Assembly: GCA_964636735.1 (NCBI GenBank)
Contig: CAZWUV010000001.1
Span: 1-29,676, forward strand
Source of the DNA: an uncultured Candidatus Saccharibacteria bacterium
Lineage (GTDB): Bacteria; Patescibacteriota; UBA1384; JACPKC01
Length of the DNA stretch: 29,676 nucleotides
Direction: 5' to 3'
Shown: piece by piece, positions 1 to 29,676 of the stretch
How positions within the stretch are numbered: position 1 is the first letter of the stretch
Layout of the letters: every line of letters starts with the position of its first letter
Notes under the pieces: model-generated
Database searches by the model: none
Told to the model about the DNA's origin: nothing
The model's input: only the letters and a program-made list of their open reading frames with translations
Translations under genes and position numbers: made by a program

Positions 1-396
1 GAGGTAGATACTGAGTTTATATATACTTTAACAGATGGATTGAAGGACAAGGTTGATGAAATCGATAGGCTTATTATGGAGGTGGCTCCGGATTGGCCTC
101 TTGATCAAATTGCTGTAATCGATAAAACACTGCTTCGTGCTAGTGCTTTTGAACTTAAATATATGCCCGATATTCCACCAAAGGTTGTCATAAACGAAGC
201 TGTTGAGCTTTCTAAGGCATTCGGGGGCGAGAATTCGGCCAAATTTGTCAATGGCGTTCTTGGCACAATATACAAGCAAGATCCTCGTTTTAGCGAAGAT
301 GGGTTAGAAGAAATTATGGAAATCGATGACAGTTCGGACTCCTCTGAGCAAACTATGTCAGAAATAACAGAAAATGATAATGACGATGCAAAATAA
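1..396 (+). CDS. nusB: Transcription antitermination factor NusB (5'-truncated by window edge), with acidic C-terminal tail
   Basis: Frame is open from base 1 ([10 protein letters not shown]...). It carries the NusB motifs [35 protein letters not shown] and FVNGVLG. nusB directly before rnc is a common CPR arrangement. Confidence 0.93.
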
Positions 397-1081
397 TTCA
401 AAGCTCCAAGAGTATCTTGAAAAACTAGACATTCCGGCAAAAGATTTTAATTTATTTCAACAAGTTTTTGTGCACCGATCTTATTTAAACGAACATCGTT
501 CTTTTCCACTTCCTCACAATGAACGATTAGAGTTTTTGGGTGATGCCGTGCTTGAGCTTGTTGTGACAGATTTTTTGTATAAAAATTATGAAAATCCCGA
601 AGGTGAGTTAACTGCTTGGCGCGCTGCCTTGGTGCGCGGAGAAATGCTGTCAAAGATTGCTCATCAGATTGGCATGGAGGACTATTTGCTTATGAGCAAG
701 GGTGAACGCAAGAGTCAGGGGCGTTCAAGGGATTATTTGCTCGCCAATGCTTTCGAGGCTTTAATTGGTGCGATTTATTTGGATTTAGGTTACGAAGAAG
801 CGCGTAAGTTTATTGAAAAGCATTTATTGGTGCGCCTAGATAATGTACTTGAAAACCAGCTTTATTTAGATGCAAAAAGTCATTTGCAGGAAATTGCTCA
901 AGAAAAACTAAGCATTACTCCAAATTATAAAACCCTCAAAGAAGAAGGCCCTGATCACGATAAAACTTTTATTGTTGGTGTTTATGTTGGCGATAAGTTG
1001 CTTGCAGAGGGCAAGGGTCAAAGCAAGCAAAAAGCCGAACAAGACGCTGCCAAAAATGCGCTAGAAGATTGGGAAAAGTAA
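386..1081 (+). CDS. rnc: Ribonuclease III
   Basis: HRSY, the signature [28 protein letters not shown], and a C-terminal dsRBD (DAKSHLQE...GPDHDKTF...[14 protein letters not shown]). The start could be 374, 380 or 386. Confidence 0.97.
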
Positions 1082-1219
1082 ATTTACTTTTCAGGAGCAA
1101 GAGGTATCGAGTAAAAACTTATTTTTATCAACCTAGTTCTCGAGAAGCTGTAGGCAGTCTCTAGAATAAGTTTTGTATCTGCTTTGACAGAATTTTGGAA
1201 AGACTCCTAGAGGCAAAAT

Positions 1220-1245
1220 AAAAGCCCTTCGAAAGAGGGGCTTTT
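1220..1245. terminator. Bidirectional intrinsic terminator between rnc and the PaaX-like gene
   Basis: AAAAGCCCTTC-GAAA-GAGGGGCTTTT hairpin between convergent genes. Confidence 0.8.
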
Positions 1246-1269
1246 GGGTTGTCTTTTAATTTAGCTGTG

Positions 1270-1995
1270 TCAGTCTTCGTAACAATGCTCTCTAACTTTT
1301 TCGTATAGTTTTTGTGCTTGGTTTTGAGTATCGGCGATTGGGGAATATTTTTGCGGAATTTTAGGATCACTGGCGCAAGATTTGGCATAGTTAAAAACTA
1401 AAAATCTAGCAAAAAGAGATTTTTTATTTTTGGAGTTCAGGAATTTTTGTGTTTTTTGGATAAAGTTCTTGTATTGCTTATCAAGATTTTTCCAGTCAAA
1501 TTCTAAATTTTTAACTAGTATAGAAATATCAGCTTCACTTAATCGAGGTTGCAACGTGGTAACAAAGTTTTTTAATTTTGGGTCTTGGATAATCTCTTCT
1601 AGCTCAAAGGATACATCTCGAGCATTTACCCAAAGTGAGTTTTGCATTCTACCAAATCCAGAACTGATAAGTTTATGTCTGAGTAAATCACGGTATTTGC
1701 GATGTTTTTCGGGGATGTTAAAAATCACAAAGAACCAATACTCGTCCCAATCTTTTTCGTTCGTTAAGGAAATATGATTTAGGGTTTTTGTGACAAAATC
1801 TTGCCCTGCACTAGTGATGGCGTAAGATTTAATTTTGCCTTGAGTTTTAATCCGAATTAGATTTTTGCCCGCAAGTCGACCAAGGGTGGATGAAATAGAT
1901 TGTTTAGTTTTATTTTCGAGCTCAACAACGCATTCATCTAACGTTCGGTAGGCTTCGTCATCAAAAAGGATTAGTAATTCATCTATAATAGTCAT
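1270..1995 (-). CDS. PaaX-family transcriptional regulator (winged HTH + Cas2-like central domain + C-terminal helical domain)
   Basis: N-terminal wHTH (SISSTLGRLAGKNLI...YAITSAG) followed by WDEYWFFVIFNIPEKHRKYRDLLRHKLISSGFGRMQNSLWV, matching the PaaX central-domain pattern WDGxWxxxxFDIPExxRxxRxxLRxxLxxxGFgxxQxSxW. Confidence 0.82.
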   Translation of the reverse strand: MTIIDELLILFDDEAYRTLDECVVELENKTKQSISSTLGRLAGKNLIRIKTQGKIKSYAITSAGQDFVTKTLNHISLTNEKDWDEYWFFVIFNIPEKHRKYRDLLRHKLISSGFGRMQNSLWVNARDVSFELEEIIQDPKLKNFVTTLQPRLSEADISILVKNLEFDWKNLDKQYKNFIQKTQKFLNSKNKKSLFARFLVFNYAKSCASDPKIPQKYSPIADTQNQAQKLYEKVREHCYED

Positions 1996-2001
1996 ACTAT
2001 T

Positions 2002-2049
2002 AGGTTATCCACGTTCGGCGATTGTGTCAAATAAAAGAATGTGGATAAC
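2002..2049 (-). promoter_or_regulatory. Sigma70-type leaderless promoter of the PaaX-like gene, bracketed by a 9-bp inverted repeat of DnaA-box-like sites
   Basis: On the minus strand TTGACA (2030-2025), a 17-nt spacer and TAACCT (2007-2002) lie 6 nt before the ATG at 1995. GTTATCCAC (2004-2012) and GTGGATAAC (2041-2049) form a perfect inverted repeat. TGTGGATAA (2040-2048) is a consensus DnaA box and TTATCCACG (2005-2013) is an 8/9 match. Confidence 0.7.
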
Positions 2050-2096
2050 TTTTTTTAAGGCAGATTTTCTAAGTCTGGTGAGAGAGGTAAAAAGTC

Positions 2097-3104
2097 TTAA
2101 TTCCATTGATACGAATCATAGACCCAGCGGATAAGCTTGCTTGATTCGCGTGCACTCGCCTCTGGTCCGCGTGGATTTGCATCCATAATAACAGCAGAAA
2201 TTGGATGATTGTCTTTGTTGGAATAAGTAATTAGCAGGTGTCCTGCCTCTGGGGTAAAGCCAGTTTTTAGACCTTTAACGTATGGCAAGTAAAGTGGGTG
2301 CTCGCCAATAATTAGGCGGTTGGAGTTAGATAGATGGTGCGAAATTGTTTTATCTACTGATGAAATGGTTGTTTCTTTTATTTGGGCAATTTCTAGAATT
2401 TTTGGGTATCTCGATGCAAAAGCGCCTAGTATTGCCAGGTCTTTGGCAGTTGAGGTAGCAGAGTCATCTAGTCCTGAAGGAGAAAGAAAGACTGTATCGT
2501 TCATGCCAATTAGTTGCGCTTTTTCGTTCATTTTGGCGATGAATTCTTTTTCACCCATATGTTCCGCAAGCGCCATGGCTGCATCGTTGCCAGAAGGAAT
2601 AAGTAATCCCTTTAAGAGATTTTCGATGGTAATTTTTTCGCCTGTTCTAAGGCCAATCGTTGAGCCGATTTGCGTAGCAGAATTTTTACTGATTGTTGCT
2701 ATTTCGTCTAACTGGTAGTTTTCTAGGGTAAGTACGGCAGTCATTAGCTTGGTTGTGGATGCAAAAGGTTTTTTGACTGTGGCATTGTGAGATGCAAGCG
2801 GGTAGCCTGTTTTTATATCAATAGCATAGTACGCTCCAGCATTTACTGGTGGATTTGTTGTGCCTACTTTTTCTGGAGGCAAGGAAATCTCCGGAGGCTC
2901 TAAATCACTAAGTGCAACATCTTTAATTCCAGCGATTTGTTGATTTGTGGTTTGTTGTAGTTTTTCTTGATTGCTTGCAAAATCCTGTGCCGGCAGAGCT
3001 GCAAAGTTATCCATCATCTTTAAAGACCCATAGATTGCCAAAACGGCCACAGTCGGCAAAATAAACTTTTTCTTTGTTTTTTGGGGTTGGATTTCTGGTT
3101 CCAT
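2097..3104 (-). CDS. D-alanyl-D-alanine carboxypeptidase (peptidase S11, low-MW PBP) with N-terminal membrane anchor
   Basis: SxxK (FASTTKLMTA), SxN (PSGNDAA) and KTG (GLKTGFT) motifs in the correct order, plus an N-terminal hydrophobic segment. Confidence 0.93.
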   Translation of the reverse strand: MEPEIQPQKTKKKFILPTVAVLAIYGSLKMMDNFAALPAQDFASNQEKLQQTTNQQIAGIKDVALSDLEPPEISLPPEKVGTTNPPVNAGAYYAIDIKTGYPLASHNATVKKPFASTTKLMTAVLTLENYQLDEIATISKNSATQIGSTIGLRTGEKITIENLLKGLLIPSGNDAAMALAEHMGEKEFIAKMNEKAQLIGMNDTVFLSPSGLDDSATSTAKDLAILGAFASRYPKILEIAQIKETTISSVDKTISHHLSNSNRLIIGEHPLYLPYVKGLKTGFTPEAGHLLITYSNKDNHPISAVIMDANPRGPEASARESSKLIRWVYDSYQWN

Positions 3105-3125
3105 ATAATTAAATTATAGCAGATC

Positions 3126-4499
3126 TTAGCCAAGCTTAATATGTACATCCTGCAAGTTCTCTGATGGTAGTGGTGTAGGAGCACCGGTTAAAGGCTCTTG
3201 GGCATCCCCTGTTTTTGGAAAAGCAGTAACTTCGCGAATGTTTTGCTCTCCAAGCAAAAGCATAACAAGGCGCTCTAAGCCAAAGGCTAATCCGCCATGT
3301 GGGGGCACACCATACTCAAAGGCTTCAAGTAAGTGTCCAAATCTCTCATCGATTTCTTTTGCTCCTATGTTTAGAATTTTAAATATTTTATTTTGCAAAT
3401 CTTTCTCGTGAATTCTAATACTACCACCAGCAATCTCAAAGCCATTTAGCACCAAATCGTAAGATTGGGCGCGCGCCTTAATGGGTTCGGATTCTAGTAG
3501 ATTTAAATCATCGTCTTTGGGGCGAGTAAAGGGATGATGAACAGAAACCATTTTGTTATGAGTTTGGGATTTTTCAAGTAAAGGAAAATCTATAATCCAA
3601 GCAAAGGCGAGCTCTTTGGGATTATTTTTATCTTCGCGCAAATCTGGTTTGTCTGAATGGTATTTTTCGATTGCTTCGGTATAAGTTAGGCGTTTAAATG
3701 GACTAAATGTAAGTTTGTGGTCAGGAAACTCTTTTTTAACTAATTCAATCACCATTTCTTCAACGAGCGCCAAAATATCTTCTTGGTCAATAAAGCTCAT
3801 TTCCATATCAAATTGAGTGAATTCTGGTTGGCGGTCTCCACGCTGATCTTCATCGCGAAAACAGCGAGCAACCTGAAAATACTTATCAATTCCACCCACC
3901 ATCAAAAGCTGCTTGTATTGCTGAGGCGACTGTGGTAGAACATAGAATTTATGCTCATGTAGACGAGAAGGGACAATAAATTCTCGTGCTCCCTCTGGGG
4001 TGCCTTTGGTTAAAAAAGGCGTTTCAATGTCGAGAAAGTCTCGCTTACCAAGAAAATTACGCATAAAAGATATAATCTGATTGCGAACAACTAGATTTCT
4101 TGTCATGCGCTCGCTACGCAAATCCAGGTAGCGGTGCTTGAGGCGCAATTCTTCATCAACTGGCAAGGTGCTTTTGTCAATTTCAAATGGTGGAGTTTTG
4201 GCTTCTGATACAATGTGGATTTTGGTTGCTTGAAGCTCGATATCGCCCGTTAAGATGTTGGCGTTGCGCAGATTTTCGGGACGCTGCGCAATTTTTCCTG
4301 TAATTTTGACAACAAATTCTGGGCGGAGAGATTTTATGTCGCCTTCTGTCCATTTGCCGGCAACAACCTGTAATAATCCCCAGCGGTCGCGCAAATCAAA
4401 AAAGCTAATTGAACCGTGATCACGCCTTGTATGGATCCAGCCATATATTTCGACTTCTTCGCCTATTTTTTTGATTGTATCTTTGGTGAGAATTCTCAT
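3126..4499 (-). CDS. aspS: Aspartate--tRNA ligase, bacterial type, lacking the GAD insertion domain
   Basis: OB-fold RRDHG..FFDLRD, RLKHRYLDLR, TPEGAREF, LPQSPQ, FRDEDQRGDRQPEFTQ, GGSIRIH, PPHGGLAFGLER. SDKPDLR is joined almost directly to FAWIIDFP. Confidence 0.97.
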   Translation of the reverse strand: MRILTKDTIKKIGEEVEIYGWIHTRRDHGSISFFDLRDRWGLLQVVAGKWTEGDIKSLRPEFVVKITGKIAQRPENLRNANILTGDIELQATKIHIVSEAKTPPFEIDKSTLPVDEELRLKHRYLDLRSERMTRNLVVRNQIISFMRNFLGKRDFLDIETPFLTKGTPEGAREFIVPSRLHEHKFYVLPQSPQQYKQLLMVGGIDKYFQVARCFRDEDQRGDRQPEFTQFDMEMSFIDQEDILALVEEMVIELVKKEFPDHKLTFSPFKRLTYTEAIEKYHSDKPDLREDKNNPKELAFAWIIDFPLLEKSQTHNKMVSVHHPFTRPKDDDLNLLESEPIKARAQSYDLVLNGFEIAGGSIRIHEKDLQNKIFKILNIGAKEIDERFGHLLEAFEYGVPPHGGLAFGLERLVMLLLGEQNIREVTAFPKTGDAQEPLTGAPTPLPSENLQDVHIKLG

Positions 4500-4509
4500 C
4501 TTATTTCCT

Positions 4510-6444
4510 TTATCTAATAATTGCCTCGAATGATTTTTCGATTGATTTTAAAAGTTTATTATTTAAATTGTCTACTTCTTCTTGCTCAAGAGTTTTATTT
4601 ATATTGGAATAAAAAACTCTAAACGTAACACTTTTTTTATTGAAACCAAATTTTTCATGAGAGAATTCATCTAGTAAAATTACATTCTCAATTAGACTAT
4701 TAAAAGTCAAAATAAAATTCTTAAGAGTACTAAAATTAACATCCGCATCTATAATTATTGAGGTGTCTCTGGTGGATGGTGGAAATTTAGAGACGGGGCG
4801 GTAATTAGATTGATCCTGATAAATCATAAAATTATCAGGAATATTTGGCTTTAACTGTTTAAGATCTGCGAGAGAGATTTCAAATGTAGCAACGTACTTT
4901 TTGCGAATTTTATACGCATCTTTTAGCTTTTGGTCAAAGTTTGCAACATTACCGGAGGCAATTAGCTTGTCTGCGTCTACTGATAGCTTAAGTGCAAGTT
5001 TGCGTAGGATTTCTTCGATTTTTTGAGTTCTTCCTGCAACGGCTAAAATTAGGCTAGTTGTTTCGCTGTCGTTAAATATATGACCAACTTCAAAAATATT
5101 GATTGGGTCGAACCAAGAATTTTGAGCAATTACCTTTGCTGATCCTGGTGTTAAGGATGGTCGTGGATATTTTAAGTCTGGGTTTAAGGGGTTGAGGAGT
5201 GAATTTTGGGCAGTCAAGTTAAAATTTTCTAAATCTTTTTTACTAACAAAGCTATGTGTTTGCACTTCGCAAAAGTTTAAATCAAGCAGGGTATCCTTGA
5301 GTGTTTCTGCCCATTCCCAATCGCTTTGTAGGGATTTAAGGTCGCTTGCAGGAAGTTTTTGGGTTGGAATTTTGGAATTTAGTCCCTCAAGACGCATTAC
5401 TTCTTCTGCAATATCTTGCCAAATCTTGATATCAAGGCGCCAAGATGGTGCAACAACAGAGTTTTCTGCAGTATCAAATCCCAGCTTTTTAAGATATTGC
5501 TCTTGCTTGCTCTGTGAGATTTTGGTTCCCAGTAAGGAGTTGATTTTTTTTGAGTCAAAGTTGATTGTTGATCGATCTTCCTTGGCTGTTTTGGCTAAAA
5601 TTTTACCAGTAATTTTGGCTTCACCAAATTCTTTGGTTTGAATAAAATTACAAAATTCTGCTAAGACCATCGTGCTAATTTGTGGATCTACTCCCCGTTC
5701 GTAGCGCACAGAAGCATCAGTTCTGGCGGCAAGTTTTTTGCTGGCAATTCTAATTGCTGACTTGTCAAAAATTGCAGATTGCACAAAAATAGCGTTCGTA
5801 TTATTAGTAACTTCACTCGTAGCGCCACCTTGAATTCCTGCTAAGTCAACAAGTCCTTTTGCATCTTCGCCAACTATGACTCCTGTGGGCAAGGTATTGA
5901 CAATACTATTGATTGTTTCAACTTTTTCGCCTTTTTTGGACTCTCGAAGAGTAATTTCACGACCGTTAAGGGAGTGTAAGTCAAAAGCATGTAGGGGTTG
6001 CCCGTATAGTTCCATCAAGTAATTTGTTAGATCAACTACACTATTGATTGGCCTAATACCCATTAAAGACAATTCTTTTTTAAGCCAAGCCGGGCTTTGG
6101 ATAATAGTCAAGTCTTCCACAATAATTCCATGGTATTGAGGAATAAGGCTTGTTTTAAGCTTAACATTTAAAAATTGCGAATCAGGAATTTTATCGATTG
6201 CATGTTCGGATTTTAAAGTTAAGGCTTTCTGGTTGCTAAAATAGGCTTGCAATTCGCGCGCAATTCCTAGGTGGCTCATAGCGTCGCCGCGGCTTGGTGT
6301 TATCTCGACATCAAGCACCTCGCTCTCTCCTTCTAAAACCTCTGTTTCAAAGCCTAAGTCAATCAAAGCATCTGCCATTTCGTAGGCAGATTTTTCTGTT
6401 AATACATTAGATAATTTTGTTAGAATTTTGGGTAAAACTTTCAT
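4510..6444 (-). CDS. pheT: Phenylalanine--tRNA ligase beta subunit (no B2/OB domain)
   Basis: DVEITPSRGDAMSHLGIARE, PINSVVDLTNY..GQPLHAFD, RYERGVD, PSWRLDI..WQDIAEEVMR, and the C-terminal FDX-ACB domain (SKFPPSTRD...KKSVTFR...TLEQEEV). Confidence 0.95.
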   Translation of the reverse strand: MKVLPKILTKLSNVLTEKSAYEMADALIDLGFETEVLEGESEVLDVEITPSRGDAMSHLGIARELQAYFSNQKALTLKSEHAIDKIPDSQFLNVKLKTSLIPQYHGIIVEDLTIIQSPAWLKKELSLMGIRPINSVVDLTNYLMELYGQPLHAFDLHSLNGREITLRESKKGEKVETINSIVNTLPTGVIVGEDAKGLVDLAGIQGGATSEVTNNTNAIFVQSAIFDKSAIRIASKKLAARTDASVRYERGVDPQISTMVLAEFCNFIQTKEFGEAKITGKILAKTAKEDRSTINFDSKKINSLLGTKISQSKQEQYLKKLGFDTAENSVVAPSWRLDIKIWQDIAEEVMRLEGLNSKIPTQKLPASDLKSLQSDWEWAETLKDTLLDLNFCEVQTHSFVSKKDLENFNLTAQNSLLNPLNPDLKYPRPSLTPGSAKVIAQNSWFDPINIFEVGHIFNDSETTSLILAVAGRTQKIEEILRKLALKLSVDADKLIASGNVANFDQKLKDAYKIRKKYVATFEISLADLKQLKPNIPDNFMIYQDQSNYRPVSKFPPSTRDTSIIIDADVNFSTLKNFILTFNSLIENVILLDEFSHEKFGFNKKSVTFRVFYSNINKTLEQEEVDNLNNKLLKSIEKSFEAIIR

Positions 6445-6454
6445 ATTATTCTTT

Positions 6455-7137
6455 TTATTCTTTGCTAAATTGCGACAAAAATCTTAGATTGCCAGAGTAA
6501 AAATGGCGAATGTCTTCGATGTTGTGAGCTATGGCAACTAATCTGTCAATTCCCATGCCAAAGGCAAAGCCTTGGTATTTATTGGGATCTAAGCCCATAT
6601 TTTTAATAACGCCTGGGTGGATCATGCCGCCACCTAAGACTTCAAGCCATCTGTCACCCAGCTTAATGTATGCTTCTAATCCGGGCTCCACAAAAGGAAA
6701 AAATGCGGGCATAAATTTAATTTGAACATCTGCGCCGTACATTGCACGCAAAAATCTGTCAACGTACCTTTGAGTTGTGCCAGATTGATAGACTTATCAA
6801 TTGCAAATCCTTGAAGTTGATCAAAAACTGTTTCATGTGTAGCGTCAGTTGCTTCGTTTCTAAAGACACGTCCTGGAATTAAAAAACGTACAGGCGGTTT
6901 TTTATTTTTCATAGCAGGAATTTGAAAAGCGCTTGTGTGTGTTCGTGGCAACTTGCCATTTTCTAGCCAAAAAGTATCTTGCATATCACGAGCTGGATGG
7001 TCATGAGGAATTAAGAGGTCATCAAAATTATGCTTTTCGGTTGTAATTTCTGGACTATCGAGCACTGTAAAATCAAGCGCCTTAAAAACATTGACGGCTT
7101 GTCGCAGGTAAGAATTTATAGGATGCAAAGACTTCAT
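6455..7137 (-). CDS. pheS: Phenylalanine--tRNA ligase alpha subunit (short form), interrupted by a single-base frameshift at the A5 run 6750-6754
   Basis: The 5' ORF has LHP..NFDDL.IP.DHPARDMQDTF, RTHTS and GRVFRNE. The 3' ORF has FFPFVEPG, WLEVLGGGMIHP and GFAFGMGIDRL. Adding one T to GATTTTTGCG gives ...TLTDFLRAMYGADVQ... and fuses the two ORFs into one of about 227 aa. Confidence 0.92.
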
Positions 7138-7147
7138 GACAAGTTAG

Positions 7148-7546
7148 TTAAGAGAGTTTTGAGGTAAATGAATATTTTTTAGCAGAGATGGTTATTTCGG
7201 CAAATACAATTGATGCAATAAGTAGAATTGCGCCCCATAAATTTAAAACACCTAGAAGTTGAAGCGTTAAAAGTCCACCTGCTACTAGCATGAGTTCAAC
7301 TGATTGACGGATTGATGCTTTAACAAAATTTTGTGGTGGAGTCTTTCTGAAAATTATTCTACGTATTGCAATTCCCAAAAAAGAAAAAAAAGAAATAATC
7401 ATCAAGGAAAAGCCAGCAATTAGCCCTAAATATGTCATTAGGTCAGCGTCTTCTTGTGGAATGGTCATTAAGATACCAAGTGTTAAGAGTGAGCCAAAAA
7501 ATAGGCCAGAAGCAAACATTTGATAAGGATTATTTTCTTTTAGCAT
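7148..7546 (-). CDS. Hypothetical integral membrane protein (about 4 TM helices)
   Basis: 132-aa ORF with four hydrophobic stretches, 10 nt upstream of pheS on the same strand. Confidence 0.75.
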   Translation of the reverse strand: MLKENNPYQMFASGLFFGSLLTLGILMTIPQEDADLMTYLGLIAGFSLMIISFFSFLGIAIRRIIFRKTPPQNFVKASIRQSVELMLVAGGLLTLQLLGVLNLWGAILLIASIVFAEITISAKKYSFTSKLS

Positions 7547-7640
7547 AATTTAAAGTTTATCAGAATTAGTGATTTACCTCAAGGCATTTGCGTACTTTCT
7601 TTTTGCATGATAACTTAACAATATAGTAATTAGGGCAAAT

Positions 7641-8936
7641 ATGAAATCTTGTCCAGTTAGCAATAAAAAACTTGTCTACGATCCTTTATGGGGATTGATT
7701 GATATTACGGAATTTATTTCTTTAATTGATACTCCGCAGTTTCAAGCCCTGGGATTTAAGTATCAGCTTGGCACAACAAATTTTTTGTTTCCATCTGCGA
7801 CCCATACGCGCAAACAACACTCTTTGGGCGCTCTAAAGCGTACTCAGGACTTATGCGAGCGTTGGCTAAGAATGGGTTTTATTGACAAGCAAGAAGCCAA
7901 AATGATAAGTGCGTTCGCCCTGTTGCACGATATTGGGCATGGACCTTTTTCGCATGTTGTCGAAGAGGTGACAAAAGAAGTTTGGGGGCGAGACCATGAC
8001 CAAAACGGCGCTCTGCTAATTAAAAGCCTAAAAGAGCCTTTAGAGCAATCTGGTATTGATTTTGATAAATTTCAGAAATTTTTTGACCATACAAATCCAC
8101 TATATTTGGCTGTTCATGATAAAAATTTAGGTAGTGAAAAGCTAGATTATCTGTCAAGGGATGCGTTTTATACTTTAGGCGAAAAGCCTGGCGTAGAATA
8201 TTTGGCAGAGCATACTTATTTTTTGGATGGAGAAATTTTGATTGACGAGAAGGCAATTGATAATGCCAAATTACTCCAAGATTTTTATGTGCGGATGTTT
8301 AAGATGGTGTACTTGCGCAAAAATTCTACAATCAGTCAAAGATTATTGCAACGTTTAACAGCTCGGCTTTTGCAAGTTGAAAAAATTGACGAAAATCAGC
8401 TTTGGTCGCTGACGGATTTTGGGCTTTTGGGTCGCCTAGAGGCTGCAAACTCGCTTACAATAAAGCAAGAAACTGAGCGTTTTTTGAATCGTGACTTTCC
8501 TAGGACTGCAGTTTCGTTTAAGATTGATCGCTTTGTTGATGTAGAGGTAGGTCAGCATAAATCTCAAAAAGTTTTTGGCGTAAGCGAAGAGCAAATGCTG
8601 GCGCTGCTGAATTCTAGGCAATTATCAAGTCCATCAGAAATTCGTTCTTTGGAAGCTCAGATTGAGAAGGTGCTTAATTTACCAGAGAATTCTATTTTAA
8701 TTGCTCCCTCTAATTCTATGCATCGTTTTACTCCAAAAGATGTCAAGGTTTACAGTAAGCGAGGTCAGCACTATAGCTTATCTGATTATTTTAAGAGTCA
8801 TTTTAAGGCGATTGAAGAAGAAGGAAGTTCGTATACTGTTGTGAGAGTCTGCACTTATCCAGAATACAAAAATGTTTTGTCTGACGACAAGGCAACTGAA
8901 ACTATAAAGCAGATTATAATGCAAATTATTGATTAG
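7641..8936 (+). CDS. HD-domain phosphohydrolase, SAMHD1/YwfO-like dNTP triphosphohydrolase family
   Basis: DPLWGLI, TPQFQAL...QLG, HTRKQHSLG, LLHDIGHGPFSH, EKLDYLSRD. The usual D in DxxRxDY appears here as E. Confidence 0.88.
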   Translation: MKSCPVSNKKLVYDPLWGLIDITEFISLIDTPQFQALGFKYQLGTTNFLFPSATHTRKQHSLGALKRTQDLCERWLRMGFIDKQEAKMISAFALLHDIGHGPFSHVVEEVTKEVWGRDHDQNGALLIKSLKEPLEQSGIDFDKFQKFFDHTNPLYLAVHDKNLGSEKLDYLSRDAFYTLGEKPGVEYLAEHTYFLDGEILIDEKAIDNAKLLQDFYVRMFKMVYLRKNSTISQRLLQRLTARLLQVEKIDENQLWSLTDFGLLGRLEAANSLTIKQETERFLNRDFPRTAVSFKIDRFVDVEVGQHKSQKVFGVSEEQMLALLNSRQLSSPSEIRSLEAQIEKVLNLPENSILIAPSNSMHRFTPKDVKVYSKRGQHYSLSDYFKSHFKAIEEEGSSYTVVRVCTYPEYKNVLSDDKATETIKQIIMQIID

Positions 8937-8993
8937 TGATTTTTTGCTACTGCTTATGAATTTTTAAAGGGTGCAACACAAATTCGACAACGT

Positions 8994-10376
8994 TTATTTG
9001 TGCCACTTATCAATAAACATAAATCTATCTGCAGGATTATACCCAGTATGAGATTTAATTCCTAAGATATTTTTTGGAGTGGCAAATTGCCAGACCAAAT
9101 CTTCGAGTTCAATTGCAGGGATTTCTTGGTCAAGAATTTTTCTTAGGTTATTGCTGAGGGTTTGTTTTTTTGCAGTATCGGTTGTTTGGCGGGCTTCTTC
9201 AAGAATTTTATCAGCTTCTACATTAGCAAAATTAGCAAAATTCAAGCCTTTTTCTGAAATTTGCGAAGAGTGCCAGAAAGGATAAAGGTCTAATCCGTAT
9301 CCCAAGTCTATGCCATAAATCAATGCATCGTATTGACGATTAGGGATAACTTGAGTTGTTAGTTCTGCTGGGGTCACTGCTAAGATTGTTATTTCTGCAC
9401 CTAACTCTTCCCAATCCTCTTTGATTTTTTGCGCCCAAGTCATGTGGGGTTCGCTAGATAAAGTTGCAATCTCAAGAGTAATGCTTTTTGATAGCTTTGT
9501 TTTGTTTTTGAGCGCTTTTCTGGTTGCTAGATCTAGCTCCTTTGTACTATTGTTAAAAAATAGGTAAATTTTACGAGGCAATTCTATTGTATAAATATTC
9601 ATATTTTCTAAGAGATCTGGATCAAGGTTGGAGGCACCAGAGATTGCTGAAATTTCCTTTTTTTGCAGAGCCTGTGTGAGTTCTTGGGTGTCAGGATAAA
9701 TTTTTAGAACTAGTTCTTGAAGTTGCGCTTTGCCCGCCAAGGAGTTTTCTCGCGCTAAAAATTGAAATGAATTTTTGTCTGCCTTTTTAAGATAAAACAT
9801 ACCATAATCAAAAATGGGCACTGTTAGATTGTCTAAAAAAGGAGAAAAGCTTTGTTCTAGCTCAAAAGTGATTTGATTGTTGCCAGAGGTAATGGTGGCT
9901 TTTGGAAAAAGAGTTTTATATTGATTTTCTGCCTGCAAAATATCATCTGCAGTAATTTCTGACTTAAGGTTAAAAGTATATTTTTTGCCATTATCTTCAA
10001 TTTTCCAGTCAGTTGAGGCGACGCCAATTATTTCCCCGTTTTCACTAAAATCTACCAAGCCAATTTTTGTAAGCCTATTGATTGTTGGCTCAATGTCCGC
10101 TCTAGATTGTGCCACCATTCCTTCAATATAATCAGCGGAGGCAAAGGTGATAATTTGTGCCTTTGTTTTAATAAATTCCAAAATCCACAAGGAGGATGAG
10201 GTAAGCAGTAAGCTTGCAAAAAATACCAAAAGGACTTTATCTATTTTAGAAAGTCGACTGTAAATTTTTTGAAAAAAACCAAATTGTTTGGTATTGGATA
10301 ATTTTTGTCCCAGAGAACGACCAGAAACTTTGAGCGTATGAAGCCTTGATCTATTTATCGACCGAGGAAATTTCAT
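8994..10376 (-). CDS. ABC transporter substrate-binding protein, family 5 (OppA/DppA-like), membrane-anchored, orphan
   Basis: N-terminal TM helix, then YIEGMV, WKIEDNGKKYTFNLK, ITFELEQSFSPFLDNLT.PI, YPFWHSSQ..GLNFANF, ADKILEEAR. It follows secG and no permease genes are adjacent. Confidence 0.8.
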   Translation of the reverse strand: MKFPRSINRSRLHTLKVSGRSLGQKLSNTKQFGFFQKIYSRLSKIDKVLLVFFASLLLTSSSLWILEFIKTKAQIITFASADYIEGMVAQSRADIEPTINRLTKIGLVDFSENGEIIGVASTDWKIEDNGKKYTFNLKSEITADDILQAENQYKTLFPKATITSGNNQITFELEQSFSPFLDNLTVPIFDYGMFYLKKADKNSFQFLARENSLAGKAQLQELVLKIYPDTQELTQALQKKEISAISGASNLDPDLLENMNIYTIELPRKIYLFFNNSTKELDLATRKALKNKTKLSKSITLEIATLSSEPHMTWAQKIKEDWEELGAEITILAVTPAELTTQVIPNRQYDALIYGIDLGYGLDLYPFWHSSQISEKGLNFANFANVEADKILEEARQTTDTAKKQTLSNNLRKILDQEIPAIELEDLVWQFATPKNILGIKSHTGYNPADRFMFIDKWHK

Positions 10377-10419
10377 AATAAATGCTTTCTCCCCCTTCTT
10401 TTATGTCGTGGCGTGCGGG

Positions 10420-10662
10420 TTAAATCATTTCCTTGATAAATAAATTTCCAACTGAAGAAAGAACAAATAAGATTGCTAATATAATAGTTGTATTAAATAA
10501 AAATTTTTCAACGCCCCTTTTAGAGCGATAAATTGCGTTAGTTCCACCAAAAGCACCGCCCAAGCTAGTTCCGCGCTGTTGCATTAAAATAGATGTAATT
10601 AGGGCAATCGAAATAATAATCTGAATGATATTGGGACCGTATTGTTTTAGAAAGTCTAACAT
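10420..10662 (-). CDS. secG: Preprotein translocase subunit SecG
   Basis: Two TM helices around ILMQQRGTSLGGAFGG....RSKRGVEKFL. Confidence 0.93.
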   Translation of the reverse strand: MLDFLKQYGPNIIQIIISIALITSILMQQRGTSLGGAFGGTNAIYRSKRGVEKFLFNTTIILAILFVLSSVGNLFIKEMI

Positions 10663-10722
10663 AATTTTACTTGCAAATAATAGTGTAGGTGTAGTTGATG
10701 CGACAAAGTTTTAGTGTGATTG

Positions 10723-10797
10723 TGGAGGCCCAGGTCGGAATCGAACCGACGCATTGAGGTTTTGCAGACCCCTGCGTTACCACTTCGCCACTGGGCC
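10723..10797 (-). tRNA. tRNA-Cys (GCA)
   Basis: Cloverleaf GGCCCAG..GGGGT-CTGCAAA-ACCTC..GTCGG-TTCGATT-CCGAC-CTGGGCC-T-CCA with a U73 discriminator. Confidence 0.97.
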
Positions 10798-10800
10798 CTG

Positions 10801-10840
10801 GGTGTTTTGGAGCGGAAGACGGGATTTGAACCCGCGACCT
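10801..10840. repeat. 40-bp perfect direct repeat, copy 1 (copy 2 at 11117-11156)
   Basis: GGTGTTTTGGAGCGGAAGACGGGATTTGAACCCGCGACCT occurs identically at 10801-10840 and 11117-11156. It covers the variable loop, T-arm, acceptor 3' strand and CCA of tRNA-Gly plus 7 nt of trailer. The period is 316 bp. Confidence 0.97.
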
Positions 10841-10860
10841 TCCCGCTTAGCGGGACGCTC
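10808..10860 (-). pseudogene. Partial tRNA-Gly pseudo-copy (3' two-thirds) with the anticodon arm replaced by a 15-nt palindrome
   Basis: Minus strand reads GAGCG-[TCCCGCTAAGCGGGA]-AGGTCGCGGGTTCAAATCCCGTCTTCCGCTCCA. The intact gene reads GAGCG-[CCTCCTTGCCAAGGAGG]-AGGTCGCGGG.... The 5' acceptor strand and D-loop are absent. Confidence 0.9.
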
Positions 10861-10873
10861 AATTAAGCAAAGC

Positions 10874-11116
10874 TTAATTTCCAAGTAATTTTTTAAATTG
10901 GTTGCCGCCTTTATAAGATTTAATTTGGCGTTCCCTTCTTTTTGCCTGCAAAGAAGACTCAAATGTCTCTTTGTATATTAACAACCACTTGCCAGATTGA
11001 CGCGTAGACGTTGTTTGTCCACGATTATGTTCTGACAGTCTTCGCTTTAAATCATTTGTCGATCCAATGTAGTGTCGACCTGATTTTGTATTGCGAAGAA
11101 TATAGGTGTAATACAT
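10874..11116 (-). CDS. Small stand-alone GIY-YIG nuclease family protein
   Basis: MYYTYIL......HYIGST.DLKRRL.EHN.G...T....W.LIY.E.F.....A..RE.QIK. The Tyr motifs, conserved Arg and metal-binding Glu appear intact. 80 aa. Confidence 0.93.
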   Translation of the reverse strand: MYYTYILRNTKSGRHYIGSTNDLKRRLSEHNRGQTTSTRQSGKWLLIYKETFESSLQAKRRERQIKSYKGGNQFKKLLGN

Positions 11117-11123
11117 GGTGTTT

Positions 11124-11198
11124 TGGAGCGGAAGACGGGATTTGAACCCGCGACCTCCTCCTTGGCAAGGAGGCGCTCTACCACTGAGCTACTTCCGC
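11124..11198 (-). tRNA. tRNA-Gly (GCC)
   Basis: GCGGAAG-TA-GCTC-AGTGGTA-GAGC-G-CCTCC-TTGCCAA-GGAGG-AGGTC-GCGGG-TTCAAAT-CCCGT-CTTCCGC-T-CCA. Confidence 0.97.
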
Positions 11199-11215
11199 AT
11201 AGTTTTATTTTTTTA

Positions 11216-11299
11216 AAGACGGGATTTGAACCTTCCGCTTCTAGTGGAACAGGCGCAACCTTCCCGCTAAGCGGGACGCTCGTATCAAGCTACTTCCGC
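11216..11299 (-). pseudogene. Degenerate tRNA-Gly pseudo-copy: anticodon arm swapped for the palindrome, 21-nt hairpin inserted in the T-stem, 3' acceptor end lost
   Basis: Minus strand reads GCGGAAGTAGCT-TGATAC-GAGCG-[TCCCGCTTAGCGGGA]-AGGTTGCG-[CCTGTTCCACTAGAAGCGGAA]-GGTTCAAATCCCGTCTT. AGCTACTTCCGCAT is identical at 11187-11200 and 11288-11301. Confidence 0.9.
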
Positions 11300-11396
11300 A
11301 TGCTTTACAATAGTAGCAAAAATATACTATAAAATAAAGATGTTGCAAGTTTTTTAATTTACCTGTACTGTCAATTCATAGCATAAAGGAGTAAAA

Positions 11397-11624
11397 ATGC
11401 CAAGAAAACTAGGAAGATCTGAGCTAGCAAAAGCCAAAAAAGAGGCTACCACTAAAGGGCTTACAAAGCACAAGACAATCGAGCAAATCAGAATTGATTT
11501 TTTAGGATCGATGGCGCTTTTTGTAGTCTGCCTTGGTGTCTTAGGTGGTATTTATTATTTTGACCAAAGCTCTCCTCTGCTGAGTGAATGGTCGGTAAAA
11601 GTTTACGAATTTTTAGGGATTTAG
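11397..11624 (+). CDS. Hypothetical small membrane protein (basic N-terminus, one TM helix)
   Basis: AAGGAG SD before the ATG and an upstream TTGCAA-17-TACTGT promoter (11343-11371). One hydrophobic segment. Confidence 0.75.
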   Translation: MPRKLGRSELAKAKKEATTKGLTKHKTIEQIRIDFLGSMALFVVCLGVLGGIYYFDQSSPLLSEWSVKVYEFLGI

Positions 11625-12334
11625 CCTGTAAATAATTCTGGAAATTTTTCTTGACGAAATTCTCCTGATTGTAAGTCTCCCAAAACAATATCACCGTATT
11701 TTACTCTAACTAGGCGTTTGACTGGTAGGTCAGAAGCTCCAAAAAGTCGCCTAATGTGGTGATTGATACCTTCGTGAATGACGGCCTTAAATACTAACAG
11801 TCCCTGTTCTCTACCTAGAAACTCTATATTGTCAAATCCTTTTAATTTGCCTTTGATTTTGCGAGGCTTTTTAAGGTTGGCAAGTAGTTTTGCAGGCGGT
11901 ATATTTTGAGGTTGGGCATATACCAAGTATTCTTTGGCAATTTCAAATTTAGGATGACTGAGTTTATACGCTAAATCACCATCATTAGTAAGTAAAATCA
12001 AGCCTTCACTATCTTTATCTAGTCTGCCGATAGAATAAAGGCGTTCATTGGTTTTAATTAAATCCACAACTGTTTTTCTGCCCTCGGGATCGTTAGATGT
12101 TGAGACGATGCCGACTGGCTTGTAGAGCGCAAATAGAACTTTATTTTGTGATAATTTAATTTGTTGGCCAACAAAAAACACTTTGTCTTTGTCAGGCAAA
12201 ATTTTTGTAGCTGGATTTTTAACGATTTTGCCATTGACTTTAACTTTGCCTTCTTGAATTAAAGTATCGGCGCTGCGCCTAGAAGCAACGCCGCTGTGAG
12301 CTAAAAATTTATTTAAGCGTACTGACTGTGTCAT
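11621..12334 (-). CDS. rRNA pseudouridine synthase, RsuA/RluB family with S4 domain
   Basis: S4 domain RLNKFLAHSGVASRRSADTLI..GKVKVNG, YKPVGIVST, catalytic GRLDKDSEGLILLTNDG, HPKFEIAKEY. Confidence 0.93.
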   Translation of the reverse strand: MTQSVRLNKFLAHSGVASRRSADTLIQEGKVKVNGKIVKNPATKILPDKDKVFFVGQQIKLSQNKVLFALYKPVGIVSTSNDPEGRKTVVDLIKTNERLYSIGRLDKDSEGLILLTNDGDLAYKLSHPKFEIAKEYLVYAQPQNIPPAKLLANLKKPRKIKGKLKGFDNIEFLGREQGLLVFKAVIHEGINHHIRRLFGASDLPVKRLVRVKYGDIVLGDLQSGEFRQEKFPELFTG

Positions 12335-12500
12335 TTTGTAGATACTGAGTTAAATTATTGTGCGATGTAAAATGACGGTCAGTAAAAATAAATCGGTATG
12401 CATAGCTAAGCGACGTCATCAAGAACAAATAGGCAATCATAATAAGTAAAATCTTAATGGTGCCAATTTGTTCAATTTTTTGCAAATATTTATCAATCAT
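12309..12500 (-). CDS. Hypothetical small membrane protein (63 aa)
   Basis: Start reassigned to the ATG at 12500 because TTGACA (12563-12558), a 17-nt spacer and TATATT (12540-12535) lie inside the longer ORF call. One TM segment; overlaps the start of the pseudouridine synthase gene. Confidence 0.6.
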   Translation of the reverse strand: MIDKYLQKIEQIGTIKILLIMIAYLFLMTSLSYAYRFIFTDRHFTSHNNLTQYLQNDTVSTLK

Positions 12501-12778
12501 TTTGCCCCACTTTTTTAGGCTTAATAACCTGTGCAATATACCATAAAATTGGTGATTTGTCAATCTTGAGATTATCAATTTAAGTATGAGCGCGTACTAG
12601 TGCATCGTATGCACTACTGATGAATTCGCACATAAGGCGCTGGATTGAAAGTAAGGGATTTGTTTTGACTGATGATTAAAAAATGCCAGAATACTTAGGC
12701 GGTGAAGATTTTCACTTTATAAGATTTGAAAATCAGCGCAATACAGTTGAAGGCCCCGTTTGGTGTTAAAACGAAAAC

Positions 12779-12800
12779 ACCCCGCCGAATTTGGCGGGGT
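12779..12800 (-). terminator. Intrinsic terminator after the comM/hypothetical unit
   Basis: ACCCCGCC-GAATTT-GGCGGGGT perfect stem, followed on the minus strand by GTTTTCGTTTT. Confidence 0.75.
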
Positions 12801-12845
12801 ATCATTAATCTTTCTCAATATAATTTTGATATCCTTCAGGATAAA

Positions 12846-13133
12846 TCAATATGTTTTTTGATCTTTCAAGATCGAGAATTTCTTGATTGATTGTTCGTCG
12901 AACAAGTTTTTTTCTTCGAGCATTTTTTCGAGGCGGTTTATTAGGCGCAGCTGCTGTCGAGGTTCTCTGTTTAAGATAAAAAAGATTGCCTGCTCAGCTG
13001 TTTTAAATTTAAAAGGAAGCTCCTCTCTACTTTTTTCATCGTAAATATAGAACCGTTCTGCTTTGGGTAAATTTTTTATATCTCCGCATGGGTGCAGAAT
13101 AACTTCCTCTGAATAAATATGGAAATCATTCAT
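12846..13133 (-). CDS. Hypothetical protein
   Basis: 95-aa ORF with an ATG start and a purine-rich upstream region, between comM and a terminator. No motif recognised. Confidence 0.65.
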   Translation of the reverse strand: MNDFHIYSEEVILHPCGDIKNLPKAERFYIYDEKSREELPFKFKTAEQAIFFILNREPRQQLRLINRLEKMLEEKNLFDEQSIKKFSILKDQKTY

Positions 13134-13203
13134 TTTTGCATTCCCCCTCTCTTTTTTGGGATTTTAAGGTGCCAAATAAAAATAACAAAAAAATGAAAAA
13201 GAA

Positions 13204-14730
13204 TCAAGCCATAATGCTGTCGCGGGTTGTTTGGGGGCGATATTGGAGAGCTTCGGCAAGATGGGTTTGGGTGATATTTTGGCTTCCGTCTAAATCTGCA
13301 ATTGTGCGAGCAAGTTTTAAGAGTCTAAAGTATACACGAGCGGATAAATTATAATGACTTGCAGAGCGGGTTAAAAGGCTTTGGGTTTCGTCATCTAGGG
13401 CGCAGTATTTTTTAATCATCGGTCCGGTCATTTCTGAGTTTGCTTCAATTGCGCCGTCGAAGCGTGCCTTTTGGATATTGCGCGCATTTATTACGCGTTC
13501 GCGAATTGTATCGGAGTTTTCTGCTTCGAGCTTACTTTCTAAATCTTTATAGTCAACTTTTTCTACATTTAAAACAATATCAATTCTATCTAAAAATGGA
13601 CCAGAAACTTTGCGCTTGTAGCGCTCAATGCTGGCAGGCGCACAAATACATCTTGAGTCTCCAAAGTAACCGCACGGACAAGGGTTTTCTGCTCCAACTA
13701 GCATAAATTTAGCGGGAAAACTAATTGCGCCTTGCGCACGCGCAACCGTAATTACGCCATCCTCTAAGGGCTGGCGCAGAACCTCTAAAACTAATCTTGG
13801 GAATTCTGGCAGTTCATCTAAAAACAGCACGCCACGATGCGCCAGTGAAATTTCCCCTGGCTTTGGTATTGTTCCGCCACCAGTTAGGGCAATTGCGCTC
13901 GCAGTGTGATGAGGCGAGCGAATTGGGCGAGTGGTGATTAAATTTTTAGTATTAGATAAATTTCCAGCAATTGAATAAATTTTTGTAACTTCTAAAACTT
14001 CTTTTTCACTCATTGGAGGTAAGATTGATGGCAAGGCTTTGGCAAGCAAGGTTTTGCCAGATCCCGGAGGACCAGAAAATAAAATATTGTGTCCTCCAGC
14101 TGCAGCAATTTCTAGAGCGCGCTTGGCAACGTGTTGTCCCTTGATATCCTTAAAATCCACTGGAAAGCTCTGGTTTTGGCGAAGGTTGATTTGGGTTTTG
14201 GGATGAGGAGATATCTTGGCAACTCCTAAAAAATGATCGATTAACTGTTTTAAGTTTTTAACTGGGTAAATTTCTAGATCCGGGATAATTCCTGCTTCGT
14301 CGGCGTTGTCAATTGGCAAAAAGATTTTTTCGATGCCAAGCTTTTTGGCACTTAGCGCCATTGCCAATACTCCATCAACTCGACGCAGCGAACCATCGAG
14401 TGCTAATTCGCCAATTAGAGCAGTGTCTTCGGAGATTTGATTTTTTATTTGCTCATCCGAGACTAGAATTCCAATTGCAATTGGCAGATCAAACAGCGAC
14501 CCGCTCTTTTTTAGATCCGCTGGCGCCAAATTGATAGTAATTTTACGAACGGGAAAGTTTGCCCCAGAATTTTTGATAGCAGAGCGCACTCGCTCTTTTG
14601 ACTCATCAACAGCCTTGTCGCCCAAGCCAACAATTTTCAGTCCTGGCAAACCACTTAAAATGTCTACTTCAGAGGTAACTTTTTGAGCATCGAGTCCAAC
14701 CGTTGCAAATGAGTGAATTTTAGAGAGCAA
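13204..14730 (-). CDS. comM: YifB/ComM family Mg-chelatase-like AAA+ ATPase
   Basis: N-terminal Lon-like domain (VGLGDKAVDESKERVRSAI, NLAPADLKKSGSLFDLPIA), Walker A GPPGSGKT, RPIRSPHHTAS, GEISLAHRGVLFLDE, NPCPCG, SGPFLDRID. Confidence 0.95.
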   Translation of the reverse strand: MLSKIHSFATVGLDAQKVTSEVDILSGLPGLKIVGLGDKAVDESKERVRSAIKNSGANFPVRKITINLAPADLKKSGSLFDLPIAIGILVSDEQIKNQISEDTALIGELALDGSLRRVDGVLAMALSAKKLGIEKIFLPIDNADEAGIIPDLEIYPVKNLKQLIDHFLGVAKISPHPKTQINLRQNQSFPVDFKDIKGQHVAKRALEIAAAGGHNILFSGPPGSGKTLLAKALPSILPPMSEKEVLEVTKIYSIAGNLSNTKNLITTRPIRSPHHTASAIALTGGGTIPKPGEISLAHRGVLFLDELPEFPRLVLEVLRQPLEDGVITVARAQGAISFPAKFMLVGAENPCPCGYFGDSRCICAPASIERYKRKVSGPFLDRIDIVLNVEKVDYKDLESKLEAENSDTIRERVINARNIQKARFDGAIEANSEMTGPMIKKYCALDDETQSLLTRSASHYNLSARVYFRLLKLARTIADLDGSQNITQTHLAEALQYRPQTTRDSIMA

Positions 14731-14871
14731 AATGCGCCTTTCTCCCCCTTGCTATTATTTAATTTAAAAGTTATCTAAAATTTATTGCATAATCAAGGGC
14801 ACGAGTTGACTTTTGCATACTTTTAAGGTAATTTACTGAGGATTTGAAAATTTACAAAAGGAGTTTTTGGA

Positions 14872-15558
14872 GTGAAAAGTTTTTTGGATTTTTTGCAACT
14901 TAAAGGTGGCAAAAGTGATGCTGGAGCAGAATGGACATTGAGTGAAAAAACAAAAGATCAGCTTTTAAAAGAAGAGCGCGAAAAGAAACGCCGTGCATAT
15001 TTGGCACTTAGTTCTGAGGATAAGTGGCAATATTATTGTATTCAGCTTAGCAAATTGCCTAGCGACGAGTATAGTCGGCTTGCGATTTTGCATAGCTTTT
15101 TTGTAGCTATTGGGACGATTGTCTTGACTGGCATGGTCGGAAGTGTGATATTTTTTGCAAGTGGAGCTTTTTCTGTTGTAGAATTGGCACTCTTTATTGT
15201 TTCTTGCAGTTTGATCGTTTTTTGCTTGGCGCTGAGTAGTTACCTAGATAAAAATATTTTTTATTTAGGAGTACGGAGGCTTGAAGATTACTTGTTTATC
15301 GCAGGCATTGCTTCTTATCTTACCCTAGGTTCAGTATTTGTAGTAAGTGCGTCGTTAGCCAACTTGCGTTATTCTTTGGTATTTATGGTTGAGGCAGGTT
15401 TGTGGGGTGTAGTAATTTTTCTTTTGTGGCTATCAATCGGATTTATTCTTGCGTTGCCTTTTCCGAGGACAGAAATTGCGCGGTATTGGCAAAGTTTTTT
15501 TAAGGGGATGGATTTTGCTTTTCTTCCATACATTGATGCGGAAGATTACAAAAAATAA
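14872..15558 (+). CDS. Hypothetical multi-pass membrane protein
   Basis: AAGGAG SD, GTG start, a charged N-terminus followed by about four hydrophobic helices, and a terminator after it. Confidence 0.75.
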   Translation: MKSFLDFLQLKGGKSDAGAEWTLSEKTKDQLLKEEREKKRRAYLALSSEDKWQYYCIQLSKLPSDEYSRLAILHSFFVAIGTIVLTGMVGSVIFFASGAFSVVELALFIVSCSLIVFCLALSSYLDKNIFYLGVRRLEDYLFIAGIASYLTLGSVFVVSASLANLRYSLVFMVEAGLWGVVIFLLWLSIGFILALPFPRTEIARYWQSFFKGMDFAFLPYIDAEDYKK

Positions 15559-15572
15559 ATTATTAAGTCAAG

Positions 15573-15596
15573 GTAGCTCTTAGGAGCTACTTTTTT
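15573..15596 (+). terminator. Intrinsic terminator
   Basis: GTAGCTC-TTAG-GAGCTAC-TTTTTT; overlaps the miaA stop codon. Confidence 0.75.
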
Positions 15597-16612
15597 GTTG
15601 CGCGTAAAAATTCTTGAGCCTTAACAAAAGCTTGTTCTGGCGAGTTAACATATGTAATGTTTTCGCGTTTGCGCCACCAAGTAAGTTGGCGTCTGGCAAA
15701 AGCGTGGATGGCAAATTTTAATTTTTCTTTCATTTCTTGCAGAGATAGCTCGTCTTCTAAATGCTGAGTTATAAATTTATACTCTAATCCAAGATTTTTT
15801 AATTTTGCGCCAAAGCCTTGTTTTAGTAAGTCGCTAACTTCATCTATCATGCCCATCTGAAAGCGTTTTTCTAGGGTGTCGTCTATTCTGTTGTATAAGA
15901 TATCGCGCGGATGGTCAATAAAAATAGTTTTACTTTGCCAATTTGGTGGAGATGATTTTTGTGCTTCGATAAAAGATTTGCCAGTTTGTAGAGTGTAAGC
16001 AAGGGCACGTTCAATTCGGGCGGGGTTTTGTTTGTCGATTTTTTGATAAGTTTTTGGGTCGAGTTTTTTTAGTTGGGCGAGTTTTTCTTTAAGAGACATC
16101 TCTGTCATTCCTGATGAGGAGGGCGTCAGTTGTTCCTTGGTTGGGGATTTTAGGTAATGACTAGATCCCCGATCTGGAGTGCTTCGCTTCCAGTCAGGGA
16201 TGATGGAGGCAGTAGGGAATTGGTAGCCCTTTAAAAGTGCTTCTATATATAGACCTGTTCCACCAACTATAATCGGGGTGATGTTTTTGCTGTGGTAAAA
16301 GTCAATAACTTTTTTGGCATCATCTATCCAGTTTTTAACAGTGTAATTGAAAGTTAAATCAGCAACATTTATTAAGTAATGTTTTAGTCCGTCAATTTCT
16401 ACGACTAATCCAGCTGCGTCTTGATATTCAAAAACTTCATGCGCATCGATTGTTGGTTTGGCAGCGCCAATATTTAAGCCTTTGTAAATTGCGCGCGAGT
16501 CAGCAGAAATAATCGGGTTGCCAAATTTTTTAGCCAACTCAAAGCCAGTGGAAGTTTTGCCACTGGCAGTAGGACCTGCGATAACTAGGATTGTATTGTG
16601 CATAAGTTGCAT
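15587..16612 (-). CDS. miaA: tRNA dimethylallyltransferase carrying an in-frame palindromic insertion
   Basis: IAGPTASGKT, ISADSRAIYKGLNIG, HYLIN, IIVGGTGLYI, NPARIERAL, LGLEY, AIHAFARRQLTW. Confidence 0.96.
   Translation of the reverse strand: MQLMHNTILVIAGPTASGKTSTGFELAKKFGNPIISADSRAIYKGLNIGAAKPTIDAHEVFEYQDAAGLVVEIDGLKHYLINVADLTFNYTVKNWIDDAKKVIDFYHSKNITPIIVGGTGLYIEALLKGYQFPTASIIPDWKRSTPDRGSSHYLKSPTKEQLTPSSSGMTEMSLKEKLAQLKKLDPKTYQKIDKQNPARIERALAYTLQTGKSFIEAQKSSPPNWQSKTIFIDHPRDILYNRIDDTLEKRFQMGMIDEVSDLLKQGFGAKLKNLGLEYKFITQHLEDELSLQEMKEKLKFAIHAFARRQLTWWRKRENITYVNSPEQAFVKAQEFLRATKK
16100..16208. repeat. REP/RPE-like palindromic element inserted in frame in miaA
   Basis: Ends 16100-16114 (CTCTGTCATTCCTGA) and 16194-16208 (TCAGGGATGATGGAG) pair over 15 bp with 3 G.T pairs. 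Internal hairpins GGGGAT..ATCCCC (16143-16170) and CTGGA..TCCAG (16174-16193). It translates as SIIPD...SGMTE. Confidence 0.8.
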
Positions 16613-16622
16613 TTTAGCAAAT

Positions 16623-16644
16623 AAAAAGCCCCTTTTTAAGGGGC
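16623..16644 (-). terminator. Intrinsic terminator
   Basis: GCCCCTT-TTT-AAGGGGC stem, with a T5 tail on the minus strand. Confidence 0.75.
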
Positions 16645-16651
16645 ATTTAAG

Positions 16652-17002
16652 TTAGTTGGCGTAATGCTCTTTGTAGCTTTCCGCCAACATTTTGTCGTTT
16701 TCTCGCCAATTGCGGCTCCAGAAGTTGATGATAAGGTTACCTGCATCATCGTATCCAGCTCCAGCAATTGGCGGATAGGGATCGTCATAGAAATACGGAA
16801 AGTCAATTCCGTCGTCTCCCTCATCGGCGATGGGCATTCTACGGAGAGTGCTGGCGGTTTTGTCACCAAGCCAGCAGTCTGACTCATTCGTCCTCCATGC
16901 CCGACGAAGGCGATGACCGTTTTTACCGCCGATTAGCTTGCGATCGCCACGACGATAACGGAGCGTACTGCAACGCTCCCCTCGTTTTTGATTTGCTTGC
17001 AC
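16652..17002 (-). CDS. Hypothetical protein, Arg-rich N-half and Asp-rich C-half (116 aa)
   Basis: GTG at 17002 preceded by AGGAGG (17014-17009) at 6 nt, with its own promoter and terminator. The ORF-track start at 17047 overlaps the -10 box. Confidence 0.6.
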   Translation of the reverse strand: MQANQKRGERCSTLRYRRGDRKLIGGKNGHRLRRAWRTNESDCWLGDKTASTLRRMPIADEGDDGIDFPYFYDDPYPPIAGAGYDDAGNLIINFWSRNWRENDKMLAESYKEHYAN

Positions 17003-17042
17003 TTTCTTCCTCCTATTTTTTAGTTTCGAAAAACTGTTATCC

Positions 17043-17070
17043 AGCATAACAGAAGAATGCGGTTTGTCAA
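17043..17070 (-). promoter_or_regulatory. Sigma70-type promoter
   Basis: TTGACA (17070-17065), a 16-nt spacer and TATGCT (17048-17043). Confidence 0.55.
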
Positions 17071-17073
17071 GGG

Positions 17074-18054
17074 TTATCGCACGAATTTTACGGTATTATC
17101 AATCTGCAATAGTGCCCAAATTACTTTGGCAACTTTCTTAGAGTCGTGGCGCAATAGGTCTCCCCTAGATGCTAAGGGGGCACAAATAAATCTAGCAGGA
17201 TGTTTTTTGATTTTGTCTATGTCAAAGCTTACGGGTTGAGCGTTTTGTTTTGCATAGGCTTTAACTGCTTCGGGCGAGATTTTTTGATTAGAGAAAACAA
17301 CAAAATCCAATACTCCAGTGTCACCTAAATACTTTTCAACTTCAAAGACAAAATCTTCAACTGCGAACTCATGAGTTTCGCCGTATTTTGTCATTAAGTT
17401 GCAGATATAAACTTTTTTGGCACGAGATTTTTGGATTGCGCCCGAGATCCCGTCCACAATTAAATTAGAAATTACACTACCAAATAAGTCCCCTGGCCCC
17501 AAAATAATTAAATCAGCTTGCTTGATTGCTTTTAGCGCTTTGGGATTGGCATTGGCTTTTTTATTAAGGCGTAATTTTTTTATGCGCAAGTTGGCATTGT
17601 GCTTGGGAATATCGATATTTGTTTCTCCTTTTATGATTGTTCCGTTTTCGAGCTCTGCCTCTAAGCGCCTGTCTTCTAGGGTGACTGGCAATACTTTTCC
17701 TCGTACGTTAAGCATTTTTGCAGCCTCTAGGATGGCCTCTTCGTCTGATTTAGTGATTTCGCGTAGTGCGGTAATAAATAGGTTTCCAAAAGAATGGCCT
17801 TTGACAACGCCTTTTCTAAAACGGTATTGGAATAACTCTTTCATCCTTTCTGGAGATTCGGACAAGGCAACAATGCAACGCCTGATATCTCCGGGTGGCA
17901 AAACGCCAAATTCATCACGAAGCTCGCCCGTGGAACCACCATCGTCAGTCATATTGACAATCGCTGTAATGTCTAAATCATAATCTTTGAGTCCACGAAG
18001 TAATGTATAGAGTCCCGTGCCACCACCCAAGGCAACGATTTTTGGTTTTTTCAT
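17074..18054 (-). CDS. yvcK: YvcK/GlmR (UPF0052, CofD-like) family protein
   Basis: IVALGGGTG, DDGGSTGELR....LPPGDIR, GHSFGNL, ADLIILGPG, YICNLMTKYGET, LRHD. Confidence 0.93.
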   Translation of the reverse strand: MKKPKIVALGGGTGLYTLLRGLKDYDLDITAIVNMTDDGGSTGELRDEFGVLPPGDIRRCIVALSESPERMKELFQYRFRKGVVKGHSFGNLFITALREITKSDEEAILEAAKMLNVRGKVLPVTLEDRRLEAELENGTIIKGETNIDIPKHNANLRIKKLRLNKKANANPKALKAIKQADLIILGPGDLFGSVISNLIVDGISGAIQKSRAKKVYICNLMTKYGETHEFAVEDFVFEVEKYLGDTGVLDFVVFSNQKISPEAVKAYAKQNAQPVSFDIDKIKKHPARFICAPLASRGDLLRHDSKKVAKVIWALLQIDNTVKFVR

Positions 18055-18062
18055 ATAGATTT

Positions 18063-18944
18063 TTAGAAGTTGGTAAATACGTTTTTGGTAATTTTTTTGC
18101 TAGCTAGGATTTTTTCTAAGTCAGAAAAGATCGGCAGGCTGAGTTTATATTTTTCAATGCGCTTTAGCATAAAGGGCGCAGAGCGCATGCCCTCGCTTAT
18201 TTTTTTGATTGACTTGTTTGTCGCTAAAGAAATACCAGCTGTGTGATTGAGTGAGTGCGGGCTTAGTCCTGTTGCTAGTAAGTCGCCCAGGCCAGCATTG
18301 CCATAAGCTGTTTCGTGTTTGCCGCCAAGGTTTTTTATAATTGTTGCCATCTCATTTGTGGCGCGCGCAACTAATGCACCTTTTTGGTTGTCTCCCCATT
18401 TTAGTCCTTCGGCAATTCCAAGTGCAATTGCGTAGATGTTTTTTAGTACTCCTGCCAAAGCCACACCCTGAGTGTCGTCAGAGTATTCTAGGTATAAATT
18501 GGTCTTACTAAAAAGATTAGCTAATTTTTTAAAAAGTTCTTTATTTGATGAGCCTACAACTCCAAACCCCGATTGGCCACTTGTTAGTTCTTCTGCAAGC
18601 ATTGCGCCACCTAAGATTGCGCAGCGATTTTTAGGCAAAAACTCCAACAACACCTCATTCATTGTTTTACTTGACGTTTCTTCTAGGCCTTTGGCCACGG
18701 ATACAATGGCCGTATGTTTGCCAAGGTATGATTTGGCATCATTTAATACACTTCTAATTGCATCAGATGTAGTGCATAAAAATATAAAGTCTGCCTGCGA
18801 AACTGCTTCATTAAAGTCAATTTGATCTTTAACTTTTTTAGGATTTTTATCCCAAAAAGCTACTTGTGTATTTTTGTAAATAAGCTTGCCAATCACCTGT
18901 CCAATTTCACCTGCACCTATAATTGTTGTTTTGGTTTTTGTCAT
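18063..18944 (-). CDS. gpsA: NAD(P)H-dependent glycerol-3-phosphate dehydrogenase family protein (divergent)
   Basis: IIGAG Rossmann motif, VAKGLE, GVLKNIYAIALG, GLGDLLAT. SRN is changed to SLN. Confidence 0.8.
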   Translation of the reverse strand: MTKTKTTIIGAGEIGQVIGKLIYKNTQVAFWDKNPKKVKDQIDFNEAVSQADFIFLCTTSDAIRSVLNDAKSYLGKHTAIVSVAKGLEETSSKTMNEVLLEFLPKNRCAILGGAMLAEELTSGQSGFGVVGSSNKELFKKLANLFSKTNLYLEYSDDTQGVALAGVLKNIYAIALGIAEGLKWGDNQKGALVARATNEMATIIKNLGGKHETAYGNAGLGDLLATGLSPHSLNHTAGISLATNKSIKKISEGMRSAPFMLKRIEKYKLSLPIFSDLEKILASKKITKNVFTNF

Positions 18945-19094
18945 ATTTTAATCTTATACTCTTTTTGCGCCTTGGCAAATTATTTGCGGATTACTGAAAG
19001 TGGTTAACGTGACCTCCAAAAAAAAATTTATTTGGTGCCAAGGTTATAAATTAAACCCCAGATAAAGCTGGGATTTAAAATTGCATTTAGAGCT

Positions 19095-20561
19095 TTAATG
19101 AAAGGCGTGTCGAATTGTGGCTCGACGATTTACGCCGCTAGCTGAAAAGCTTATTCCTTCGCCAGCGCCAATGTCGTTAAATCCACGCCACCAACTTTCA
19201 AAGAAAAATCGTCCCGCTAGCTTTTCGCCGTTTCCGCTGAACAATCCTATACTGGGACTACCAGATTGAATTGCGACAGTGATTTCCTCTGCTTCATTTG
19301 CCTCTTTGATATTGCCAACAGAAACTCTTAAGCCGGCTTTAAAATTACTACTATAAGCAAAAAACTTTTTTTGCAATTTACCATTGCCATTAAAAATTCT
19401 AACTTCACCTGTGCCCCCTACACTATCACCCGTGACTATCTCATCAATACCGTCGCCATCAACATCCCCCGCAGCAACATCAATACCACCCCTAAAGCTT
19501 TTATCATAAGCATAAAAACTCTTAATCATTGTGCCATCTGCCTTAAAAGCACGCGCCACTGGAGCAAGCCCTGCCATTGTTCCAGTAATAATTTCGTCAA
19601 TTCCATCACCATCGATATCTCCTGCGCTCACACGAATACCATATTTGTAGCCTTCAAAATAAGCATAAAAACTATGTAGCAAATTGCCAGAGCGGTCAAA
19701 TATTTTAACTAGAGGAGTCCCACCTTTGCCTTGGGCTACTACAATTTCATCTAATCCATCCCCATCAATATCTGCTGATGCAATGTCAAGTTCGCCATAA
19801 AAATTTGGAAAAGGATTGTCGATTTGGATACTGGCTAAGCTAAAATCTTCATTATAAACTCTAACTTGTGGGCCGTTAAAGCGATGGGCGGATGCGGTGA
19901 TTATTTCTGGCTCTTCGTCATCATCAAAGTTGCCAGTGGCGACAGAAACAAAAACACCCTGCTGAGTTTTTCCAAATGGTAGAATTTCAAAGTCTTGCTG
20001 AGGCGCAAGCACTGGTTTGGAGATTTTTTTAGCCTGATTTAGCGAATAAAAGGCATTAGCTTTTTTGTCTTGTGGAGTTTCCATTTCAAAATGAAGGTGA
20101 GGAGGAGTGCTCTCAGCATTGCCTGAATCGCCAAGCCAGCCAATATGCTGACCTGCAACCACGCGGCTTCCTGGCGCAACATCAAAAGTATAGGCATTCA
20201 TTGCGCCACCACGACCATCGTCGGTTCCAGGCTTATCGTTGTTGATGTGAATGTAATTGTATTTGTAGCCATCATCATCGCGAATAGTGATAGCCCAGCC
20301 ATAACTAGGCTCTTTCGCAGGCGCAAAAGTCACCACGCCATCGACAGCTGCCACTAGGCGCAACATCTTGGCGCCAAAAATATCAATTGCATGATGAATT
20401 CGGCCACCCAATCTGGGTGCATAATAGGTGTTAGAATAATTTGTGTTTCCAATAACTGGAAAAGTAATAGGTCTAATAGTATAGGCTGATGCCGTACTGG
20501 TAAAAACAGGCAAGGCAATTAAGGTTGCCAATAAAATACCAAGAAATTTAATGCTTTTCAT
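19095..20561 (-). CDS. Secreted M23-family peptidase with C-terminal FG-GAP/VCBS-like repeats
   Basis: Signal peptide; HHAIDI (HxxxD), AAVDGVV, GQHIGWLGDSGNA, PPHLHFE (HxH); about five (A/G)DxDGDGxDEI-type repeats. Confidence 0.88.
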   Translation of the reverse strand: MKSIKFLGILLATLIALPVFTSTASAYTIRPITFPVIGNTNYSNTYYAPRLGGRIHHAIDIFGAKMLRLVAAVDGVVTFAPAKEPSYGWAITIRDDDGYKYNYIHINNDKPGTDDGRGGAMNAYTFDVAPGSRVVAGQHIGWLGDSGNAESTPPHLHFEMETPQDKKANAFYSLNQAKKISKPVLAPQQDFEILPFGKTQQGVFVSVATGNFDDDEEPEIITASAHRFNGPQVRVYNEDFSLASIQIDNPFPNFYGELDIASADIDGDGLDEIVVAQGKGGTPLVKIFDRSGNLLHSFYAYFEGYKYGIRVSAGDIDGDGIDEIITGTMAGLAPVARAFKADGTMIKSFYAYDKSFRGGIDVAAGDVDGDGIDEIVTGDSVGGTGEVRIFNGNGKLQKKFFAYSSNFKAGLRVSVGNIKEANEAEEITVAIQSGSPSIGLFSGNGEKLAGRFFFESWWRGFNDIGAGEGISFSASGVNRRATIRHAFH

Positions 20562-20643
20562 AATCCCCCTAATTAAAACTGAAATTTACCTTTAAAGTAT
20601 ACCCTTAAAAGGATAAAAAATGCAAAAGTCGCTAGAGCGCAAA

Positions 20644-20672
20644 TTGAAGATTTAATTGCGCTGTGTTAGAAT
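20644..20672 (+). promoter_or_regulatory. Sigma70-type promoter with extended -10
   Basis: TTGAAG (20644-20649), a 17-nt spacer containing TG at 20664-20665, then TAGAAT (20667-20672). Confidence 0.55.
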
Positions 20673-20698
20673 GCGTATTATGACAATAAAATATATAT

Positions 20699-21430
20699 AT
20701 GAGTGCTCACAAATGGGAAAAGCCAGTAATTGCCGATCCCTTGGAATTGTTTGGAAAAAGCGCACGCAAAAAGGTAAAGGCGCTACTGGGCGTTGTTGGT
20801 GCAAGTAGTGTTAGGGCTGATATTGCTCATTTGGACGATGATTTTTTAAGCTGGTTTGTGCCAATGTATACTGCAAGAATTTCAGAAAAAGATAATCCTA
20901 AACTTTTTGATGTAAAAAGTACGACAATAGACACTGACACAAAGCAGTATTTTTCATTGTCATTATTTGAGGACGAAAAGCCTATTGGTGGAACTATTTT
21001 TTCGATGTCAAACAATCGACTTTCTTTTGTTTATCGTACTTATAATTTTAAGTGGCACGATGATGATTTGCCTGCTAATCCAACTTTATATGCAGAATAT
21101 TTAGTATGCCGGTATGCATTTGAGGGTGAAAAAGAAGTCATTGTGCACGGCAAAGATAGAAATCCATATGGTATAAATTCTGGAATTGGCTTAGCAATTT
21201 TTAAGTTATCAGTTGGCTGTAAGGCATATAAATCAAAAAGCTTTGAATTATCTGAGCTAAATATCGAGAATTTAAATGTTGATACGCTGATTTTGGAGTA
21301 TCCGGGCGATGATAGTGACTATATTCGCAAGGCGCATTTAGTGGTGTTGCCCGAGAACGAACAAAAATATATTCAAGTCACTAAATACCCCAAGCAACTC
21401 GAGGTCGAAGTGCATTATAGGAAGAAATGA
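20699..21430 (+). CDS. Hypothetical protein, possible GNAT/FemABX-like fold
   Basis: 243-aa ORF. SLFEDEKPIGGTIF, LYAEYL..YA and GIGLAIFKLSVG resemble the GLxxFKxxxG end of Fem/GNAT_6-like domains. Family assignment is weak. Confidence 0.6.
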   Translation: MSAHKWEKPVIADPLELFGKSARKKVKALLGVVGASSVRADIAHLDDDFLSWFVPMYTARISEKDNPKLFDVKSTTIDTDTKQYFSLSLFEDEKPIGGTIFSMSNNRLSFVYRTYNFKWHDDDLPANPTLYAEYLVCRYAFEGEKEVIVHGKDRNPYGINSGIGLAIFKLSVGCKAYKSKSFELSELNIENLNVDTLILEYPGDDSDYIRKAHLVVLPENEQKYIQVTKYPKQLEVEVHYRKK

Positions 21431-21431
21431 A

Positions 21432-21455
21432 AAAGCGACCGTTGTTGGTCGCTTT
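21432..21455. terminator. Bidirectional intrinsic terminator
   Basis: AAAGCGACC-GTTGTT-GGTCGCTTT between convergent genes. Confidence 0.78.
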
Positions 21456-21458
21456 GAC

Positions 21459-21677
21459 TTAAAGACTATAATTATGCTTGATCCGCTCCCAGATTTTTAG
21501 GGTATGGTTTTTGGGTTGGTCGATGTCTTTAGAATTTACAATGCCGATTTTCATAAAAAATAGCAAGGCATCTAAAGTCATTCCAGTTATAAAAATATAT
21601 TTTTCTAGGTCGTGTTTTTTGAATTCTCTATAAAGCCTTACTTGTTCTAGGTAGGCAGTATTTTTGCTATCCGCCAA
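21459..21677 (-). CDS. Hypothetical protein (72 aa)
   Basis: TTG-start ORF filling the gap up to the terminator; no motif recognised. Confidence 0.45.
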   Translation of the reverse strand: MADSKNTAYLEQVRLYREFKKHDLEKYIFITGMTLDALLFFMKIGIVNSKDIDQPKNHTLKIWERIKHNYSL

Positions 21678-21738
21678 GGTGGTACTTGTCTCAATCGATG
21701 TATTGACTTCTAGTTGTCAATTATTACTACAGGAAAAT

Positions 21739-22053
21739 TTAATTATTTTTTGATTTTTTATTGACAATAATTGCTTTAATGGACGGACTGATTGCTTTGT
21801 CTTTGCGATGAATGCATCCATACCAACAGCACGGTCGGCGCTTGCCCGCTAATAGCTCTTCGGTGGCGCGCTCAATATGCTTTTGTCTAGTTTCAGGCAA
21901 TGCTGGCGAGATAATCCAGCAAATCCACTCGTTGCGCGCTAGGGGAGTAAGACTATTCCATTTAATAAGTAAATCTAAGTTAGATCTTAAAATTTGCTTA
22001 AAGTCCGCTGGAATATTGTGGACAACTCCGGATTTGATTTTTATTTTTTTCAT
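21739..22053 (-). CDS. YdeI/OmpD-associated (OmdA-like) family protein
   Basis: VVHNIPADF...WNSLTPLARNEWICWI.....ETRQKHIERA.EEL..GKRRPCCW.GC.HR is typical of the Cys-tailed short YdeI/OmpD-associated proteins. Confidence 0.85.
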   Translation of the reverse strand: MKKIKIKSGVVHNIPADFKQILRSNLDLLIKWNSLTPLARNEWICWIISPALPETRQKHIERATEELLAGKRRPCCWYGCIHRKDKAISPSIKAIIVNKKSKNN

Positions 22054-22134
22054 AATCAGTATTTACTCGGCCAAGGTTTAAATTATAATAGCACATACTT
22101 ATATTGAAGCAAAAATCACCGCAAGACAAAAATA

Positions 22135-22157
22135 AAAGCCACCTCAAGAGTGACTTT
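22135..22157 (-). terminator. Terminator downstream of tRNA-Leu
   Basis: Minus strand AAAGTCAC-TCTTGAG-GTGGCTTT followed by TATTTTT. Confidence 0.6.
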
Positions 22158-22172
22158 ATTTAAAATTAAGAT

Positions 22173-22259
22173 TGGTGCCGGGGACAGGAATCGAACCTGC
22201 ACATCCTTGCGGATACTAGCTCCTAAGGCTAGCGCGTCTGCCTGTTCCGCCACCCCGGC
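22173..22259 (-). tRNA. tRNA-Leu (TAG)
   Basis: 87-nt cloverleaf GCCGGGG..CTAGC-CTTAGGA-GCTAG, long variable arm ATCC-GCAA-GGAT, T-loop TTCGATT, ending ACCA. Confidence 0.97.
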
Positions 22260-22333
22260 AAATAGGCTAGTTAAAATAACTAAATCTAATTATACCAATT
22301 TTTAAGGATTTTTCAATAAGCTGTATCATAAAT

Positions 22334-22357
22334 AAAAAAGACCACTTCATGTGGTCT
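22334..22357 (-). terminator. Intrinsic terminator
   Basis: AGACCAC-TTCAT-GTGGTCT, with a T-run on the minus strand just after the phosphatase gene. Confidence 0.72.
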
Positions 22358-22362
22358 AAAAA

Positions 22363-23076
22363 TTATCGAACAAAACTATATTGCTCTGAAAACTCTCCAT
22401 CTAAATAAGAGATGAAGTCGCAGTTTCGATACCGCCAAATAAGTAAATCGCGCTCAAAGTCTTTTGGTAATTTTTCTTCTAAAATCATCCGAATAATTCT
22501 GGCGGTGCCTCCATGGGTTACAAGTAAAATTTTACTATGTGGCTCTAGTTCTGAGATAATAGCAAGACTAATTAGAAAATAGCTTACTCGCAAATAAACA
22601 TCTGCATAGCTTTCACCTCCACTAGGAGTCCGATCATAGAAAAATCCTTCTCGTAGTTCGGGCTTTGAATGCCAATCCCTGCTTTCGTAAAACTTAAACC
22701 ACGGGAAGTATGCTTTGGCTTGACTTTTGGTCATCCAAGCAACATTGCCAAAATCAATTTCACGGATCCTAGGTTCCATGATAGTACTTTTAGTTACCAT
22801 TTTTTTTCCAGCATCTTGATACTGAGACTTGATGATATCAAGGGTTTGCACCGTTCGCGCTAAGGGCGAGCAAAAAACAAAATCAAATTGCAGATCGTGC
22901 TCTGCCATTTGCTGGCCAGTAATTTGCGCCTGCTCTATGCCAAGCTTGCTAAGGGGTGCGCTTGTCGGGTGAATTTTTTGCAGTTCTTTGCCTTCGGGCG
23001 TGTCAGGAATGTATAGCTGACCTTTTTTGACAGCATTTGTTACAGATTGCGCATGGCGTAAAATCGTGAGGTTCAC
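22363..23076 (-). CDS. Histidine phosphatase (phosphoglycerate mutase-like) family protein
   Basis: ILRHAQS (RHG-like), LSKLGIEQA, CSPLARTVQT, REIDFG, GGESYADV..RV, LLVTHGG. Confidence 0.9.
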   Translation of the reverse strand: MNLTILRHAQSVTNAVKKGQLYIPDTPEGKELQKIHPTSAPLSKLGIEQAQITGQQMAEHDLQFDFVFCSPLARTVQTLDIIKSQYQDAGKKMVTKSTIMEPRIREIDFGNVAWMTKSQAKAYFPWFKFYESRDWHSKPELREGFFYDRTPSGGESYADVYLRVSYFLISLAIISELEPHSKILLVTHGGTARIIRMILEEKLPKDFERDLLIWRYRNCDFISYLDGEFSEQYSFVR

Positions 23077-23159
23077 TTTTTGGCTCTCCTAGTTTTTAAT
23101 TTGCAAAATATGCTAAGCCAGAGCTTACACCAAAAATTGTCATCGTGCAACCCAAGACC

Positions 23160-23188
23160 TTGATTTGTAAGCTAAAAAGTACTATAAT
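23160..23188 (+). promoter_or_regulatory. Sigma70-type promoter
   Basis: TTGATT (23160-23165), a 17-nt spacer and TATAAT (23183-23188); GGAGG SD precedes the ATG at 23225. Confidence 0.55.
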
Positions 23189-23224
23189 TGCCCTACCTTA
23201 AAAATTTGATGGAGGACACGCAAA

Positions 23225-24058
23225 ATGCTTCAGGATAAGAATCGGTTGCTCGCTACAGGGTTGCTTGAAGATAGTTCGAGCGAGAAAATCTTTTTAGCTA
23301 TTTTGGCAGGCGGAAAAACAGATGCAGAAACACTGCACAATACTGGTCAAGCGCTAAAGGCTTTATTGCCCTATCAAAATAAACCGTTAATAGAGATTGC
23401 GATTGATGCCGCTTTAAAAACTAAGTCAAATTTTATTGGCTTAAATTTAGAAATCGAAGTTTATGGTGATAACGAAGTTTTGCGTAATTCTCTGCGCCTA
23501 GGCTTAGATGAGGGTGTAAAAATTATTGACACTGCCGATAAAAATACACTGTTTGATGTTTTTGAGCGCGTAATTGACGACAAACCAGATGATGCCTTGA
23601 TTGTTTTTGTTGCGAGCGATTTGCCATTTTTATCTGAAGAGAGTCTAAGTTCAATTATTCGCGAAACTCGCTACAAAAATGGGATTTATTACCCAGTTAT
23701 CTCAGAAGAATATGTGCCATGTTATTTGCGTAGCTTAAAAACTTTTAGGAAGCTCAGCGGGGTGTGCTACACTGGGGGGAATGTTGTTGCTGGTAGGGCT
23801 AGGTGCTTAAAGTCCGCTGCTCAATATACCCGAGGCTTGATTGCAAGTCGCAAAAATCCTTTAAAAATGGCATACCTTTTTGGCCCAATGATTTTATTTG
23901 GCTTTGCCGTGGGGCTTTGGAGGCCAAGTCAAATTGCCGAGAAAATCAGTAAAAAGACCGGGATTAAAATTCGCCCTTTTTGTACGGATGATTGGAGAAT
24001 GGCGGTCGACATCGATTCTTGGTCGGATTATCAAGCGCTGTCTGCGCCTCATCCATAA
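23225..24058 (+). CDS. MobA-like NTP transferase (GT-A nucleotidyltransferase) domain protein
   Basis: AILAGG, KALLPYQNKPLI, VASDLPFL, YTGGNV, RKNPLKMA, AVDIDSWSDY. Confidence 0.78.
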   Translation: MLQDKNRLLATGLLEDSSSEKIFLAILAGGKTDAETLHNTGQALKALLPYQNKPLIEIAIDAALKTKSNFIGLNLEIEVYGDNEVLRNSLRLGLDEGVKIIDTADKNTLFDVFERVIDDKPDDALIVFVASDLPFLSEESLSSIIRETRYKNGIYYPVISEEYVPCYLRSLKTFRKLSGVCYTGGNVVAGRARCLKSAAQYTRGLIASRKNPLKMAYLFGPMILFGFAVGLWRPSQIAEKISKKTGIKIRPFCTDDWRMAVDIDSWSDYQALSAPHP

Positions 24059-24196
24059 AAAATAACTATAAATCTGCCTTACTTGCTAGTTTAAGCATAA
24101 GGGCAGATTTTTTTGTTTTACTGGCTTGCCAAATCAACATTTTTTTGATAATCTACCCTCGACTTAGAAAATTAACAGAAAGGTTGGTGGCGCCTA

Positions 24197-25042
24197 GTGT
24201 GCTATGAATGTGTGCAGGGAGAGGAATTTCCGCATCCTGTCAGTTTTTCAATTTTTAATTTAAGAAAATTTTGGCAAAACAATGTCGTTGGACACTATGC
24301 TTATTTATTTTTAGATCAGGATAGTAATTTGCATTTGCATTTAAATGATTTATGTTGCTTTAAAAAAGCAAAGGACAATCCAGTTATTAAGTTGCGTGTA
24401 GGCGGTTACTTTAAAGAAAGCGCGGTGCTGGGTTCGCAGGATTGGACAATTGACTCTGATTGGCATTGGAGCTTTCGTTTAGTTGATAAATTTGGTGATA
24501 GTTTTAGAGTGGATGATATTTGCGATGCTTTAAAAATTATTCAAAATTTTCAGAGTGTAGATATGGCGATGTCGGTATTGTTAGCGCTCGCAAGCAAGAG
24601 ATGCCAAATAGCGGATGAAACCTATTTGGTCGCAGAAAAGCAAAGTCTTATTGAAAATTTAGAGGCGCAGTTAAAAGAGCAATCTTTAAAGTTGATTCAT
24701 TCGCAGCAAGATCTTGCTGATTTAAAAAAGCGAGGTTGTTATTGCACCAACGATGACTTGGTAAAGGAAAATAGCGATCTTGCCGGCAAAATAGAAGTGT
24801 TAGAAGATACTCTGGAGCAAGCAAACAAGAATTGGCATAATAAGTTTTTGATGACACGGGCAAGCTATCGGCGAAAGTCGGAGCGCGCGCAAAAAGCAAT
24901 TGATAAAAAGAACAGACAGCTCAAGAGTACTTGGTTGCAACTTCAAGAAGCTCGGCAAAAAATGAAAGCAGTTTCGGATTTTGCAATCCAAAAAATGAAA
25001 AAATCTAGATTTAAGACAGATATTTTAGATCTTTTAAAATAA
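24197..25042 (+). CDS. Hypothetical protein with C-terminal coiled coil
   Basis: 281-aa ORF with a heptad-rich E/K/Q/L C-terminal half and a terminator after it. Confidence 0.65.
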   Translation: MCYECVQGEEFPHPVSFSIFNLRKFWQNNVVGHYAYLFLDQDSNLHLHLNDLCCFKKAKDNPVIKLRVGGYFKESAVLGSQDWTIDSDWHWSFRLVDKFGDSFRVDDICDALKIIQNFQSVDMAMSVLLALASKRCQIADETYLVAEKQSLIENLEAQLKEQSLKLIHSQQDLADLKKRGCYCTNDDLVKENSDLAGKIEVLEDTLEQANKNWHNKFLMTRASYRRKSERAQKAIDKKNRQLKSTWLQLQEARQKMKAVSDFAIQKMKKSRFKTDILDLLK

Positions 25043-25079
25043 ATTTTGTGGGCTAATAAAATTGCTCGTAAAAATTTAC

Positions 25080-25110
25080 AAATGGCATACCCGCAAGGTA
25101 TGCCATTTTT
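25080..25110. terminator. Bidirectional intrinsic terminator
   Basis: Perfect 12-bp stem AAATGGCATACC-CGCAA-GGTATGCCATTT between convergent genes. Confidence 0.82.
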
Positions 25111-25139
25111 CTTTGTTTGCGCTGAGTACTTGAAGCTTT

Positions 25140-25472
25140 TTAGGCCACCAATTTTTCAGCATGCTTGTAAAGCTCTTCTTTGCTTATAAGTCCAACAGTT
25201 TGGCTTGCCGGCTTGCCATCTTTAAAATAAATTACAGTTGGAATGCTCATAATACCGTATTGTCCTTGCAAAGCAGCTTCTTCGTCAACATTTACTTTGA
25301 CAAATTTTGCCCTTCCTTCCATTTCTTTAGAAGCTTCATCATAAATTGGCGCCATTGCCAAACATGGACCACACCATGGTGCCCAAAAATCTACAATAAC
25401 GGGCATTTCGGCAGAAGCATCCAAAACTTCTTTTTGAAAGTTGTCTTTGGTGACAGATTGTACTTGGCTCAT
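25140..25472 (-). CDS. trxA: Thioredoxin
   Basis: VIVDFWAPWCGPC, VKVNVDE, GIMSIPT. Confidence 0.97.
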   Translation of the reverse strand: MSQVQSVTKDNFQKEVLDASAEMPVIVDFWAPWCGPCLAMAPIYDEASKEMEGRAKFVKVNVDEEAALQGQYGIMSIPTVIYFKDGKPASQTVGLISKEELYKHAEKLVA

Positions 25473-25543
25473 TTTTCTCCTTATTATTTTTAGTTGTTAT
25501 AGGTGTATGTTTTTGGATTCTTGGAGTTTTTTGCAAGAAACTA

Positions 25544-28093
25544 TTATCCGCATTTGGAATATCCACATACGCACGTTGCGCACCCTTCTTGCATAAGTAA
25601 CATATTTCCACATTCGGGGCAAATTGGCGCACTACCTAGCTTGGCAATATCGAGCATGCTAGTTGGGCTAGTTGCTTGAGCAGAGGCGGTATTCGACTGG
25701 GATAAGTTTTGCTTGGCGCTAGCAGTTGCAGTTAGTTCTTTTTCTTCGAATGTTAATTTTAGCTCTGGTTGTGGTGTGCCAATATGGCGCGCTAAAATTC
25801 CTGCCAAGGCGTCGGGGATTGATAGGACCAGGTTGCCTTCGCTCCAAATTGGATTTGGCCCACGAATACCTTTTAGCTGACTCACAACCTCTTCGGCCGA
25901 AACTCCACTTCGCAGGCTAAGTGAAATTAGTCGTGAGATCGCTTCTGTTTTAGCAGCAAAAAATCCACCAGTTTTGCCAAGAGTTGTAAAAATCTCATAA
26001 GGCCGACCTTCTTCGTCGCTATTGATGATGACATACATGCTTCCATAAGCTGTGTTGGTTTTGTAGGTGGTGCCTTGCATAACCTCGGGTCGCTTGCGTG
26101 GCATAATGCCATAGGCTTGTTGCTCAGCCATTTCTTCAGTTTCGTTGTCTTTTTTGACATTTAGAACCTGAAGGTCTCTGGATCCATCACGATAAACAGT
26201 GCCTCCTTTGCAACCCAAGTCATACATCAAGCGATATAGTTCGCCAACTTGTTCTTTGGTGTATTCATTGGGCACATTGCAGGTTTTGGAGATTGACGAA
26301 TCTATCCAGCGTTGAATTGTTGCCTGCACACTAATATGCTCTTCGGGGCTTAAATCCATTGCAGTTACAAAGTAATCTGGTAATTCTTCGCCTGGATGCT
26401 CGTTAACCCACTTTTCGTAAATTTCTACAGATTCTTTATGGGTTCCCAGCCTAGATGTTCTTTCGTATGTCCAGTAATAAAATGGTTCAATGCCAGTTGA
26501 TGTGCCGACCATTGTGCCAATTGTACCATTTGGAGCTTGAGTATTTAAAGTAACATTGCGAAGACCGTTTTCTTTAATGAGGGTACGGATTTCTTCTGGC
26601 AGGGTTTTAATGAAGCCTGTTTCTAAGTGCTTATTGGCTTGGAATTTAGAAAACGAACCTTTTTCTTTGGCAATTTCTGTGCTCATTCTATAGGCCTCGC
26701 ATGTGAAAAATTCGTAAAGTTTATCCAGAAAATGATTGCCTTTTGCACTACCATATCGAAGACCAAGCTTAACCATCATCTCGGCGACTCCCATTGTATT
26801 TAAGCCAACTCGTCGCTCTCCATGTTGTTGTTTTTTATTCTCTTCAAAAAAGTATGGTGTTGCATCTATGACATTATCCAAAAACCGAACAGCAGTTCGA
26901 ATTGACTCACGTAAGTCATCCCAGGCTACATCGCCAGCATCTTCGTTAACAAATTTAGCAAGGTTAATTGCGCCCAGATTGCAAACTCCCCAAGCGGGCA
27001 AGCCTTGTTCGCCACAAGGATTAGTGCAAGTAATTGGCGCAAAGTAACTTGACGGACTTAGCTTGTTATATCTGTCAATAAAAAATAGTCCTGGCTCGGC
27101 TGATGCCCAAGCGCTTTCGACAATTTTATCCCATAAATCGCGCGCCTTGACTGTTTTATATATTTTAACTTTTTTGCCAGCGTCCAGCCATTTTTGCAAA
27201 TTACCATCCCAAACAGCATCGTAGTCTTTGTCTTTTTTGTCAGGAAAAATTAAATTCCAATCACCGTCATTTTTGACTGCCTCCATAAAATCATCAGTTA
27301 TGCCGACGCTAATGTTGGCATTGGTGATTTTGCCCATATCTGTTTTTGATGAAATAAAATCTTCAATATCTGGGTGCCAAATATTAGTGATAAGCATGAG
27401 TGCGCCACGACGTGATCCGCCTTGCTCGATAAGTCCGGTAACAAAACTATAAAGCGAACCCCAGCTAGTTGACCCAGAAGACCGGCCATTGACACCCTTT
27501 ACATAATCATAGCGCGGACGCAGACTCGACAAATTTATACCAACTCCACCACCACGACTCATGATTTCTGCCATTCTAGATAAGCAATCAAAAATTCCAC
27601 CGCGAGAATCATGCGGACTTGGTATTACATAGCAATTATAGTAAGTCAAAGCTTGCTTTGTGCCAGCACCAGTTAAAATTCTGCCAGCAGGAACAAACTT
27701 AAAATCTTCCATTGCTTGCAAGAATTTTGTTTCCCATTCAGCACGCTTTTTAGGAGATTTTTCAACTGAGGCAATCCCTTTTGCGATGCGAGTATGCATT
27801 TCTTGAGGGTCGGTTTCAAGGGGTTTATCGACGTGCTCGATTTCTCTGGTGATTTCTTCGCCATCCATGCGAAGCTTTACAGTAACTTGACTTCCAGATT
27901 TTTTAGTAACAGTTCCGACTTCGCGCTGGCCAGTTTTTAAGTCAACGCAAATCATTACAGTGTCGCCAATAGCTAAAGATTCTTTTGTGCCATCTTTGAG
28001 TGCGTATCTATCTAAAAAGATTTTATAGCCAATTTCGGAAAGTTTGTTGATGGTTGTTGTTTTGGGGTCGTATTTTTGGATGCTCTTTGGCAT
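25544..28093 (-). CDS. nrdJ: Class II (adenosylcobalamin-dependent) ribonucleotide reductase with C-terminal TSCPD domain and zinc ribbon
   Basis: FVPAGRIL, YNCYV, SRGGGVG, RRGALM, TNANISV, SAEPG, NPCGEQ, VCNLG, RRVGL, APNGTIG, GIEP, SISKTCN, VYRDGSR; C-terminal RKRPE..G.T, SIPDA and CPECG..EGC..C..CGYSKC. Confidence 0.95.
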   Translation of the reverse strand: MPKSIQKYDPKTTTINKLSEIGYKIFLDRYALKDGTKESLAIGDTVMICVDLKTGQREVGTVTKKSGSQVTVKLRMDGEEITREIEHVDKPLETDPQEMHTRIAKGIASVEKSPKKRAEWETKFLQAMEDFKFVPAGRILTGAGTKQALTYYNCYVIPSPHDSRGGIFDCLSRMAEIMSRGGGVGINLSSLRPRYDYVKGVNGRSSGSTSWGSLYSFVTGLIEQGGSRRGALMLITNIWHPDIEDFISSKTDMGKITNANISVGITDDFMEAVKNDGDWNLIFPDKKDKDYDAVWDGNLQKWLDAGKKVKIYKTVKARDLWDKIVESAWASAEPGLFFIDRYNKLSPSSYFAPITCTNPCGEQGLPAWGVCNLGAINLAKFVNEDAGDVAWDDLRESIRTAVRFLDNVIDATPYFFEENKKQQHGERRVGLNTMGVAEMMVKLGLRYGSAKGNHFLDKLYEFFTCEAYRMSTEIAKEKGSFSKFQANKHLETGFIKTLPEEIRTLIKENGLRNVTLNTQAPNGTIGTMVGTSTGIEPFYYWTYERTSRLGTHKESVEIYEKWVNEHPGEELPDYFVTAMDLSPEEHISVQATIQRWIDSSISKTCNVPNEYTKEQVGELYRLMYDLGCKGGTVYRDGSRDLQVLNVKKDNETEEMAEQQAYGIMPRKRPEVMQGTTYKTNTAYGSMYVIINSDEEGRPYEIFTTLGKTGGFFAAKTEAISRLISLSLRSGVSAEEVVSQLKGIRGPNPIWSEGNLVLSIPDALAGILARHIGTPQPELKLTFEEKELTATASAKQNLSQSNTASAQATSPTSMLDIAKLGSAPICPECGNMLLMQEGCATCVCGYSKCG

Positions 28094-28141
28094 TCCTCCT
28101 CCTAATTTATGCCAATTATTTTTAGTTTTAAAAACTTTGCA

Positions 28142-28597
28142 CTAGTTTTTTGTTGCGCCCGTCATAGATTCAAGTTCAGCTTGAAAACTATCGACATCGT
28201 CAAATGATCTATGAACAGAAGCAAAACGAAGGTATGCGATTGGATCAATATCGCGCAAATGCTTTAAAACTTGCTTGCCAATGTGGATAGATTTAACTTT
28301 GTCCTTGCATTCTCTATAGAGCTCTCGCTCTATTTCATTTGCGATTAAATCTATTTTTTCTAAGACCAACGGGCGTTTTTGTCCAGCAAGTTCAATGCCT
28401 TTCAATAATTTATTTTTAGAAAAGGGCTGACGAGTGCCATCACGTTTTACCACCATTAAATGAACGACTTCGATGCGCTCAAAAGTAGTAAAGCGGAATT
28501 GGCACGCCAGACATTCGCGGCGCCTACGGATTGCTCGATCGTCTTCACGACTATCAATTACCTTGGTGCCGCCCTTTTCGCATTCTGGGCAAACCAT
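28142..28597 (-). CDS. nrdR: Transcriptional repressor NrdR
   Basis: Zn ribbon CPEC...TKVIDSR...IRRRRECLAC..RFTTFE, ATP cone VVKRDG.RQPF, AYLRFASVHRSF. Confidence 0.97.
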   Translation of the reverse strand: MVCPECEKGGTKVIDSREDDRAIRRRRECLACQFRFTTFERIEVVHLMVVKRDGTRQPFSKNKLLKGIELAGQKRPLVLEKIDLIANEIERELYRECKDKVKSIHIGKQVLKHLRDIDPIAYLRFASVHRSFDDVDSFQAELESMTGATKN

Positions 28598-28735
28598 GTT
28601 ATTTTGTTTGGGATAAGTTATCTACGGGTTTGTAGGTGTGGGGGTGCGAGTTTTGCAATGGCCATGTTGCAATATTCAACTGAGCATAATTTAACGTAAT
28701 TTGTTACACTCTCTTGCGTACTTATACGTAGTTAT

Positions 28736-28783
28736 ACACAAGATGTTGTTACTATTTACCCTTACTAATACTATATATTGTGT
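28736..28783. promoter_or_regulatory. Tandem NrdR boxes
   Basis: ACACAAGATGTTGTTA (28736-28751) and ATACTATATATTGTGT (28768-28783) match the acaCwAtATaTwGtgt consensus. They repeat at a 32-bp period upstream of nrdR-nrdJ-trxA. Confidence 0.85.
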
Positions 28784-28822
28784 TTTTGGATTTGTCACTG
28801 TGGAAAACTAGTTTTTAGTATA

Positions 28823-28874
28823 GCGAAGCAATCTCTCAAATAGATTGCCACGTCCTGACGGACTCGCAATGACG
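28823..28874. repeat. CGTC-tagged REP/RPE-like palindromic element, left arm truncated
   Basis: GCGAAGCAATCT-ctcaaat-AGATTGC-CAC-GTCC-TGAC-GGAC-TCGCAATGACG. The reverse complement of the end is CGTCATTGCGAG. Confidence 0.72.
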
Positions 28875-28931
28875 TACTAAATCACTATAACCCTACAGCT
28901 CTAGCGCCCTAAGGCTTCTGGTAGCTAGTAG

Positions 28932-29675
28932 TTAGTAGCTAGCTGTAATCACATACGTCATCACTGTCGAATAATTCCCTGCTGGTGTATCTGACGCAAT
29001 ATTTGCAATATATGTTGCGGTGTAGGTGGTTGGCATAGATGGTGTGCTAGATGATGCAATTGTTGCACCAGCTAAATTAAATGAAAAAGTATTAGCGGTG
29101 TTGTAATTTGTACTTACACTTCCTACTCCACCACTAGCATCTGCTCCTACATCTGGATTTGTATTATATTGTATTGTGTTTCCACTGCCAGAATAAGTTC
29201 CTCCTATATCTGCCCCATTTAAATATATGTCCATATTTGTAGCGCCTCTTAAAACTACGGCTACATGTTGCCAATCACTATGGTTAAAAATTGAAGAAAT
29301 ACCAGAGACAGATTTGGTTCTTCTAGTTGTCGTATTATACGATCCGCCATCTCCGTATAGAGTAGTAATAGAGTCGCCATTTAAAATTCTAAGCTGTACC
29401 CCACGGTATTGATCAGTTTGAAAATTTGTAGATATTATGCCGTTAAGAGTATCGTTAACTTTATTTTTTTTGACCCAAGCAGATACTGTGATTGGCAAAG
29501 CTGTTTTGTAGGTAGAAGAATGAGGAATATTGATAAAGTCATCTATACCATCAAAATAAATTCCTCCGCCGAATTTACCAATAACTCTAGTAGGACCATT
29601 TGCAAGAGTTCCATGATTATTATTGCCAGAGCTATTCAGAGCAATATCTCCGTCTTCTTCATCAAATTTACAATG
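28932..29675 (-). CDS. LamG-like jellyroll domain surface protein (5' part beyond window)
   Basis: The frame stays open to the window edge: HCKFDEEDGDIALNSSGNNNHGTLANGP...GKFGGGIYFDGIDDFINIP....PITVSAWVK...WQHVAVV...IYLNG. The C-terminus ends in ANIASDTPAGNYSTVMTYVITASY. Confidence 0.85.
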   Translation of the reverse strand, partial: HCKFDEEDGDIALNSSGNNNHGTLANGPTRVIGKFGGGIYFDGIDDFINIPHSSTYKTALPITVSAWVKKNKVNDTLNGIISTNFQTDQYRGVQLRILNGDSITTLYGDGGSYNTTTRRTKSVSGISSIFNHSDWQHVAVVLRGATNMDIYLNGADIGGTYSGSGNTIQYNTNPDVGADASGGVGSVSTNYNTANTFSFNLAGATIASSSTPSMPTTYTATYIANIASDTPAGNYSTVMTYVITASY

Positions 29676-29676
29676 A

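Follow-up and report, generated by a model that had tools for sequence, protein, structure and literature searches.

On balance, the 316-nt unit that lies between a tRNA-Gly gene and a tRNA-Cys gene appears to be a copy of a recombinase-free, apparently selfish cassette family residing at tRNA genes of CPR/Patescibacteria-type bacteria. The direct observations are the anatomy of the locus, the recurrence of its design in related genomes, the fidelity of one ORF lineage to tRNA-Gly and to a palindrome type, a strain-level polymorphism, and the lack of a nearby recombinase. The cassette would consist of a gene for an 80-aa single-domain GIY-YIG nuclease and a disabled partial copy of the host tRNA. 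In this partial copy one arm, here the anticodon arm, would be swapped for a GC-rich palindrome specific to the nuclease lineage.

Anatomy of the tRNA-Gly/tRNA-Cys locus

The window, that is, the whole stretch of 29,676 nt analysed, comes from an ultra-small sludge bacterium. On the minus strand, the locus reads in the order pseudo-Gly A, tRNA-Gly(GCC), an 80-aa GIY-YIG ORF, an 8-bp hairpin, pseudo-Gly B, and tRNA-Cys. Each of these elements is where the first-pass annotation had placed it. Pseudo-Gly A (11216-11299), a composite tRNA-Gly remnant, is separated by a 17-nt A/T-rich spacer (11199-11215) from the intact tRNA-Gly(GCC) (11124-11198), which is recognized by ARAGORN and, at full length, by Rfam with 77 bits. 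The predicted single-domain GIY-YIG nuclease gene (10874-11116; Pfam PF01541) follows, and its stop codon is overlapped by the 8-bp A/T-rich hairpin AATTAAGC/GCTTAATT (10861-10879). Next come pseudo-Gly B (10808-10860), a partial tRNA-Gly with a palindrome, and the intact tRNA-Cys(GCA) (10723-10797; ARAGORN; Rfam, 66 bits), with CAG just before it. A permissive-E-value Rfam scan returned the two intact tRNAs as the sole matches at the locus and left both pseudo-copies unmatched. Directly upstream of pseudo-Gly A, a match to the promoter consensus (TTGCAA, 16 nt, TATATT; 11321-11348) is a weak candidate for the promoter of the whole tRNA-Gly/ORF/tRNA-Cys transcription unit; such promoter-like sites were found 4 times against 3.2 expected.

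A perfect 40-nt direct repeat with a 316-nt period had been reported at this locus, and the repeat search recovered it. Copy 1 (11117-11156) comprises tRNA-Gly positions 43-75 and the 7-nt trailer AAACACC, directly after which stands the ATG of the ORF. Copy 2 (10801-10840) is 100% identical. The presence/absence unit is set at 10801-11116, with a register that is arbitrary inside the 40-nt repeat. The unit downstream of tRNA-Gly closes with an exact repeat made of 33 nt of the tRNA-Gly 3' end and the 7-nt trailer.

Both pseudo-copies carry a palindrome in place of an anticodon arm. Pseudo-Gly B consists of GAGCG (tRNA positions 22-26), the palindrome TCCCGCTAAGCGGGA (10855-10841), and then tRNA-Gly positions 44-75. 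The palindrome stands where the 17-nt anticodon arm would be, and 33 nt of the copy are identical (100%) to tRNA-Gly. The 5' part of pseudo-Gly A is made of tRNA-Gly positions 1-12, an altered D-loop, GAGCG, the palindrome TCCCGCTTAGCGGGA (11276-11262), which substitutes for the anticodon arm, and AGGTTGCG. The 3' part holds about 14 nt of filler and then GCGGAAG fused straight to GGTTCAAATCCCGTCTT; read by eye, pseudo-Gly A contains a second tRNA-Gly remnant, with positions 1-7 running straight into about 52-67. The position first assigned to pseudo-Gly A (11299-11216) is correct, but it is a composite with this second remnant and not a single pseudo-copy. Its layout resembles that of 5'-type cassettes at three other loci (L165, L166 and L168), and it may be read as a scar left by an older cassette of that type.

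The palindrome TCCCGC-T(A/T)A-GCGGGA occurs at 2 sites in the 692-kb genome, both at this locus, one in pseudo-Gly A and one in pseudo-Gly B. It is found 19 nt past the ORF stop and 146 nt ahead of the ORF start, and related copies are present elsewhere in the genome at C17:4301 and C51:60. GC-rich palindromes with a stem of at least 7 number 51 in the genome versus 4 in a shuffle. Folded as single-stranded DNA, the segment that extends from the ORF end to the end of pseudo-Gly B gives three hairpins (z = -3.6). The fold of pseudo-Gly A was not better than that of shuffled sequences (z = -1.2). The first description of the pseudo-copies as tRNA mimics is misleading, since they are truncated, disabled gene fragments. 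A role as functional tRNA-like RNAs was rejected on account of the truncation, the missing acceptor partner and the fold value of pseudo-Gly A. A group I intron in the tRNA was also rejected, because the locus has an intact tRNA and lacks an intron RNA.

The ORF matches the Pfam GIY-YIG family (PF01541) over residues 1-68 with E=1.8e-15 and contains the motif pair, Arg, His/Tyr and metal-binding Glu that define the superfamily. A group of single-domain GIY-YIG nucleases, Ssn (SsnA of Neisseria meningitidis and its homologues, CDD cd10448), cleaves single-stranded DNA, but neither double-stranded DNA nor RNA, beside a cognate hairpin repeat flanking the gene (Chenal et al. 2025, PMC11893778). 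As in Ssn, the GIY-YIG domain here spans nearly the whole protein of 80 aa, and there is no separate DNA-binding domain. It is a single domain, and does not have the Seg-like architecture, in which an N-terminal GIY-YIG domain is followed by a linker and by a DNA-binding domain at the C-terminus. Among solved structures, the UPF0213 proteins 1zg2 and 1ywl are the best relatives (E=2.5e-5), followed by SLX1; the NCBIfam model grpIintron_endo matches residues 5-40 alone, with a score under the cut-off. The same genome encodes 5 GIY-YIG paralogues with 36-40% identity, among which the catalytic-type residues Y5, Y16, G18, R26, H30 and E62 are invariant. Three paralogues are located directly 5' of tRNA-Asn, tRNA-Gln and tRNA-Ser, and upstream of each is an exact 5' piece of the same tRNA, interrupted by a GC-rich palindrome.

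Filled and empty alleles of the unit

Deletion of one unit had been predicted to restore a plain operon, and an allele of exactly this form exists. In a public metagenome from another study (run X3), the same strain is present with 0 mismatches in the flanks and exactly 316 nt skipped. The X3 contig joins 10800 to 11117, and the empty allele reads Gly-AAACACCCAG-Cys. Depth over 10861-11115 is 0 in runs X3, X4 and X6 and 4.9 in X1. Run X4 contains a related strain that skips 11187-11287 (101 nt) and is without pseudo-Gly A. The empty Gly-Cys sites expected among relatives were found in six of them, with spacers of 4-20 nt, in addition to the strain-level allele of X3. Presence or absence between close relatives at a conserved site is the pattern of homing-endonuclease-type elements. 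The polymorphism itself fits insertion or deletion alike and cannot tell the two apart. As the 40-nt repeats flank the unit, slippage or recombination between them would delete any DNA in between, whether selfish or not.

The filled arrangement is supported by the original assembly, by a matching depth (4.9 over the ORF versus 5.2-5.8 in the flanks), and by an identical architecture at two other loci, L156 and L095. The contigs of the runs were built with 31-nt words, and a circle or tandem junction of the 316-nt unit would be hidden inside the 40-nt repeat. None of the contigs examined crosses either 40-nt repeat with unique sequence on both sides, and metagenome bins are known to break at such repeats. 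An assembly chimera could have arisen in this way, with an ORF unit from another organism's tRNA-Gly locus spliced in via the 40-nt repeat. Such an artefact is very improbable given that the X1 unitig of the ORF extends from the hairpin across the ATG into the trailer AAACACC, which is organism-specific, and on to the 3' end of tRNA-Gly, that the ORF depth agrees with that of the flanks, and that L156 and L095 belong to independent assemblies.

No integrase or transposase is encoded within about 5 kb, and the neighbours are housekeeping genes or ORFs without a Pfam match. The recombinase scan covered ten ORFs in the 4.5-16.6 kb region of the window (nine of at least 120 aa on the annotated strands, and SecG). 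This agrees with the initial view of a discrete unit of about 0.3 kb without a recombinase. A duplicated tRNA 3' end is a classic mark of att sites, and it would be explained if an integrase-type genomic island had integrated at the tRNA-Gly 3' end and decayed to 0.3 kb. We give this origin hardly any weight. In addition to the lack of an integrase, the homology extends back to the D-stem and is broken by the arm swap, most family members duplicate the tRNA 5' end instead, and the cassette unit is equally small at all loci.

Recurrence of the design at tRNA genes

An association of homologues with partial tRNAs and palindromes had been proposed, and the module does recur at many tRNA genes. 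Among 41 related CPR-type genomes of similar size, the GIY-YIG copy number ranges from 0 to 12, and several copies are broken by stops. These genomes contain 111 small GIY-YIG ORFs. A tRNA is found within 700 nt of 70 of them, and in 69 cases it is on the strand of the ORF. The tRNA starts no more than 20 nt past the stop, or overlaps the ORF end, in 36 of the tRNA-near ORFs. About 25 ORFs have a duplicated piece of the neighbouring tRNA on their far side. A GC-rich palindrome is present within 120 nt of 34 of 61 tRNA-linked ORFs, compared with 6% of control windows, and it is invariably on the side opposite the intact tRNA. In the partial tRNA copies of many cassettes, the GC-rich palindrome replaces or interrupts an arm.

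The ORF lineage of the window is faithful to one tRNA. All eight close homologues that were looked up (65-72% identity) are located at tRNA-Gly(GCC or CCC), and seven of the eight have (T/C)CCCGCC-N-GGCGGG(A/G) in place of the anticodon arm. The locus L156 shares the 3' layout of the window. In L168 the synteny is also preserved (pseudouridine synthase, cassette, tRNA-Gly, tRNA-Cys), but the layout is of the 5' type. In three genomes, whose ORFs cluster together, a palindrome of the GTCGCC type, GTCGCCnnGGCGAC, substitutes for the anticodon arm at tRNA-Ala, tRNA-Asp and tRNA-Val. In one of these genomes, the pseudo-fragment and the resident tRNA differ outside the D-arm, as though the fragment had come from elsewhere. 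On the ORF tree, in which most branches are unresolved and the proteins have 80 aa, the link between palindrome type and ORF lineage was weakly significant, the observed value being reached in 2 of 500 shuffles. For tRNA identity on a 30-taxon tree it was reached in 60 of 500, which is not significant.

The strict co-orientation and the overlap of ORF and tRNA fit co-transcription, and a nuclease that serves the host could reside in tRNA operons for their strong constitutive transcription. Its job might be Ssn-like control of incoming single-stranded DNA during natural transformation, or DNA repair. The partial tRNA copies would then be tRNA-linked repeats produced by unequal crossing-over, and the 316-nt indel a repeat-mediated loss in one strain. 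The catalytic residues are kept across old paralogues. The Neisseria Ssn modulates transformation and has been suggested to be domesticated (PMC11893778), and tRNA-linked repeats with identical 3' ends and without a nuclease are found in E. coli, as summarized in PMC8144298, and in this genome. A host function is nevertheless unlikely, though it is the strongest of the alternatives. Relatives of similar genome size carry anywhere from 0 to 12 copies, several of them with stops, and a near-identical strain is without the gene. A lineage-specific palindrome replaces a tRNA arm exactly, which unequal crossing-over does not explain, and the same ORF lineage is located on both sides of tRNA-Gly in different genomes.

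Palindromes are also found away from the cassettes. Three families, P1, P2 and P3, are dispersed in the genome with 8, 5 and 4-5 copies, and they are patchy in relatives, with up to 15-19 copies versus 0 for a reversed control. One copy is inside the tmRNA gene, and others are in AT-rich MITE-like elements and in ORF-less pseudo-tRNA pieces. Because the same families occur away from any GIY-YIG gene, they are perhaps independent invaders of dispensable DNA. They could be REP/RPE-like miniature mobile hairpins that hit any dispensable copy of a structured-RNA gene, and the GIY-YIG gene would be a chance neighbour that does not act on them. That they are seen in pseudo-tRNAs and not in live ones would follow from the lethality of insertions into live tRNAs. 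This explanation is improbable, more so than a host function. Nearly all well-preserved pseudo-copies adjacent to an ORF contain a palindrome, with the arm replaced to the base. The palindrome type tracks the ORF lineage across genomes and tRNA identities, both in the GTCGCC trio and at the 7/8 loci of the Gly lineage with the TCCCGCC type. A P1 copy is within about 150 nt of a GIY-YIG ORF in 7 of the 9 genomes with this family, and Ssn is a precedent for such protein-hairpin pairs (PMC11893778). A 110-nt TLR-like non-coding element without an Rfam match is also present in the genome.

A possible mechanism and related systems

If the unit is such a cassette, its spread can be pictured from a circular form with a constant order: 5' tRNA arm, palindrome, 3' tRNA arm, ORF. 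With the resident tRNA as partner, recombination via the 5' arm would give the common layout of pseudo-5' copy, ORF and intact tRNA. Recombination via the 3' arm would give the layout of the window, that is, intact tRNA-Gly, ORF and pseudo-3' copy. Whichever side is used for entry, one tRNA copy would remain intact, and the promoter of the tRNA operon could transcribe the ORF. Recombination between the two 40-nt repeats would remove the unit cleanly and produce the allele of the X3 metagenome; pseudo-Gly A would be the scar of an earlier 5'-type cassette. The nuclease may bind the palindrome as a hairpin and nick or cut nearby, as Ssn does on single-stranded DNA. The resulting break, or uptake of cassette DNA by transformation, could trigger homology-driven copying into empty tRNA genes.

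A broader and more tentative proposal is that these cassettes form a distinct class of recombinase-free mobile elements. In this class, a hairpin-specific GIY-YIG nuclease would be combined with a disabled tRNA copy that supplies two portable homology arms, in effect a tRNA-shaped 'att site'. From either side, such an element could insert into a tRNA gene, restore that gene and later exit. Its lineages would be tRNA-specialised, with an occasional target switch via the universally conserved D- and T-arm sequences.

Several points speak against the cassette reading. The five paralogues are old, and they give no sign of recent spread within the genome. Proven homing endonucleases have a separate DNA-binding domain, which this protein of 80 aa lacks. 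A nuclease directed at a tRNA arm would also find a target in the neighbouring intact tRNA copy. The link between the ORF tree and palindrome type is weak on proteins so short, homology arms that measure 5-40 nt are short by the standards of RecA-type recombination, and the published Ssn hairpin consensus is mismatched here. The presence of the palindrome families at sites without a GIY-YIG gene, and a polymorphism that fits insertion and deletion alike, count against it as well.

If the cassette reading is true, a widespread selfish element of about 0.3 kb inhabits the tRNA genes of ultra-small bacteria without an integrase or transposase, and its essential target is never destroyed. This would be a new solution to a problem that faces every tRNA-integrating element. 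It would also provide a biological setting for Ssn-type hairpin-specific ssDNA nucleases beyond Neisseria, and many natural nuclease/hairpin pairs as ssDNA tools. The pseudo-tRNAs and repeats of the cassettes interrupt metagenome assemblies, and they mislead the annotation of tRNAs in CPR genomes. The locus is well suited as a test case, since public samples contain both the filled and the empty allele of one strain.

Among known systems, Ssn is one of the closest parallels, and the nuclease probably works like these hairpin-specific ssDNA nucleases, described in 2025. Both are single-domain GIY-YIG proteins of about 80-95 aa without a DNA-binding domain. A GC-rich inverted repeat is found on both sides of the gene (here 10841-10855 and 11262-11276), the flanking repeat is also dispersed in the genome (here at low copy; the palindrome families P1 and P2 have 8 and 5 copies), and distinct protein lineages pair with distinct hairpins. 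The hairpin-gene-hairpin layout of Ssn was itself described as resembling a mobile element (PMC11893778). However, tRNA is mentioned 0 times in that paper. Here the gene lies within a tRNA operon, the hairpin takes the place of one arm in a duplicated piece of tRNA, and hairpin copies are in single digits compared with hundreds in Ssn. The published SRM consensus HGTCWY..RNCYNB has 2 matches in the genome versus 0-4 in ten shuffles, with none at the cassette.

SegB of phage T4 is a free-standing GIY-YIG homing endonuclease that is encoded in a tRNA cluster and recognizes a tRNA T-arm motif (PMC2330249). The two systems share a GIY-YIG nuclease gene among tRNA genes that is present or absent between close relatives, and SegB is inherited with its flanks by recombination (PMC2330249). 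In contrast to the ORF described here, SegB is a phage protein with a DNA-binding region that cuts double-stranded DNA. It is located between tRNA genes and is not nested within a duplicated part of one; a partial tRNA copy and a palindrome are both absent. The tRNA-linked repeats (TLRs) of E. coli (Egan and Landy 1978, via PMC8144298) are, in that summary, non-coding units with an 18-19 bp copy of the tRNA 3' end. The unit after tRNA-Gly likewise closes with a 3'-end copy of its tRNA, here 33 nt and a 7-nt trailer. TLRs, however, duplicate the 3' end alone and have neither a nuclease gene nor an arm-swapping palindrome.

The IS200/IS605 and REP/RAYT systems also combine a small nuclease gene with hairpin repeats that are recognized as single-stranded DNA and have dispersed hairpin copies. 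Their enzymes are HUH/Y1 transposases that form covalent intermediates, whereas the enzyme here is a predicted GIY-YIG hydrolase and integration appears to rely on tRNA-gene homology. In fungal mitochondria, free-standing GIY-YIG genes are found with partial duplications of host genes, and GC-rich palindromic clusters co-occur. There too, insertion of a small endonuclease gene at a conserved gene introduces a partial duplicate or leaves one behind, and one copy stays functional. These systems differ in being organellar, in targeting mostly protein genes, and in having endonucleases with DNA-binding domains. A base-precise replacement of an RNA arm is not known from fungal mitochondria.

The first-pass annotation had called the system undescribed. 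This holds for the tRNA nesting with arm-swapped pseudo-tRNAs, on which no paper was found in a search of the literature on GIY-YIG proteins with tRNA genes, palindromes, CPR or YhbQ. It does not hold for hairpin-paired single-domain GIY-YIG nucleases (PMC11893778) or for SegB (PMC2330249), which were known. The literature found on CPR GIY-YIG proteins is a study of rRNA insertion sequences, in which GIY-YIG ORFs were found in non-intron rRNA inserts, with no tRNA involved. The other literature found on GIY-YIG and tRNA consists of mitochondrial genome papers.

The tRNA-Gly/tRNA-Cys locus and its alleles

The locus is a predicted Ssn-like nuclease-hairpin pair (Ssn proteins are hairpin-specific single-domain GIY-YIG ssDNA nucleases) with homing-element-like behaviour, lodged within tRNA genes alongside arm-swapped pseudo-tRNAs. 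Sequence, tRNA and repeat calls bear out the element order given in the first-pass annotation, together with its 40-nt repeat and 316-nt period. Read 5' to 3' on the minus strand, the locus begins with pseudo-Gly A (11299-11216), a disabled partial tRNA-Gly copy, followed by a 17-nt spacer, tRNA-Gly(GCC) at 11198-11124, the 7 nt AAACACC and an ORF of 80 codons (11116-10874). An 8-bp hairpin (10879-10861) spans the ORF stop codon and precedes pseudo-Gly B (10860-10808), a second AAACACC extended by CAG and, as the last element, tRNA-Cys(GCA) at 10797-10723. The period of 316 nt is set by a perfect direct repeat of 40 nt with copies at 10801-10840 and 11117-11156. The ORF, previously called a GIY-YIG module, carries that domain (PF01541, E=1.8e-15), and the closest solved relatives of its product are two UPF0213 proteins and SLX1.

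In pseudo-Gly B, the 15-nt palindrome TCCCGCTAAGCGGGA stands where tRNA-Gly has its 17-nt anticodon arm, between flanks (GAGCG and AGGTCGCGGG...CCA) that match tRNA-Gly exactly. The anticodon arm of pseudo-Gly A is swapped for the same palindrome with the central base flipped. Past the palindrome come about 14 nt of filler and then GCGGAAG, the tRNA 5' end, fused straight to the T-loop region. Because this second tRNA 5' end is joined to the T-loop region after the filler, pseudo-Gly A is two fragments rather than one. The palindrome has no further site in the source genome (692 kb, 39% G+C, 87 contigs).

The stretch is present in activated-sludge and wastewater metagenomes. Their contigs were aligned to 10300-11800; such contigs show presence, not absence, and fit gain or loss alike. 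In metagenome run X1, probably the source sample, ORF depth is 4.9 vs 5.2-5.8 in the flanks. Run X3, from a separate study, has 0 differences in both flanks, pseudo-Gly A included, and one of its contigs fuses 10800 to 11117, skipping exactly 316 nt, with zero depth across the ORF. Runs X4 and X6 are likewise without the ORF, and in X4 a related strain, with 25 differences over 220 nt, has 11186 fused to 11288 and so lacks pseudo-Gly A. The X4, X3 and X1 contigs therefore represent three alleles: plain, with a scar, and with a scar plus the cassette. The X3 contig is the empty Gly-Cys allele that had been anticipated, and six relatives have Gly-Cys spacers of 4-20 nt, one of which ends in CCCAG like that of the window. 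An assembly artefact and the scar of an integrase island are both very unlikely: the ORF depth is in line with the flanks, an organism-specific trailer adjoins the ATG, the same architecture occurs in independent assemblies, and no recombinase lies within ~5 kb of the cassette, as the first reading had held.

Elsewhere in the window, the phenylalanyl-tRNA synthetase alpha chain is apparently split (6676-7137 and 7148-7546, minus strand). Of the 246 positions of the core domain, a 153-aa ORF matches 15-168 only, and the adjoining 132-aa ORF gave no match in a Pfam search. A frameshift, an insertion or an atypical gene structure could account for the split.

Cassettes in related genomes

A profile of the GIY-YIG ORFs was used to survey 41 genomes from this class, 0.5-1.1 Mb in size, and flanks were fetched for all matches. 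Copy number ranges from 0 to 12 per genome, with ~125 ORFs in total, several of them interrupted by stops. A tRNA lies within 700 nt of 70 of the 111 near-full ORFs in these genomes, and the strand is shared in 69 of the 70; with one tRNA per ~17 kb, the chance expectation is ~10%, split evenly between strands. The tRNA start overlaps the ORF end or falls within 20 nt past the stop at 36 ORFs, and the tRNA ends at most 100 nt upstream at 15. That these are host-serving nucleases merely resident in tRNA operons is a reading we regard as rather unlikely. Partial tRNAs had been expected near homologues, and at ~25 ORFs part of the neighbouring tRNA is duplicated on the far side of the ORF. Of the 61 tRNA-linked ORFs, 34 have a GC-rich perfect palindrome no more than 120 nt away, compared with 6% of control windows. 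It lies opposite the intact tRNA, upstream if the tRNA is downstream and downstream if the tRNA is upstream.

The palindrome swaps in pseudo-tRNAs are arm-precise. The anticodon arm is replaced by GTCGCCnnGGCGAC at tRNA-Ala, tRNA-Asp and tRNA-Val (three genomes), the T-arm is replaced at one tRNA-Asp, and the 20-nt palindrome of contig C43 of the source genome is found again in the D-loop of a pseudo-tRNA-Met and a pseudo-tRNA-Leu in two other genomes. Whatever its origin, the exchange of an arm for a palindrome inactivates the spare copy and divides the homology into two arms, with the presumed binding site between them. The 3' layout of the window (intact tRNA, ORF, pseudo-3' copy) also occurs at tRNA-Asp of genome G028 (locus L095). 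Upstream of tRNA-Gly, loci L022 (G024:C8) and L026 (G025:C1) hold tRNA-Gly 5' fragments without an ORF, followed by palindromes or folded on their own reverse complement; in L022, a pseudo-tRNA-Cys 5' half lies between tRNA-Gly and tRNA-Cys.

The lineage of the window gives the clearest of the lineage results. Database homologues of its ORF number in the hundreds (60-75% identity), with source names including Amesbacteria, Roizmanbacteria, Levybacteria and Berkelbacteria. In all eight homologues with readable contigs, tRNA-Gly (GCC or CCC) adjoins the ORF, and in seven of the eight the anticodon arm of a pseudo-tRNA-Gly is swapped for (T/C)CCCGCC-N(2-5)-GGCGGG(A/G). Locus L156 has the 3' layout, L162, L165, L166 and L168 have the 5' layout (pseudo-5' copy, ORF, intact tRNA), and L159 and L164 run from ORF to intact tRNA to a palindrome-bearing 3' pseudo-copy. 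L168 shares with the window the synteny of pseudouridine synthase, cassette, tRNA-Gly and tRNA-Cys.

In the ORF tree, a clade of ~20 ORFs without a nearby tRNA, among them the ORF of source-genome contig C49, stands apart from the tRNA-linked ORFs. Within the tRNA-linked set, the three loci with GTCGCC palindromes group together despite lying at three different tRNAs. At one of them, the pseudo-fragment matches the resident tRNA-Val in the D-arm only and differs elsewhere, as if it had arrived together with the ORF. Across 30 labelled tips, palindrome type changes fewer times than in all but 2 of 500 shuffles, the corresponding figure for tRNA identity on the same tree being 60 of 500; since the tree is poorly resolved, the link between palindrome type and lineage is suggestive only.

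A proposed recombination route and known systems

The cassette forms a discrete unit whose circular order is conserved (5' tRNA arm, palindrome, 3' tRNA arm, ORF). In 5' layouts, it is the 5' arm that is long (~26 nt) and identical to the resident tRNA, and only a ~9-nt stub of the 3' arm precedes the start codon. The window has the converse, a long 3' arm (33 nt plus 7) and a 5' stub, GAGCG. Such a two-armed cassette could recombine with the resident tRNA gene via either arm, giving the two layouts. Recombination via one arm would leave one intact tRNA copy and bring the ORF under control of the tRNA promoter, for which there is a weak consensus match at 11348-11321, ahead of the tRNA-Gly/ORF unit. 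The reverse recombination between the 40-nt repeats would generate the X3 allele, and pseudo-Gly A may be the remainder of an older 5'-type cassette after ORF deletion. By analogy with Ssn proteins, the nuclease probably recognises the palindrome as a hairpin and introduces the break that initiates recombination; another option is that it acts on incoming ssDNA during transformation. The first-pass interpretation, a minimal nuclease-driven element propagating at tRNA genes by cutting and recombination, is supported in part.

The Ssn family consists of single-domain GIY-YIG proteins (~94 aa) that cleave next to a cognate hairpin, exclusively in ssDNA; their genes are flanked by this hairpin repeat, which is also dispersed in the genome, and the authors liken hairpin-gene-hairpin to a mobile element (Chenal et al. 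2025, PMC11893778). That paper nowhere mentions tRNA, and its degenerate hairpin consensus is not enriched in the source genome. T4 SegB is a GIY-YIG homing endonuclease with a 27-bp site that includes the tRNA T-arm motif (PMC2330249). The rRNA insertions of CPR bacteria include GIY-YIG ORFs in non-intron inserts, with nothing at tRNAs (PMC11270868). A literature search found no paper on the tRNA-nested cassette design. What this locus contributes is one strain with both a filled and an empty allele, an example of the rarer 3' layout and a lineage faithful to tRNA-Gly.

Paralogues and dispersed palindromes of the source genome

The source genome (G000) has four further small GIY-YIG ORFs with 36-40% identity to the window ORF. 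Three lie directly 5' of tRNA-Asn, tRNA-Gln and tRNA-Ser(GCT), on the strand of the tRNA. Each is preceded by an exact duplicate of the adjoining tRNA's first 25-30 nt, whose D-loop holds a GC-rich palindrome (TCCGCCAGCTGGCGGA, a double hairpin and CCTGCCTGCCGGCAGGCAGG, respectively). The start codon comes immediately after this split 5' copy, and the stop codon of the tRNA-Asn paralogue is supplied by the tRNA's own conserved T8-A9-G10. In 5'-type cassettes at many loci (e.g. L002, L066, L068, L089, L129), the ORF often reaches 10-21 nt into the intact tRNA, ending at the conserved T8-A9-G10 or the D-loop TAG. Since the stop lies inside the intact tRNA, RNase P cleavage of the transcript would strip it from the mRNA. 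The fifth ORF of the genome (L155/L005; G000:C49:996-1226 and flanks) has no tRNA nearby and is bracketed by the 16-nt inverted repeat TTGGTCATCCCTGACA / TGTCAGGGATGACCAG. Its arrangement is nearer to the hairpin-gene-hairpin layout published for Ssn, and its clade is not tRNA-linked.

GC-rich palindromes with a stem of at least 7 number 51 in the source genome vs 4 in a shuffle. They include the families CCTGCCTRCCGGYAGGCAGG (P1, 8 copies), TCCGCCAGCTGGCGGA (5 copies) and TCCCGCT.AGCGGGA (4-5 copies). Copies also lie within the tmRNA gene, beside ORF-less pseudo-tRNA pieces and in MITE-like elements rich in AT. In relatives, the CCTGCCTRCCGGYAGGCAGG and TCCGCCAGCTGGCGGA families are patchy, reaching 15-19 copies, with 0 for a reversed control pattern. 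One CCTGCCTRCCGGYAGGCAGG copy lies within ~150 nt of a GIY-YIG ORF in seven of the nine genomes having that family. The palindromes might instead be independent invaders of dead tRNA copies, which we consider improbable.

The tmRNA gene holds a 16-nt TCCGCCAGCTGGCGGA at L150:520-535 (G000:C3:13219-13234), the palindrome that splits the pseudo-tRNA-Asn beside another GIY-YIG gene, and still scores 134 bits at full length. The MITE-like intergenic elements (L153, G000:C2:10600-10760; L154, G000:C17:2400-2560; similar at C7:14870, C8:721, C37:3389 and C80:1699) have AT-rich 'tagaatatagaat'-type inverted ends around two different GC hairpins, GTCCCRCTTAGCGGGAC and CCTGCCTGCCGGCAGGCAGG, of the families marking tRNA cassettes. 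Pseudo-tRNA pieces without an ORF lie beside tRNA-Ile(TAT) (G000:C25:595-634), with a P1-type palindrome inserted between acceptor and D stems, and beside tRNA-Ile(GAT) (G000:C46:4603-4636 and 4798-4821); lost cassettes probably left these scars.

A conserved non-coding element of ~110 nt occurs at L146:1390-1503 (G000:C68), L147 (G000:C50:2547-2660, minus) and L148 (G000:C69:2529-2647, minus), and in part at L149 (G000:C59). Its sites are downstream of tRNA-Arg(CCT) and tRNA-Ser(GGA) and ahead of a stray tRNA-Ser(GCT) 3' end. It consists of GACGGGTGACAGGAGC, a variable hairpin and GACGCCAGAGGGCAGAGCCCATGGAGCGAGCCACGCCGAGC, and has no match in Rfam. [quoted passage not shown]

Follow-up and report, generated by a model that had tools for sequence, protein, structure and literature searches.

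A minimal GIY-YIG nuclease gene among hairpin-plugged tRNA-Gly fragments, a candidate selfish cassette in a tRNA operon of Candidatus Saccharibacteria

Free-standing GIY-YIG homing endonucleases of the Seg type (SegB and others) occur in the tRNA gene cluster of T-even phages. Seg enzymes are larger than 200 aa and carry DNA-binding modules, and we know of no Seg locus with partial tRNA duplicates in which hairpins have replaced the arms. In fungal mitochondria, mobile endonuclease ORFs such as that at the Allomyces atp6 gene bring along a replacement gene end, and the resulting sequence difference gives immunity. The UPF0213/YhbQ-like family has long been assumed to consist of repair enzymes. 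UPF0213/Slx1-like proteins were described as a minimal GIY-YIG domain without accessory domains, for which a repair role and mostly vertical descent were predicted and linkage to tRNA genes was not mentioned (PMC1564403).

The locus reported here lies in a stretch of 29,676 nucleotides (the window) from a Candidatus Saccharibacteria genome of 692 kb, a fragmented metagenome assembly of 87 contigs that is 95% complete. Read on the minus strand, which is the RNA-sense strand, the order is copy A, tRNA-Gly(GCC), a gene for an 80-aa GIY-YIG protein, copy B and tRNA-Cys (Table 1). Copy A consists of the 5' half of tRNA-Gly followed by a palindrome and debris, and copy B of a palindrome followed by the 3' half. 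In relatives of the same family, tRNA-Gly is followed by tRNA-Cys without the insert, which, judging from sequence, is the ancestral order. The ATG of the ORF lies 7 nt past the CCA of tRNA-Gly, and no Shine-Dalgarno sequence was visible ahead of it. The promoter-like site upstream of copy A is likely the start of one transcript covering copy A, tRNA-Gly, the ORF, copy B and tRNA-Cys, and no terminator-like site was found between copy A and tRNA-Cys.

Table 1 Features of the tRNA-Gly/tRNA-Cys locus, in positions of the window
Feature	Position	Strand	Basis or remark
tRNA-Cys(GCA)	10723..10797	-	ARAGORN, Rfam; follows tRNA-Gly in the ancestral order
40-nt direct repeat, identical to 11117-11156	10801..10840	.	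tRNA 3' half plus 7 nt past CCA
Copy B, spare 3' piece of tRNA-Gly	10808..10860	-	equals the intact gene outside the swapped arm
Palindrome of copy B	10841..10855	.	TCCCGCTTAGCGGGA on the plus strand; exact anticodon-arm slot
AT-rich palindrome AATTAAGC-AAA-GCTTAATT	10861..10879	.	overlaps the ORF stop codon; in copy B, at the would-be D loop
80-aa stand-alone GIY-YIG nuclease gene, UPF0213/Slx1-like	10874..11116	-	Pfam PF01541, 1.8e-15
tRNA-Gly(GCC), intact	11124..11198	-	ARAGORN; Rfam tRNA, 77 bits; cloverleaf fold
Native anticodon arm of tRNA-Gly(GCC)	11157-11173	-	between ACCT and CGCTC (plus strand)
Copy A, spare 5' piece of tRNA-Gly	11216..11299	-	missing from a relative (run X4)
Palindrome of copy A	11262..11276	.	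TCCCGCTAAGCGGGA on the plus strand, TCCCGCTTAGCGGGA in RNA sense; exact anticodon-arm slot
19-nt direct repeat, 89% identical to 11187-11205	11288..11306	.	5' end of the tRNA and the flank ahead of it
Promoter-like site TTGCAA-16-TATATT, upstream of copy A	11321..11348	-	consensus match only

Given that ARAGORN places the anticodon of tRNA-Gly at position 33, its 5-bp stem and 7-nt loop coincide exactly with the native arm delimited in Table 1. In copies A and B, this 17-nt arm is replaced base-exactly by TCCCGC-T(T/A)A-GCGGGA. The exact swap claimed in the original prediction was borne out, as both palindromes lie between ACCT and CGCTC on the plus strand like the native arm, and the central base is indeed the sole difference between the two 24-mers. 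The prediction of two pseudo-tRNA copies held for the arm swap in both, while the extent given for copy A had to be corrected to 11216-11299. Copy A comprises the acceptor 5' strand, an altered D arm, the palindrome, AGGTTGCG, 15 nt of debris and a second fragment, in which positions 1-7 are joined to the T arm and which ends at CTT. Copy B comprises GAGCG (the 3' strand of the D stem plus G26), the palindrome, the variable loop, the T arm, the acceptor 3' strand and CCA, and it is 100% identical to the intact tRNA-Gly outside the swapped arm. Neither copy obtained a tRNA score with ARAGORN or Rfam, even at E<=1, and copy B folds into a closed three-way structure (z = -3.5). At up to two mismatches the palindrome gave 4 strand-hits versus 0.09 expected, and four or more were reached in none of 100 shuffles; a chance origin of the paired palindromes is excluded. 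On inspection, no consistent match was seen that would derive the hairpin from the local T arm or from a fold-back of the flank.

Other expectations fared less well. The genome-wide search for TCCCGC-N1-5-GCGGGA that had been proposed for finding the palindrome in further pseudo-tRNAs returned only two further matches, in a 23S-rRNA-like contig and an intergenic repeat, neither of them in a pseudo-tRNA. Different palindromes accompany the three remaining GIY-YIG genes that are tRNA-linked in the source genome. The central T/A difference had been equated with palindromes lying in opposite orientations. However, both copies at another locus (G028) have the asymmetric loop CTATGC in the same orientation, and inversion was rejected as a general feature, since loop differences at further loci are of kinds that an inversion would not produce. 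Given these loops, the T/A centre is best read as a substitution at the one loop position that is free to vary. A complete tRNA mimic was likewise not supported, as copies A and B are partial, are separately present or absent in natural populations and have no tRNA score.

The 80-aa protein matched PF01541 with 57.5 bits (cut-off 22.6), and this single Pfam domain spans residues 1-68. It is thus a bare catalytic domain, and Pfam detected no DNA-binding module in it. The closest solved structures were 1zg2 (2.5e-5) and 1ywl (4.5e-4), both from UPF0213, followed by those of SLX1 (4xlg and 6seh), which places it nearer to UPF0213 or SLX1 than to UvrC or I-TevI among solved structures. Residues Y5, Y16, G18, R26, H30 and E62, which include the GIY and YIG tyrosines and the metal-binding Glu, are invariant in the five paralogues of the source genome and line up with 1zg2 and 1ywl. 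The small GIY-YIG family was present in half of 162 genomes of the class, with up to 8 matches per genome. An exact-sequence look-up of the 80-aa protein found no record.

The locus resembles those of Seg enzymes in that a GIY-YIG gene sits between tRNA genes as a presence/absence unit inherited with its tRNA flanks, which is presumed to spread by recombination through flanking homology. Unlike Seg enzymes, the protein has just the catalytic domain, 80 aa in length and from the UPF0213/Slx1 branch, and the host is a bacterial chromosome, not a phage. As at Allomyces atp6, a part-copy of the target gene is carried and a dead remnant lies beside the ORF. There the intact gene that is kept is partly foreign, a counterpart of which is the mosaic flank described below (locus L032); at the present locus, in contrast, the intact tRNA is unchanged and the remnant is altered by the arm-for-hairpin swap. 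With tRNA-targeting integrative elements, which duplicate the tRNA 3' end (attL/attR), the insert shares flanking direct repeats from the 3' part of the tRNA and the regeneration of an intact tRNA, but it measures 316 bp, the duplicates also include 5' parts and the long ones are hairpin-plugged. No tyrosine or serine integrase was found in the 316-bp unit, and an integrase island was rejected because the GIY-YIG gene is its only ORF. Similar to REP/RAYT, Rickettsia palindromic elements and yeast mitochondrial GC clusters, short GC-rich hairpins are dispersed in an AT-rich genome, some of them inside stable-RNA genes. Unlike these miniature repeats, whole arms are replaced here at exact boundaries, and the hairpins co-vary with the neighbouring nuclease gene. 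PF01797 (Y1, RAYT) was absent from the 95%-complete genome while control genomes were positive, and a REP/RAYT system was rejected for lack of it. A group I intron or other RNA family was rejected as well: Rfam gave no intron match at E<=1 in 10600-11450, and the tRNA is uninterrupted, with the ORF placed outside. The UPF0213/Slx1-like proteins BH0048 (1zg2) and EF2693 (1ywl) belong to the same protein family (PMC1564403), but the genes described here are multi-copy, patchy, polymorphic and set among tRNA fragments. The literature searched contained no published description of a nuclease gene combined with hairpin-plugged tRNA pieces, and the arrangement apparently represents an undescribed, widespread selfish cassette inside tRNA operons.

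The arrangement recurs within the genome and beyond it. Four of the five small GIY-YIG genes in the source genome adjoin a same-strand tRNA gene accompanied by hairpin-plugged tRNA fragments, and the four cassettes carry four different hairpins. Among 80 homologous loci from many phyla, at least 32 showed the same tRNA linkage with hairpin-plugged fragments. At least 16 other loci of the same nuclease clade have (C/T)CCCGC(C)..(G)GCGGG(G/A) in the anticodon-arm slot of a spare tRNA-Gly. In these hairpins the outer pair changes from T-A to C-G in a compensatory manner, the loops vary freely and the central dinucleotide is often not self-complementary (AA, AG, GT or AC). Long spare copies never kept the native anticodon arm (0 of 22, from several tRNA types and phyla), and duplicates of only 15-20 nt had no hairpin. 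Replacement of the arm was found in copies of Gly, Asp, Arg, Ala and Lys tRNAs, and at some loci (such as L036, L038 and L117) several arms of one fragment are plugged. The view that the swap is not random decay was thus upheld, as it recurs regularly from locus to locus, in different tRNA types and phyla, and is tied to the adjacent GIY-YIG gene; graded intermediates between arm and palindrome were not seen among the loci compared.

Furthermore, hairpin type tracks the nuclease clade, whereas the tRNA flanks track the neighbouring tRNA. On the nuclease tree, hairpin type required 17 changes versus 26.6 with shuffled labels, and none of 200 shuffles was as low. In one group of loci (L032, L119 and L120), the stretch to the left of the hairpin agrees with the neighbouring tRNA throughout (25/25), while that on the right matches the neighbour at 8/16 positions and the tRNA-Gly of the L028/L030 lineage at 14/16. 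The nuclease of L028/L030 is the sister of that of L032/L119/L120. Such mosaic flanks, one clear (the L032 group) and one probable (L110), are too few to generalise.

Direct repeats derived from the tRNA mark the borders of two units. The 40-nt exact repeat forms both borders of the 316-bp unit made up of the ORF and copy B, and the 19-nt repeat bounds a 101-bp unit containing copy A. In a public metagenome run from activated sludge (X3), a contig joins 10800 to 11117 with flanks free of mismatches, so that the same strain exists without the 316-bp unit. In another run (X4), a contig of a relative with about 90% identity joins 11186 to 11288 and lacks copy A. Both joints fall within tRNA-derived direct repeats, and depth over the GIY-YIG ORF was zero in X3, X4 and a further run, X6. 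Close relatives are therefore polymorphic for presence or absence at the tRNA-Gly/tRNA-Cys locus; the X3 difference is either a deletion or an insertion.

We favour, with a probability of about 0.55, the explanation that the pseudo-tRNAs belong, as redundant parts of tRNA-Gly, to a selfish cassette centred on the gene for a minimal GIY-YIG nuclease (UPF0213/Slx1-like), with the hairpin acting as a plug. Direct observations made here are its anatomy, its repeated occurrence, a hairpin type linked to the clade, the presence/absence polymorphism and the mosaic flank. From them we infer nuclease-driven homing and the role of the plug. The core of the cassette would be the nuclease gene and a clade-specific GC-rich hairpin, here TCCCGC-TWA-GCGGGA, and the cassette would be seated in the tRNA-Gly/tRNA-Cys operon. 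It may enter and leave by recombination through tRNA homology, either by a Campbell-type single crossover or by break repair, and the flanks of the hairpin would match the local tRNA for this reason. Since every event of this kind duplicates a portion of the tRNA and spares one complete gene, the host would be unharmed. Wherever the redundant piece is long enough to contain the anticodon arm, the arm is missing and the hairpin occupies its slot. The base-exact boundaries could arise because the alignable parts are kept identical to the intact neighbour, leaving the hairpin as a non-homologous block that is presumably kept by selection for pairing. The plug may stop the spare piece from presenting a second anticodon arm, the arm being where the nuclease most probably enters tRNA-Gly genes that have no cassette, and the plug would halve the uninterrupted homology otherwise able to delete the cassette.

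Several observations do not sit easily with this cassette. The suggestions that the anticodon arm is the cut or recognition site and that the hairpin is a resistant replacement or a tag would all fit the data. The intact tRNA-Gly beside the nuclease gene, however, keeps its native arm. Were the target contained entirely in the tRNA, the genome that carries the cassette would itself be cut, and this poses a real difficulty to a simple target-and-immunity reading. Sequence comparison found no short target that is in the empty allele but absent from the occupied one. Nor does the plug prevent loss, since copy B keeps the 40 nt of uninterrupted identity that bound the X3 indel. A bare 80-aa domain is unlike the known site-specific GIY-YIG homing enzymes, and one locus of another clade (L193) retains an anticodon arm in decayed form, with the plug located in the D loop; both count against the explanation. 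The link between hairpin and clade could be plain co-descent. Addiction of the host by holding the tRNA hostage was rejected, because the nuclease gene is lost cleanly when the intact tRNA recombines with copy B, and an ORF-free allele exists in nature (X3).

The palindrome TCCCGCTWAGCGGGA might instead be what the nuclease itself recognises or cuts, as a recognition tag or an end of the cassette, which we consider unlikely. Cutting of the palindrome or its cruciform by a Slx1-like enzyme, dimeric or structure-specific, would allow excision, circularisation, integration at hairpin sites or exchange of stem-loops at the stem base, and such an exchange would by itself give base-exact swaps. This would agree with a hairpin type that follows the nuclease clade across hosts and inside one genome, with stems conserved more than pairing requires, with hairpins that flank the tRNA and ORF on both sides at many loci and with the reappearance of such hairpin types in other intergenic repeats of the source genome. 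SLX1, the nearest characterised relative, is a structure-specific nuclease, and GIY-YIG restriction enzymes are reported to cut short GC-rich palindromes. Several hairpins are fully palindromic through the centre, with CATG, AGCT, CCGG or GTAC cores; the argument from dyad symmetry is nevertheless weak, and such symmetry was rejected as proof of a duplex-DNA site, since the often non-self-complementary centres in the window's clade fit a stem-loop better than a symmetric duplex site. Moreover, cassettes with short 3' duplicates have no hairpin at all, so the nuclease family does not need one, natural indels end in tRNA-derived repeats rather than hairpins, and excision between both hairpins would leave a dead tRNA-Gly. 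Also unlikely is a bolder form, in which a minimal Slx1-like nuclease that reads structure has the palindrome for its cognate DNA site and the two together make up a new type of mobile element that combines hairpin-directed cleavage with tRNA homology. In its extreme version, the element would excise a stem-loop at its base and insert its own hairpin, exchanging arm for hairpin, and the varied anticodon stems of tRNA-Gly among lineages could reflect an arms race with the nuclease.

It is improbable that the hairpin acts in RNA, either protecting the ends of the nuclease mRNA after RNase P/RNase Z processing or forming an inert, non-decoding tRNA-like fold. The apparent single transcript with one promoter-like site and no terminator, the start codon so close behind the CCA and hairpins 15-40 nt ahead of the start codon or just past the stop at other loci would suit such a role, as would conserved stems with a compensatory outer pair and free loops. 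Processing of the intact tRNA by RNase P, however, would part the hairpin of copy A from the mRNA, and an intrinsic terminator lies between tRNA and ORF in two loci (L035 and L036). The closed three-way fold of copy B also speaks for an RNA role, but its closing stem is not conserved in L027, and mRNA protection needs neither exact replacement of an arm nor plugging of several arms. We give equally little credence to palindromes that are independent miniature elements (of the REP, RPE or GC-cluster kind) colonising dispensable stem-loop DNA, with the nuclease a mere neighbour. In the source genome, hairpins of these types do form multi-copy families away from the cassettes (CCTGCCTGCCGGCAGGCAGG about 9 times and TCCGCCAGCTGGCGGA about 5 times), hairpins resembling GTCCCGCT(T)AGCGGGAC lie within heptamer-flanked intergenic repeats, and there are ORF-less fragments with hairpins (e.g., C25, C59, C50 and C68). 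Insertion nonetheless cannot explain how a 17-nt arm is replaced at both stem ends in five tRNA types, hairpin type goes with the nuclease clade in different hosts, and the RAYT/Y1 transposase is missing from the source genome. The exact palindrome was rejected as a genome-wide repeat, with just two loosely similar matches (the 23S-rRNA-like contig and intergenic repeat mentioned above); related hairpins with 1-2 mismatches sit in heptamer-flanked repeats. Finally, the fragmentation of the assembly might speak for an artefact or for randomly decayed tRNA duplicates, but this explanation is effectively refuted: independent public runs gave the same sequence without mismatch, dozens of unrelated assemblies contain the same swap, and the shuffle test never reached the observed count.

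If the selfish-cassette explanation is true, the smallest known GIY-YIG proteins are not only repair enzymes, and part of the UPF0213/YhbQ-like family drives a selfish element of about 300 bp in tRNA operons of many phyla while sparing the tRNA. The 80-aa protein and a hairpin of 15-20 bp would make a defined biochemical pair, which bears on how a nuclease domain without a DNA-binding module finds its site. In ultra-small (CPR) bacteria, whose genomes are small, such cassettes may explain part of the rearrangements and fragments that burden the surroundings of tRNA genes. An RNA-gene arm that a conserved hairpin replaces base-exactly is a distinctive and searchable signature, by which annotators could recognise cassettes and cease to label the fragments as tRNA pseudogenes or odd tRNAs. 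Some hairpin-plugged fragments are miscalled by ARAGORN.

In RNA sense (the minus strand), the locus begins with a promoter-like site, followed by five elements and then tRNA-Cys. The ORF starts seven bases past the CCA of tRNA-Gly(GCC). Copy B, the partial spare tRNA-Gly piece beyond the ORF, matches the neighbouring intact tRNA-Gly at 45/45 tRNA-derived bases and continues into tRNA-Cys through 7 nt identical to those behind the intact gene. No tRNA score was obtained for copy B or for copy A, the spare piece on the other side, with ARAGORN or Rfam (even at E<=1).

Features of the locus around the intact tRNA-Gly gene
Feature	Position	Strand	Content
Copy A	11299 down to 11216	-	tRNA-Gly acceptor 5' strand, altered D arm, G26, TCCCGCTTAGCGGGA, AGGTTGCG, 15 nt of debris
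Copy A, end part	within 11299-11216	-	second scrap: positions 1-7 fused to T arm
Intact tRNA-Gly(GCC)	11198 down to 11124	-	
Native anticodon arm of intact tRNA-Gly	11157-11173		
80-aa ORF	11116 down to 10874	-	GIY-YIG domain (PF01541, 1.8e-15)
AT-rich palindrome			overlaps the ORF stop codon
Copy B	10860 down to 10808	-	GAGCG, TCCCGCTAAGCGGGA, full tRNA-Gly 3' half with CCA

In both copies, the 15-nt palindrome is bounded by the same flanking bases as the native arm, confirming the original prediction of a base-exact swap, and shuffling places the swap far from chance (0/100 shuffles equalled the palindrome pair). The differing central base (T/A), previously read as opposite orientations of one palindrome, is better explained by loop substitution, as an asymmetric loop has the same orientation in both copies of another genome (G028). 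Taken as DNA, the native arm also forms a perfect palindrome of 17 nt (CCTCCTTG-C-CAAGGAGG); therefore, one palindrome was exchanged for another. Across cassette-bearing lineages (cassette meaning nuclease gene, hairpin, and tRNA pieces), tRNA-Gly anticodon stems vary considerably (CCTCC, TCTCC, CATCC, CTACC, CTTCC, and ATTCC). A further candidate, ACCCCGCCGAATTTGGCGGGGT (window 12779-12800, plus strand), was rejected as a cassette hairpin; it is an ordinary intrinsic terminator, with a minus-strand hairpin and then a T run behind a gene.

The arrangement recurs widely. G028 has the layout of the window on tRNA-Asp, with TCCCGACCTATGCGTCGGGA in the arm slot of both spare pieces. Of 80 homologous loci from species genomes, spread over phyla that include Patescibacteria, Verrucomicrobiota, Lentisphaerota, Planctomycetota, and Bacteroidota, no fewer than 32 place a same-strand tRNA 150 nt or less from the ORF. 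With the 9 nt either side of the anticodon arm as anchors, 22 long spare copies were accepted as genuine, derived from Gly, Arg, Lys, Ala, Asp, and Ser tRNAs; the native arm survives in none of them. Short duplicates, in which the tRNA 3' end is represented by just 15-20 nt, lack the hairpin. In other nuclease clades, the hairpin plug occupies the D loop, anticodon loop, or T arm, sometimes several arms per fragment; one exceptional locus (L193) retains a decayed arm and is plugged in the D loop. Some hairpin-substituted pseudo-tRNAs (L035:967-1041 and L048:1015-1098) were called by ARAGORN as tRNA-Leu(CAG) or as tRNAs with undetermined anticodon, so that annotations can gain false tRNA genes from such cassettes. 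At many loci (L109, L111, L117, and others), the nuclease ORF extends into the tRNA-like part, where its stop is the TAG of D-arm GGTAG or U8-A9-G10, and at some the T loop supplies the ATG (TTCAAATG), so that gene ends and tRNA sequence are fused.

We examined 28 loci of the window's nuclease clade (59-75% identity) from genomes and metagenomes, nearly all at tRNA-Gly(GCC or CCC) and one at tRNA-Pro. In their spare copies the arm slot is filled exactly by (C/T)CCCGC(C)-N2-5-(G)GCGGG(G/A), with a conserved stem, a T-A or C-G outermost pair, and a freely variable loop; the 15-mer of the window is this hairpin minus one base pair, as also at L110. On the tree of 80 nucleases, hairpin types are clustered (17 changes versus 26.6 with shuffled labels; 0/200 shuffles as low), which indicates co-inheritance rather than recognition because relatives share labels by descent. 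The 20-mer CCTGCCTGCCGGCAGGCAGG is also found in distant hosts having C43-type nucleases. The tRNA-derived bases next to the hairpin, on the other hand, normally equal those of the neighbouring intact tRNA. In the group of locus L032, identity to the left of the hairpin is 25/25, whereas the 16 nt from hairpin to ATG match the neighbouring tRNA at 8/16 and tRNA-Gly of the L028/L030 lineage, whose nuclease is sister on the tree, at 14/16. Hairpin, leader, and ORF therefore moved between lineages, with recombination in the tRNA arm. Judged by these sequence comparisons, the hairpin is best assigned to the cassette and the flanks to the tRNA.

The host genome (692 kb, 87 contigs, ~95% complete, 39% G+C) contains five small GIY-YIG genes, four of them adjoined by a same-strand tRNA and each of these four with a different hairpin. 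At tRNA-Asn, tRNA-Ser, and tRNA-Gln, the ORF is preceded by a 5' tRNA fragment whose D loop contains a GC-rich palindrome, and is followed by the intact tRNA. The fifth gene (94 aa, C49:960-1400; L023:560-1000) has no adjoining tRNA and resembles a miniature transposon, being flanked by inverted repeats GGTCATCCCTGACA / TGTCAGGGATGACC and small GATC-centred palindromes. A conserved GC-rich non-coding element of ~170-200 nt (C68:1300-1510, L022; C3:13300-13500, L025; C50:2520-2700, L026; C59:3440-3600, L024) lies 3' of tRNA-Arg(CCT), the tmRNA gene, tRNA-Ser(GGA), and tRNA-Arg(TCT). Its core is ..GCCAGAGGGCAGAGCCCATGGAG(C/T)GTA-GTCCGCC..GGCGGAC.., and every copy terminates in a repeat of its own neighbour's 3' end (T loop to CCA). 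It had no Rfam match and resembles a cassette relative without the ORF that has moved within this genome. Intergenic repeats (C2:10610-10740, C17:2400-2540, C17:4260-4360, C8:660-830, C37:3330-3520, and C7:14830-14960) consist of (T)AGAATA/TTCTATT heptamer arrays around one or two GC-rich hairpins, GTCCCGCTTAGC..GAC-like and CCTGCCTGCCGGCAGGCAGG, of types found in tRNA cassettes.

Alignment of public metagenome contigs to the locus revealed presence and absence in natural populations. The ORF is present in run X1, probably the source sample. In run X3, from another study, copy A is present, ORF depth is nil, and a contig passes from tRNA-Cys directly to the intact tRNA-Gly (joint 10800-11117, 316 nt skipped, flanks without mismatch). 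An approximately 90% identical relative in run X4 lacks copy A, its intact tRNA-Gly being joined straight to the upstream flank (joint 11186-11288, 101 nt skipped). Each joint falls within a tRNA-derived direct repeat (40 nt in X3, 14-19 nt in X4), so ORF plus copy B and copy A are separate units, gained or lost via tRNA-homology recombination. In same-family relatives, tRNA-Cys directly follows tRNA-Gly.

We slightly favour, at a probability of about 0.55, a selfish cassette that is built on a core of nuclease gene plus its own hairpin and enters tRNA genes by recombination. A resident tRNA gene would recombine with the cassette, either in a single crossover with its excised circular form or through break repair, necessarily repeating part of the tRNA and leaving one functional gene. 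Homogenisation would keep all alignable sequence the same as the adjacent gene, and the hairpin, a heterologous block, would persist through selection for its pairing; exact boundaries would then need no special enzymology. The plug may strip the redundant piece of the arm that the nuclease would attack in cassette-free tRNA-Gly genes, and may also halve the uninterrupted homology able to delete the cassette. This reading meets three difficulties: the intact tRNA-Gly retains the arm; the protein, of the UPF0213/Slx1 branch, consists of a bare catalytic domain and has no DNA-reading module; and the 40-nt repeat is unplugged exactly at the natural indel site.

The main rival reverses the logic, making the hairpin the nuclease's own site. 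Clade-specific stems, the frequent placement of hairpins on both sides of tRNA plus ORF, and the structure specificity of SLX1 would suit it, but hairpin-free cassettes exist and the natural joints fall outside hairpins, and we consider it improbable. Action of the hairpin at the RNA level, or palindromes that are independent elements, appears less likely.

The 80-aa protein is clearly a member of the UPF0213/Slx1-like family, which a 2006 survey of the GIY-YIG superfamily treated as a vertically inherited repair enzyme, with tRNA linkage unmentioned (PMC1564403). In the literature searched, we found no description of a tRNA-linked GIY-YIG gene with a hairpin-plugged arrangement. Among known systems, the locus comes closest to, and shares logic with, the Seg endonucleases encoded free-standing in the tRNA clusters of T-even phages, mobile ORFs of mitochondria that supply a replacement gene end, and tRNA-targeting integrative elements. 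However, its nuclease lacks the DNA-binding domain of the first, the locus has no sequence-diverged replacement as in the second, and there is no integrase as in the third. This small GIY-YIG family also occurs within a 16S rRNA gene, flanked by CCACACCTCT and AGAGGTGTGG (L213, G041:C2:366380-366580), and, in several other genomes, between inverted CCCCCACACC / GGTGTGGGGG repeats (L201, L208, L209, and L211).

Follow-up and report, generated by a model that had tools for sequence, protein, structure and literature searches.

The DNA window analyzed, a stretch of 29,676 nucleotides from an uncultured Candidatus Saccharibacteria bacterium, contains the tRNA dimethylallyltransferase gene miaA on its minus strand (15587..16612), a 341-aa uninterrupted ORF whose product matches the IPPT family (Pfam PF01715; E 9e-55) and, in the PDB, the bacterial MiaA structures 2qgn, 3d3q, and 2zm5. 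Within this gene lies a palindromic element that the initial annotation had placed at 16100-16208. The element is indeed present in an uninterrupted miaA, and its limits have been refined to 16103..16204, which gives it a length of 102 nt and makes it encode residues 137-170 (34 aa) on the minus strand. It is an inverted doublet of two hairpin modules whose tags point outward. Its plus strand starts with TGTCATTCCTGA and ends with TCAGGGATGAT, forming an imperfect terminal inverted repeat, and the (T/C)(G/A)TCAT-type ends that had been proposed are recovered, with TGTCAT at 16103-16108 and, at the other end, ATCATC as the reverse complement of 16199-16204.

The two modules differ in their state of preservation. 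The first in the coding direction (16162..16206, minus strand) is well preserved, as judged from its covariance-model score (60.6 bits, E 4.7e-14), its nhmmer match (E 2.4e-10), its fold, and its pair counts. Its hairpin combines an 8-bp basal stem, ATCCCTGA/TCGGGGAT, in which one pair is a T·G wobble, with an inner stem of 5 bp and a tip capped by GAA; the tag is mutated to CCATC, and the module encodes IIPDWKRSTPDRGS. The partner module (16103..16151, plus strand) is degenerate and yields only a weak nhmmer match (E 0.086), but it is collinear with the left module of a second doublet of the same genome, on contig C18. It carries the TGTCAT tag, and on the coding strand it ends in ...TCAGGAATGACA, encoding ...TKEQLTPSSSGMT. 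The modules are separated by a short spacer (16152..16161), the place of which is taken by a nuclease gene in a related unit at C49:941-1315 (see below). The native flanks were delimited by codon and protein alignments upstream in the coding direction (16205..16215, minus strand), where ..P-T-A-S corresponds to P-Q/E-I-T/A of the relatives, and by alignments downstream (16091..16102, minus strand), where E-M-S-L corresponds to (S/N)-L-S-L.

The element reads as a peptide, IIPDW...SSGMT, through 34 codons without a stop. Its length is a multiple of three, and among the six frames across it only that of miaA is open. When folded alone, the miaA copy reaches a minimum free energy of -17.4 kcal/mol as DNA, weakly better than shuffled sequence (z -1.96). 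Such a weak fold of a single copy is unconvincing by itself; it is the copy number and the covariation of the family that put the element beyond chance. An Rfam scan of positions 15900-16400 with E values up to 10 returned no match, so that the element does not belong to a described RNA family, and neither the junctions in miaA nor the sequences flanking other copies show a target-site duplication.

The insertion is present in natural populations in the same form. Contigs from four runs (X2, X3, X6, and X7), which represent wastewater, activated sludge, sludge, and bovine metagenomes from four separate studies, span the element and both junctions with zero differences. Found in four independent assemblies, the insertion is not an assembly artefact. 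No contig was found in which the flanks are joined without the element, a result that applies to assembled contigs, in which rare empty-site alleles could be missed.

The element belongs to a repeat family dispersed in the genome of the host bacterium (692 kb in 87 contigs, 94.9% complete). A BLAST search with the element gave partial and full-length matches on many contigs, in agreement with the proposal that other copies exist. A fuzzy two-anchor pattern detected 21 modules, vs. none in five shuffled genomes, a profile HMM (nhmmer) gave 34 module matches, and a covariance model built from 12 copies gave 31. The family can thus be described as ~31 copies of the module at ~24 places. Each module measures ~45 nt and consists of an unpaired TGTC (at times CGTC) tag, the 8-bp stem already described, a one-base bulge with a variable stem-loop, and a 3-nt tail. 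Six inverted doublets with outward tags were identified, on contigs C1 (the miaA copy), C3, C16, C18, C26, and C37. The miaA element and the C18 doublet align over their full length at 74%, which indicates that the miaA spacer is repeat-derived, as are both arms.

The fold of the modules is conserved. In the 12-copy alignment 95.6% of the cells are paired and five pairs have changed on both sides, values that none of 500 shuffles reached. The inner stem varies in sequence yet remains complementary, as in CTGGA/TCCAG, CGGGA/TCCCG, and CAGAA/TTCTG, and shuffling of the variable middle abolishes the fold in 15 of 21 copies (z < -2). The T·G wobble of the basal stem is invariant (12/12 copies). 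Since it pairs on the tagged strand but gives a C·A mismatch on the complement, the hairpin is better formed by the tagged strand.

What the site looked like before the insertion can be deduced from MiaA proteins that lack the palindrome. The relatives found in GTDB genomes are distant (35-43% identity), and it is precisely at the element that their alignments with the query are interrupted. Closer ones were found in a large protein collection, namely P0003-P0007, of 308 aa and 65-72% identity, and P0008-P0011, of 301-319 aa and 45-61% identity. The order CofD, small ORF, MiaA, ComM is conserved in the contigs of the relatives, indicating that their MiaA proteins are orthologous to that of the query. 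The stretch between GYQFP and LSL comprises 11-12 residues in eight of them (P0003-P0009 and P0011; for example Q-I-T-D-N-L-R-E-E-I-K-S), vs. 38 in the query, as expected from the earlier proposal of a shorter linker in relatives; it comprises 23 residues in P0010, where the element is absent too. The longer linker from GYQFP to LxxLDP had been put at ~43 aa in the query and actually counts 47.

The codon alignment further indicates that native sequence has been lost. The query flanks P-T-A-S and E-M-S-L pair with P-Q-I-T and S-L-S-L of the relatives, and between them are found 34 element codons in the query vs. only 8 codons in the relatives. The net change in the query gene is therefore +26 codons (+102 nt and -24 nt, for a net gain of 78 nt). 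In P0004, the 8 residues missing from the query (DSFKEQVE, residues 134-141) are modelled by AlphaFold2 as a helix (mean pLDDT of the model, 95.3). This supports the view, already expressed in the initial annotation, that the element replaced native helical sequence of MiaA, here the 8-residue helix modelled in the relative, and was not purely added. With the closest relatives at ~72% identity, the loss of the eight codons and the insertion need not be one event. In a MAFFT alignment, 'KEQ' and 'IIPDW' of the element were matched with native residues of the relatives. Homology was rejected in this case, because the portions of the element that code for these two stretches align with further copies of the repeat.

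The consequences of the insertion for MiaA can be approached through structure prediction. The AlphaFold2 model of the query has a mean pLDDT of 90.5, with values above 90 in the core, and it superposes outside the element region on the tRNA-bound E. coli MiaA structures 3foz/2zm5 (TM 0.85 with Foldseek). All 17 family-invariant residues of a 69-sequence alignment are kept, and most near-invariant residues are intact as well. In contrast to the core, the element peptide is modelled mostly as coil, with block-mean pLDDT values of 44-64 over residues 131-170. The element is thus predicted to form a mostly disordered, 34-residue surface loop at the junction between the core and the tRNA-clamping insertion domain, leaving the catalytic core intact. 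Residues 164-171, at the end of the element peptide, are modelled with low confidence as a helix at the position of the lost one, and the C-terminal end of the peptide may possibly stand in for it.

Copies of the module read in frame are not restricted to miaA. In the same genome, contig C23 has a 427-aa ORF with a Pro/Ala/Ser-rich tail that contains two single modules, both in the same frame; this gene has homologs in three genomes of the family. In addition, a doublet immediately precedes the signal peptide in three paralogous genes for Lcl_C-domain proteins; in that of contig C18, the terminal ...GGGATGAC of the doublet provides the ATG. A genome from another family of the class (G035) has 20 module loci, six of which fall in frame within long conserved ORFs; these code for the NAD-dependent DNA ligase LigA, two UvrD-type helicases, a TatD hydrolase, an RsmI-like methyltransferase, and one more protein. 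These host genes echo the remark that intragenic REPs of the CGTC-tagged superfamily often occur in replication and repair genes (PMC3733652).

The distribution of the module is patchy. Within the class it was found in 44 of 151 genomes, at 1 to 38 copies per genome. The exact module pattern is absent from nine other genomes of the same family, in two of which the covariance model detected weak or few copies. Searched in a species-level genome collection, the exact pattern matched 85 stretches, vs. ~2 expected by chance on a rough estimate. Among them are ~40 contigs from a single Rickettsiales MAG, where full doublets occur, and sequences of Methylocystis, Bacteroidales, Nitrospirales, and several CPR lineages.

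Whether MiaA tolerates its insertion is the point on which the main rival explanation turns. In E. coli MiaA the anticodon stem is clamped by the domain to which the lost helix belongs, and function could thus be impaired. It might be argued that the insertion crippled the enzyme and that the ORF is open because the event is recent, which would make miaA a pseudogene in the making. The tRNA-binding insertion domain has lost its first helix, a loop of low confidence is modelled instead, and the population copies are all identical, so that no evolution subsequent to the insertion is visible. Against this reading, however, stand the conserved invariant and near-invariant residues, and the rest of the protein remains 72% identical to its relatives, with no frameshift or stop. 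The same allele recurs in four separate studies, a helix is predicted where the lost one was, and G035, where other essential genes carry copies in frame, shows that insertions of this type are commonly tolerated. A crippled MiaA is accordingly considered unlikely, although it is the most serious of the alternatives. We infer that MiaA with its element still works, and the open frame suggests that the element peptide is made by read-through translation.

A candidate for the mobilization of the doublets was found in the same genome, which has six small GIY-YIG ORFs. One of them, on contig C49, codes for a protein of 94 aa (positions 990-1271) and is bordered by a module on each side (941-985 and 1273-1315) with the tags outward. 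This unit is arranged as the miaA doublet is, with the gene in the place of the spacer. The protein matches PF01541 with 58 bits and has weak NCBIfam matches. Its size, single domain, and wide spread are consistent with membership in cd10448 (GIY-YIG_unchar_3), as far as can be judged from the sequence. Homologs of the nuclease occur in 106 of 162 genomes of the class, at up to 8 copies per ~1-Mb genome, and proteins 60-73% identical to it are found in very different phyla.

The association between hairpins and nuclease extends to these homologs. At 29 nuclease loci from other CPR genomes, outward-facing GTCAT-tagged hairpins were present within 120 nt on both sides of the gene in 23 cases, vs. 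none of 355 control windows taken from those loci. Hairpins on both sides of a GIY-YIG gene were similarly found in a Berkelbacteria genome, another CPR genome, and an alphaproteobacterial MAG (G163, G164, and G165). In Berkelbacteria, the hairpin upstream of the gene is nearly identical to the miaA module, and in other CPR genomes (for example in L136 and L137) the gene is flanked by relatives of the module with 4-nt loops. The association became clear when the search started from the nuclease and not from the module. Among the loci fetched by the module pattern, there were only two GIY-YIG homologs, ~2 kb away from the module. As no transposition event, duplication, or empty-site allele was seen, the mobility of the doublets is deduced only from their copy number and patchy distribution, and the GIY-YIG nuclease may be what mobilizes them.

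Elements of this kind are already known as CGTC REPs, SRMs, and Rickettsia palindromic elements (RPEs), in-frame copies included. The CGTC-tagged REP superfamily (Di Nocera, De Gregorio and Rocco, 2013; PMC3733652) comprises dRS3 of Neisseria (CGTC-1) as well as RPE-6 (CGTC-1) and RPE-4 (CGTC-4) of R. conorii. Its intragenic units add 20-30 residues to proteins, it has been reported without a dedicated transposase or associated enzyme, and the five phyla listed for it do not include CPR/Patescibacteria (PMC3733652). The modules share several of its features. The CGTC tag, for which TGTC or CCTC is allowed, has its counterpart in the TGTC/CGTC found just before the stem in 10 of the 12 aligned modules; of the two miaA modules, one keeps TGTC, and the tag of the other has mutated to CATC. 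The stem of 8-9 bp with an A-T start corresponds to the 8-bp module stem, with AU and UA at positions 1 and 2 in 12/12 copies. A 3-nt unpaired tail is also shared, although it is CTT, CTA, or CTG in the modules vs. CCA in CGTC REPs, and so is the habit of forming inverted dimers, with six doublets here whose tags all point outward. In contrast, the 4-5-nt loop of CGTC REPs is replaced in the module by a 'loop' of 18-40 nt, which is itself a covarying stem-loop.

The second system to be compared is that of the Ssn nucleases. NTS (tagged dRS3, CGTCATTCCCGCG..GCGGGAATC) and their SRM relatives flank the single-domain GIY-YIG gene ssnA on both sides in many phyla, a layout, NTS-ssnA-NTS, that resembles an insertion sequence (PMC11893778). 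The Ssn protein catalyzes strand-specific cleavage of single-stranded DNA next to a hairpin (Chenal et al., 2025; PMC11893778). An intragenic position is reported to be rare for NTS (2%), and Rickettsia and Wolbachia are described as rich in SRMs, CPR being unmentioned (PMC11893778). The module resembles NTS and SRMs by its hairpin with a 5' (C/T)GTCAT tag, its YCC...GGRAT core, and its strand asymmetry. The invariant T·G wobble behind this asymmetry is at most an indirect hint that cleavage might be strand-specific with the module too. Likewise, inverted repeats lie on both sides of a single-domain GIY-YIG gene of ~95 aa, and repeat and gene are patchily distributed across phyla. The published degenerate SRM pattern matched no module, and its 2 matches in the genome compare with 2.0 in shuffled sequences, whereas canonical NTS matches it. 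Doublets devoid of an ORF and read as protein are not described in that work (PMC11893778). By analogy, the module-nuclease system would work like NTS/Ssn, the defining architecture of which it shares.

The RPEs, to which the initial annotation had likened the element, are described as ~100-150 bp long, inserted in frame in unrelated housekeeping genes, and translated into additional peptide in an apparently fold-compatible manner (Ogata et al., 2000, 2002, summarized in PMC10969869). The analogy proves apt, given that RPE-4 and RPE-6 belong to the CGTC-tagged superfamily with which the module shares tag, AT-initiated 8-bp stem, tail, and dimer habit (PMC3733652). As with RPEs, a palindromic repeat lies in frame in conserved ORFs, in this case miaA, the C23 gene, and six genes of G035, where it is presumably translated. 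The differences are the organism, probably the sequence family, and the fact that the miaA copy replaced 8 native residues.

The doublet also calls to mind REPINs, the ~100-nt, non-autonomous pairs of inverted REP hairpins whose single-copy 'parent' has hairpins around an enzyme gene (Bertels and Rainey; PMC3337134). Two inverted hairpins with a short spacer and a total length of ~100 nt would suit a REP doublet mobilized by a RAYT, i.e., a tyrosine transposase of the IS200/IS605 type. REPINs have a GTAG tag and an HUH tyrosine transposase, however, whereas the tag is TGTC/CGTC here and the gene flanked by the modules is that of a GIY-YIG protein. Searches of the 94.9%-complete genome for the Y1/RAYT transposase (PF01797) and for TnpB (PF07282) gave no match, while control genomes matched. 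That the element is a REPIN in this sense is thus very improbable. As for classical MITEs, the inverted-repeat ends are present, no duplication is visible, and the sole candidate parent is of the GIY-YIG and not the DDE type.

It is slightly less probable still that the element is absent from the mature protein, having been removed as an intron-like RNA or an intein, or skipped by ribosomal bypass. The strong hairpin that would form in the mRNA might evoke such processes, and bypass elements are linked to mobile endonucleases in phage T4, according to a preprint. The frame is nevertheless open throughout and the length divisible by three; Rfam gives no match, 34 aa are far too few for an intein, and no in-frame stop follows a take-off codon as bypass would have it. 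Finally, a native linker expanded in this lineage and palindromic by chance, which might explain the weak single-copy fold score, is refuted by the census of ~31 related copies in the genome, the full-length match at 74% to the C18 doublet, and the module sequence adjoining a GIY-YIG gene in Berkelbacteria, and it retains practically no probability.

The explanation that we favor, and hold to be likely, is that the element is an inverted doublet of TGTC/CGTC-tagged repeats without an ORF of its own, which landed in miaA and is read through, its mobilization probably being due to a GIY-YIG nuclease. According to this model, a doublet derived from a hairpin-nuclease-hairpin unit would have been copied into miaA, at the point where the helical tRNA-clamping insertion domain begins. 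The copying agent would probably have been an Ssn-type nuclease acting on single-stranded DNA, with the participation of host repair. Because MiaA matters to the cell, only an outcome that preserved the frame would have persisted, with the loss of 24 nt of native sequence. The ribosome would then read straight through the element in the mRNA, yielding a disordered loop in place of the 8-residue helix.

No description of in-frame palindromic insertions in CPR was found in the literature searched. Relative to that literature, what appears to be new is the CPR host phylum, a module with an expanded loop that escapes the published SRM pattern, an explicit ORF-less doublet counterpart of the nuclease unit, and the documented replacement of a native helix. 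More tentatively, and with somewhat less than even expectation, hairpin-nuclease-hairpin units might represent a true mobile class active in CPR, with ORF-less doublets that behave like MITEs and enter or overwrite segments of essential genes. If this is true, Ssn-type systems would generally supply reduced genomes with new protein loops, and the mobilizer so far missing for RPE-4 and RPE-6 in Rickettsia would have been identified. If the nuclease moves the doublets, this would amount to a GIY-YIG-driven form of transposition.

These observations join three separate literatures, on the protein-coding palindromes of Rickettsia, on CGTC REPs that lack a transposase, and on Ssn nucleases with their hairpins, and they extend all three to the CPR/Patescibacteria, whose tiny genomes have little room for junk DNA. 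The miaA insertion also provides a clean natural case in which a repeat has replaced a structural helix of a well-understood enzyme, so that the effect on tRNA binding is measurable.

Modules of the miaA-element family, which are hairpin repeats of about 45 nt carrying a TGTC or CGTC tag, also lie in frame within other genes. In G035, a genome of another family of the same class, both single modules and doublets (two inverted modules with their tags outward) are found within an RsmI-like gene, two genes for UvrD-type helicases, those for LigA and TatD, and one more long ORF (loci L180, L186, L190, L191, L196 and L197). In the source genome of the window, G000, two single modules at C23:9512-9722 (locus L007) share the same orientation and frame, both end in the peptide VRDDK, and are hosted by the low-complexity C-terminal tail of a family-specific 427-aa protein. 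The coding strand was the untagged one in all five single intragenic modules (three in G035 and the two of C23), a number too small to test.

Three paralogous secreted proteins of G000 with Lcl_C domains are each encoded with one doublet directly 5' of the signal peptide (C18:1491-1598, C3:10516-10617 and C37:3079-3167), itself preceded by a (GA)n run. The terminal GGGATGAC of the C18 element supplies the ATG start codon of the gene, and a 20-nt insertion splits the corresponding end in the C3 and C37 doublets.

At C49:941-1315 of G000 (locus L130), two hairpin modules with outward tags exactly bracket a gene for a 94-aa GIY-YIG protein, and an orphan repeat end, TTTGTCAGGGATGAC, is present directly ahead of radA (C49:1381-1394). 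Another small GIY-YIG ORF, in the window (10913-11116, minus strand), shows only 39% identity to the C49 nuclease and is flanked by no miaA-type module. This ORF is enclosed by tRNA-Gly and tRNA-like fragments, which bear TCCCGC..GCGGGA hairpins, and in the surrounding region (10801-11281) a 40-nt sequence is perfectly repeated, starting once at 10801 and once at 11117.

Elsewhere in the window, a CGTC-tagged hairpin of a separate family (28836-28875, minus strand; CGTCATTGCGAG ... TGGCAATCT) occurs once. A 228-aa membrane-protein ORF (14872-15558, plus strand) separates miaA from the ComM-like gene; it is missing from the syntenic contigs of relatives (L029 and L032), where ComM follows MiaA with nothing between.

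Full doublets are also dense in a Rickettsiales MAG, CANDYO01 (loci L045-L127, about 40 contigs). The sole GIY-YIG homolog of this MAG (L165) contains an internal stop, and the hairpins that flank it are of a type other than that of the doublets. The outer and inner anchors of the CANDYO01 doublets are identical to those of the CPR element.
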